Source: a virus. From it: a stretch of 30,778 bases of DNA. The translations under genes and the position numbers were made by a program. The notes under the pieces were generated by a model. It was given only the letters and a program-made list of their open reading frames with translations, had not been told where the DNA came from and did not search any database. The stretch lies in the IMG/VR virus record IMGVR_UViG_3300025310_000003, positions 1 to 30,778 of that record; one strand, given 5' to 3'. Positions 1 to 30,778 of this stretch are shown piece after piece. The number at the start of each line of letters is the position of its first letter. Within the stretch, counting starts at the first letter, position 1.

Positions 1-127
1 CCCGGTCCTCTGGAGTAAGCCATGCCCCCCCCCCGCACGCAGCCGCCATCGGACGATGACAGCACCGCCCGGTACGAACACGGCGAGGGAAGCCGGCGCG
101 GCGGGTCCAGCGGGGACATTCCCTCGG
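1..127. repeat. Terminal direct repeat, copy 1 (identical to 30652..30778); circular-closure overlap
   Basis: Bases 1-127 (cccggtcctctggagtaagccatgcccccccccc...ggggacattccctcgg) recur base for base at 30652-30778. The repeat carries the SD, the ATG and the first 35 codons of the 22..399 gene. Confidence 0.95.
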
Positions 128-399
128 CGGACATGCTTGGGCTGCTGCGTGAGGTCCTGCGGGCGCAGCGCCAGCTCCATGAGGACGTGGCGACCATCAA
201 GATCCGCCTGGAGCGTGGTAGCGTGGCGCTGGATGGCGTCTCCGAGCTGCCGAAACAGATGCAGGACCACCGGGATGCCATCGTGGAGCTGCGAACCAAG
301 ATGGCCGGCGTCCTGTGGGTTGCAGGCGTGGCCGGCGCAACCGGCATTGGCGGACTGGTGACGGCCCTCCTGGGCATCATCACCACGGGCGGTCAGTGA
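22..399 (+). CDS. Tail-anchored membrane protein: disordered N-terminus, coiled-coil-like middle, C-terminal TM segment. Possible lysis/spanin-like component.
   Basis: GGAG lies 6 nt upstream of the ATG. GC3 is high from codon 2. The C-terminus VLWVAGVAGATGIGGLVTALLGII is a hydrophobic helix. The stop overlaps the next start (TGATG). Confidence 0.7.
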   Translation: MPPPRTQPPSDDDSTARYEHGEGSRRGGSSGDIPSADMLGLLREVLRAQRQLHEDVATIKIRLERGSVALDGVSELPKQMQDHRDAIVELRTKMAGVLWVAGVAGATGIGGLVTALLGIITTGGQ

Positions 400-1130
400 T
401 GCGCGCCGCAGCCATCCTGGTTGCCCTGGCTGCCGTGTCTTTGGGCGGGTGCGTCCGTATGACGGATGGCCAAGCGGCGCAGGCTGCCCAGGCCAAGGCC
501 AACATGGCAGCCGCCGGGGCCATCGACAAGGCGGCGCCGACTGCGGAAGATCCTGGGGCCTATCGGCATGCTGCGGCCGTGCTGCGGGAGGCAGCCCTGG
601 CCCGTATGTCCGCCGCCATGGCCAACCTGGACTTGCCAGCGCCTGAAACCGGCCCGGACATCCTGGCCCCGGCCGGCGTCCCGGCTGCGCCCGCGATCAC
701 GGCGGAATCGCACGCAGCTGCGGTGGCGGCTAGCGATCCACCGTCCGGCATGCTCGGGATGGTCCTGGGCTGCATCGGCGGTGTGGGACTGCTGGCCGTG
801 GGCGTCCTGCGGCATAGCCCCGGTGCCTTCGGCCTGTTGGCCAACCTGGCCCACACCGTCATGGCCCCCAAGGCCACCAAGGACATGCGTGCCGCCCAGG
901 CCAAGGCTGCGGACATCGCGGATCAGGCCATCGCCTATGGACATGCCGTGACAGCCACCGCAGTAGCCCATGGATTAGGCGACAAGGTGGAGGCCGTGAA
1001 GGCGCAGGCCGCGCAGATCCAGGACCGCCTGGGCATCCGCGACCACGTGGCCGTCATCCTGGCCAAGCACAAGGCGGGCGGTTCTGGCATCCGTCCAGCC
1101 ATCCCGGCGCCGCCCAGCCCCCCGACCTGA
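399..1130 (+). CDS. Lipoprotein (lipobox LGGC) with an additional internal TM helix
   Basis: The in-frame ATG at 399 overlaps the upstream TGA. The N-terminus MRAAAILVALAAVSLGGC is a classical signal peptidase II signal. The internal segment MLGMVLGCIGGVGLLAVGVL is hydrophobic. The protein is Ala/Pro-rich. Confidence 0.7.
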   Translation: MRAAAILVALAAVSLGGCVRMTDGQAAQAAQAKANMAAAGAIDKAAPTAEDPGAYRHAAAVLREAALARMSAAMANLDLPAPETGPDILAPAGVPAAPAITAESHAAAVAASDPPSGMLGMVLGCIGGVGLLAVGVLRHSPGAFGLLANLAHTVMAPKATKDMRAAQAKAADIADQAIAYGHAVTATAVAHGLGDKVEAVKAQAAQIQDRLGIRDHVAVILAKHKAGGSGIRPAIPAPPSPPT

Positions 1131-1144
1131 ACGAGCTGCCCCCC

Positions 1145-1912
1145 ATGCCCACCTGGAACAATTTCGGCGCCACGGAGGCCATGGCTCTGCGGCGCTTTGC
1201 CCTGTCTGGCTATGTCCCCACCGCCGCAGATTTCGGCGGAACGGACGCGGTGGCGGACGCCCTGGCCGATGCCGCAGGGGAAATCATCCAGGCCATGCCG
1301 TCCGCCCGCTTGGCGGAATTGCAGCACCCGGAATTCCTGGTGGTGGTGAATCGGGCTGCGGACGGACAGTCCGCCTTCACGATCCCGGCGGGATGGCGCC
1401 CCATGGTGGCCGGGTCGCTGCATGTGTGGCGCGGGCAGCCGCAGGCATTCGTGTCTCGCCCGATCTACCGCACCAATCCCTGGGGAGCAGGCGGCGACAT
1501 GCCGCTGCCGGTGCCGACCCCGACGCCGCCCGGCGCGGCCATGGAATTGGAGGAAAGCCGATTCAGCGTCGGCGGGGATGGATACACCGTGACCCTCGAC
1601 GCGCCGCTGGCGCGCAATGATCAGGTGGTGGTAGCGTTGGACGTGGACGTGGCGTCCGCGTCCTACACCATCCCCAGCCTGGCCGGCGTGGTCGCCACTG
1701 GCGCCGCCGCCGCCCTGGGAGCCAAGGTCTATCCGCAGGCATCAGCGGAATGGATCCTGGTGGATCGCCTGGCGCAGCAGTTTGCGGACCACGTGGCAGG
1801 CATCGCGCGCGGCGCCATCGTCCCAGCGGAAGTCCGCTCCGCCGTGTGGTGGAAGGCCCCAGATACGACGGAGTCCATGAGCATGTCCTCTGTCCGCATG
1901 TATCGAGGCTGA
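1145..1912 (+). CDS. Hypothetical virion protein (possible head-tail connector/adaptor)
   Basis: 255-aa ORF in the co-directional structural operon with high GC3. Its stop overlaps the next start. No diagnostic motif recognised. Confidence 0.6.
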   Translation: MPTWNNFGATEAMALRRFALSGYVPTAADFGGTDAVADALADAAGEIIQAMPSARLAELQHPEFLVVVNRAADGQSAFTIPAGWRPMVAGSLHVWRGQPQAFVSRPIYRTNPWGAGGDMPLPVPTPTPPGAAMELEESRFSVGGDGYTVTLDAPLARNDQVVVALDVDVASASYTIPSLAGVVATGAAAALGAKVYPQASAEWILVDRLAQQFADHVAGIARGAIVPAEVRSAVWWKAPDTTESMSMSSVRMYRG

Positions 1913-2553
1913 TGGTGGACCCGTCGGCCCGTCAGGCGTCTCTGGTAGCCCAGGGCAACGCCGTGGCAGCTCAGGCAGCGGACCGCGTGGCCGTGATCAT
2001 GGGCGCCAGTCTGACCGGCGCCGCGCAGGCCGCCGTGGCTGCGACCAAGGGCGATTCTGGCGCTGGGCTGGATGAGGCGTCTGCGGACATGGCTGCCGCC
2101 CGCGCAGCCATGGCCACCATGGCCACGGATACGGAGGCAGCCCTGGCAGCCACGGCAACCCTGGCAGCCCTGGTCGCCATGGTGTCTGGTTGGCATGGGG
2201 AAATCGCCCTGGCCAACCAGGAATTGCCAGATGGCCTGGATATCGTGGCGGACGTAGCGGGGAACCAGCTCGTGGATGCCATGCGGTCCTGGCCCATCGT
2301 TGGCCACACGGCAGAGGAATGGGGTGCCAACCTGGCACGGTCCTGGCGCTTCCAGGCGGACGGCTTGGTAGGCAATGCCGCCGCCACCGGCACAGACGCG
2401 CATCTCGTAGCGGATTTTCTGGACCTTGCCCGGCGCACCCAGGACAACGCCAAGACCTTGGCTGTGGAGGCGTTCCACGCGGGGGCCGGGGCCGCTCGTG
2501 CCGCTATTCCTGCGGCACTGGAGCGTCTGATGGCAGGCGGCATCCATGGCTGA
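1912..2553 (+). CDS. Hypothetical Ala-rich virion protein
   Basis: The in-frame ATG at 1912 overlaps the TGA of the upstream gene (TGATG). The 213-aa ORF ends 8 nt inside the MuF gene. Confidence 0.6.
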   Translation: MVDPSARQASLVAQGNAVAAQAADRVAVIMGASLTGAAQAAVAATKGDSGAGLDEASADMAAARAAMATMATDTEAALAATATLAALVAMVSGWHGEIALANQELPDGLDIVADVAGNQLVDAMRSWPIVGHTAEEWGANLARSWRFQADGLVGNAAATGTDAHLVADFLDLARRTQDNAKTLAVEAFHAGAGAARAAIPAALERLMAGGIHG

Positions 2554-4600
2554 TCCGATCACCCTGACCATCTCCGTCTCCGACCTGGCGGCATCGTTGG
2601 CGAAACAGGACGCCGCTGCACTGGCAACCGGCGCCCTGGACCGGACGCAGGTGTGGTATGAATTCCTGACCCAGGAGGACACCAGGGTCAGGCCCAGCCA
2701 TCGCGCCCTCCATGGGACCGTGTGGCGCAGCGGCGACCCCAACGCACCCGTGCCGCCCCTCGACTACGGATGCCGGTGCTTCATCCGCTATGTGGCGGCG
2801 CCGGGATCGGAGGCTGCCAACATCCTGCCCACAGCGCCGTCCGCGCCGACCACCCAGGCGGAGGCCATAGGTACGTTCCTGGACAAGGATCCGACCCTCA
2901 CAGCCGCAGGCATCGATTGGCGGAAGCTGGCTGCCCAAGCGGATGCGCTGGACCGTGCCGACCGGGAGCGGTTCCTGGCCATGTCCATCGCCAAGGCTGC
3001 TGACATGCCCATGGGGCACGCGCGGGAGGTGGCGCGGATGATCCTGTCCCAGGGCCAAGCCCGCGCCCTCCGCGCCCCGCCGCTGTCGGCGGAGGAGGCC
3101 GCCGCCAAGGCCACGCAGCACGCGGACGCCTGGCCAGTCGTGGACGCCCAGGCCGTCCAGGCCGCAGCCCAGGCCGCAGCCCAGGCCGCAGCCCAGGACG
3201 CCGTGCAGGCGTCCGCCACGGTGAAGGCCAAGGCCAAGGCCATCATGGAGGCTGCCGCCTCCGGGACGTCTCTGGCGCTGGACAAGCCCCTGGCCCTGCC
3301 GGGCGTATTGGGCTGGATCGCAACGAACAAAACCAGCATCCAGACCACCACACGCACGGCATCGCCGGCCGACCTGGCTGGCATGATTCCCACGGTGTCG
3401 AGCCTGGACGGCGCCGACCTGTCCGCTGGCATCACCGGCACGGCCACCACACAGACACCCGTCGTGGCGGTGGAACTGCCGGGCGGAACCTTCATCGTTT
3501 CGGGCCACACCACGGCCATGGTGGCCCTGGCCACGGGGACGTCTGTCCCCGTCACCATCTACACGGCGGCTGCCATCGCCCAGGCCCAAGCCGTTGCAGC
3601 GGCGGCACGGCAGGCCGCTGCCCAGGCTGCCAAGGCCACAGCCGTTGCCCAGGCACAGGCGCAGGCGCAGGCCGCGGCGGCGGTGTCCAAGGCCATGGGC
3701 GGCCCGGACCTTCCGCCTGTCCCGGCGACCATTCCACCCACGGGGAAGATTCCCACGGCGCCGCACAAGCCCTGGGACAAGCCGCAGCCATCCGATCCTG
3801 GCGCCCTGGCATCCTGGAAGGCCAGCCACGTGTCCATCCAGACCCAGGAGCTGCTGGCGACCCTGCGCCCCCAGACCCAGCCGGACCTGGCCGGGAAGCC
3901 GGGTCGCCCGATCACGGCGGACCACGTGGAAGCCATGGTGAGGGATCCAGCCACGCCAGGCGGAACCTTCAGCCGGGACATCTACCGCAGCGACGTGAAG
4001 ATGCGCCAGGCCGACGAGTCTGCGGCCATCATGGACGGCGAGGCCACCACCGAAGAGCGGATGGGCATACGGAAGTTTACCCGCTATTGGGACTTCATCA
4101 TGCGCCGGGTAGACATGGGGGACACTGACGAACAGTTGGCGGCGCATCTGCGCTACCACAAGCCCGGCGACGATGCATCCGATATTCCAGACCTGATCAC
4201 CAAGGCCCGCACATATCACGCGGCGGCATATGCTGCCATGGCCCGCATTCCAGCTCGCCGCTATGAATACCTGTATCGTGGTCACAGGAACCTGACCGCA
4301 GCGGCGGTGGCATCCGTGTTGGGGGCGACAGAACTCGATTTCGGCTCCCTGTCATCGGCCACCACAAACCCGCGCACTGCCGTTGGGTTTGCGAGCGCCA
4401 CGGGCGGGCGCCACGCCATGATATTCCGCATGAAAAACGCTTCCGGACTGCCGATTTCGGCAGTATCGCAGTATCCAGACGAGGATGAGGTTCTCATCTC
4501 CCGCCAGCACCGATACCGTATCACCGGATACGCCCTGGATACAACCGCCTCGGCGCAGGCGCCACGGTGGATCGTAGACCTGGAGCAGATGCACCCATGA
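2546..4600 (+). CDS. MuF / SPP1 gp7-like minor head protein fused to a C-terminal ADP-ribosyltransferase (R-S-E type) toxin domain
   Basis: N-terminus: QEDTRVRPSHRALHGTVW...PLDYGCRCF matches the Phage_Mu_F signature (R.sH..l.G ... nCRC). C-terminus: YLYRG (Arg, cgt at 4276-4278), FGSLSSATT (STS-like, about 4340-4366) and PDEDEVLISR (E-x-E, gag gat gag at 4481-4489). The middle of the protein consists of low-complexity AQAA linkers. Confidence 0.85.
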   Translation: MADPITLTISVSDLAASLAKQDAAALATGALDRTQVWYEFLTQEDTRVRPSHRALHGTVWRSGDPNAPVPPLDYGCRCFIRYVAAPGSEAANILPTAPSAPTTQAEAIGTFLDKDPTLTAAGIDWRKLAAQADALDRADRERFLAMSIAKAADMPMGHAREVARMILSQGQARALRAPPLSAEEAAAKATQHADAWPVVDAQAVQAAAQAAAQAAAQDAVQASATVKAKAKAIMEAAASGTSLALDKPLALPGVLGWIATNKTSIQTTTRTASPADLAGMIPTVSSLDGADLSAGITGTATTQTPVVAVELPGGTFIVSGHTTAMVALATGTSVPVTIYTAAAIAQAQAVAAAARQAAAQAAKATAVAQAQAQAQAAAAVSKAMGGPDLPPVPATIPPTGKIPTAPHKPWDKPQPSDPGALASWKASHVSIQTQELLATLRPQTQPDLAGKPGRPITADHVEAMVRDPATPGGTFSRDIYRSDVKMRQADESAAIMDGEATTEERMGIRKFTRYWDFIMRRVDMGDTDEQLAAHLRYHKPGDDASDIPDLITKARTYHAAAYAAMARIPARRYEYLYRGHRNLTAAAVASVLGATELDFGSLSSATTNPRTAVGFASATGGRHAMIFRMKNASGLPISAVSQYPDEDEVLISRQHRYRITGYALDTTASAQAPRWIVDLEQMHP
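3147..3196 (+). repeat. 12-bp tandem repeat (gccgcagcccag x3, plus degenerate flanks) encoding an (AAQA)n linker inside the MuF gene
   Basis: Read directly: gcccaggccgtccag gccgcagcccag gccgcagcccag gccgcagcccag gac. Confidence 0.8.
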
Positions 4601-4779
4601 ACACCAGCTCGTCCGCCGATGCATGGGAGGCGGACATCCCACCGCCGTCCGCAGACACCACGCCGCCGCCCGTCCCTGCGGGGAAGCGGCGGCCGGCACA
4701 TGAGGCCGACCAATATACGGTCCGCCGTATCCGCCTGACGCCGCTGCCGGATGGCACCATCCACGCATCCCTGGAATAG
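4597..4779 (+). CDS. Small Pro-rich protein directly downstream of the ART toxin domain (candidate cognate immunity/partner; function unknown)
   Basis: The ATG overlaps the MuF stop (ATGA). 60 aa with high GC3. It ends 2 nt before the next gene. Confidence 0.5.
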   Translation: MNTSSSADAWEADIPPPSADTTPPPVPAGKRRPAHEADQYTVRRIRLTPLPDGTIHASLE

Positions 4780-4781
4780 CC

Positions 4782-5345
4782 ATGTCCGGCAAGGATCTAT
4801 CGGGGCTGGCGCGGATCGCAGGCGCGCGCAACATCCTGGCCATGGCCGTCATGGCAGGCTGCCGAGAATATGCCAACGGCGGATACCGTGGGCGCCCCAT
4901 CGTGGCGTCTCATTTCACCAGCGGCAACGCAGGGCGCTACGGATGGCCCCCCCTGTCAGCCGGGTACGGGGCATGGAAGGCTGGGGCGACCAAGGACATA
5001 CAGAACACCATGCGCGCCGCCGGCCGGTCTGTCCCCCGTGGGAAGGCCCTGCCCATGTTGGTGTTGACCGGCGCTCTGCGGGACGCGATCACGGCCGGCC
5101 AGGCGCGGGTGGTCAGGACCGGTCCTGAAACCGTGACCATGACGTGGGACGGCCTCCCGGACTATGCTGTCTATCTCCACGAAGGCACGCCCACGATGCC
5201 CAAGCGGTCCCCGGTGGAACCCAACGCTGCGGACCGCCAGGCCATCATCGATGCGGCAAACCGCTACCTCACGCAAGCCGTGGGGACCGGCGGCGCCGTC
5301 CCTGTGACCACGGCTGCCGTCCCCAACCGGGCGCGGGTCGGATAG
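4782..5345 (+). CDS. HK97 gp10-like head-tail joining / tail-completion protein
   Basis: LTGALRDAI ... YAVYLHEGTPTMPKRSP resembles the HK97 gp10 family signature (tG.L..si ... YA.y.E.Gt ... P). It sits just upstream of the tube gene. Confidence 0.6.
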   Translation: MSGKDLSGLARIAGARNILAMAVMAGCREYANGGYRGRPIVASHFTSGNAGRYGWPPLSAGYGAWKAGATKDIQNTMRAAGRSVPRGKALPMLVLTGALRDAITAGQARVVRTGPETVTMTWDGLPDYAVYLHEGTPTMPKRSPVEPNAADRQAIIDAANRYLTQAVGTGGAVPVTTAAVPNRARVG

Positions 5346-5408
5346 GCCCGCGCCACTTCCGGCCACCGGGCCATCCGCTAGGATTGGCCACCACCCAAGG
5401 ACCACACC

Positions 5409-5810
5409 ATGGCAGCCCCCACCGTCCACCTGCTGAACTCAGCCACCTTCACCCCGCCCAGCCCAGGCTCGCCCATCGTGTTTGCGGACGCTCAGTCCGC
5501 CAGCATCGATGAGGGCGGCCAGGTGTCGGAATACACCAGCGCTGCTGCCACCGATGTGCAGCTGATCGCCGTGGACCGCATCGCGGCCACCGTCACGCTG
5601 ACCCTCCTGTCGTACCTGGATGCGCCCGCCGTTGGCGATCCCGGAAGCCTGTCCATCGAACTGAAGGCGCGGGCCGAGGGCAAGGGGACCGCAGGCGCGG
5701 CCGTCACGAAAACGTGGGGCAAGGCCGTCTGCACCGGCAAGGGCCTCGGCCCCGTGATCGAAGGGACCCCCAGCTACACCATCACGTTCCGCTGCCACGC
5801 GGCCCCGTGA
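5409..5810 (+). CDS. Major tail (tube) protein, small TP901-1/GTA-like size class
   Basis: 133 aa and beta-rich. AGGA SD 8 nt upstream. It sits immediately before the chaperone and tape-measure genes. Confidence 0.6.
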   Translation: MAAPTVHLLNSATFTPPSPGSPIVFADAQSASIDEGGQVSEYTSAAATDVQLIAVDRIAATVTLTLLSYLDAPAVGDPGSLSIELKARAEGKGTAGAAVTKTWGKAVCTGKGLGPVIEGTPSYTITFRCHAAP

Positions 5811-5812
5811 CG

Positions 5813-6316
5813 ATGGACCAAGCCACGTTGGACGCCCGGCGGCATAGGTCGCCGGAGCCGGAAGCCCATGCTGTCGCACTGCCGGTCGCTGGACTGGTGC
5901 TGTATGTGGTTCCGTGTCAATTCACGCCCGCAGATGCCATGGCCGGGACCCTGACGGAGTACCAAGCGGCCGTAGACAAGCTGGCCGAGCAATGGCGCCG
6001 CGCCGACCTGTTCAAGTCCAAGGTGGACGGGACGGCCCTGGCGGACGTCGCATGGGGCGCGGTGGCAACCGCCTACGACCTGACCCGCGAAGAACTGGAA
6101 TGCTTGGTGGCGGGCGAGGGGGACAAGGCCGCAGACTTGGTGGTGTCGCTGGCGGCTGCCGCCTGTGGGCGCATGCCCAGTGTGCTCCGGACGCGCCGCC
6201 GCCGAGCCTTGTGGGCGTGCATGATCGGCCTGTCATCCGTCGCCATAACCCCCGACGAAATGGCCATCCTGGCCGATTGGGCAGAGAACACCGGCAACGC
6301 CCCCCGTGGAGGCTGA
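5813..6316 (+). CDS. Tail assembly chaperone (by position)
   Basis: 167-aa ORF between the tube and tape-measure genes. The ATG lies 3 nt after the upstream stop. Confidence 0.5.
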   Translation: MDQATLDARRHRSPEPEAHAVALPVAGLVLYVVPCQFTPADAMAGTLTEYQAAVDKLAEQWRRADLFKSKVDGTALADVAWGAVATAYDLTREELECLVAGEGDKAADLVVSLAAAACGRMPSVLRTRRRRALWACMIGLSSVAITPDEMAILADWAENTGNAPRGG

Positions 6317-6318
6317 CC

Positions 6319-7560
6319 ATGTCATCCCTGACCGTCACGGTGTCGATGCCAGGCGCCACCCAGGCCACCCAGCAGATGACGGCCCTGGATGCTGCGGCCA
6401 CCAAGGGCGCGGCCAGCATGGACCGAGCCGCAGTGGCAGTCCAGCGGGCAGGTGTAGCGGCCAAGGCTGGCGGTGACGCTTGGGACGCCCTGGCGCACAA
6501 GATGCGGGCCGGGGAATTCCTCCGCAATGCCACAGCGTCATTCGCCCTTATGTCCACGGCCGGCGCCACCGCCACGGACAAAATCGCAGCCCTGGGCGCC
6601 AGCCTGTCCAGCCTGCCCGGCCCGGTGGGCGCCGCCGCCGCTGGTATGACCATCGCGGCAACCGCCTTCGGGATCTTCTCCAAGGCCGCAGACACGGCGG
6701 TAGAATCCGCCAACGCCGCCGCAGCCGCCCTGAAACAGGTTCAGGCCGCCAGATCGGATGCGCTGGTGGCCCTGGGCGGGAGGATTTCCGGCGCAGCCGG
6801 ATCCATCGGCCAGGACATGCGTGCTGCGTTCTCGTCCGGATTCGATGAAGATCAGCGCCGCCGCTTGGCGAGCCTGACGCCCGGCAATCCGTCCGCCAGC
6901 TACGCCAACGCCGTGGCCCTGTCCCGCTCCGGGCTGGACCAGGACGGACAGGCCCAGGTGGAAAAGACCCTGGCCGACGCCCGCGCCGCTGGCTACGACA
7001 TCACCGACACGGTGGTTGCCAACGCCATCGCCAGCGTGCAAGCGCGGGCAGCAGCGATGGCGCCCCTGGACAGCATGGAAGCCGCTCGCATCAGGCTGGC
7101 CCGGCGCCAGTACGCGGAGCGTGGCGGTGGCATATTCGGCCCCAACGCCCCGAGCATCCGGCCGGGCATGGAGATGGACACCAGCGCTACCCGTGTGGCA
7201 GAGGCTGTGGCCGGACCCAACGCAGGCGCGGACGCATTCATGGAAGCCCAGCGCCGGGCGCTGGGGAGTCGGTCTGGCGCGGCCCGCGCCATAGACGCCA
7301 TACTCCGCGACGCAGAGGCCGTGTCCGTTCAGGCTGGCCAAAACACCATCGATATGGCAACCGGCGCCGGCCGCACCATCGGCGCCGAAGCGATTCGGGA
7401 AAGCCTGTCCAAGAATGTGGATGGCATGGCCAGTCTGGAAGCAAGCATCCGGCGCCTGGACCAAAGCATCCGGGATGCACAGTCGGAGGCCCAGCGGACG
7501 GCCGACAGGGCCAGCGCCGGCTGGGTGCAAGCGCTGTCGAGCAACCCACGGATGTACTGA
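6319..7560 (+). CDS. Tape measure protein (413 aa, short)
   Basis: Ala-rich helical protein with a hydrophobic segment (LPGPVGAAAAGMTIAATAFGIF). It is in the canonical position. The ATG at 6319 lies 3 nt after the chaperone stop. The longer ORF starting at 5914 is an in-frame upstream extension that overlaps the chaperone gene. Confidence 0.65.
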   Translation: MSSLTVTVSMPGATQATQQMTALDAAATKGAASMDRAAVAVQRAGVAAKAGGDAWDALAHKMRAGEFLRNATASFALMSTAGATATDKIAALGASLSSLPGPVGAAAAGMTIAATAFGIFSKAADTAVESANAAAAALKQVQAARSDALVALGGRISGAAGSIGQDMRAAFSSGFDEDQRRRLASLTPGNPSASYANAVALSRSGLDQDGQAQVEKTLADARAAGYDITDTVVANAIASVQARAAAMAPLDSMEAARIRLARRQYAERGGGIFGPNAPSIRPGMEMDTSATRVAEAVAGPNAGADAFMEAQRRALGSRSGAARAIDAILRDAEAVSVQAGQNTIDMATGAGRTIGAEAIRESLSKNVDGMASLEASIRRLDQSIRDAQSEAQRTADRASAGWVQALSSNPRMY

Positions 7561-7563
7561 CCC

Positions 7564-7923
7564 ATGGCCCTGGAAACCATCGGAGCGTGGTCCGCTGCGT
7601 GTCATGGGACGCTGGTGCCGGCGGTCGGCGTGATGATCTACCCCCAGCCACCCCCGAACCCGCCGGTCATCTACACGGGCCAGGCGCGGCCCGTGCCGTC
7701 CATCATCGAGAGCGCAACGCCGTGCGCCGATGAAGCGGAGGCTTTGGCCGTGGCCCTGGCACAGATGGCCAGCATCGGTCAGGTCCTGACCTTCCGTGGC
7801 GTCGCGTGCATGGTGGCGGACTGCCAGGCCGACCACCGGGCCGCGCATACCAGCTTGGCCGGCGGAGGTGTGGCCACCGCCCGGTGGACCCTGCTGGCCC
7901 AACTGAATTGGGTACCGACATGA
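7564..7923 (+). CDS. Minor tail protein (distal tail, by position)
   Basis: 119-aa ORF immediately after the tape measure. Its stop overlaps the next start (ATGA). Confidence 0.5.
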   Translation: MALETIGAWSAACHGTLVPAVGVMIYPQPPPNPPVIYTGQARPVPSIIESATPCADEAEALAVALAQMASIGQVLTFRGVACMVADCQADHRAAHTSLAGGGVATARWTLLAQLNWVPT

Positions 7924-10328
7924 GCACGTCCGTGTGCACGCTGGATTGGGATGGCGCCACCGGCACCCCGCGCCCATTTCCCACCCAGACCCAGGCGCAG
8001 GCATATGCCACCACTGCCAAGGCGTTCCGCTGGACGAACCCGATGCCTACGAGCGGCGGAGCATTGGTCGTCTGGCAGGATTGCACCAAAGCCCAGGCGG
8101 ACGCCCGCTTGGCTGTCCTGGGCAGCCACGTCGGCAAGCAGACCAGCGTCGTCTATCCCCACGGGACCATCCCGCGCCTGTGGCTGGCCAGCTACACCGG
8201 AGCATGGCAGGCGCAGGCTGGAACCGTCAACGGTGGCGTGTTGACCGTCCAGCTGCACTTCGATGCTGCGGCCAGCCGGCAGACCGGCCCTGACGCTCCC
8301 CAATCCGTAGCTCTGGTGCAAACCGCAGTGGCCCTGCATACGGCCGATGGGTCATGGACCACCAGGCCATGGGAAACCGACTCCGCCGCCCGTGGCGTGG
8401 GGGCCTACCTGGGAGAGGCCCTGGCCTGGCAGGATGGCGCCGCCCCGGACTATACGGTGGCCGGCATGTGGTGCCGCATCGTGAAGCGTGACCCGACCAC
8501 GGGGGGTGTGGCGTCACCGCTGGTGATCTACTGGCGCGGCAAGGTGGCTGGCGTCCGGGTGTCCCGCCTGGAATCCGGCGGCGCCCGCGTCCAGTACCGC
8601 ATGGCCGGCATGCTGCACGCCCTGAATCAATGCCACCTGTCGGAATGGTACGAGTCTCGGAACACCGATTGGCCGGGATGGGTCGATACGTCCAACGCCG
8701 TGGCCAATGTCGGCCAGCCCTTGGATTTCAACGCTGGCGGGCGTGGGGATATGTCTGTCGCAGCCCACGTCCTGCCCAGCGGCGCCGTGTGCCGCGTCCA
8801 CGCCCGTGGGGAAAGGACGACCCCTGGCGCGGTTGGCGTTCGGTGGACCGCCAAGCGAGCTGTGGAAACCATCCTGGCGCATATCCGGCACTGCTGGGGC
8901 TTCCAGGTCGGCCTCGATTTCCCGGACAACCTGGACTATGACGGGCAGTGGGACTGGCAGGGGCGCAATCCGCTGGCCATGATCGCGGCCATCATCTCCC
9001 CCGATACCGGGCGGACCTTCCTGGAATCCGTCGTTGGTGGCGTGCTGACCCTGACCGTCGTGGACATGGAAACCATCCCCGACCCGGCGCCGCCGGCCCT
9101 GGACCTGACGGCCGACGGTGTGCAGGAATGGGCTGTGGATCAGGACCACACCATGGTGGAGGATACCCATTACGTCCAGGCGCCGCAGCCCATATGGATG
9201 CGAACCATTGCGGCTGACGATGTGCTGACCTGGGCGACCAGGCCGACCGGGGATGCCCTGGAACCATGGTATACGGAGGCCGACCAGACGGCCTGGGATG
9301 CATCCAGCGATGAGGCCAGAAAGTCTCCACCGCTGGATGCCGTATTCCGCGCTTGGCAGCTATTCGCCCGATGGGACACGCGGGCGTATTCCGGCCTGAC
9401 CAGGATCCCGTACAAGCGGACCGTCCAGGCCGGGCCTCCGGAGGCTGGCGGCGGCCAGGAAACCGGGGAACTGGAATCGCTCCCGGCAGCGGAATATCCC
9501 AATGCTCGCGTAGCCTGGAAGATGTCCCGCCTGGTGCCGCTGGCGCCCGGCAAGGATTGGACGGACCCCTATGTGGTGACATCCAACCTGGACCCGGTGG
9601 AGGGGCCGCTGATGTATTGGTATAAGCCTATTGCCACGCCGCCCTGGGTGGTGGCGCATCAGGATTTCCAAATCCAGGTCGGTGATGATGGTGGGAGCAT
9701 CATTGTGGGCCGCACGCCTGCGGATGCCGCTGCCATCAAGGCCCGCCTGGCGGCCGGGTGGACGCCGGTATTCACCGTGGCCCTCGTTCATCCTCTGGCC
9801 TTCCGCGTGTCAGCCACAACGGAAGCTGTGGGCGGATCACCGCCATGCACCGACCTGCGGCGGAGTGGATGCACCTACCTGACCGGGGATTATTGGACCC
9901 AGGTGCGCGTGCCGGACCGGACCGTGTTCAAGCTCGATGCATCCAGCGCGGCCGTCCTGGCTGCGGAGGGCCGGAGGGATCAGGGCGGCGACCCCGTGGC
10001 CTTCCGGGACAAGATGCGGACGTGGTGGTTAAGCCCGGACGGCACCGCTACCTGGACCGTTCGCGGCATCGCGGACGATGCCGGCGCCATGCTGGCAACC
10101 ATGGTGGACCAAGCCACGGTACGCTGGGGCGCCGACGAAGGCGACACCGCGTCGGTGGCGGTGCGCGCCCCGGTGGTCCGGGTGTCGTTCGACTTCCGGG
10201 CAGCATCCGCTTCCGTGTCCTACCAGGCCAGCCGCACCCTGGCCGGCTTCCGCGTGCCGTCGGTTGTCCAGGGTGCGCTGGGTGTAGGGTTGGCTCGCGG
10301 TCAGTATCAGTCCAGCGGGGGCGCATGA
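7920..10328 (+). CDS. Large tail tip / baseplate hub protein
   Basis: 802 aa starting at the ATG at 7920 (ATGA overlap). Assigned from its position after the tape measure and minor tail protein. No enzyme motif recognised. Confidence 0.6.
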   Translation: MSTSVCTLDWDGATGTPRPFPTQTQAQAYATTAKAFRWTNPMPTSGGALVVWQDCTKAQADARLAVLGSHVGKQTSVVYPHGTIPRLWLASYTGAWQAQAGTVNGGVLTVQLHFDAAASRQTGPDAPQSVALVQTAVALHTADGSWTTRPWETDSAARGVGAYLGEALAWQDGAAPDYTVAGMWCRIVKRDPTTGGVASPLVIYWRGKVAGVRVSRLESGGARVQYRMAGMLHALNQCHLSEWYESRNTDWPGWVDTSNAVANVGQPLDFNAGGRGDMSVAAHVLPSGAVCRVHARGERTTPGAVGVRWTAKRAVETILAHIRHCWGFQVGLDFPDNLDYDGQWDWQGRNPLAMIAAIISPDTGRTFLESVVGGVLTLTVVDMETIPDPAPPALDLTADGVQEWAVDQDHTMVEDTHYVQAPQPIWMRTIAADDVLTWATRPTGDALEPWYTEADQTAWDASSDEARKSPPLDAVFRAWQLFARWDTRAYSGLTRIPYKRTVQAGPPEAGGGQETGELESLPAAEYPNARVAWKMSRLVPLAPGKDWTDPYVVTSNLDPVEGPLMYWYKPIATPPWVVAHQDFQIQVGDDGGSIIVGRTPADAAAIKARLAAGWTPVFTVALVHPLAFRVSATTEAVGGSPPCTDLRRSGCTYLTGDYWTQVRVPDRTVFKLDASSAAVLAAEGRRDQGGDPVAFRDKMRTWWLSPDGTATWTVRGIADDAGAMLATMVDQATVRWGADEGDTASVAVRAPVVRVSFDFRAASASVSYQASRTLAGFRVPSVVQGALGVGLARGQYQSSGGA

Positions 10329-10942
10329 CCTGGGACCACGAACAACGCATCCGGCGCCTGGAGCGCGAAACCCGCAGCATGCCATCACGCTGGGCCGGCG
10401 GCGCGGCAGCGGTAGCAGCTGCACCAACCCTGTGGGCGGCCATCATCGGCGGCCAAACCCTGACCAGCGGGCAGGATGGCATACGGCGTGCTGCTTCCAA
10501 CCTGACCACCGCAACCCTGTACGATCCCAACCATGCCGACCGTTCGGCGTGGGCGACGGCCACGACCTATGCGGTGGGAGCCATCGTCGCAAACGTCGGA
10601 AACTCCTATATGTGCACCACGGCAGGGATCAGCGCCGCCGGTCCTTCGGGGACCGGCACGGGCATCGCGGACGGGACCTGCGTGTGGAATTGGCACGGCG
10701 GCAACCCGACGCTTCCGCTTTCGCCAGACGGCCTGGGCATCGGATTCCTGTTCGCGGATGGCGTCCAGCAATTTGTGGACACGGGCGCCGGCCTGGCGCC
10801 GGCCAAGGTGATGATTGCCCTGGACCAGCGCAGCCTCATTCCATTCGCGCTGGCTGCCGGCGAATGGGTGCGCCTGGCCAGCACTCCGGTCCAGGTTGGC
10901 GCAACGGCCAATATCGTGGCATATCCCCCAACGTATATGTGA
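10325..10942 (+). CDS. Tail fibre-associated protein with a CBM5/12-like aromatic motif
   Basis: ATGA overlap with the upstream stop. WATATTYAVGAIVANVGNSYMCTTAG...DGTCVWNW resembles the W..Y..G..V...G..Y.......W carbohydrate-binding pattern common in fibres. Confidence 0.6.
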   Translation: MTWDHEQRIRRLERETRSMPSRWAGGAAAVAAAPTLWAAIIGGQTLTSGQDGIRRAASNLTTATLYDPNHADRSAWATATTYAVGAIVANVGNSYMCTTAGISAAGPSGTGTGIADGTCVWNWHGGNPTLPLSPDGLGIGFLFADGVQQFVDTGAGLAPAKVMIALDQRSLIPFALAAGEWVRLASTPVQVGATANIVAYPPTYM

Positions 10943-10945
10943 GTC

Positions 10946-13672
10946 ATGGCCTGGACGCTTTCGGCCGACTCCACCTATCTCCCTGGGCGCCTCGCCAGGT
11001 CCATGCAGCCACTCGGCATTCCTGGCAACGATTGGCGGTTTGCGCAGCCGTGCGACGCTGGCGGTGGATCGGTGCCGGGCAACGAGGTCGCCATAACCGG
11101 GCTCTATGCTGCCGCGCCGGAGTGGTCGCGCCTGTATGTCCGCATGTCGCAGCCGAACCACAACGCCCCCATGCTGACATGGCATCGGGCGGACTACCAT
11201 CCAGGCACGGACACCTGGACGGAATCGACCATCACGCCGTCCGCATACCTGACCCATCCGAGGCCCTTTGTTCTCGCGGAATTTCAGGCGTCTGACCTGC
11301 TGCACTTCCCTGTCCCGGCCGCGACCATGGTTCCGGCTGTCGTGGGTGTGCCGCCCTGGTTTCCGTTCCTGCCGGTCCGGATCACCGCCAGCGCCGGATG
11401 GATCGCGGCAGAGGGCAACCTGGGGCAGACGGGGGCCGCGGCGGAATCGTCGCATGCGCCGTGGGCCAACTACCGGCGTGCGCTCCTGGCCACATCCGAA
11501 GCGCCGACCGTTCTGGCCATCGACAACCCGTCGATGCCTGCGTCTGGGCCAGATCCGGGCGCCGCGAACGATTATGCATGGCCGAACAGATGGGGCGGCA
11601 CGCGGGCGTGGGCTTGGTTTTCTGGCTCCGTGCGCTTGGTGGTCCCGCCGGAATGGAAGGGGGCGTGGAACACCGATGCGAGCTACGCAGCCGGCGACCG
11701 CGTTGTGCACGCTGGGAATTTCTACCAGGCAGCCACACCCCAAACACCGGCCGACCCGGCGCCGCCGTCCGCCGGATGGACCGCAACCCCGTCCTGGCCG
11801 TGGGCGGCATCGCATACCTCCTGGCAGGCGGCCGCGTTTCCTGACGTGCACCCCGACTTCCCCAACTGCGTCCGCCTGACCTTCCGGGTGACGCCAACGG
11901 ATTACGCCGCCACCCCATCGCCAACGATCACGCTGGCAGCCGGCCTGGTGGTGTCCGCCACGGACGGGACCCCATACGCCCCCGTGGCCGAATTGGTGCA
12001 ACATCGGAAATTCGCGGCCATGGTGGGCATGGTCGGGCCAATGGCCAACCTGGGAACCATCGCGCCGGGCGGGAGCGCCATCGCCCCCCAGATTGCAGCT
12101 GAGGACGTGGAGCCGGGCATCCTGCGGGTCCATCACGGCATTCCGACGCACACGCTTGCTACGCGCGCCTGGACAGACCAGGCGGGGTGGACACCGCCGC
12201 TCGTGTGGCCCTTGTCCCGGCGGTGGCTCCCGACTGGTGCGGAATACATGGCGGGCCATCCCCATCAGATGCTCGCCACCGTCGAAATCGACGGCTTTTC
12301 AGCCATAACCGCGTACATGGATACCATGACCAAGCCGGCGGTCGTCGCTCCGCTGGTGTGGCCACAATTGCCCGGAATCCTGCACAACGCCGGGCAAGAC
12401 AGCCCATATATGTGGCACCACCGGACGCGCCGGCTGCTGCCGCTGCATCGCTACCTCTACGACCATCCCGACGATGGCGTATGGCACGACCTGGGCCTGG
12501 GGACCGACGCCGCCGTCATCGTGCCGACCGACTTGGCCATTCCACCGAGCCTGGCGACCCTTCCCGTCCGAGCTGCATTCACGGATGATTCCGTCGCGCA
12601 TCCCGGCGTCGGATATCCCGGCGACCGTCTCTGGAAGCTGGACCTTGCCCGATGGCCGTCCGGAGACGGCGAGGAAACCGGCTGGCCAGCTGCTCTGGAT
12701 ATCCAGGACGCCGACCGCATCACGGTTGGCATAGCCATGCGGCCAGAGGTTGTTCCGACGCCGCTGGGCAGGTGGCCTGCCCGGTGGTGCGGCGGCGGTC
12801 CGCATACGCGCAGGACCATGGAATCGTACACCTACCGGACGATCGCGGGGTTTGAGTGGACATATGTCCACCCCATCTGCCATGCGTCTGGATTTCTGGT
12901 CGGCTTGGACGCGGCCGGTAACGGTTACCCCGCCATGTATAGGGACATATTCGTATGGCTGGGTGATTTGTGCGGCGGAACGTGGTGGGGCGCCCCGTTT
13001 GTGGGCATCGATGCATACGCAAGCGACGCCAGCGGCTATGGCGTGACGGCTTCATTCCCGGTTGTCGTGGAGATCTACCGGCTCCCCGATGACGCGCAGG
13101 ACCACGCCCCGTACTACTCCAACAGCCCGAACGATAGGGGGAATGATCCGCCGGCCTCCGCCGTGCTCGTGGGGACGAAGGCCTACACCATGACCGCACG
13201 CGGGTGGCATTTTGCTGGCATCCCTGATTGGGATCCTGTCGCGTCCTATGCGCCATATGATTCTGTGGTGACGGGGACCGACCCGCACAAGGTGGCATGG
13301 TACTGGAACAACCCAAACCCGAGCATGCCGGGCGATGAACCGGGTGTGCATCCCGATTGGGTTTCCACGGTCACGCCGCCCGTACTGTCCTTCGCCGTCC
13401 ACCATCTCCCGAGCGACACGGAGATCAATCAGGCCATATGCACCGACAGCCCAACGGCTGGACGCCGCTGGACGTATGCCGCCCGCGTCCGCTATCCCGT
13501 GGATATGTTCCAGGACATGCCGGCATTCCAGGCCTTGAGAGGCGGGTTCCGTTGGCACTATCAGGCGCCGGACATTCCGTCCACCGTCACCGTGACCGGG
13601 GCGCCGGACCTGGCATGTCGCGGGCGGATCTATCCCGGAACGGTAGCCGGCGACCTGGGGCCGGGAACCTAG
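10946..13672 (+). CDS. Large tail fibre / host-specificity protein with CBM5/12-like motifs
   Basis: 908 aa. WNTDASYAAGDRVVHAGNFYQAATPQTPADPAPPSAGW and WDPVASYAPYDSVVTG...VAWYWNN are further copies of the same motif. It is the last gene of the structural arm. Confidence 0.65.
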   Translation: MAWTLSADSTYLPGRLARSMQPLGIPGNDWRFAQPCDAGGGSVPGNEVAITGLYAAAPEWSRLYVRMSQPNHNAPMLTWHRADYHPGTDTWTESTITPSAYLTHPRPFVLAEFQASDLLHFPVPAATMVPAVVGVPPWFPFLPVRITASAGWIAAEGNLGQTGAAAESSHAPWANYRRALLATSEAPTVLAIDNPSMPASGPDPGAANDYAWPNRWGGTRAWAWFSGSVRLVVPPEWKGAWNTDASYAAGDRVVHAGNFYQAATPQTPADPAPPSAGWTATPSWPWAASHTSWQAAAFPDVHPDFPNCVRLTFRVTPTDYAATPSPTITLAAGLVVSATDGTPYAPVAELVQHRKFAAMVGMVGPMANLGTIAPGGSAIAPQIAAEDVEPGILRVHHGIPTHTLATRAWTDQAGWTPPLVWPLSRRWLPTGAEYMAGHPHQMLATVEIDGFSAITAYMDTMTKPAVVAPLVWPQLPGILHNAGQDSPYMWHHRTRRLLPLHRYLYDHPDDGVWHDLGLGTDAAVIVPTDLAIPPSLATLPVRAAFTDDSVAHPGVGYPGDRLWKLDLARWPSGDGEETGWPAALDIQDADRITVGIAMRPEVVPTPLGRWPARWCGGGPHTRRTMESYTYRTIAGFEWTYVHPICHASGFLVGLDAAGNGYPAMYRDIFVWLGDLCGGTWWGAPFVGIDAYASDASGYGVTASFPVVVEIYRLPDDAQDHAPYYSNSPNDRGNDPPASAVLVGTKAYTMTARGWHFAGIPDWDPVASYAPYDSVVTGTDPHKVAWYWNNPNPSMPGDEPGVHPDWVSTVTPPVLSFAVHHLPSDTEINQAICTDSPTAGRRWTYAARVRYPVDMFQDMPAFQALRGGFRWHYQAPDIPSTVTVTGAPDLACRGRIYPGTVAGDLGPGT

Positions 13673-13848
13673 TCCGTGGGCGGCGCAGGGATCCGGTATC
13701 CTCGCGCCGTGAACCAGGCGTCGCGACACGCGCGGCTGCACAGATACGTCACGCCGTGGCACGGACGCCCCACGGGGACATCCTTCCGGCACATCGCGCA
13801 TGCCGGCCCATGATACTCCCGGCGCGGAGCTGGCTGGCGCATGGTCAT
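13669..13848 (-). CDS. Small zinc-ribbon protein (C-x2-C ... C-x3-C, YacG-like pattern)
   Basis: MTMRQPAPRREYHGPACAMCRKDVPVGRPCHGVTYLCSRACRDAWF... The ATG overlaps the upstream nuclease stop (ATGA). Confidence 0.55.
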   Translation of the reverse strand: MTMRQPAPRREYHGPACAMCRKDVPVGRPCHGVTYLCSRACRDAWFTARGYRIPAPPTD

Positions 13849-14372
13849 GACGGCCATCCATCCACCGGCACGCAGCCGCCAGCGGCATCGGGGCGCCAGG
13901 ACACCCGGCGCAACATGCATGACGCCCATGTCAGCGGCCGGCGTGGGCGCCACCAATCGGGCGGACCACCAGCGGTGTCCGGATACGGCATCCAGCGGAT
14001 GCCGACATATCCAGCGGCATCCATGCCGCACCATACCACCACGGACACAGCGCCAGCCGCCCGGTGCGCGGCCAGGGCGGCATGCTGGTGTACCGCCAGG
14101 TCGGACCAGGACAGGCCATCATCCACGGGTCGGACCTTCACTTCGACCAGCACAGACACACCACCAGGCCCAACGGCCCGGACATCCCCAGACACCTTCT
14201 CCAGCGGGTGAGCGGATATGATGTTTCCGCGTGGTCCACGCCGGATGGCATATCCCACCCGGACCCGCTCGACGCAGGAAGCCCAGGATGTGAGCCAAGC
14301 GACAGCCTGGATTTCCCCAGCCTCACCATGGGCGCGGGCCAGGGCGCCAGCGGACCGGCGTACGTGTGTCAT
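13845..14372 (-). CDS. PD-(D/E)XK nuclease, VRR-NUC / Hjc-like (putative Holliday-junction resolvase)
   Basis: ...SGDVRAVGPGGVSVLVEVKVR...LAVHQHAALAAHRAAGAVSVVVW contains D...E-V-K followed by the h-Q...G....vv pattern typical of VRR-NUC. Confidence 0.65.
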   Translation of the reverse strand: MTHVRRSAGALARAHGEAGEIQAVAWLTSWASCVERVRVGYAIRRGPRGNIISAHPLEKVSGDVRAVGPGGVSVLVEVKVRPVDDGLSWSDLAVHQHAALAAHRAAGAVSVVVWCGMDAAGYVGIRWMPYPDTAGGPPDWWRPRRPLTWASCMLRRVSWRPDAAGGCVPVDGWPS

Positions 14373-14654
14373 CGTGTTTCACCACGTTGTGCGGCCGTCC
14401 GCCATGCGTCAACCACGTGGCCAGAGCGCCCATGCGCAACGCTCGCCCGATGTGCCGGGCTGGCACCGTCTGGATGCGGTGGTGTCCGTTGGCATGGTTC
14501 GTTCCGGAATCGCGGTTGGCGGTGGCGGGGACACAACGGGGAGCGCGGACGCAGCGCATAGCGGCGGAAGCATCCAGGGTGCCGGCATGTCATACGCACG
14601 TCCGGCGGAGCCTGGAAGCCCACACCCTGCGGGCGGTCCTTCCGTGAGGGATGT

Positions 14655-15401
14655 TCATGGCGCGGGCGCCGGCCGGGCACCTGCCGCCGACTCCTGGGCA
14701 TTCCCCTGTCTGGCGCGGTGGCGCTTCCCCCACGCAGTGGCGACCGATTCGTAATCCTTGGCCCAGCGGGATTGTATGCCATGGGCGCGGCGAGCGGCGG
14801 CGCATGCGGCCAGGCATGCCAGTGCATCCTCCAGGCACGTGGCGCCCGCGTCCAGCGCCAGCCCCTGCCATTCCTCCAATGCCGTGTCATCGCTGGCGAA
14901 CCGATGCCGGGCCAGGGCCGTGCGGAATCGTTCGCGGGATGACTTGAGCGGTGGCTTCGGTGGCGTCGGTGGCGTTGGTGGCGTCGGTGGCGTTGGTGGC
15001 GTTGGTGGCGTTGGTGGCGTTGGTGGCGTTGGTGGCGGGACTGCCAGCTGGGTTGGCGCCTGGCCTGGGAGCGGGCGCTTCCACCGGGCCTCGGCAGCCA
15101 TGCGGGCGCGGGCCAGGGTCCGCCCATAGGACTCCACGGCATCTGCCGGATAGTAGGCCACCACCAGATCCGACCCCTCCCACCGCCAGAGGGGGCATGG
15201 CCGTGATACTTCCGCCAGCGTCACCCGCGCCTGCTGTTGCCAGTGCCGGTCCCCCCATGTTTTGCAGTCGGCTATCCGTCCACCGTCTGCCAGCATCACG
15301 GCCAGCCGGAGCAGGCATATCCAGGTGGCCCGATCCAGTGGTTCCGCCCCGATGAATGCGACGCTGTCCAATGCTTCAGCGGAGATGTAGATATGTCGCA
15401 T
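14655..15401 (-). CDS. DUF1376-like early protein with a (TPP)8 linker (possible replication/primosome-associated role)
   Basis: MRHIYISAEALDSVAFIGAEPLDRATWICLLRLAVMLADGGRI resembles the DUF1376 N-terminal domain. The central linker reads PPPTPPTPPTPPTPPTPPTPPTPPTPPKPP. An alternative start at 15458 lies inside a strong hairpin. Confidence 0.55.
   Translation of the reverse strand: MRHIYISAEALDSVAFIGAEPLDRATWICLLRLAVMLADGGRIADCKTWGDRHWQQQARVTLAEVSRPCPLWRWEGSDLVVAYYPADAVESYGRTLARARMAAEARWKRPLPGQAPTQLAVPPPTPPTPPTPPTPPTPPTPPTPPTPPKPPLKSSRERFRTALARHRFASDDTALEEWQGLALDAGATCLEDALACLAACAAARRAHGIQSRWAKDYESVATAWGKRHRARQGNAQESAAGARPAPAP
14951..15040. repeat. 9-bp tandem repeat (ggtggcgtY), about 10 units, encoding the (TPP)n linker on the - strand
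   Basis: Read directly: ggtggcttc ggtggcgtc ggtggcgtt ggtggcgtc ggtggcgtt x5 ggtggcggg. Confidence 0.9.
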
Positions 15402-15421
15402 GCTGTTCTCGTATCGGGATC

Positions 15422-15464
15422 GGACGGATGCCCGCCTGGCATATGTCCCGGCGGGCATCCGTCC
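15422..15464 (-). promoter_or_regulatory. Intercistronic 15-bp perfect inverted repeat (stem) with a 13-nt loop containing CATATG
   Basis: ggacggatgcccgcc tggcatatgtccc ggcgggcatccgtcc. It lies 6 nt downstream of the exonuclease stop and 20 nt upstream of the ATG at 15401. No U-tract follows it on the - strand. Confidence 0.7.
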
Positions 15465-15470
15465 AGTGTG

Positions 15471-16448
15471 TCAGTATGGGTCCTCCGCCGCCGTGGCCTC
15501 GGCGACGTGGCGGCTGAACCACGCTGGCGGGACTACCGGCTGACGTGCCATGCCCAGGTCCCGTGGCCAATCATCGCGCCGCCACAAATCCAACGCCAGC
15601 TCCAGGCTCCGCATGTTGGTGTCGTGGGCGGCATCCAGGATGGCGTCCGACAGGTCGTAGACGCGGACGCGATGGACAGACCCCTTCTCGACGGCCAGAA
15701 GCGCAGCAGGAAGCCTGCGTCCGGTTTCCTGCTGCACGATCCACCGATACCAAGCCATCTGCCGGTGGTAGTGATGGCGGAAGATATCATCCATGAACCC
15801 GGAGATGTTGTCGCAGGTCTTCAGGTCGACGATGGCGGACCATGCGTCCGCGGATGCCGCCGCGCTGACGATCCAGTCGAGCTTCGCTTTGATCGGAACC
15901 CCCCCTTCATCCTGAAAAAACGCAGCCTCCGGGATGCCGCTTCGCAGGAGTCCGGCTGCGTCTGGGGTCTGCATGGCTGCGGTGCGCATGCTTACGACCA
16001 TGGCCACCTCCTTGGCGTCGGCCACCAGGCGGCCCTCCGCCTCCTGGGCCACCAGCCACGCACGACACGGCCCTGCGTTCCAATTCCAGGGCTTTTCTTC
16101 CGCCGGCGGGCCGTCCGGATATTCCGCTGGCGTGGGCTTGTCCGGATGGGAAGCCTGCCATTCCCTGCAATATTTGGCACGCGGATTCCAGGGTTTCATG
16201 TCCGGCGGCGCGGTGGTGTAGGTTGGGGGCACGCACGCCACACGGGCAGCTACGGCGGTGTCACCCTCCAGCACGGCCAGGTGGGTCAGCCTGCCCACCC
16301 GGAATGCATCCGTCTCCGGCTTGCCGATCAGTCCGCGCATGCGGCCGATGGCCCCAGCTGGTCCCCAGGTTTCCAGGTCCCGCAGGAAATGGAAGGAAAT
16401 GGCCTGTGTCCCGTGGTATTCACGGTCGGACATGTCAAGGCGGATCAT
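15471..16448 (-). CDS. RecE/RecB-family PD-(D/E)XK exonuclease (DUF3799 / exodeoxyribonuclease VIII-like)
   Basis: DREYHG...ISFHFL at the N-terminus, then KAKLDWIV...AIVDLKT (D..D-x-K) and YHRQMAWY (QxxxY). ATGA overlap with the upstream ERF gene. Confidence 0.75.
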   Translation of the reverse strand: MIRLDMSDREYHGTQAISFHFLRDLETWGPAGAIGRMRGLIGKPETDAFRVGRLTHLAVLEGDTAVAARVACVPPTYTTAPPDMKPWNPRAKYCREWQASHPDKPTPAEYPDGPPAEEKPWNWNAGPCRAWLVAQEAEGRLVADAKEVAMVVSMRTAAMQTPDAAGLLRSGIPEAAFFQDEGGVPIKAKLDWIVSAAASADAWSAIVDLKTCDNISGFMDDIFRHHYHRQMAWYRWIVQQETGRRLPAALLAVEKGSVHRVRVYDLSDAILDAAHDTNMRSLELALDLWRRDDWPRDLGMARQPVVPPAWFSRHVAEATAAEDPY

Positions 16449-17146
16449 GCGGCCCCCGCGTGATGAGCCGCCATGCCCTCAAGCTCGGTCAGGGCTGCCA
16501 TCTTGTTCATCCCGTGCTTGGTTTTCAAAGCGTTCGCCTGATGATGGGCTTCCTCCGCCCCCAGGGCGCTCGTCAGCTTGGCCAGGGCGGCATCCCACCT
16601 GGCCCTCCCGGTGGCCTGTCCCGTGGGCCCTGCGGGCGGGGCGGCATGCTCGGGCGTGGGCGGCGCGGCATGCTCGGGCGTGGGCGGCGCCTGGCGTTGG
16701 TTCGGCTGGCGATCGTAGCGCCGCTCGACGTGGTGGCCGTCCGCCGCATTGCCATCATCATCATCGTCTGCGGCCAAGCCCAACAGGGCCGTGATGCCGT
16801 AGCGGCGGGCGTAGGTGATCGCGGAGCCGAGGGCCTGGTTTCCGGGCCTGTCTGTCTTTACCGGAACAGCCGTTCCCAGGAACTCCCCCGAGGCGTGAAC
16901 GATGATGGTTTCCACAGACAGCCCGTTGTCGTCGGTGTGCACCGTATGGACCACGGACAGGCCGTTGGCTGCCAGCGGCCCACGGATGCAGTCCATGATG
17001 TTGTCCAGCGTGGCATAATCGAAGGAATACGGTGATCCCTCACGCGGGCGGACCGTGACCGACCTGTTTTTGGTCAGGGGTTGGAAGGCGGCATGGGCCT
17101 TGGCCAACGCGGTGGCCAGGTTTGCCATGGTTTCGGAACGGATCAT
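16445..17146 (-). CDS. erf: ERF-family single-strand annealing recombinase
   Basis: LATALAKAHAAFQPLTKN...YSFDYATLDNIMDCIRGPLAANGL...HASGEF...QALGSAITYARRYGITALLGLAADDDDDG is the classic ERF pattern. GGAG lies 8 nt upstream of the ATG at 17146. Confidence 0.85.
   Translation of the reverse strand: MIRSETMANLATALAKAHAAFQPLTKNRSVTVRPREGSPYSFDYATLDNIMDCIRGPLAANGLSVVHTVHTDDNGLSVETIIVHASGEFLGTAVPVKTDRPGNQALGSAITYARRYGITALLGLAADDDDDGNAADGHHVERRYDRQPNQRQAPPTPEHAAPPTPEHAAPPAGPTGQATGRARWDAALAKLTSALGAEEAHHQANALKTKHGMNKMAALTELEGMAAHHAGAA
16641..16688. repeat. Perfect 24-bp tandem duplication inside erf (encodes APPTPEHA x2)
   Basis: gcggcatgctcgggcgtgggcggc occurs twice in direct succession. Confidence 0.9.
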
Positions 17147-17202
17147 GGGATGGACTCCAGGGGTGGACGATGGGGTGGGATGAGCGGCGAGCGGACCGAG
17201 CG

Positions 17203-17328
17203 TCACGGCCTCCGGATGAGGCGCCACGCGGCGCGGACCAGGAAGCGGACCAGGCGCAGGTCCCGCGTCATGTCGCGAGCGCTGCGGCCCTGGCCACCGA
17301 GGATGAGGGGAGGGGTTGGGTCATGCAT
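17203..17328 (-). CDS. Small (41 aa) first gene of the leftward early operon, function unknown
   Basis: ATG CAT GAC ... CCG TGA translates to MHDPTPPLILGGQGRSARDMTRDLRLVRFLVRAAWRLIRRP. About 36 of 41 codons end in G/C. AGGAG lies 7 nt upstream. It is too short for the supplied ORF track. Confidence 0.55.
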   Translation of the reverse strand: MHDPTPPLILGGQGRSARDMTRDLRLVRFLVRAAWRLIRRP

Positions 17329-17335
17329 GGGTCGG

Positions 17336-17374
17336 CTCCTGGGCGGAGTGATATGCTCGCTGGGCATATGTCAA
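17336..17374 (-). promoter_or_regulatory. Leftward early promoter plus RBS: TTGACA-N15-TATCAC, then AGGAG
   Basis: The - strand reads cggctgTTGACAtatgcccagcgagcaTATCACtccgcccAGGAGccgacccATG. The spacer and -10 carry GAGCATAT and CATATG copies of the motif repeated in the control region. Confidence 0.6.
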
Positions 17375-17547
17375 CAGCCGGGCGCAGCCCAGGATGCGCG
17401 GATGGCTGGATCGTGGGCTGGCCAGGAACCCCTGGTGGTGTGTCCGCGAGGCGTGGTGTTCGAACAGACACCAACGGAACACCCAGGGCCACCACCACCG
17501 CCCCAGGCCGTGTGACCTGGGGCCTGTCGTGTCCGTGAGCTGCTCCC

Positions 17548-17634
17548 ATGCACATGCTCATGCTCACGCATATGCTCACGCATATGCTCATGCACATGCT
17601 CGCGCATATGCTCACGCATATGCTCACGCAATGC
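17548..17634. repeat. Iteron-like array: 12-bp units NNGCAYATGCTC x6, plus a 6-bp half unit and a degenerate end
   Basis: atgcacatgctc atgctc acgcatatgctc acgcatatgctc atgcacatgctc gcgcatatgctc acgcatatgctc acgcaatgct. All three frames on each strand give nonsense repeat peptides (HAHAYAHAY, EHMREHM, SICVSIC). Confidence 0.85.
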
Positions 17635-17635
17635 T

Positions 17636-17674
17636 ATGAAATGAAATGAAATGAAATGAAATGAAAGGGGGGGG
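17636..17674. repeat. (ATGAA)6 pentanucleotide microsatellite followed by A and a G8 homopolymer. This is the most AT-rich spot in the genome.
   Basis: atgaa x6 at 17636-17665, then a, then gggggggg at 17667-17674. A 7-bp GC hairpin (ggggcgc gga gcgcccc) follows at 17679-17695. Confidence 0.9.
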
Positions 17675-17900
17675 ATAGGGGGCGCGGAGCGCCCCAGCCC
17701 CGCCCGCCAGGGACACACCCGGCAGGAGCACGGCACCCCGATGCGTCACGCGACCCCCCAGGGACAAGGCCCATGCCAGAGATGGCCTGACGCACGGCCG
17801 CAAGATGGTCAATTTGCGAGGATCGGACCTCGGACCGGCCACGGACACCATCCCAGATAAAAAGCCCGCAAATCGACGAAAAAACGGTGACACATTTTGT

Positions 17901-17928
17901 CAATGCTTGAGCATATGCTCAAGCATTG
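17901..17928. promoter_or_regulatory. Perfect 28-bp palindrome CAATGCTTGAGCAT|ATGCTCAAGCATTG (candidate operator)
   Basis: The reverse complement of caatgcttgagcat is atgctcaagcattg. The core GAGCATATGCTC shares the ATATGCTC unit with the iteron array. Confidence 0.8.
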
Positions 17929-18116
17929 CATCCCGACATGCACCCCACCCTGCGGGCGTGCTGCACGTGGTCCCAGGGCCACCTCGCACGGGTCGCGCCA
18001 GCGCCGCCGTCCTCGGCTCGGTTGGCCAGACCTGCCAGACCTTCACATGGCCATCCGCACGCGCTGGCCATGGAATTGACCCCCCATAAATCGGGAGCTG
18101 GCATGACATCGACCGC

Positions 18117-18266
18117 ATGGATGAGCTGTCCCAGATGGCTGAGCGCCTCGGAGTCTCGCCCGGTCTGGTGCGCCGCCTCATCCGCACCGGCTACCGGAAC
18201 GTCCGCATCGCTGCTGTTGATCTCGCCGCCTATCTCGCCACCGTCACGACGAAGGAAACGCCGTGA
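18117..18266 (+). CDS. Small helix-turn-helix DNA-binding protein (Xis/AlpA/MerR-like), first gene of the rightward early operon
   Basis: MDELSQMAERLGVSPGLVRRLIRTGYRNVRIAAVDLAAYLATVTTKETP (49 aa, below the ORF-track cutoff). High GC3. Its stop overlaps the GTG of the next gene (GTGA). Confidence 0.6.
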   Translation: MDELSQMAERLGVSPGLVRRLIRTGYRNVRIAAVDLAAYLATVTTKETP

Positions 18267-18688
18267 GCGACCTCCATGCTCGACCGCATGACCGAGCCTG
18301 CATCCGCTGGACATATCGGGTGTTGGAACTGCTGATGGACATGCTCTGCACGCCGACCCGCTCTGCTGCTGCAATGAAAAAGCTGCGCCGCGCCGAGTAC
18401 GGTCACCCGAGCAGTCAGGATGACATGGCCGCTTTCGACTCCGCTCTGGAATCGGTGCGCGCCGAGCTGCTCGACATGGCACCACATGGACTGGGTGGGG
18501 TTGGGGTCACGCATGACATCATGGGGCAGCATGGCAACCAGCTGCGCTTCGACATCATCCACGAACGCGCGTGCGGCGGCTGGTTTCCGATGCAACCGTC
18601 AAGCCCGAACGCCCAGGCTCGCACGCGTGATCCACAGACCGAGGCAGAGCGGCATGCACGCGCCGAAGAACTGGCATGCACGCTATGA
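18263..18688 (+). CDS. Hypothetical early protein (141 aa)
   Basis: GTG start with AGGAA 6 nt upstream. High GC3. Its stop overlaps the next ATG. Confidence 0.55.
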   Translation: MSDLHARPHDRACIRWTYRVLELLMDMLCTPTRSAAAMKKLRRAEYGHPSSQDDMAAFDSALESVRAELLDMAPHGLGGVGVTHDIMGQHGNQLRFDIIHERACGGWFPMQPSSPNAQARTRDPQTEAERHARAEELACTL

Positions 18689-18927
18689 ACTTCGGTGATC
18701 GCTGCCCATGGTGCGGACACATCATGGACCACAGCCAAGCCATCATCGTCACGGTGCATGGTGACATGATGCACGCCCGGTGCGAGGATGTTCGAAACGC
18801 ACAGATCAGGCGCGACCGCACGCGAGCGGATGCGCCGCCGCGACAGGCGACCGGCATAGGAGCGCAACCACTGACATATCCATCCGAGGCAAAACCCGGC
18901 GCGACTGCCCAGCCTGCGGGTCAATGA
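18685..18927 (+). CDS. Hypothetical early protein with an N-terminal C-x2-C ... H ... C metal-binding pattern
   Basis: MNFGDRCPWCGHIMDH...HARCEDV, with ATGA overlap with the upstream stop. The C-terminal half has poor GC3, so its real 3' end is uncertain. Confidence 0.45.
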   Translation: MNFGDRCPWCGHIMDHSQAIIVTVHGDMMHARCEDVRNAQIRRDRTRADAPPRQATGIGAQPLTYPSEAKPGATAQPAGQ

Positions 18928-19229
18928 CGATGCGGGCGGTCCGGGTCGAGCAGGGCGGACGAAGCTGGCGCGAGGTTCCATGCGAGCGCGGATACCATGC
19001 CAAGGGCAGCAGGATCGACCGCACGACGTACAGCACGCTCGCGCCAGAGGATGCGACTGCGCTGCGCTTCATCCGCGACGCCATCCAGCGAGCCGGAGAC
19101 GCAGAGCGGTGCGGTGACGATCGGCTGCGCCGCCACCTGTACACGCCTGCGCGCGCGCATATCAACCGACGTCAGCCACGCCTGCGCCGCACGCTCGGGC
19201 TTCCTCCCATCACACCGGAGAACACATGA
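18924..19229 (+). CDS. Hypothetical early protein (101 aa from ATG 18924; possibly longer, from GTG 18780)
   Basis: ATGA overlap at 18924. The same frame is open upstream and encodes a CPACG knuckle, so the start is ambiguous. Confidence 0.5.
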   Translation: MTMRAVRVEQGGRSWREVPCERGYHAKGSRIDRTTYSTLAPEDATALRFIRDAIQRAGDAERCGDDRLRRHLYTPARAHINRRQPRLRRTLGLPPITPENT

Positions 19230-19639
19230 CCATCACACAGTCCATCACCGTCGAGCTGAACATTGCCGACCTTCCGGACCCGCGACCGTTCGACATCGAC
19301 GAGGGTGTACGCCTGGGATGCCTGACGCTCTGCGATCCGATGGTTGACGAGGACGACGGTGGCACCGGCATGAAGGACATCGAAGCACGGTGGCCCTGCA
19401 CATCGAACGAAGCCATGTCCTACCACAGCTGGTTCCGCTCCTATGCTCTGCCCATGCTTGCCGCTGGCGGATGCCTGCGCGTGGAGGTCCAGACCGACGA
19501 GGTGCGCGCCGGGCTGTATCAGGCGTTTCGCGGCGATGACCCGCGCGCCTACATGGTCATCACACGCAACGCTCTGGTTGCACCCGGTGCACAACCGGAA
19601 GCGGTCAGAGCGATCATCGACGGTGACGGCCATGCCTGA
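19226..19639 (+). CDS. Hypothetical acidic early protein (137 aa)
   Basis: ATGA overlap with the upstream stop. The protein is strongly D/E-rich (DLPDPRPFDIDEG..., DPMVDEDDGG). Confidence 0.6.
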   Translation: MTITQSITVELNIADLPDPRPFDIDEGVRLGCLTLCDPMVDEDDGGTGMKDIEARWPCTSNEAMSYHSWFRSYALPMLAAGGCLRVEVQTDEVRAGLYQAFRGDDPRAYMVITRNALVAPGAQPEAVRAIIDGDGHA

Positions 19640-19708
19640 TACCGACCACCTGTCCACGATCGACGGCACGCCGCGGCTGCATGTGGCGTGGCGAGGATTC
19701 CCTGCAAC

Positions 19709-19849
19709 GTGGTGTCGGTCGTGCAGGTTGCGGCTGGCGTGGCGGCGATGGTCGTGGCGGGTGGCCTGGGGGTGTCACGCCTGTTCGTAGCGAGGAGGAT
19801 ACGCGGTGTGATCGTGGCGACAGGGCCGATGCCGACACCCCGCACCTGA
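19709..19849 (+). CDS. Possible small membrane protein (46 aa from GTG 19709, or 53 aa from GTG 19688)
   Basis: This frame has about 80% GC3, against about 59% for the overlapping frame of the 19681 ORF. It encodes VVQVAAGVAAMVVAGGLGVSRLFV followed by a basic tail. Its stop overlaps the ATG at 19849 (TGATG). Confidence 0.35.
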   Translation: MVSVVQVAAGVAAMVVAGGLGVSRLFVARRIRGVIVATGPMPTPRT

Positions 19850-20187
19850 TGATCAGGGCTGCCGTGGCTCATGACCGGGATGGGGCCAGAGCCTTGCGCG
19901 ATAACCAGGAGACATATGCTCCCGTGCGCATGAGGCACATTCCCACCACGGACGCCAAAGCCATGGGCGCCCGCATCCGGCAGGCCCGCAGGAACGCTGG
20001 ACTCACCCAGGTTCAGGCCAGCCGCAGGGCCGGCATGTCGCAATCCCACCTGTCCCGATGTGAGTGTGGCGCCAAGACACCCAGTCTGGCAACCGCCAAG
20101 GCCTTGGCTCGCGCCCTGAACACCACCACAGCCGCCATCCTGGAAGGCGCAGGACGCGCTGAAACGCCATCGATGCCGGCGTCCTAA
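19849..20187 (+). CDS. XRE / Cro-CI family HTH transcriptional regulator (alternative start ATG 19930)
   Basis: MGARIRQARRNAGLTQVQASRRAGMSQSHLSRCECGAKTPSLATAKALARAL is a textbook XRE HTH. The part of the 168-aa ORF upstream of 19849 has poor GC3. Confidence 0.8.
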   Translation: MIRAAVAHDRDGARALRDNQETYAPVRMRHIPTTDAKAMGARIRQARRNAGLTQVQASRRAGMSQSHLSRCECGAKTPSLATAKALARALNTTTAAILEGAGRAETPSMPAS

Positions 20188-20205
20188 AACGCCATCGATG
20201 CCGGC
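20162..20205. repeat. 19-bp perfect direct repeat AAACGCCATCGATGCCGGC x2 (20162-20180 and 20187-20205), bracketing the XRE stop codon
   Basis: Read directly. Each copy contains the ATCGAT palindrome. Confidence 0.9.
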
Positions 20206-20307
20206 CGGGCGATCGCATGCCCCCTGCTGGACCACGCGATCATCGGCGGTCGGCGCCGCTTCGTGTCGTTGCACCAGGAGATGGCCTACCGGTGGAGCGT
20301 GGCCTGA
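20188..20307 (+). pseudogene. RadC (JAB/MPN)-like C-terminal remnant with no start codon, in frame directly after the XRE TAA
   Basis: NAIDAGRAIACPLLDHAIIGGRRRFVSLHQEMAYRWSVA* resembles the RadC C-terminus (...lgi.vLDHiIig.g.yvSl.e.g). About 35 of 39 codons end in G/C. The catalytic HxHPSG part is absent. Confidence 0.4.
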
Positions 20308-20309
20308 CC

Positions 20310-20502
20310 ATGTCCGACTGGCGCTCCCGCGTGACGGTCGCTGCGGCGCTGATCGCAGCCTGGCAGGTGCTGTTCGGCGGCAACCCGCAGCGGGGGCTGG
20401 CATGGGCACACGCACCAGCTGGTCATCCGGTGCACGGACACAGCGGACCAGGAAGCCACGGCCGCACGCCTGACGGGCGGGGACGACCGCGTGGTGGAGT
20501 AA
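20310..20502 (+). pseudogene. Possible frameshifted small membrane-protein gene
   Basis: The ATG frame at 20310 (MSDWRSRVTVAAALIAAWQVLFGGNPQRGLAW) has about 93% GC3 up to roughly 20400 and then falls to about 50%. Over 20419-20499 the +1 frame (QLVIRCTDTADQEATAARLTGGDDRVVE*) has about 89% GC3. Confidence 0.3.
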
Positions 20503-20528
20503 CGGCCGCAGCCGGATAGGATGCCTCC

Positions 20529-20894
20529 ATGGCACGTGGACCAGGGCGGCCGCCGCGCATGATGACGCCTCAGGAATTGGACCAGGCGGAAACGATGGCA
20601 GGCCTGGGTCTACGCGACGATCAGATCGCCCAGGTCCTCGGTATGGCTGAGCGCACCATGACGCGTCATGCGCGGGACCGCCTCCATCGCGGCCGTGCCA
20701 AGGCCCTGGCGGCTGTGGCGCAAACGTGCTACCGCCTGGCCACCAGCGGCAGGTGCCCGGCGGCAACGTTCTTCTACCTCAAAACGCAGGGCCGCTGGCA
20801 GGAGGTGGACCGCAGCGTCCACGTGGACGCCAACAGCACAGCTGGAACCGTCCGCGTGGTGATCCCCCCCGACCCGTCACCGAAGCCTGGATAG
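20529..20894 (+). CDS. terS: Terminase small subunit (HTH-containing)
   Basis: It sits immediately upstream of terL. GLRDDQIAQVLGMAERTMTRH is an HTH, and ATFFYLKTQGRWQE matches the a.iFwLKtr.gW.e motif common in small terminases. AGGA lies 7 nt upstream. Confidence 0.75.
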   Translation: MARGPGRPPRMMTPQELDQAETMAGLGLRDDQIAQVLGMAERTMTRHARDRLHRGRAKALAAVAQTCYRLATSGRCPAATFFYLKTQGRWQEVDRSVHVDANSTAGTVRVVIPPDPSPKPG

Positions 20895-22202
20895 ATGGCC
20901 AGGGTGGTGGTGTGGCGGGGCAACCAAGCGCCCCAGCATGCGTTCCTCCGGGACCTGGCGCCAGGCTGGACCCTGTATCAAGGTGGATTTGGCGCGGGCA
21001 AAACCTGGGCCGGCGCCCGGAAGCTCCTGGTGCTGCACTGGATGAACGGATGCCCAAGTCTGGTGGTGGCGCCGACATATGGGGACCTATGGAAAATCTG
21101 CGTCCCTGAAATCATGCGGGCAGCCGACGAGGCCGGAATTGTGGTGGAGCCACGGCCGCACGGTCGCGGACACATGCAATACCCGCATATCCTGGTATCA
21201 GATCAGCCCATCATCCTGGCGTCGGCGGATGAACCGGACCGCATCGCAGGCTATGAGGCCGGAACCATATGGGTGGACGAAGGCTGCCGCGTGCCGGAAT
21301 CGCAGGTGGACCCACGCAGGGACGCCCCCACCCAAATCCGCGCCCGCCTGCGCCACCCGAAGGCTACCAGGCTCCACGGCCTCGTGACCACCACGCCAGA
21401 AGGCACGGAAACCTGGGTGCAACGGGATTGGACCGACAAACCCCTGCCCGACCACCGACGTTTCCAGGGCAGGACCGGCGACAACCACGCCCTGTCTCCT
21501 GAATATGCCGCGACCATCCGGGCCGCCTTCGGAGCTGAATTGGCAGAGCAATACCTGGAAGGGAGGGCCGTGGACTACCGCAAGGACCGGGCGCACCCGA
21601 CCTTTGCACCGGCTGCGCACGTCGGGGATGGTCCGGAATTCGATTGGCAGCCGGGATCGGTGGTCCGCATCGGCATGGACTTCAACGTGGCACCGATGTG
21701 CTGGGTCGTGGTCCAGGAGCGGCCAGACCATACCCTGGTGGCCGTGGACGAATTGGTCCAGGAACCGGCGGTGGTAGACCAGTGCATCCGCTTGGCGAAC
21801 GACAAAGGTTGGGGCAGGCGCGGCCCCGTGGTGCTACATCCGGACAAATCCGCCCACAACCGCAATCGCGTTGGAGATCCGGAATTCACCGTGGCCATGG
21901 CCACGGCCAAGTCCCTCGGGTGGTCCGTCTCGGGCGACTGCTACGGCGTAAATCCGCCCATAAACCACCGCATCAACCATCTATCCCGGATGATCCTGGA
22001 CGGCGCCGGGGTCATCCGCCTGCGTGTGCATGCCAGGTGCCGGCGCCTGGTGGACGAGCTGATGCGGACCGGCCGGCGAGGGGACGGATACCATCCAGGC
22101 CCGGACGGGAAGCGTGGCCATATCCTGGACGCCCTCGGATATGTGGTGTGGGACGTGTCGGCGCCACGGGGGAAGGCAACGACCGCGAATTGGGGGCTGT
22201 GA
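20895..22202 (+). CDS. terL: Terminase large subunit
   Basis: Walker A GGFGAGKT and Walker B-like TIWVDEG. 435 aa, in the canonical position. Confidence 0.9.
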   Translation: MARVVVWRGNQAPQHAFLRDLAPGWTLYQGGFGAGKTWAGARKLLVLHWMNGCPSLVVAPTYGDLWKICVPEIMRAADEAGIVVEPRPHGRGHMQYPHILVSDQPIILASADEPDRIAGYEAGTIWVDEGCRVPESQVDPRRDAPTQIRARLRHPKATRLHGLVTTTPEGTETWVQRDWTDKPLPDHRRFQGRTGDNHALSPEYAATIRAAFGAELAEQYLEGRAVDYRKDRAHPTFAPAAHVGDGPEFDWQPGSVVRIGMDFNVAPMCWVVVQERPDHTLVAVDELVQEPAVVDQCIRLANDKGWGRRGPVVLHPDKSAHNRNRVGDPEFTVAMATAKSLGWSVSGDCYGVNPPINHRINHLSRMILDGAGVIRLRVHARCRRLVDELMRTGRRGDGYHPGPDGKRGHILDALGYVVWDVSAPRGKATTANWGL

Positions 22203-22243
22203 AAGCCCTTCCCGGATCCGACCATCGACATAGCCTGCTGGGC

Positions 22244-23728
22244 ATGATCCGCCCCGTCATCGGCCAGCCGGCGCCCGTGCATCCAACGTACGCCACGGAT
22301 GAGGTGGCGCGGCGATTCTGGCGCCTGTCGTACCGCTGCGGACGCGGATACCTGTCTGGCCGGGATGCGCTGGATGGCCCCGTCCTGGTGAACCATGAGC
22401 GCGAGGAGCTGGCAGGCTACAAGCGCCGCCTCCGCATCACCAAAGCTCGCGGGTTCGTCGGGCCGATCCTGCGCCGATACCTGGGCCTGGTGTTCCGGCG
22501 CCCACCCATCCGGCCCGCTGATCTTCCACCGCTGGCCACGGAATTCGTGGCCGACGCCACCGGCACAGGCGTCCCGCTGGACACCGTGATGCGTCGCGCC
22601 CTGGCCCGCGCCCAGGTGGACCGGGAAAGCTATCTGGTGCCGGACATGACGGGATCCCCTGGCGTGCACAACCCCACGCAGGCCCAGCTGGCACAGGCTG
22701 GCACGCGCCCGGTGGTCTATGTCCTGAATGCATCATGCGTCCTGCATTGGGAGGAGGCGCCCGGTGGAGGTCTGTCGGAAATCCTGTTCATGTGGACCGA
22801 TGCCAATGGCCAGGCCATCCTCCGCTGGATGGACAAAACCGATTTCCAGGACTTCACCGTAAAGCCCGGCGCAACGGCGGGCGGCGAGATCGTTTCGGCC
22901 GGGCAGCAGCAGCCACACGGCTACACGACCATGCCCGTGATCCGTCTGCGCCCGGTGTGGGACCCCGACAACGATTGGGCTGGCGAGGCGTCCGCAGGCG
23001 ATTCGCAGGCTGGCCCGCTGGCCGAGTCCCAGCAGGCTATAGCCAATTATCTGTCCCTGCTGAATGAGGAGATCTTCAACGTCACATTTTCCCAGATGAT
23101 AGCGAGTGGCGTTGACGAATCCGCCGTGAAGGATGTCAAGGTGGGCAACTGCCGCATCCTGTGTCTCCCCAACCCGGCTGCACGGGTGGACTTCATCGGC
23201 GCGAATCCAGCCCAGGCTGCCAGCATCCGGGAAGCCCTCACGGACGAAATCAGCTACCTTTACCGAGCAGCTGGTCTGGCACCCGGCGACCCGCTGGCAT
23301 CCGGCCAGGCCGTTTCAGGCGTGGCGCTGGCGTGGCGCGCATCGGACATGGCCAGCATCGTGGACGCCCTGGCGAGCGCCACGGAGGACGCGGAGAATGC
23401 CCTGTGGCGGGTCCTGTCGGATGCCTGGGGATTCCACCTGCCGGCGCCGACACACTACACCGCTGACGCGGACCTGCCCGACTTCCAGGCGGAGGCCCAG
23501 TCCATGCAGGCCATCATCGCATCCACCGCCATCCCATCGGTCATCCGCCGCAAGGTGGCAGAGCGATTCGCGGCGCGCAACCTGTCCCTCTCCCCGGATG
23601 AGGAAAAGGAATTGGCCGGGAGCATGACCGAGGACCGAGCTGCTGCCCGTGCCGCTTCCGCTGCCGCATCCATGTTCCGCATGGCAGCGTCCGGGATGGA
23701 TGACGGCAACGACGAAGGCGCCGGCTGA
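22244..23728 (+). CDS. Portal protein (alternative GTG start at 22199)
   Basis: About 494 aa, directly after terL, with an acidic C-terminal tail. The segment from 22199 to 22243 has lower GC3, so ATG 22244 is preferred. Confidence 0.75.
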   Translation: MIRPVIGQPAPVHPTYATDEVARRFWRLSYRCGRGYLSGRDALDGPVLVNHEREELAGYKRRLRITKARGFVGPILRRYLGLVFRRPPIRPADLPPLATEFVADATGTGVPLDTVMRRALARAQVDRESYLVPDMTGSPGVHNPTQAQLAQAGTRPVVYVLNASCVLHWEEAPGGGLSEILFMWTDANGQAILRWMDKTDFQDFTVKPGATAGGEIVSAGQQQPHGYTTMPVIRLRPVWDPDNDWAGEASAGDSQAGPLAESQQAIANYLSLLNEEIFNVTFSQMIASGVDESAVKDVKVGNCRILCLPNPAARVDFIGANPAQAASIREALTDEISYLYRAAGLAPGDPLASGQAVSGVALAWRASDMASIVDALASATEDAENALWRVLSDAWGFHLPAPTHYTADADLPDFQAEAQSMQAIIASTAIPSVIRRKVAERFAARNLSLSPDEEKELAGSMTEDRAAARAASAAASMFRMAASGMDDGNDEGAG

Positions 23729-24051
23729 TGGCATCCACGCCAGCATCGTCCGCCTCTCGCACCGCTGCGGTGGCCATGATCCTGGATGACGGGGACGGCC
23801 CGGTGGAATTTCGGCCAGGCGTCCCGCGCCTGGTGGTCCTGCGCCACACGGCAGGCTTGAAACCTGGACCGCTCACCCCGCGCACGCCGCTGTCCCTTGC
23901 CCGTCTGGGCCTCGTGGTGACGGCGGCCGGCTACGCCGAGCCTGAATCTCCAGCCCACCCGCTTGGCCTGTTCCTCGCTGCGGTGTCCAACCTGGGTGCC
24001 GCGCCCGTCACCATTGCCCAGGGCACGCACCTGGGCCACGCCTTCCCATAG
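23728..24051 (+). CDS. Hypothetical 107-aa protein with faint dUTPase-fold-like pattern
   Basis: ATGA overlap with the portal stop and high GC3. PRTPLSLARLGLVV...LGLFLAAVSNLGAAPVTIAQGTHLG loosely resembles RSSla..G..v ... l.l.N.g...v.i..G.riaq, but no catalytic D.DYRG-type motif is visible. Confidence 0.5.
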   Translation: MASTPASSASRTAAVAMILDDGDGPVEFRPGVPRLVVLRHTAGLKPGPLTPRTPLSLARLGLVVTAAGYAEPESPAHPLGLFLAAVSNLGAAPVTIAQGTHLGHAFP

Positions 24052-24059
24052 GACCACCC

Positions 24060-24839
24060 ATGACCAGATGCCCCACCATCCCCTTCCTGGCCACCTGCAT
24101 GGCGCCTGCCGGTGATGCTGGCGGTGACGGCGGAGGCGGCACGCCGCCGATCGCCGGTGGGGGCGGTGGCGATGGGAAACCGGCGCTGGTCAAGGTGACG
24201 CTGCCGGGTGGTGTCACCGTGGAGATGCCCAAGGATCAGGCGGAAGCATTCATGGCGGCACGCGCCAAGGAAAAGGCGGAGCGAGAGGATTTGGCCAAGC
24301 GGGTTGGCGCGGTGGAGGCTGAGCGGAAAAAGGCCGAGGACCAAGCCGCCGCCGCAGCCCAGGAAAAGGAAGTCCTACGCTTGGCCAAAGAGGGCGAATT
24401 GGCCAAGGTCCGGGAAATCCTGACCCGCGAGAGCAACGCCAAGCTGGAAGCCCTGTCCCGCCGGGTCGTGGATCAGGAATTAAGCGTCCAGATCCGACGC
24501 CTGGCGCCAGGCCTTGTGGATGAAGCCGTGGCCGATATCGTGAGCCTTGTCCGCGGCAGGGCTGGGATCGACCCGGAAACCGCCGTGGTCCGCATCGTGG
24601 GGGATGACGGCCAACCCCTCATGCGTGACGGCCAACCACTAGGCGCGGATGCGTACCTGGCGGAATGGTTGGCGGCCCGACCCCATTTCCAGACAGCCAA
24701 GGTTCCTTCCGGCACGGGGGGCAAGCCGCCGGGCAACCCTCCGATAAGCTCTGCCACCATCCGCCGGGCCGACCTGGGCACTATCACCCTGGCCCAGGCG
24801 GAAGCCTTGCGCAAGGGAACCCTGCGCGTGGTGGATTAG
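24060..24839 (+). CDS. Scaffolding protein
   Basis: It lies between the portal and the major capsid gene. Gly-rich N-terminus followed by a charged coiled-coil (AKEKAEREDLAKRVGAVEAERKKAEDQAAAAAQEKE). AGGA SD present. Confidence 0.7.
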   Translation: MTRCPTIPFLATCMAPAGDAGGDGGGGTPPIAGGGGGDGKPALVKVTLPGGVTVEMPKDQAEAFMAARAKEKAEREDLAKRVGAVEAERKKAEDQAAAAAQEKEVLRLAKEGELAKVREILTRESNAKLEALSRRVVDQELSVQIRRLAPGLVDEAVADIVSLVRGRAGIDPETAVVRIVGDDGQPLMRDGQPLGADAYLAEWLAARPHFQTAKVPSGTGGKPPGNPPISSATIRRADLGTITLAQAEALRKGTLRVVD

Positions 24840-24904
24840 GGCGCCGGCCGACGCAGCTTCCAGCTCCACCGAGAGCCATCACCACCTGACCAGGAACCTA
24901 TCCG

Positions 24905-26029
24905 ATGAACTCCCTCAACGTCCTTATCCCCGTCATGTTCGCATCGCTCAATCGCGTGCTGCGGCAGACCGGTTTCATCCTGAACGTCCCCACCCTGGAT
25001 ACCGCTGCCACTGGCGCGGCCGTGGGCCAGACCGTGAACATTGGCCATAGCGCCGCTCTGACCGCCTACGACGTGACCCCCAGCGCCACCGCGCCGGTCC
25101 TGACCGACACCGCCCCCACCGCGCAGACGGTCACCATCACCAAATCTCGCGGCGCCCGCTTCCATATGACCGGCGAGGATTGGAAGGCGATTGAAAGCCG
25201 AGGCCCGGAATTCCGCGTCCGCATGCTCGATGAAGCCCTGGCAGCCCTCATCCATGAGATGGGCGCATTCGTCTGGGACTACATGGACAAGCAGTGCGGC
25301 CTTGCCATCGGATCCGCCGGCTCGGACCCGTTCGCCAGCAACCCCAATGTCCTGATGGACGCCTGGCGCATCCTGTCGGACGCCAAGGCCCCGGAAATGG
25401 ACCGTGTGGCAGTCCTCTCAACCCTGGAATACGCCTCGGCGGGCAAACTGCCCCAATTCCAGAAGGCCCTGGAAGCCCCGGCCGGCACCAATTTCGCCAC
25501 CGCCCGCCTGGGCATGCTGGCGAATTTCGCCACCGGCTGGGACCAGGCCGTGGGCACCCACACCGCTGGGACCGGCAGCGGCTATCAGGTCAACAACGCG
25601 GCTGGCTACCCCGCCGGCACGACCGTTATCACGGTGGACACCGGGTCCAACCCCCTGGTGGCTGGCGACGTGGTGTCGTTCGCGGGCCATGCGACGAAGT
25701 ATGTGGTCGCCAGCTTGGCGGGAAATGATCTGACTCTGAACGTGGGCCTGACCAACGCCGTGGCCGACAATGAGGTCATCACCAAGGCTGCCAGCCACCG
25801 GAGCAACATCCTGGCCCACCGGGATGCGTTCGTCCTGGCCGTCCGCCCGCCGGCCGAGGCCCCCGATGGCGATTCCGCCAGCTCGGTCCAGATCATCACC
25901 GACCCCGTTACCGGCATCAGCCTGCGCCTGGCCCACTACAAGGGCTATCATGCGGGCCAGTGGGAGATGTCGCTGGTGTACGGCATGGGCAAGCGCCGGT
26001 CCAGCCTGGCCGTCAAGCTCATGGCCTGA
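24905..26029 (+). CDS. Major capsid protein (P22 coat-like HK97-fold family)
   Basis: 374 aa, downstream of the scaffold gene. GQTVNIGHSAALTAYDVTP...TAQTVTITKSRGARFHMTGEDW matches the pattern I associate with P22-type coat proteins. A strong hairpin follows the stop. Confidence 0.8.
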   Translation: MNSLNVLIPVMFASLNRVLRQTGFILNVPTLDTAATGAAVGQTVNIGHSAALTAYDVTPSATAPVLTDTAPTAQTVTITKSRGARFHMTGEDWKAIESRGPEFRVRMLDEALAALIHEMGAFVWDYMDKQCGLAIGSAGSDPFASNPNVLMDAWRILSDAKAPEMDRVAVLSTLEYASAGKLPQFQKALEAPAGTNFATARLGMLANFATGWDQAVGTHTAGTGSGYQVNNAAGYPAGTTVITVDTGSNPLVAGDVVSFAGHATKYVVASLAGNDLTLNVGLTNAVADNEVITKAASHRSNILAHRDAFVLAVRPPAEAPDGDSASSVQIITDPVTGISLRLAHYKGYHAGQWEMSLVYGMGKRRSSLAVKLMA

Positions 26030-26050
26030 TCCGCTAGGATACGAACCCAT

Positions 26051-26081
26051 GGACCCGGCCGGCGCCTGCCGCGCCGGGTCC
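26051..26081 (+). terminator. GC-rich hairpin after the major capsid gene (terminator/attenuator-like)
   Basis: GGACCCGGC CGGC gcct GCCG c GCCGGGTCC, followed by tgtcctataggg attccttc, which is only a moderately T-rich tail. Confidence 0.45.
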
Positions 26082-26104
26082 TGTCCTATAGGGATTCCTT
26101 CAAC

Positions 26105-26974
26105 ATGCCCATCGTGACGGCCCACCGAGTCCAGCGGGAGCGTATTCTGGCGGCATGTCGCCAGACCGGCGTTGCCGACGCCGCTGGCGTGGACGCTGGA
26201 GCGTGGGCATCCACGACATCACCACGGGTGCTGCCGGGGGATCGCGCCGGCTATGTGGGCGGACTCCACCGTGGGCGCCTGCCGGCCCTGGAAATCCACC
26301 AGACGGCGGACACCTGGGAGCGACAGGCCACATCCGGCGGCACCATCACCACGGAATGGATCATGCGCGCCCATGTCCCGGAACCATCCTTGGCAGAGGC
26401 CGAGGAGCGGGCGCGTGGCATGCTCCTGGTGGCGCTGGCCAACCTGCGGGCAGATCCGTACCTGACGGAAGGCAGGGAACAATTCGATGCCGTCCAAGCC
26501 GGCCCGCTGGGGCATAGCCTGGCTGTCCGCTTCACCCTGTTCCACACCTACGACCGGGCCACCTACGAAACGGACGGCATCATTGCGCCGCCGCCCGCGC
26601 CGCCGGCCAGCGACCCGGACCCCACGGACATGGCGTTCGTTGCAGCGGAAACGGTGTCTGGCGGGCGCGTGGTCTGGTACGACCCGGCCGCGCCCGGATG
26701 GCGCTACGCCTCCCATCTGAACCCGGCCCACATGGGCGTTTCCCTGGGTGTCACGCTCGGGGCCATCATGGCTGGCGCCACCGGCTCAGCACGCATGTAT
26801 GGCATCATGACCGACCCGGCATGGTCCTTCCCGGCGCCTGTGACCCTGTGGCTGGGAGACGCCGGGAATCTGCTGATGTCACCGCCCTCAACCGGCTTCC
26901 TGCGGGAAGTGGCCAGGGCTATCGAACCGAACCGCATCATCGTGGAGCCGGAAGCCCCGGTGGTCATCCTCTAA
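26105..26974 (+). CDS. Virion protein: DUF3168-like N-terminal half plus a C-terminal beta domain paralogous to the next gene
   Basis: The C-terminus GRVVWYDPAAPGW...GVSLGVTLGAIMAGATGSARMYG...VTLWLGDAGNLLMSPPSTGFLREVARAIEPNRIIV aligns by eye with the C-terminus of 26995..27516. Confidence 0.55.
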   Translation: MPIVTAHRVQRERILAACRQTGVADAAGVDAGAWASTTSPRVLPGDRAGYVGGLHRGRLPALEIHQTADTWERQATSGGTITTEWIMRAHVPEPSLAEAEERARGMLLVALANLRADPYLTEGREQFDAVQAGPLGHSLAVRFTLFHTYDRATYETDGIIAPPPAPPASDPDPTDMAFVAAETVSGGRVVWYDPAAPGWRYASHLNPAHMGVSLGVTLGAIMAGATGSARMYGIMTDPAWSFPAPVTLWLGDAGNLLMSPPSTGFLREVARAIEPNRIIVEPEAPVVIL

Positions 26975-26994
26975 CGCAACCAAGGACCATTCCC

Positions 26995-27516
26995 ATGCCA
27001 GCAAAGAAATTCCTCCGCTTGGTGTCCGGTATCATCACCGAGATAGCCGGCACCGTCACCAGCGCCGGGGCCGGCAACGATGGCGATATCGTTGCCCTCG
27101 ACTCGACCGGCCGCATCGATCCGTCCATGATGCCCGTGGGCGTCGCGGCAGAGGTCAAGGTGGCGGTGGCGTCGGAAGCCCTGGCGGGCGGCGATATGGT
27201 CAACCTGTGGCTGGATGCCGGGGTTCTCAAGGCACGCAAGGCCGACGCTTCGACCACCGGCAAGGAAGCCAACGGATTCGTGCTGGTGGCCGTCTCCACC
27301 GGCGCCAATGCCACCGTGTACCTGCCGAGTCAGACGAACACGGCCCGGACCGGCCTCACCATCGGAGCCCATTACTGGCTCAGCGATGCATCGCCTGGTG
27401 GCGTCACCACCACCCCGCCGACCGGCGCCGGCAAAGTGTCGCAATTCGTGGGCAAGGCCCTGTCAGCGACCGAGCTGGTCTTTGTTCCCGGCCCGGCCAT
27501 CACCACGGCGGCCTGA
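26995..27516 (+). CDS. Fibre / decoration-like virion protein
   Basis: AGGA lies 8 nt upstream. The N-terminus contains AGNDGDIVALDSTGRIDPSMMP, a g.iv.Ld..G.iD.s..P motif common in phage fibres. The C-terminal beta domain is shared with the previous gene. Confidence 0.6.
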   Translation: MPAKKFLRLVSGIITEIAGTVTSAGAGNDGDIVALDSTGRIDPSMMPVGVAAEVKVAVASEALAGGDMVNLWLDAGVLKARKADASTTGKEANGFVLVAVSTGANATVYLPSQTNTARTGLTIGAHYWLSDASPGGVTTTPPTGAGKVSQFVGKALSATELVFVPGPAITTAA

Positions 27517-27519
27517 CCC

Positions 27520-28398
27520 ATGGCCGAACGCCGCCCGCTGTGCCTGGTGGCGGGCATCATTGCCGAACTCCCGGCGGGGGACACCCTGCCGGGGACCTGT
27601 GACTACCTGAGCACGAACGCGCAGGCTGTCGGCAGCATCACTGGCTCGGTATCGCTTTCGACCGGCGACATGGGCAAAGCGCATGTGGTCGCGGCCGGCG
27701 CCAGTGATTATACCATCACGTTGCCTGCAAGCGTCACGCAGGGGAACAAGGTTGCATTCTATGTGAACATTCCGCCTGGCGGGATGAAGGATACGAAGCA
27801 ATACACCGTGAAGCCGGCGACAGGCGAATACATCGCCGGCCGCGCCGTGGATCAGGGCATGGTGCTGCTGGCGTCAAACGTGCTGATCCTTGAAAGCGCG
27901 GGCGGCGGCGCGTGGTGGATCATCGGCCAGAAGCTTGACACGGATTGGGTGAACGCAGGAGCCATGACACTCACGGCTGTGACAACCAATCCAACCAAGG
28001 GTGGTGGGACCACCTACGACCGGGTGTATTTCCGCCGCGCCGGGCATGATCTTCTGTGTCGCTACGAGTACCGTCAGACGACAGCCGGGACAGCCGGATC
28101 CGGCGATTACCTCTGGGCTGTCCCCATCGGCACGATTGATACCGGACTGGTGACGGCGGAAACCGGCGCCGGATCAGCACACACACGCGCCACCGCAGGT
28201 ATCGGCTCGGGAAAGTACGACGCAGGCGGAACGCTGATCGAAGTCACCGCATCGGTGTATAATACAACACGCATGCGGTTCGACGGAGCGAATGCCAATG
28301 GCGCCAACGGCGGGTTCATTGGATCATCCTATGCCAGCCTGGGCTCTGCCGCCGTGCGATTCCATGTGAACACCTGCACACCCATGACCGACTGGTAG
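27520..28398 (+). CDS. Tail fibre protein
   Basis: The N-terminus RRPLCLVAGIIAELPAG parallels KKFLRLVSGIITEIAG of the previous gene. The C-terminus is Gly/Thr-rich. A Tfa-like chaperone gene follows. Confidence 0.6.
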   Translation: MAERRPLCLVAGIIAELPAGDTLPGTCDYLSTNAQAVGSITGSVSLSTGDMGKAHVVAAGASDYTITLPASVTQGNKVAFYVNIPPGGMKDTKQYTVKPATGEYIAGRAVDQGMVLLASNVLILESAGGGAWWIIGQKLDTDWVNAGAMTLTAVTTNPTKGGGTTYDRVYFRRAGHDLLCRYEYRQTTAGTAGSGDYLWAVPIGTIDTGLVTAETGAGSAHTRATAGIGSGKYDAGGTLIEVTASVYNTTRMRFDGANANGANGGFIGSSYASLGSAAVRFHVNTCTPMTDW

Positions 28399-28402
28399 CC
28401 CC

Positions 28403-28837
28403 ATGCGCTTCCATGCATACGATTCCATGGGCTTCCTGGTCGGCTGGTACGAGGCCGAACAGCCGCGCCCGAACAGCACCGTGGTGCCGCCTCCCTATGG
28501 CGCGAGGTCCCGCTGGAATGGCGAGGCCTGGGTTGAGGACGCCAGCCGCGAACTGGCCAGCATGCGCCACCAGCTGCTGGAAGCGACGTATACAGCCTAT
28601 GCAGATGCGGAGCGCCGGAACCTCACCCCTGCTGGCTCGGTCCAGCTCGCCGCATGGAGCGCGGCAGGCCGGCAACGAGCGCTGGATGTCCGCGCCTGGG
28701 TCGCGGCCCTGTACGCGGAGCGTGACCGCAAGCTGGCGGCGGTGGAGGCTGGGGACCTGACGGTTGATCCCACGCCATCGCAGCCATGGAAGCCCTGGAC
28801 GTTTCGCGAGATTGCGGCGGATCCGGGTGTAACCTAG
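28403..28837 (+). CDS. Tail fibre assembly chaperone (lambda Tfa-like)
   Basis: SRWNGEAWVEDASRE closely parallels lambda Tfa QKWNGTAWVKDTEAE. A helical segment follows, and the C-terminus contains PWKPW. Confidence 0.65.
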   Translation: MRFHAYDSMGFLVGWYEAEQPRPNSTVVPPPYGARSRWNGEAWVEDASRELASMRHQLLEATYTAYADAERRNLTPAGSVQLAAWSAAGRQRALDVRAWVAALYAERDRKLAAVEAGDLTVDPTPSQPWKPWTFREIAADPGVT

Positions 28838-28890
28838 ACTTCTCCCGCTGCGTGGTAGTTTTGGGGCGTCCCGCGCGAGAAAGGACCGCC

Positions 28891-29250
28891 ATGGCAATCT
28901 TTCCGAACGTCGTCGGCGCCGAGTGGCGCGGCGCTGTGACCATACCGAACAACGCAGGAACCGGCTCCCGGCTTCTCGACCTCATGCGCGCCGCAGGCTA
29001 CGACGGGCCTGACGCGTGCGCTGTGAAGGTCCTGGCCCGCGTCCCGGACGGCACCGACCGCAGCGCCTTCGTCATTGCGAGCCGGCGGCCGAACGCAGCG
29101 GCGATATCGTCCACCGACTTCACCACGCACGGGCAGCACGTCGCCGCTGGCACTGAGTATGCTGAGCCGGTTGACCGCGATGCCTCCGAGTCCTACGTTC
29201 GCAGCACGGGCGCCAGCACCGTTTCCGCCATCGTGCTCGCCGCCTGGTGA
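28891..29250 (+). CDS. Hypothetical virion-module protein (119 aa)
   Basis: GAGAAAGGA SD upstream of the ATG at 28891. The upstream part of the 154-aa ORF has no support. Confidence 0.5.
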   Translation: MAIFPNVVGAEWRGAVTIPNNAGTGSRLLDLMRAAGYDGPDACAVKVLARVPDGTDRSAFVIASRRPNAAAISSTDFTTHGQHVAAGTEYAEPVDRDASESYVRSTGASTVSAIVLAAW

Positions 29251-29253
29251 ACC

Positions 29254-29403
29254 ATGCTTGGCGTGTTCCGCCCGTTCGGACTCCGATTGTTCGCGCCGGT
29301 TTTCGTGCCGGATGGTCCGTTCGCGCCAACCTACTACCTCCGGCCCGACAGCGCGTCATACTATCGACGTCCAGGTGGTGTTGACCGTTACGTTCGCCCC
29401 TAA
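29254..29403 (+). CDS. Possible 49-aa ORF (MLGVFRPFGLRLFAPVFVPDGPFAPTYYLRPDSASYYRRPGGVDRYVRP)
   Basis: The ATG lies 3 nt after the upstream stop, and the TAA stop is at 29401. It fills an otherwise empty 175-bp gap. GC3 is only moderate. Confidence 0.25.
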   Translation: MLGVFRPFGLRLFAPVFVPDGPFAPTYYLRPDSASYYRRPGGVDRYVRP

Positions 29404-29425
29404 CCCCTGAGAGAGGGGGGATGCT

Positions 29426-30520
29426 ATGCCAGACCTTACCGTTTCCGCAACCATCGATGCCTTTATGGGCGCGGCCGATGCTGCCGCCGCCAGGACCGCC
29501 ATCAGCGCGGAAGCAGCTGGCGCCGCAGCCGCCGCGCAATCTGCGGCCATCGCGGCATCGCAGCCGCGCCCGGAGGAACGGACCGCCAGCTTTACAGCGG
29601 CAGACGCAGGGGTTTACATCACAACCGCAACGCTGACCGTGAACGACCCGTCACCGGTACAGGGGTATTCATACAGCGTGGAAGTCCGCAACGGCACGGC
29701 GACCATAGGCGGCACGGCCTACGCCGCGCCCTGTCGTGTGGTGCGGACCTTCCATGCAGGCGCCTGGGCAGACCGGGTGGACTCACCGGATGCGTCATTC
29801 CTCACGGCCGGCATCATGCCGTCCGCCAGGTTGGCGGCGGACTGTCTCAAGTCTCAAGCCAACCGGGAAACGTTCATCTATGACGACATGGCCGGAAGTG
29901 GCGTCAACGGGCCGGGGCAATGGACGGCTTCCACCTCGGGCGGATCCTGGGCGACGACGTCAGTCCAGAGTGGTGATCGGTACGGGGTGGTCCGTGCAGC
30001 GACCGGGACCGCCGCCAGCACCAACCAACGGGGCGCGGCCCACACGGGAACACCCGGATCGTCCGGTCCGATCAGGCTGGGCGGCATGTTGGTGGAGTGG
30101 TGCGCCGATGTTGCGCCAGCCCTGGCGCTGTTTTCGGGCGGACTGAGCGGTGAGATATTCGTGGGGTTGGCGTCGGGCGTGACCGTTCCGTCTCATGGTG
30201 TGTACCTCGCCAGCCGCGACGGCGGGAACTGGCTCGCCGTGACCCGCGCCAGCAGCATCGAAACCGTCACCGATACCGGCGTGGCGCCGGCCCTGGGAAC
30301 CTGGGTGAACTACCGCGTGGACGTGGAGGCGGACCGCAGCGCCGTTCGCCACTATGTCAACGGAGCCCTGGTTGCCACGCACACAACGAACATTCCGGCT
30401 GCCAATGTCAACCTGTCGCAAATCATCAGCGTGAACCGCGTCAGCACCACCGGGACCAGCGTGGCGCTGGACGTTGACTTTGCGTGGCTCCGCCTGTACC
30501 GCAACGCCAACCGCTGGTAG
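29426..30520 (+). CDS. Fibre / receptor-binding protein with a C-terminal concanavalin-A/LamG-like jelly-roll
   Basis: N-terminus AADAAAARTAISAEAAGAAA (the a.aR.alGa motif seen in fibre N-termini). C-terminus WVNYRVDVEADRSAVRHYVNGALVATH...VDFAWLRLYR is typical of LamG-like lectin folds. A G-rich SD lies 5 nt upstream. Confidence 0.6.
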   Translation: MPDLTVSATIDAFMGAADAAAARTAISAEAAGAAAAAQSAAIAASQPRPEERTASFTAADAGVYITTATLTVNDPSPVQGYSYSVEVRNGTATIGGTAYAAPCRVVRTFHAGAWADRVDSPDASFLTAGIMPSARLAADCLKSQANRETFIYDDMAGSGVNGPGQWTASTSGGSWATTSVQSGDRYGVVRAATGTAASTNQRGAAHTGTPGSSGPIRLGGMLVEWCADVAPALALFSGGLSGEIFVGLASGVTVPSHGVYLASRDGGNWLAVTRASSIETVTDTGVAPALGTWVNYRVDVEADRSAVRHYVNGALVATHTTNIPAANVNLSQIISVNRVSTTGTSVALDVDFAWLRLYRNANRW

Positions 30521-30531
30521 GTTACCATACC

Positions 30532-30669
30532 GTGAAATACCGTATCGTGCATGCATCCGGCTGGGTCGAGTTTGCGCACGAAGCAGCCGCCATCGTGTAC
30601 CGGGACGAACACCATCCCGGCTCCCCCATCATCACCCTGCCCCTCGACCCACCCGGTCCTCTGGAGTAA
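30532..30669 (+). CDS. Small hypothetical protein (45 aa from GTG 30532)
   Basis: The portion of the 30484..30669 ORF that does not overlap the upstream gene. Its last codons contain the GGAG that serves the 22..399 gene across the circular junction. Confidence 0.35.
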   Translation: MKYRIVHASGWVEFAHEAAAIVYRDEHHPGSPIITLPLDPPGPLE

Positions 30670-30778
30670 GCCATGCCCCCCCCCCGCACGCAGCCGCCAT
30701 CGGACGATGACAGCACCGCCCGGTACGAACACGGCGAGGGAAGCCGGCGCGGCGGGTCCAGCGGGGACATTCCCTCGG
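30652..30778. repeat. Terminal direct repeat, copy 2; holds a duplicate partial copy (30673..30778) of the 5' end of the 22..399 gene
   Basis: Exact 127-bp identity with 1..127. The unique genome length is therefore 30,651 bp. Confidence 0.95.

Follow-up and report, generated by a model that had tools for sequence, protein, structure and literature searches.

The window analysed here, the whole 30,778-nucleotide stretch of the IMG/VR virus record IMGVR_UViG_3300025310_000003, carries an open reading frame of coding-type composition (GC3 0.81) for a protein of 684 residues, which consists of three parts: half of a MuF head-morphogenesis domain at the N-terminus, a linker rich in alanine, glutamine and proline, and an R-S-E mono-ADP-ribosyltransferase (ART) domain at the C-terminus. 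The gene, termed MuF-ART below, belongs to a module of five genes, the last of which encodes a Neck1/tail-completion protein, and the same module, again with Neck1 last, was found in the related loci that were read (Table 1). An earlier note on this DNA, made from its letters alone, had proposed a MuF–ART fusion at positions 2546–4600; the proposal was borne out by profile searches, in which both domains scored above the curated HMM cut-offs of Phage_Mu_F and ART, with ADPrib_exo_Tox below its cut-off. Both domains are retained in five relatives, and misassembly was rejected as the source of the fusion, because it recurs on several contigs that are independent and come from different samples.

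Table 1. Features of the MuF-ART locus, in positions of the window.
Feature	Position	Strand	Evidence or remark
Conserved 255-aa gene, first of the module	1145..1912	+	253–259-aa orthologues at the equivalent position in the related loci read
Conserved 213-aa gene directly upstream of MuF-ART	1912..2553	+	203–225-aa orthologues in the related loci read
MuF-ART fusion gene	2546..4600	+	Open reading frame; Phage_Mu_F and ART both above Pfam cut-offs
Half-MuF core, residues 35–83 (W37, R49-P50-x-H52, G57, D73-Y-G-C76-R-C78)	2648..2794	+	Pfam, TIGR01641
Linker, residues 91–480	2816..3985	+	Highly variable in length and sequence among relatives
R-S-E mono-ADP-ribosyltransferase domain, residues 481–684	3986..4597	+	N-terminal helical lobe and beta core
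Codon of R578 (Y-R-G), predicted NAD-binding arginine	4277..4279	+	≥90% conservation among 95 relatives
Codon of S604, first serine of S-T-S (here S-A-T)	4355..4357	+	Invariant in 95 relatives
Codons of E646-D647-E648 (E-x-E, ARTT loop)	4481..4489	+	Aligned to E-A-E of Vis
60-aa ORF, candidate inhibitor	4597..4779	+	Start codon shares ATGA with the ART stop; GC3 0.79
Neck1/tail-completion gene, downstream boundary of the module	4782..5345	+	phrog_26, E 1.1e-11

Residues 36–82 bear the pattern VWYEF...RVRPSHRALHG...DYGCRCFIRY, and the Mu F/SPP1 gp7 signature that the earlier note had read in the first ~85 residues was recovered by Pfam Phage_Mu_F (PF04233; 33.6 bits against a cut-off of 29.6, E 7e-8, residues 35–79), by TIGR01641, phageSPP1_gp7 (41.2 bits against a cut-off of 39.65), and also by minor-head PHROG families. 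The alignments cover positions 63–110 of 112 in the PF04233 profile, that is, its C-terminal half only, and positions 60–104 of 109 in TIGR01641; the N-terminal helical half of a full-length MuF domain was not matched, and 35 residues lie ahead of W37. The close relatives in the alignment all begin in the same way, with half-MuF at the extreme N-terminus. The core residues listed in Table 1 are invariant in alignment A1, and the core is the best-conserved part of the protein, with 44 positions invariant in eight sequences that differ in their C-termini, which argues that the half-MuF module is under selection. As only half of MuF is present, however, an association with the portal or head is less secure than it would be with a full-length domain. 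The possibility of a 'split MuF', with the upstream 213-aa gene as the missing half, was rejected: an artificial fusion of the two failed to lengthen the Pfam match, a comparison of the upstream family with classical MuF proteins by hhalign gave a probability of 0.1%, and a Pfam scan found a MuF signal at E ≤ 10 in none of eight upstream-gene orthologues.

The linker begins with a conserved helical segment that extends to about residue 170, followed by Ala/Gln-rich and Pro-rich low-complexity stretches, and a search of the linker against Pfam found no family. Residues ~262–340 form a small alpha/beta unit that is common to relative P0002 only, and a 99%-identical twin of the protein (P0001) differs by a four-residue QAAA indel in the linker. 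The AlphaFold model of residues 1–480 is of low confidence (pLDDT 53) and has no significant structural neighbour in the PDB, with residues 31–170 modelled at pLDDT 70–83; ParB-N-like structural matches to residues 1–480 were weak (E 6–9) and were set aside.

Focusing on the C-terminal domain, the motifs Y577-R578-G579, G600-S-L-S603-S604-A-T-T607 and E646-D-E648-V-L-I occur in the order in which the earlier note had described them, and their residues R578, S604, E646 and E648 are conserved in 95 relatives, among which E648, the predicted catalytic glutamate, is invariant and E646 is at least 90% conserved. The domain matches Pfam ART (PF01129) at 27.0 bits against a cut-off of 22.3, over residues 571–663, and ADPrib_exo_Tox (PF03496) at 16.9 bits, under the cut-off of 23.4; the nearest ART relatives match PF01129 in 64 of 95 cases and PF03496 in 55 of 95. 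Searching the PDB with the family profile gave the Vis toxin of Vibrio splendidus at E 3.4e-8, and the profile alignment places the arginine, S-T-S and E-x-E elements on their counterparts in Vis, ART2.2 and C2-I. The AlphaFold model of residues 481–684 (pLDDT 80.8, pTM 0.77) yielded 126 PDB matches at E ≤ 1e-3 with Foldseek, the best 50 of which are all ARTs; Vis has the highest TM score (0.66, E 1.8e-8), and Plx2A, ExoS, VahC, SpvB, C2-I, CDTa and C3 are also matched. Structural matches in BFVD include ARTs fused to head-morphogenesis, minor-capsid and portal proteins, together with VIP2-like and Alt-type phage ARTs. The likeness to C3/iota/VIP2 toxins and to T4 Alt that the earlier note had suggested thus stands at the level of the fold (Foldseek, BFVD), whereas it does not at the level of the C3/VIP2 profile, PF03496, which remains below threshold. 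An association with MuF is frequent among the relatives: of the 95 nearest ART relatives that were scanned, 36 have a Pfam MuF domain, and jackhmmer detected MuF in 61 of 145 examined among the matches listed. From about residue 511 on, GC3 falls to 0.62–0.72.

From these motifs, R578, S604 and E646-x-E648 are predicted to form the NAD+ site of an R-S-E ART, and arginine is the acceptor to be expected from the E-x-E motif. E189 and E191 of Vis are required for the toxicity of Vis (PMC3000352), and the EFV toxin of an Enterococcus faecalis V583 prophage, a MuF-ART of the same E-x-E type, is toxic in yeast through this motif (Fieldhouse 2010, PMC3000352). The S-T-S motif reads S-A-T in MuF-ART and its 99% twin, which, together with the sub-threshold ADPrib_exo_Tox score, could indicate a catalytically inactive domain with a structural or binding role only. 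We regard such a loss of activity as highly improbable, because R578, S604, E646 and E648 are all kept and are invariant or nearly so in the 95 relatives, because the first serine of S-T-S is the conserved one, and because a cognate small ORF accompanies the domain.

The lineage is sparsely sampled: 5.8 billion protein clusters contained eight relatives, and searches of GenBank phages by DNA and tblastn gave no match; nevertheless, the MuF-ART fusion recurs in at least eight distinct lineage loci. On the shared N-terminus, the relatives carry an ART domain, a DUF3626-like domain, one of two HExxH domains or no extension. Comparing the loci L002 and L006, DNA homology stops at about codon 227 of the MuF gene, a recombination breakpoint, and resumes within the small ORF that follows; the toxin domain and the small ORF have been swapped together between the two loci. 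The C-terminal domain and small ORF act as a cassette that can be exchanged, in the manner of polymorphic toxin systems.

The small ORF that follows the ART domain in the window encodes 60 residues, with an acidic, Pro-rich N-terminus and a C-terminal strand-DG-strand motif. Homologous small ORFs adjoin the 3' end of the ART in all eight lineage ART loci, on either strand; in L002, L003, L004, L006 and L011 it is encoded on the opposite strand, together with further small genes of a moron-like kind. The type of small ORF tracks the type of C-terminal toxin, unrelated ORFs take its place beside a different C-terminal domain, and in L013, where MuF bears no toxin, the small ORF is absent, so that the 60-aa ORF is a candidate for an inhibitor (immunity-like) gene cognate to the ART. 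Small ORFs usually follow MuF toxins and have been proposed as immunity genes (PMC5576092). A closer model for the 60-aa ORF is offered by the MuF-fused Apk2 toxin with its immunity proteins IapK and Aph1 (PMC12226406), in which an enzymatic toxin fused to MuF is likewise followed by small gene(s) and IapK occludes the active site by direct binding; the Apk2 system differs in its (p)ppApp synthetase chemistry, in being prophage-borne and in the sequences of its immunity proteins, which are unrelated. An HMM of the hairpin small ORFs was negative for the ART-adjacent small ORFs of L023 and L024, outside the lineage, and borderline for that of L026 (E 0.012), and the idea of an inhibitor therefore draws on gene context. 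The need for an immunity protein is also not obvious in a lytic producer cell, which dies anyway.

The first gene of the module belongs to a family with a mean column identity of 63% (alignment A6), for which no Pfam, PHROG or PDB family was found, and its stop codon overlaps the start of the next gene (TGATG). The end of the 213-aa gene in turn overlaps the start of MuF-ART by 8 nt (ATGGCTGA), an overlap that is usual in the relatives, and the 213-aa protein is a probable translationally coupled partner of MuF-ART. A programmed frameshift joining the two ORFs was rejected, as the junction varies among 8-nt overlaps, a 14-nt overlap and gaps of 2–3 nt; PDB profile matches of the 255-aa and 213-aa families (cadherin, designed propeller) were spurious short motifs. 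Neck1 orthologues of 173–233 residues are present in all loci, and MuF-ART sits directly ahead of the Neck1 gene in the late structural operon. The earlier note had placed the fusion between connector and neck genes rather than next to the portal; the neck gene does follow, whereas the upstream 'connector' genes are without a detectable family. The separation from the portal is clear, since on the 30.65-kb circle TerL lies at 20.9–22.2 kb, the portal gene at ~22.2–23.7 kb and MuF-ART at 2.5–4.6 kb, with ~9 kb and about ten genes, including those for the scaffold and major capsid protein, between portal and MuF-ART. The Neck1 gene is followed by tail genes, giving the genome a siphovirus-like tail module.

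Taken together, these observations are best accounted for by a half-MuF/linker/R-S-E ART protein that is packaged and injected and is accompanied by a 60-aa cognate inhibitor, a reading to which we assign a probability of about 55%. The MuF fusion and the position in the late operon suggest packaging and injection. The protein would be made late, from the structural operon, as a minor virion protein coupled to the 213-aa partner gene, and the half-MuF (~residues 31–170) would, on the model of SPP1 gp7 and Mu F, tether it to the portal or the head interior. MuF-ART would be loaded into proheads and, when the phage next infects a cell, would exit the capsid along with the DNA, whereupon the ART may move ADP-ribose from NAD+ onto arginines of one or more host proteins. 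Inside the producing cell, the 60-aa protein would most likely hold the enzyme silent.

An enzyme that is never packaged, but acts late within the producing cell on host or phage proteins, like ModA/ModB of T4, would make the half-MuF an evolutionary remnant. This would agree with the presence of only half of MuF, with the distance of the gene from the portal and with relative L026, which encodes a short MuF and the ART in two genes, so that a covalent link between ART and MuF is not obligatory. We consider it quite unlikely, given that the half-MuF core is the most strongly conserved part of the protein, that the fusion is recurrent in the lineage and that the nearest ART relatives are often fused to MuF or portal proteins.

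The packaged and injected effector also has to be weighed against a classical MuF polymorphic toxin for interbacterial competition, borne by a temperate phage whose lysogens express the immunity gene while particles or free toxin hit non-immune relatives. Polymorphic C-termini exchanged as cassettes with the small ORF would fit such a toxin, as would the loci with the ORF on the opposite strand, where expression independent of the late operon would be allowed, and the MuF toxins of Jamet 2017 (PMC5576092) were found only in temperate phages. However, in agreement with the earlier note, which had seen no integrase, none was found in the complete 30.65-kb genome, nor was a repressor or excisionase family, several small early ORFs being without annotation and another mode of lysogeny being conceivable. 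Moreover, 185,579 species-representative genomes yielded no integrated copy, the single match being a 35-kb contig binned into a MAG, and the small ORF of the window shares a strand with the late operon, its start codon overlapping the stop codon of the ART. A competition toxin of this kind is therefore unlikely in our judgement. One relative was binned with a Solibacteraceae (acidobacterial) MAG, and from this single binned relative, which is weak evidence, a soil-type bacterium of high G+C is the probable host.

A more speculative reading, less likely than not, is that this integrase-less, siphovirus-like lineage has moved effector delivery from a portal-adjacent packaging module to a dedicated five-gene 'effector cassette' at the head–tail junction. 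The half-MuF and the coupled ~205-aa partner would then be a universal loading adaptor, on which ART, DUF3626-like and zincin-like warheads are swapped together with tiny hairpin-type inhibitors, and L026 would represent an intermediate. If this is true, MuF toxins are not confined to temperate phages and ~140 MuF residues suffice for packaging.

MuF-toxin fusions are a described class, as the earlier note had stated and as PMC5576092, PMC3482391 and PMC9503650 agree, and MuF-ART fusions in particular have already been reported as the EFV toxin (2010), in Jamet 2017 and in Iyer 2022, with head packaging and injection proposed (PMC9503650). The architecture is well documented, common and not new, and the gene of this uncultured phage is a further, solid example with some uncommon features. 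The protein resembles MuF polymorphic toxins (Jamet 2017, PMC5576092; Zhang 2012, PMC3482391) in its N-terminal MuF, linker and variable C-terminal toxin, in the small ORF (<150 aa) immediately downstream and, by analogy, in the proposed route of head packaging and then injection; ART is one of their common toxin domains, accounting for 14% of 191 MuF toxins (Jamet 2017, PMC5576092). However, muf genes mostly (85%) adjoin portal or terminase genes (PMC5576092), whereas MuF-ART lies before Neck1 in a lineage-specific module; MuF here comprises its C-terminal half only; no integrase or other lysogeny gene was detected; and the probable host is not a Firmicute. The new points are accordingly lineage-specific, namely the half-MuF, the portal-distant module, the exchange of C-terminal cassettes, the candidate inhibitor ORF and the genome in which no integrase was found.

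The locus is of value as a well-supported example of a MuF-ART effector in a phage lineage that has been sampled very sparsely. It raises the questions of whether the conserved C-terminal half of MuF suffices for head loading, whether phages without lysogeny genes carry MuF toxins and whether the 43–62-aa 'acidic tail plus beta-hairpin' proteins are a new class of ART inhibitor. The general picture, of phages that deliver ARTs by fusing them to head proteins, is unchanged.

Beyond MuF toxins, the ART domain shares its fold and the ordered R/S-T-S/E-x-E signature with Vis (PDB entries 4XZJ and 4Y1W) and with the R-S-E mono-ARTs C2-I, iota/CDTa, C3, ExoS, SpvB, VahC, Plx2A and rat ART2.2, but identity to Vis and these other toxins is only 12–21% and S-T-S is replaced by S-A-T. 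The R-S-E toxins are secreted stand-alone or binary proteins with eukaryotic targets, whereas here the ART is appended to a phage head protein. T4 Alt, an RNA-polymerase ADP-ribosyltransferase, is likewise a phage-encoded R-S-E ART made late, and its head packaging and injection are established, whereas for MuF-ART they are proposed from the MuF fusion and the late-operon position. Beyond the fold, no sequence relationship to Alt is detectable, and Alt lacks a MuF domain and reaches the head by way of another targeting signal. T4 is also a myovirus, unlike the siphovirus-like phage described here, and ARTs occur in only ~3% of siphoviruses and podoviruses (Iyer 2022).

The 684-residue ORF is found on the plus strand at exactly the coordinates at which the earlier note had claimed a fusion of MuF to an R-S-E ADP-ribosyltransferase (ART) domain, it contains all of the motifs quoted there, and its GC3 of 0.81 is a coding-type composition for a sequence of 67% G+C. 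Residues 36–82 hold VWYEF...RVRPSHRALHG...DYGCRCFIRY, and the N-terminus passes Pfam Phage_Mu_F, as the note had anticipated, with 33.6 bits (cut-off 29.6) and TIGR01641 phageSPP1_gp7 with 41.2 bits (cut-off 39.65), and is also matched by PHROG minor-head and head-morphogenesis families. Y577-R578-G579, G600-S-L-S-S604-A-T-T607 and E646-D-E648-V-L-I are present in the C-terminus; the expected match to ART profiles was obtained with Pfam ART PF01129 (27.0 bits, cut-off 22.3), but not with ADPrib_exo_Tox, which stayed below its cut-off (16.9 against 23.4). As curated Pfam and TIGR cut-offs are exceeded, the MuF and ART motifs are more than a chance resemblance.

In the alignment of relatives, each family protein starts straight at the C-terminal half of MuF. 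The upstream gene of about 205 residues was considered as the missing N-terminal half and rejected, three tests being negative, and a frameshift fusion of this gene with MuF is disfavoured because the junction varies among loci; the upstream protein is a conserved partner, probably coupled in translation. In the relative P0008, outside the window, MuF is split by an intein-like insertion of about 330 residues exactly within the conserved DYG|CRC motif, beginning C-FLPG... and finishing ...VSN|C.

A profile search of PDB sequences with the aligned C-terminal ~205 residues of five ART-bearing members gave the Vis toxin of Vibrio splendidus as the best match (E 3.4e-8), with YRG, STS and E-x-E in register, followed by rat ART2.2 and C2-I. 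The AlphaFold2 model of residues 481–684 (pLDDT 80.8, pTM 0.77), a check proposed in the earlier note, has exclusively R-S-E mono-ARTs among the 50 best of its 126 PDB matches (E <= 1e-3): Vis is first (E 1.8e-8, TM 0.66), and Plx2A, the Listeria ART-ARH toxin, ExoS, VahC, SpvB, C2-I, HopU1, Certhrax, C3, CDTa and Tre1, of the Tre1–Tri1 toxin–immunity pair, are also among them. Searching 1.84 billion representative proteins with the profile gave 1,414 ART relatives (E <= 1e-3); in 95 of the closest, the catalytic S and the second E never vary, and conservation of R, G and the first E reaches 90% or more. S-T-S reads S-A-T in the window protein, and the conserved serine, which is the first one, is retained. 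Mutation of the glutamates aligned to E646 and E648 abolishes the toxicity of Vis and EFV in yeast (PMC3000352). The window domain is predicted from sequence and model to be an intact R-S-E ART, and that it is inactive seems very improbable with these residues in place. The E-x-E motif, together with what is established for the C2/iota/ART2 group, makes it probable that the domain is specific for arginine. GC3 within the ORF, 0.80–0.92, falls to 0.62–0.72 from about residue 511 (window ~4076–4597), the genes of the genome averaging 0.79 ± 0.04 and the small ORF being normal at 0.79; this drop is compatible with a later acquisition of the ART core.

Between the two domains, the model is less defined: residues 31–170 form a β-core and helical bundle (pLDDT 70–83), and from there to residue 480 the model gives helix of low confidence or Ala/Gln/Pro-rich linker. 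A small α/β unit at residues ~262–340 (window 3329–3565, VELPGGTFIVSGHTT...) is common only to the window protein and its relative P0002. Foldseek gave no significant structural neighbour for the N-terminal and linker part, the α/β unit having only weak ParB-N-like matches (E 6–9). The 99%-identical twin P0001 (680 residues), on a separate contig of 30,762 bp, has a four-residue deletion in tandem QAAA repeats (residues ~201–209, window ~3146–3170), which indicates that the low-complexity linker is length-polymorphic.

No similar sequence was found among GenBank phages, and a collection of 5.8 billion clusters contained only eight relatives; among 185,579 species-representative genomes the one match was a contig of 35 kb, assigned by binning to a Solibacteraceae MAG, with no evidence of integration. 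The loci read (contigs of the eight relatives and of three further ART relatives, and IMG/VR loci) share a module of a ~255-residue gene, a ~205-residue gene with, as a rule, an 8-nt overlap with the following start, a half-MuF-X gene, small ORF(s) and a ~185-residue Neck1 gene. On the same N-terminus, the C-terminal domain is an ART in the window and its twin and in loci L001, L002/3/10, L004, L005, L020, L021 and L022, a borderline DUF3626-like domain in L006 and L011, a HELGH domain in L007 and a HEMAH domain in L012; in L013 it is missing, and Neck1 directly follows MuF with an 8-nt overlap. An ORF of 43–62 residues, acidic or Pro-rich at the N-terminus and with a strand-DG-strand motif at the C-terminus, abuts the ART 3' end in all eight ART loci; it is on the plus strand with a 4-nt overlap in six, and convergent on the minus strand in L002/3 and L004. 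The small ORF is a different one in DUF3626-like loci, which also carry a Zn-ribbon protein, and differs again in L007 and L012. The DNA of L002 and L006 shares ~89% identity as far as MuF codon ~227; beyond it the two are unrelated, apart from 82 bp alike at the 5' terminus of the convergent small ORF, and homology resumes from the next gene. This implies that the C-terminal domain was exchanged together with the main part of the small ORF. Such co-variation is a signature of toxin–immunity pairs, and is circumstantial. Outside the lineage, the ART-adjacent small ORFs of L023 and L024 are similar in architecture, without significant sequence similarity.

At L026 850–2518, a short half-MuF (192 residues) and an ART (247 residues) are separate adjacent genes followed by a 58-residue ORF, a possible fusion or fission intermediate. 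Two to four minus-strand moron-like small genes lie between the MuF-toxin gene and Neck1 in L002 (11524–12803), L006 (11746–13323) and L011 (7581–8546); in DUF3626-like loci this block includes a 215–218-residue CxxC Zn-ribbon protein.

Positions of features in the window
Feature	Position	Strand	Remark
Gene	22-399	+	cut by arbitrary start point of window
Gene	~399-1130	+	
Module genes upstream of MuF-ART	1145-1912; 1912-2553		
MuF-ART	2546..4600	+	then 60-aa ORF, before Neck1
Neck1/tail completion	4782-5345		phrog_26
267-aa ORF	14655-15458	-	about eight PTPP repeats (PPTPPTPPTPP...), without family match
Recombination module: ExoVIII-like PDDEXK nuclease (DUF3799, phrog_412) and ERF-family annealing protein (recombinase)	15471-17227	-	
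TerS	20529		
TerL	20895		
Portal	about 22.2-23.7 kb		
Scaffold	24060		
Major capsid	24905		
phrog_4368 pair	26105-26974; 26974-27516	+	unknown-function family
364-aa protein	29426-30520	+	SO2946-like C-terminal / concanavalin-A-like lectin domain

Bases 30652–30778 exactly repeat bases 1–127, so the assembly in the window is complete, being circular (or terminally redundant) with 30,651 unique bp. After the major capsid gene there are several unannotated genes and then, across the junction, the MuF module; tail genes extend from Neck1 to 13.7 kb. These positions, with Neck1 directly after the 60-residue ORF, bear out the earlier note, which placed the fusion ahead of the neck gene and apart from the portal. 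For the genes upstream of the fusion, which the note labels 'connector', no family was detectable. As the note stated for the integrase, none of the sizeable ORFs matched an integrase, repressor or excisionase family, and the window has no tRNA.

MuF–toxin fusions are, as the note held, a described class, and the core architecture is already known: EFV of an E. faecalis prophage, a protein toxic to yeast, joins MuF to an E-x-E ART (PMC3000352), Zhang et al. (2012) named MuF a toxin-trafficking domain (PMC3482391), and Jamet et al. (2017) defined 'MuF toxins' (PMC5576092). Pfam Phage_Mu_F was matched in 36 of the 95 nearest ART relatives scanned, and MuF was found in 61 of the 145 matches examined among those listed by local jackhmmer. 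Lineage-specific in the window are the half-MuF, the place away from the portal, the lack of detected lysogeny genes and the tiny co-varying ORF. Most muf genes adjoin the portal, and toxin forms were seen only in temperate phages (PMC5576092), whereas the window MuF-ART lies away from the portal in a genome with no detected lysogeny family; an inter-bacterial toxin of a temperate phage, which that literature would suggest, is here an unlikely reading. A late enzyme that acts inside the cell and stays unpackaged appears slightly less likely still. Compared with the viral structure library, the ART model best resembles ART domains attached to proteins named 'head morphogenesis', 'minor capsid' or 'portal', and it matches VIP2-like ARTs and RNA-polymerase ADP-ribosylases of the Alt type as well. 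Iyer et al. (2022) reported many Alt/VIP2-family ARTs joined to MuF, probably head-packaged and injected (PMC9503650). The best supported reading, with a probability of roughly 0.55, is that MuF-ART would be loaded in the head as an effector and ejected with the DNA, that the ART would then ADP-ribosylate one or more arginines of a host target, and that a cognate small inhibitor would silence it in the producer cell; we infer packaging and injection here, as well as the activity, the target and the function of the inhibitor. The observation of the earlier note is confirmed and its interpretation supported.

Of the two genes nearest the start point, amid the structural region, one ends hydrophobic and the other opens with a signal of the lipoprotein type (MRAAAILVALAAVSLGGC); possibly these are unusually placed genes related to lysis or the membrane. 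The phrog_4368 pair, which follows the major capsid gene, probably arose by tandem duplication. The gene for the lectin-domain protein, with the capsid genes on one side and the MuF module on the other, occupies a variable slot, since relatives carry DUF285, Laminin_G_3 or GDSL-lipase genes there.

Follow-up and report, generated by a model that had tools for sequence, protein, structure and literature searches.

The window, meaning the whole stretch of viral DNA that we analyzed (30,778 nucleotides), is a phage genome of ~65% GC. Its first 127 bases (1-127) are repeated exactly at 30652-30778, and this terminal direct repeat indicates a complete genome, circular or terminally redundant, with a unit of 30,651 bp. 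The identical sequence is present in the Logan assembly of SRR5581334, with near-identical contigs in JGI and ENA. Between two early operons of opposite orientation lies a 790-bp stretch (17330-18116) in which no gene is convincing, and a tandem array of 12-bp units sits in this gap (Table 1). The first ORF of the leftward operon, of 41 aa, is conserved in L089, the closest relative of the left arm (tblastn 4e-7). The Erf and PDDEXK exonuclease genes of the same operon are the sole DNA-metabolism genes recognized in the genome; searches of the whole genome with Pfam, PHROGs, and NCBIfam recognized no replication initiator, helicase, primase, or polymerase. No integrase was recognized anywhere in the genome, Rfam at the gathering threshold gave no RNA family across the window, and a tRNA/tmRNA scan of the window found none.

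Table 1. Features of the intergenic region, its flanking operons, and the remainder of the genome
Feature	Position	Strand	Description
Structural, tail, and lysis genes	terS at 20529 round to ~15400	+	
terS	20529-20894		
Leftward early operon	41-aa ORF 17203-17329; Erf 16445-17146; PDDEXK exonuclease 15471-16448	-	
Putative leftward-promoter (P_L) operator	17351-17369	-	ATATGC-N7-GCATAT; abuts perfect -35 TTGACA (17369-17374); carries ATATGCTC
Iteron-like array	17548-17631	+	Seven contiguous 12-bp units, ATGC-N4-GCAT
(ATGAA)6 tract, candidate DNA-unwinding element	17636-17666	+	Perfect pentanucleotide repeat; TRF x6.2, 100% matches
G8 run, then GC hairpin	17667-17695 (run 17667-17674; hairpin 17679-17695)		GGGGCGC-GGA-GCGCCCC; from sequence
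Perfect 28-bp palindrome	17901-17928		CAATGCTTGAGCATATGCTCAAGCATTG; two array units, inverted; candidate operator of the rightward early operon
Rightward early operon	HTH_17 18117-18266; 141-aa 18263-18688; three small ORFs; 87-aa XRE 19924-20187	+	
HTH_17/excisionase-family protein, 43-49 aa	18117-18266	+	Pfam HTH_17 9.6e-5; NCBIfam 'excise' 1e-3
Conserved 141-aa gene	18263-18688	+	Homologs 0-2 genes downstream of a composite array
Site at the start of the XRE repressor-like gene	from 19913	+	CATATGCTC-N6-GCATG; overlaps RBS and GTG start (gene 19924-20187)

TRF reported the 12-bp array at 17560-17635 (6.4 copies, 89% matches, score 124). Read in register, its units are ATGCACATGCTC, ATGCTCACGCAT (twice), ATGCTCATGCAC, ATGCTCGCGCAT, ATGCTCACGCAT again, and ATGCTCACGCAA; four of the seven are perfect, and the other three are off by one or two bases. 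The palindromic 8-mer GCATATGC forms the core of the array, bridging successive units. Compared with shuffles preserving dinucleotides, both motifs are strongly overrepresented: GCATATGC occurs 7 times in the window vs 0.9 expected, a count reached in 0/100 shuffles, with five copies intergenic, and ATGC-N4-GCAT occurs 7 times vs 1.8 expected, with six copies in this intergenic region. The seven phased copies of ATGCTC reported in the first-pass annotation were located at 17554, 17560, 17572, 17584, 17596, 17608, and 17620, with spacings of 6, 12, 12, 12, 12, and 12 bp. The same annotation had described the DNA as non-coding in all frames, which is inexact, as four ORFs cross the array: 17394-17639 (+), 17548-17649 (+), 17268-17627 (-), and 17371-17736 (-). 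None of them looks coding; the 33-aa one was called by a public gene caller. A scan of 17100-18300 for sigma-70 promoters and intrinsic terminators returned nothing, and DnaA boxes were not enriched (32 vs 34.5 expected). GC skew changes sign near 17.5 kb; this was discarded as origin evidence because gene orientation switches at the same point.

The AT-rich tract lies directly beside the array and begins 4 bp past the last unit. Of all 31-mers in the genome it is the richest in AT (81%, next best 65%), and of all 40-mers the least stable by nearest-neighbor energy (dG -45.8 vs a mean of -63.1, z=5.0); it is also the source of the stop codons in all three plus-strand frames. On the minus strand, the order GC hairpin, C8, (TTCAT)n resembles a terminator and faces a perfect TTGACA at 17898-17903, so arranged that a short leftward transcript with its end at the AT-rich tract is possible. 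It is a matter of speculation whether this TTGACA could drive transcription toward the array in a manner that recalls the transcriptional activation of ori-lambda. GC hairpins are also found 3' of the arrays in two relatives, L001 and L096.

The palindrome downstream of the array is the longest perfect palindrome of the genome, where the next longest has 18 bp and ~1e-4 of this length would be expected by chance. It overlaps a -35-like TTGTCA on the plus strand (17897-17902) as well as the minus-strand TTGACA, and lies ~190 bp from the start of the HTH_17 gene, which is the nearest gene downstream and is not a Rep. The 8-mer ATATGCTC, carried twice by the palindrome, has eight copies with both strands counted, at four places only; the others are at 17351, in the array (four copies), and at 19914 at the XRE start. 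This bears out the claim of a core motif common to the early promoter, palindrome, and XRE gene. At the XRE start, where 19913-19932 reads CATATGCTCCCGTGCGCATG, the position of the site points to autoregulation, or to control of translation or transcription by the protein that reads this motif elsewhere. A further operator type, ATATG-N9-CATAT directly after a -35 TTGAC(A/G), has one copy in the window, at the leftward promoter, and occurs at both divergent promoters of L089 (about 500-525 and 375-400). The P_L site and the palindrome have the usual feature of repressor operators, sites at -35-like elements, and the array does not: it contains no promoter-like site and is ~180 bp from the P_L -35 and ~270-300 bp from the palindrome.

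Weak homologs of the HTH_17 protein are present in L088, L090, and L092. The 141-aa protein was predicted by AF2 to be all-helical (pLDDT 69); Foldseek found no match for the model in PDB or BFVD, and the family matched none in Pfam, PHROGs, NCBIfam, or PDB sequences. A composite array, consisting of a longer-unit array and a short AT-enriched array, is present in every relative with the 141-aa gene for which upstream sequence is available, inside or just before an O-like initiator gene and 0-2 genes upstream of the 141-aa homolog. In L088, a 21-bp x3.2 array and (ACAGT)x3.6 lie inside a 281-aa ORF; in L090, a 12-bp x7.5 array with core GGATATCC and (ATCGAATA)x3.6 inside a 225-aa ORF; and in L092, a 10/11-bp x6.7 array and (CAGGAT)x4.3 inside a 272-aa ORF. 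In L093, the contig opens with an array and the C-terminal domain comes next, and L096/L097 have a 10-bp x4.9 array and (GCAGAGGCAGAT)x2.2 in non-coding DNA before a 243-aa gene. Periods inside ORFs that are not multiples of three, such as the 10/11 bp of L092, show that the repeat is maintained in DNA and not in peptide.

The proteins that host or adjoin these arrays are modular and homologous to one another. An N-terminal domain is common to L092_272, L096_243, and L001_231, and a C-terminal domain to L088_281, L096_243, and L093_91; in BLASTP, L088_281 and L090_225 had no significant match to each other. Searches of L001_231, L092_272, L096_243, L088_281, and L090_225 against Pfam, PHROGs, NCBIfam, and PDB sequences gave no family, and L088_281 matched a local HMM of DUF1376 at E=0.014 only. 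In L092 and L094, a DnaC/DnaI/IstB-like ATPase is encoded between the array gene and the 141-aa homolog (NCBIfam E 3.6e-13 and 4e-7, both below the curated cut-offs).

TerL-based scans of metagenome and genome collections gave few close relatives, a Solibacteraceae MAG being the single match in the genome collections, and only L001 was syntenic. L001 is the nearest by TerL (75% identity) and has the same Erf/exonuclease, XRE, and terminase layout. Its divergent region holds two composite arrays, in which seven or four repeats of GTAATCCAAC come first, then four or three of GCAGAGGCAGAT, then a GC hairpin. They are not related in sequence to the array and tract of the window, and the architecture is alike. 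In L001, L096, and L097, the arrays are in non-coding DNA ahead of a winged-helix-like gene. The L001 core GTAATC recurs as a palindrome, TGATTACAGTAATCA, 29 bp before the first rightward gene, paralleling the palindrome of the window, and the L096 unit recurs near the start of the downstream gene as two copies of GACAGTCAGCA. Several smaller features were also seen: the composite element of L001, with its 10-bp array, 12-bp array, and GC hairpin, is duplicated as a whole ~340 bp apart (5599-5740 and 5938-6040), the second-array unit GCAGAGGCAGAT is common to L001 and L096/L097 while their first-array units differ, and L001 encodes a ParB_N protein.

In L088, the 141-aa homolog is 82% identical, and the array has ATGC-N4-GCA(T/A) sites, which five other relatives lack. 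DNA identity to L088 (91%) begins only at 18286, within the 141-aa gene, which implies that the O-like gene of L088 has been replaced here by non-coding DNA and the HTH_17 gene. The fragmentary relative L089 has a 180-bp divergent region without an array, on a contig of only 2.6 kb. A blastn search of INPHARED with 16400-19400 matched the Erf gene only, and an exact 22-mer of the array had no match in IMG/VR.

We searched IMG/VR with a pattern of three phased GCATATGC units (24 fixed bases, N4 free). The pattern was found in 17 unrelated viral contigs from five lineages spanning 30-69% GC. In four of the five lineages, the array lies within a gene with a DUF1376 N-terminus (PF07120, the family of YdaU from the Rac prophage) (E 3e-24 to 3e-3), just past a basic '...A..RW' helix, and in the fifth (L115), it starts 6 bp past the stop codon that ends a DUF1376 gene of 130 aa. 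Their translations are HMxx (L106), CDRI/CGGI (L100), and ATAY/ADAY (L101 and L114); with three reading frames in use, what is conserved is the DNA. In the low-GC lineage (L106, L110, L113), an (ATGAAA)n-like tract, almost the (ATGAA)6 of the window, follows the array, and in the other lineages different short repeats do so. Neighboring genes include DnaB helicase (7e-73, L101), DnaA_N (L115), Bac_DnaA_C (L106), and RusA (L104).

Two further details of these phages were recorded. L101, L106/L102, and L114 have one or two extra GCATATGC or ATGC-N4-GCAT sites in the DUF1376-coding part, 130-215 bp upstream of the array, a distance similar to that of the 17351 site of the window (~190 bp from the array). 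In L115, 9506-10568 holds the DUF1376 gene, the array, and then a gene with a DnaA N-terminal domain, a layout like that of a split initiator with an internal origin.

The array of the window shares with the DUF1376 arrays the identical 8-bp core, the 12-bp phase with N4 free, at least three contiguous units, and a downstream short-period AT-enriched tract, and by these sequence features it belongs to an iteron class that goes with DUF1376-type initiators and with replication modules. It differs in having seven units, compared to 3-5 in intact genes, plus an extra palindromic copy, and in lacking a DUF1376 gene within or against which it lies and any DnaB- or DnaA-domain gene nearby. The link between GCATATGC arrays and DUF1376 genes is apparently undescribed: our search of the literature on DUF1376 found nothing about origins, and tblastn of the DUF1376 hosts against cultured phages matched only unannotated Flavobacterium phage proteins. 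New here, then, are the class of contiguous 12-bp iterons with a putative microsatellite unwinding tract, its DUF1376 link, and the orphan state of the array in this phage.

A local HMM built from seven DUF1376 N-termini found no DUF1376 in the 513 stop-to-stop ORFs of the complete genome (best E 2.2), tblastn with the DUF1376 hosts matched only the array itself in the window, and tblastn with all O-like proteins of the relatives was negative. Neither a six-frame reading of 17331-18268 nor tblastn with all array-hosting proteins revealed a decayed initiator gene. In a complete genome with neither a DUF1376 nor an O-like gene, the non-coding array is therefore an orphan. A putative origin inside an initiator-like gene is the arrangement of L088, L090, L092, and the DUF1376 phages and not of the window, where no long ORF spans the array and for which Pfam, PHROGs, NCBIfam, tblastn, and the local HMM gave no cognate initiator. 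The gene downstream is that for the 141-aa protein, without known fold or family, where the equivalent place is taken by the DnaC-like ATPase in L092 and by DnaB helicase in L101.

Origins that combine iterons with an AT-rich tract are textbook knowledge. In ori-lambda, the iterons and AT-rich tract lie in the middle of gene O (PMC7466680). The window resembles it in placing tandem putative initiator sites with internal dyad symmetry, seven where a lambda-type origin calls for at least three, directly beside an easily melted AT-rich tract. The relatives and DUF1376 phages go further, embedding the element in the linker of an initiator gene that is followed by loader or helicase genes; the order of array gene and DnaC-like ATPase in L092/L094 is the lambda O(ori)-P arrangement. 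Copy number also varies between relatives, as among lambdoid origins. Unlike ori-lambda, the window has contiguous 12-bp units in place of ~19-bp ones, its AT-rich tract is a perfect pentanucleotide microsatellite, its array is in non-coding DNA without an O-like gene, and no sequence resemblance links it to lambda O or the lambda iterons.

Iteron plasmids (F, P1, R6K, pPS10, pSC101) offer a second parallel, as their Rep proteins bind direct repeats at ori and an inverted repeat at the rep promoter. Likewise, the window combines direct repeats at the putative origin with a perfect inverted pair of this unit where the adjacent operon begins, and L001 and L096 show the same duality upstream of the winged-helix gene. 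The parallel is incomplete because the gene after the palindrome encodes the 49-aa HTH_17 protein and not a Rep, at the distance given above. As the palindrome is an inverted pair of the array unit, a single sequence-specific protein probably has two tasks, to load on the array and to regulate early transcription, in the manner of the Rep proteins.

Our preferred reading develops the proposal of the first-pass annotation: the array and (ATGAA)6 would form a functional lambda-type origin, made of iterons and an unwinding element, whose binder also acts at the palindrome and is perhaps supplied in trans. To this reading we assign a probability of roughly 0.5. The stability minimum, the arrays of the relatives, and the DUF1376 replication modules speak for an origin, and the two-unit palindrome together with the confinement of ATATGCTC to four places speaks for a binder common to origin and promoters. 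Against the reading stand the lack of a recognizable initiator in a complete genome, the position of the array outside any gene, the lack of enrichment in DnaA boxes, and the array-free divergent region of L089. From the anatomy of the array, the conservation of its class in DNA, and the association with replication modules elsewhere, all of which were observed, we infer that it may fire replication in this phage. In the mechanism we envisage, a sequence-specific protein would bind the ATGC-N4-GCAT units and bend or wrap the array, upon which the adjoining (ATGAA)6 would open for helicase loading. The same protein, as a dimer on the 28-bp palindrome, would regulate the rightward early operon.

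The binder could be one of four proteins, each a candidate suggested by a different observation. The HTH_17 protein is encoded by the first gene after the palindrome, and members of its family bind to repeats in tandem. Such arrays always accompany the 141-aa protein, whose predicted structure is all-helical. The XRE protein has a ATATGCTC site at its own start, and a DUF1376 initiator might act in trans.

Of the rival explanations, a purely regulatory role is possible, if on the improbable side. The array would then be a multi-site operator or titration array without a function in replication, with the XRE or HTH_17 protein coating the tandem sites and cooperating, for instance through a DNA loop, with the palindrome and the P_L operator at the divergent early promoters. 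This would account for the location of the array in the control region from which the two early operons diverge, for the restriction of ATATGCTC to P_L, the array, the palindrome, and the XRE start, for the -35-like hexamers that adjoin the palindrome and the P_L site, and for the failure to find an initiator gene. HTH_17/excisionase-type proteins such as lambda Xis, P2 Cox, and 186 Apl do bind tandem direct repeats, and a small HTH_17 gene next to directly repeated sites near divergent promoters is reminiscent of those systems. However, the window has no integrase or att site, its period is 12 bp compared to ~10-11 bp, and the motif class is linked elsewhere to initiators, not excisionases. 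In other phages, the same class is found in the middle of initiator genes, far from promoters and within replication modules, and arrays of the relatives lie inside ORFs. An operator has no obvious use for the perfect AT-rich microsatellite that marks the stability minimum, and no promoter-like site is overlapped by the array, in contrast to OR/OL-type operator clusters, which overlap the -35/-10 elements of the promoters they regulate.

Because the GCATATGC core is conserved across very different DUF1376 phages, a role for an initiator from outside the phage also has to be considered. The array could be an origin fired by the DUF1376 initiator of a resident prophage or host ('initiator piracy'), or the array and palindrome could sense or titrate the initiator of a competitor, serving as a decoy. 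We regard either version as unlikely. If one of them were true, replication and early transcription of this phage would depend on another mobile element.

It is also unlikely, and to our minds doubtful, that the array is a relic, left when an ancestral initiator gene with an internal origin, like that of L088, was lost by recombination. Slippage would then keep the array regular, and the phage would replicate otherwise, for example by Erf/exonuclease recombination-dependent replication. The onset of L088 identity only within the 141-aa gene, with the O-like gene upstream replaced, fits such a loss, as do the 790-bp non-coding stretch, unusual for a compact genome, and the lack of an initiator in our searches. 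Decay is harder to reconcile with an array that is larger than those in intact genes and at least as regular, with a perfect (ATGAA)6, or with a perfect palindrome of the same units at a promoter, given how rarely one would arise by chance. The motif is moreover confined to four regulatory places, and identical or near-identical genomes were assembled from several samples.

That the array serves the small terminase as a pac site, or an episomal prophage as a centromere-like site for partition, is very improbable. Sites bound by TerS and by ParR/ParG are typically tandem short repeats, the genome has no recognized integrase, and L001 has its ParB_N protein, which would agree with functions of this kind. 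Yet the array is 2.9 kb from terS, neither in nor next to it, and in the relatives it is inherited with the replication module and not the terminase; no ParA or ParB was found in the window, and the motif class is tied to DUF1376, DnaB, and DnaA-domain genes. Least credible of all is a small repeat peptide from the 33-aa ORF at 17548-17649 (MHMLMLTHMLTHML...), which does exist and was called by an automatic gene finder in a public assembly, since the motif is read in three frames in other phages and follows a stop codon in one lineage, a third codon position and the first position of the following codon are among the conserved bases while N4 is free, and there is no convincing RBS.

Should the lambda-type origin reading be true, it would locate the origin of an uncultured, high-GC phage of 30.6 kb without an annotated replication gene. 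A DNA signature that combines GCATATGC in 12-bp phase with a short AT-enriched repeat would then mark origins inside DUF1376/YdaU-type genes in phages of hosts with 30 to 69% GC, for a domain whose function is still listed as unknown. The window would offer a natural example of an origin and its initiator set apart, in which firing in trans and the coupling of replication to transcription become testable. The signature could also improve automatic annotation, as gene callers now read such arrays as coding.

Other repeats and domains were noted away from the intergenic region. A tandem repeat, (GGTGGCGTT)x9.8, at 14950-15037 (score 148) lies in the ORF 14951-15355 (+) and encodes a Gly-Gly-Val repeat in a 134-aa protein without a family match. 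In the minus-strand Erf gene, a 24-bp x2.4 repeat at 16634-16690 corresponds to a duplicated PPTPEHAA in the C-terminal tail. A 684-aa protein (2546-4600, +) combines an N-terminal Mu F-like head-morphogenesis domain with a C-terminal NAD:arginine ADP-ribosyltransferase domain (PF01129, 3.4e-6), and may be a host-modifying enzyme delivered by the virion.

Follow-up and report, generated by a model that had tools for sequence, protein, structure and literature searches.

In phage lambda, the replication origin consists of four 18-bp iterons and a 38-bp AT-rich tract located within gene O, the sites themselves having internal dyad symmetry (PMC3349717). In iteron plasmids, monomers occupy the direct iterons and dimers bind to an inverted repeat in the rep promoter, with autorepression as the outcome (PMC5397158). 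Direct repeats are also bound by BldC of Streptomyces, a small MerR/Xis-like protein that forms head-to-tail multimers on them (PMC5859096), and small helix-turn-helix (HTH) proteins of the MerR/Xis-like type repress promoters of phages or hosts, as described for Gp36 of mycobacteriophage D29 (PMC12266134) and Apl of phage 186 (PMC7498355).

We analysed a virus record from IMG/VR (IMGVR_UViG_3300025310_000003, positions 1 to 30,778; this whole stretch of 30,778 nucleotides is called the window below) that carries a perfect 28-bp palindrome and, to its left, an array of short direct repeats. Like the lambda origin, this locus contains closely spaced repeats with internal dyad symmetry, followed by an easily melted tract. 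It differs from ori-lambda in that the array is free-standing in a 788-bp non-coding region instead of lying within a gene such as O, in its 12-bp period, compared with 18-bp iterons separated by spacers, and in its candidate melting tract, which is a pentanucleotide repeat. The window lacks a gene for an O-like protein, and no sequence similarity to lambda O or P was detected. The palindrome is organized as the operators of pPS10 RepA, F RepE and R6K pi, that is, as an inverted repeat of the iteron sequence, upstream of a putative replication operon and apart from the direct iterons. In contrast to these plasmids, the window has no Rep-family protein with two winged-helix domains, 189 bp separate the palindrome from the first gene, and the replicon is a phage. 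The product of this first gene, HTH49, resembles BldC, Apl and Gp36 in being a very small HTH_17-like protein encoded beside short direct repeats spaced by about one helical turn (12 bp), but its family match remains below the curated thresholds. To our knowledge, none of the BldC, Apl and Gp36 systems has a perfect 28-bp inverted pair or acts at an origin. Iteron origins with an inverted-repeat control site are already well known; here the arrangement is found in a new phage lineage.

Genome and gene layout

Comparison of the ends of the window showed that its first and last 127 bases are identical, which indicates that it represents a complete, circularly assembled genome of about 30,651 bp (30.65 kb). 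The same sequence is present, with 100% identity, in two public assemblies, one of which is SRR5581334, a hot-spring metagenome (PMC7674949). TerL and the coat protein share at most 34% identity with those of cultured phages, and a blastn comparison of the palindrome region and 8 kb of the genome with 50,697 phage records gave no match. Searching genome contigs with TerL for a host gave no match either, and a scan based on a TerL alignment retrieved a single 35-kb contig at 54% identity in a Solibacteraceae MAG bin, which is uninformative on the host.

The rightward genes run from 18117 round the circle to about 15400 and encode HTH49; p141, p83, p101 and p137; XRE87; TerS, TerL, portal and scaffold; a P22-type coat protein; and large virion proteins. 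The leftward block is short and consists of a small 41-aa ORF, an ERF annealing protein and a PD-(D/E)XK exonuclease. The 41-aa ORF (ORF41, 17203-17328, minus strand) is the first leftward gene and has an AGGAG ribosome-binding site before its start. Profile searches detected no integrase, protelomerase, polymerase, helicase, primase, SSB or known initiator among the ORFs of the genome. The phage looks lytic. TerS has a TAGGAT 6 nt before its ATG, an arrangement that resembles a leaderless-type start.

Between the leftward block and HTH49 lies a non-coding stretch of 788 bp (17329-18116), in which no ORF has the composition of a coding sequence and neither a tRNA nor an Rfam family scoring above noise was detected. 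The ORFs across this region have GC3 values of 0.56-0.71, compared with 0.77-0.88 in clearly coding genes. A 33-aa ORF called in the public assemblies (MHMLMLTHML...) was rejected as a gene and considered a by-product of the repeats.

A palindrome made of two inverted iteron units

The sequence CAATGCTTGAGCATATGCTCAAGCATTG at positions 17901-17928 is fully self-complementary, with 14-bp arms, exactly as the original prediction had it; the symmetry ends at the flanking bases, T at 17900 and C at 17929. It is single-copy in the window even when three mismatches are allowed, with none expected from 100 shuffles. When 300 genomes were simulated with a first-order Markov model of the same composition, the arms of the longest perfect palindrome measured 6-13 bp and never reached 14; in the real genome, the next longest perfect palindromes have 9-bp arms. 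The palindrome is thus real, and chance is excluded as its source.

Its relationship to the direct array is closer than first proposed. The centre had been described as two inverted copies of the iteron unit; we found that the whole 24-bp core (17903-17926) is composed of two inverted 12-bp units, ATGCTTGAGCAT and ATGCTCAAGCAT, to which CA/TG ends are added, and that each half is identical to the array consensus ATGCTCACGCAT at 11 of 12 positions. The core also shows 88% complementarity, over 24 nt, with array positions 17596-17619. More than sharing a core with the array, the palindrome is thus a symmetrised pair of its repeats set head to head; judging from this composition, it belongs to the iteron system and is not an isolated operator.

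Two TATGCT hexamers overlap at the centre of the palindrome, one on each strand. As had been noted, the surroundings are locally AT-richer: the GC fraction is 0.42 in 50-bp windows over 17850-17924, compared with about 0.67 genome-wide, and 17887-17916 ranks fifth among the least stable 30-mers of the genome. A flank rich in A-tracts (ATAAAAAG, GAAAAAAC and CATTTTG) at 17859-17900 forms a second low-GC patch immediately left of the palindrome. The right edge of the palindrome is 189 bp from the first rightward ATG (18117), close to the 190 bp given originally. A terminator was rejected, as no T-run follows the palindrome on either strand. The exact 16-mer core gave 28 matches in IMG/VR, all of them in unrelated and mostly low-GC contigs, and the sole contigs that carry the region are the 100% identical ones.

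An origin-like unit in the non-coding region

The direct iteron array occupies positions 17548-17635 on the plus strand, about 270 bp left of the palindrome (323 bp from centre to centre). It has a 12-bp period, for which TRF reported 6.4 copies with 89% matches, the copy number being put at 6.4-8 overall. ATGCTC occurs seven times in the array, six times in strict 12-bp register from 17560 to 17620, and every unit has near-dyad symmetry of its own (ATGCT-CA-CGCAT). Next to the array comes a simple repeat, (ATGAA)x6.2, at 17636-17666 (plus strand; 100% matches in TRF), which is a candidate DNA-unwinding element: the least stable 30-mer of the genome is found at 17634-17663, with -32.3 kcal/mol against a mean of -46.9 and a standard deviation of 2.95, a departure of about 5 sd. 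A G/C-rich element comes next (17667-17695), formed of a run of eight G (17667-17674) and a GC hairpin, GGGGCGC-gga-GCGCCCC (17679-17695), which has a 7-bp stem in the DNA fold. About 160 bp of GC-rich DNA separate this hairpin from the A-tract patch.

Tandem direct repeats with an adjacent low-stability candidate for DNA unwinding are features of iteron-type origins, and the array, the (ATGAA)6 repeat and the G/C-rich element together probably constitute such a replication origin. A DnaA-dependent origin was rejected, since TTATCCACA with at most two mismatches gave 32 matches where 34.5 are expected, without any cluster in the region. Scans for period-12 patterns in IMG/VR and in JGI metagenomes yielded 29 loci, none of which has any protein in common with the window. 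Several of these loci resemble His/Met-rich coding repeats.

Relatives share the design with unrelated sequences

Pattern scans and protein searches with HTH49 and XRE87 revealed no sequence relatives of the region. A common design is nevertheless found in relatives of the phage, built from unrelated sequences: short iterons are followed by a short simple repeat and then by a G/C-rich element, in or beside initiator-like genes. Analogous G/C-rich elements after the simple repeat are present in L111, L116, L155 and L156.

The closest structural relative is L111 (IMGVR_UViG_3300042991_000637), with 75% identity in TerL, 63% in the portal protein and 46% in TerS. Its divergent non-coding region of about 610 bp contains seven copies of GTAATCCAAC, four copies of GCAGAGGCAGAT and a GC hairpin. 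Part of this three-element unit recurs 324 bp away, centre to centre, where the distance from array to palindrome in the window is 323 bp, and a palindrome, TGATTACaGTAATCA, is made of two inverted iteron cores in an AT-rich patch about 30-45 bp upstream of the first rightward gene. L111 thus resembles the window in combining an array, a simple repeat and a GC hairpin with an inverted-core palindrome and a gene of the p141 family, while the origin regions of the two phages share no sequence similarity. They differ in their palindromes, the arms being 7 bp long in L111 and 14 bp in the window and the distance to the start codon about 30-45 bp and 189 bp, respectively, and in the first rightward gene, which encodes a 231-aa initiator-like protein in L111 and the 49-aa HTH protein in the window.

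The family of the 231-aa protein, with members in L159, L160, L161 and L163, has a conserved N-terminal domain of 120 aa; the profile of this domain (type A) gave nothing significant against PDB sequences. In these four members, two to five iterons and a short simple repeat are located inside the gene, just after the 120-aa domain, and in L159 and L161 iteron-like copies are found also 24-87 bp upstream of the start. A second type of initiator-like protein is encoded by L116: the gene of this 281-aa protein holds 3.2 copies of a 21-bp iteron and then an (ACAGT) repeat, and the C-terminal domain of the protein recurs in L165 and L166. The arrays of L165 are at the cut end of the contig, those of L156 inside a 363-aa ORF. 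In L155, the 3' end of a gene whose product has a Lin1244_N domain carries direct and inverted copies of GATTTGTCC and an (AGAGT)x6.6 repeat. The location of repeats inside an initiator-like gene in L116, L156, L159-L161 and L163 is reminiscent of ori-lambda. Both types of initiator-like protein, as well as SSB, are absent from the window.

The second rightward gene of the window, p141 (18263-18688, plus strand), belongs to a small family that forms 14 clusters at 50% identity. In all relatives examined (L111, L116, L163, L165 and L166), a p141-family gene directly follows the iteron-bearing initiator-like gene, much as P follows O in lambda. The p141 protein shares 82% identity with L116_180, and L111_233 is another homologue (E 1.6e-6). 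It has no Pfam match, the profile of its family gave nothing significant against PDB sequences, and its structure model (pLDDT 48) is unusable; a single-protein scan for p141-family loci in IMG/VR returned no match. The window and L116 share 89% nucleotide identity over 1,417 bp, from 23 bp inside p141 to just past p137, and GCATATGC is absent from the 15 kb of L116 that were scanned. As the homology starts inside p141 and L116 has no GCATATGC, the motif and its putative binder are part of a swapped segment comprising the non-coding region and HTH49, and not of the p141-p137 cassette.

A proposed control site in a probable origin and operator module

Since the palindrome consists of two head-to-head copies of the repeat of the probable origin, it is most likely a control site for the origin-binding protein. 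We propose that an origin and operator module of the iteron type is placed at the head of the rightward early operon and that the palindrome is its site of dyad symmetry, a proposal that we hold to be about evenly balanced between right and wrong. A single phage-encoded protein would recognise the ATGCTC/GCATATGC core. Bound to the direct array as a head-to-tail multimer, this protein would assemble the origin and cause melting of the (ATGAA)6 repeat. It would also sit head to head on the palindrome, in the second AT-rich patch before HTH49, p141 and the following genes, where the palindrome would act as an autoregulatory operator over the two back-to-back, -10-like TATGCT hexamers. By analogy with iteron replicons, autoregulation is the most likely role for this operator. 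A DNA loop of about 320 bp may in addition allow the palindrome to pair with the array.

The original prediction had offered a choice between an operator for a dimeric HTH repressor and a cruciform-forming origin element. The origin anatomy of the array and the design match with the relatives support a reading in which operator and origin are combined, whereas the cruciform is a thermodynamic possibility only. Several observations count against the proposed origin and operator module. The phage encodes no recognisable initiator, helicase, primase or SSB. A distance of 189 bp to the start codon is far for an operator, compared with about 30-45 bp in L111, and no consensus promoter was found. 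The 12-bp period is shorter than the 18-bp iterons of ori-lambda (PMC3349717), and HTH49 resembles the accessory HTH_17 proteins of the relatives and not their initiator-like proteins.

Candidate binding proteins

[quoted passage not shown] It matches Pfam HTH_17 with an E-value of 9.6e-5 and 23 bits, below the cutoff of 27, and the excisionase family TIGR01764 with 19.4 bits, below the cutoff of 28.8. With the HTH_17 proteins of L116 and L163, which are 85-87 aa long, it shares 36-37% identity (pairwise E 2e-5 to 2e-6), but eight of their wing residues are missing from HTH49, which also has no dimerisation domain. Its structure was modelled as three helices (pLDDT 74); a Foldseek search with this model gave nothing significant, and the matches cover the helix-turn-helix only. 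In L116 and L163 the module is arranged in the order exonuclease, HTH_17, SSB, initiator-like gene, p141-like gene, the HTH_17 protein being accessory. Because HTH49 aligns with these accessory proteins, it is not a homologue of the initiator-like proteins of the relatives, and that it binds the origin is something we infer.

XRE87 (19924-20187, plus strand) is a small XRE-family HTH protein (Pfam HTH_31, E 1.8e-14; HTH_3, E 2e-12) that consists of the HTH domain alone, of the Cro/RstR/DicA type. Its gene, which has the same orientation as that of HTH49, is located about 2 kb from the palindrome and belongs to a different mosaic segment. Protein searches, covering 5.8 billion proteins in the case of XRE87, found no homologue of either protein besides themselves.

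We favour HTH49 as the protein that binds the iterons and the palindrome, though tentatively and at somewhat less than an even chance. XRE87 would be a plausible dimeric binder of a dyad, and its sole tie to the motif is a weak 9-mer copy; it is an unlikely candidate. The original prediction had named the XRE protein among those to be tried in binding assays; its only link to the site is this 9-mer before the gene, the matrix score of which is no better than background. The binder would otherwise be an unrecognised phage or host protein.

Other motif copies and promoter signals

Apart from the array and the palindrome, the genome has the 8-mer ATATGCTC at just two positions, 17351 and 19914; about 0.6 copies are expected by chance, as estimated from base composition. 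With a 12-bp matrix derived from the repeat units, the copies at 17351 and 19914 score 8.5-8.8 bits, which is within the random genomic background, so that these extra copies are suggestive but weak. The first is part of a pair of degenerate motifs (tGATATGCTC and GCATATGtCA, 17349-17375; 8.5 bits) that overlap a perfect TTGACA on the minus strand (17374 to 17369), 20-45 bp upstream of ORF41; this could possibly be a leftward promoter with its operator. The second is an exact copy of CATATGCTC on the plus strand (19913-19921), between an AGGAG ribosome-binding site and the start of the XRE gene (GTG 19924 or ATG 19930), and may be either a weak extra site or a plain -10-like TATGCT. This TATGCT lies 9 nt before an ATG of the XRE gene, as in a leaderless-type start.

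These copies bear on a purely transcriptional explanation, in which XRE87 or another HTH dimer would time divergent early transcription in the manner of a Cro/CI switch, the array being a high-capacity operator or sink with no role in replication. A perfect dyad between divergent gene blocks would suit such a switch, and so would the fact that the 8-9-mer core is found elsewhere only at two gene-proximal, non-coding positions, 17351 beside TTGACA and 19913 before the XRE gene. XRE87 itself is small and reduced to an HTH of the Cro/RstR/DicA type, and Apl and Gp36 do repress transcription from direct-repeat arrays. However, the extra copies score at random level and are to be compared with about 0.6 8-mers expected by chance, and XRE87 is encoded 2 kb away in another mosaic module, while the motif travels with the HTH49 side. 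A switch of this kind would also leave unexplained why the array is next to the least stable DNA and a GC hairpin, and why the same three-part design is found inside the initiator-like genes of the relatives. We consider this explanation improbable, on a par with XRE87 as the binder. An operator of the lambdoid CI/Cro type was rejected: there is a single dyad, the leftward genes are those of the 41-aa ORF, ERF and exonuclease, and XRE87 is 2 kb off on the same strand as HTH49.

The hexamers TTGTCA and TTGACA were originally reported to abut the left edge of the palindrome. They are indeed present on both strands, TTGTCA at 17897-17902 (plus) and TTGACA at 17903 to 17898 (minus), as one overlapping TTGTCAA, but neither has a matching -10 hexamer and no canonical promoter pairs with them. 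A consensus scan of 17100-20600 detected no sigma-70-type promoter and no intrinsic terminator. On the plus strand of 17250-18150, TANNNT is found only as the TATGCT copies inside the motif, and on the minus strand only as the copy of the palindrome and one other. No -35 hexamer is located at a suitable distance from the TATGCT of the palindrome. A promoter function of these hexamers is therefore no more than putative.

It could be argued on this basis that the palindrome is the core of a symmetric bidirectional promoter, in which the back-to-back TATGCT hexamers would be -10 elements driving both early directions, the likeness to the repeats being due to the reuse of a -10-like word. Nearly all TANNNT sequences of 17250-18150 are TATGCT copies of the motif, the TATGCT before the XRE gene and the TAGGAT before TerS are leaderless-like, and the bidirectional promoters of prokaryotes are known to be pseudo-symmetric (PMC10268837, PMC12825309). 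Yet there is no usable -35 at a suitable spacing, the symmetry extends over 14 bp on each side, far past a -10 hexamer, and the seven tandem copies in the same direction would not be explained. Taken alone, such a promoter is a very doubtful explanation. It is also not a true alternative, since an operator overlapping a promoter makes it compatible with the origin and operator module proposed here.

DNA structure and repeat turnover

The palindrome could also act through DNA structure, as a cruciform or hairpin for nicking, priming, packaging or telomere resolution. Folding of one strand on its own gives a 12-14-bp hairpin at -15.2 kcal/mol (z = -4.6), and the surroundings are AT-rich and easily melted. 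However, the ORFs searched contain no rolling-circle Rep, resolvase, integrase, protelomerase or tyrosine-recombinase family, and a protelomerase target of the telRL type was rejected for want of a protelomerase or tyrosine-recombinase family in any large ORF. The terminase genes are 2.6 kb from the palindrome and are preceded by a non-coding leader of their own, 341 bp long, that contains a 19-bp direct repeat. That the arms are identical with the iteron unit speaks for recognition of a specific sequence, and a structural site is highly unlikely. Least credible of all is a non-functional by-product of repeat turnover, formed by inversion and displacement of two array units: the palindrome is built from array units alone, but both arms are perfect while the array units have diverged, which speaks for selection or a very recent origin, and in L111 and L155 direct iterons are likewise accompanied by inverted copies, independently and with the sequence of each phage.

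Implications for the phage lineage

The 12-bp period, the pentanucleotide candidate for unwinding and the lack of a recognisable initiator are all unusual and leave room for a 49-residue HTH protein as the origin binder. A bolder form of the origin and operator module can be built on this, which we regard as rather unlikely. The phage would have lost the 230-320-aa, O-like initiator-like protein and the SSB of its relatives, and the 49-residue HTH_17 protein would alone run a free-standing origin of 12-bp iterons. It would filament head to tail on the array, opening the pentanucleotide repeat, and sit head to head on the palindrome, shutting a symmetric bidirectional promoter, while the p141-family protein would provide the link to the host replisome. 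If this were true, HTH49 would be the smallest known phage origin-binding protein, and a protein of the Xis/BldC type would be a replication initiator.

For phage biology at large, the locus is one more example and brings no new principle. For this uncultured hot-spring phage, the analysis locates a probable origin and early control region in a complete genome, and yields concrete DNA sites together with two small candidate proteins for binding. In the lineage, iterons, a simple repeat and a G/C-rich element appear as a recurring origin design in which specificity is swapped, associated with initiator-like and p141-family genes, and the p141 family thereby gains a testable role as the partner of the initiator.

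Genome ends

An identical direct repeat of 127 bp is found at both ends of the window (1-127 and 30652-30778). This terminal repeat is an assembly overlap and shows the genome to be complete, with a length of about 30,651 bp and a circular or circularly permuted form.

Repeats and possible start sites in the rightward genes

Upstream of the first rightward gene, which encodes the 49-aa HTH_17-like protein HTH49, a further dyad, CATGGCCA-n12-TGGCCATG, was observed at 18045-18072. About 50 bp separate it from the start codon of HTH49; the 28-bp palindrome at 17901-17928 is the more distant of the two. Further along, two copies of the 19-bp direct repeat AAACGCCATCGATGCCGGC, 25 bp apart (20162-20205), span the stop codon of XRE87, a small XRE-family HTH protein, and open a 341-bp non-coding interval 5' of the TerS gene. 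We consider this repeat a candidate pac or late-promoter element. The hexamer TAGGAT is found 6 nt ahead of the TerS ATG (20517-20531), and TATGCT 9 nt ahead of an in-frame XRE87 ATG at 19930 (19915-19932). This spacing between hexamer and ATG would fit leaderless or near-leaderless transcripts at both genes.

A tandem repeat, (GGTGGCGTT)x9.8 with 94% matches, was also detected at 14950-15037, within overlapping, doubtful ORFs where the block of rightward genes nears its end.

A minor head protein with a second domain

The gene at 2546-4600 on the + strand encodes a Mu-F-like minor head protein of 684 aa (PF04233, E 7e-8), the C-terminal part of which (residues 571-663) matches an NAD:arginine ADP-ribosyltransferase domain (PF01129, E 3.4e-6). 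This protein may be an injected ADP-ribosylating effector.

Origin-like arrays and a shared cassette in related phages

Origin-like arrays, composed of iterons and a short simple repeat, are present in the related phage contigs L116 (9418-9510), L156 (8199-8318), L163 (2648-2720) and L165 (1-61), where they sit within initiator-like coding sequence, as in lambda O. By eye, we also noted a 14-bp inverted repeat, GCATCACCAGATGC at 9039-9052 and GCATCTGGTGATGC at 9126-9139 with about 75 bp between, just 5' of the 281-aa initiator-like gene of L116; it contains GATGC, the beginning of the iterons of that gene.

Directly 3' of the array-bearing gene, the relatives carry a gene of the family of p141, which follows HTH49 in the window. 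Together with p83, p101 and p137, p141 forms a four-gene cassette common to the window (18286-19694) and L116 (10141-11557) at 89% nucleotide identity. The two phages are otherwise unlike and come from different samples; the cassette is clearly a unit of mosaic exchange.
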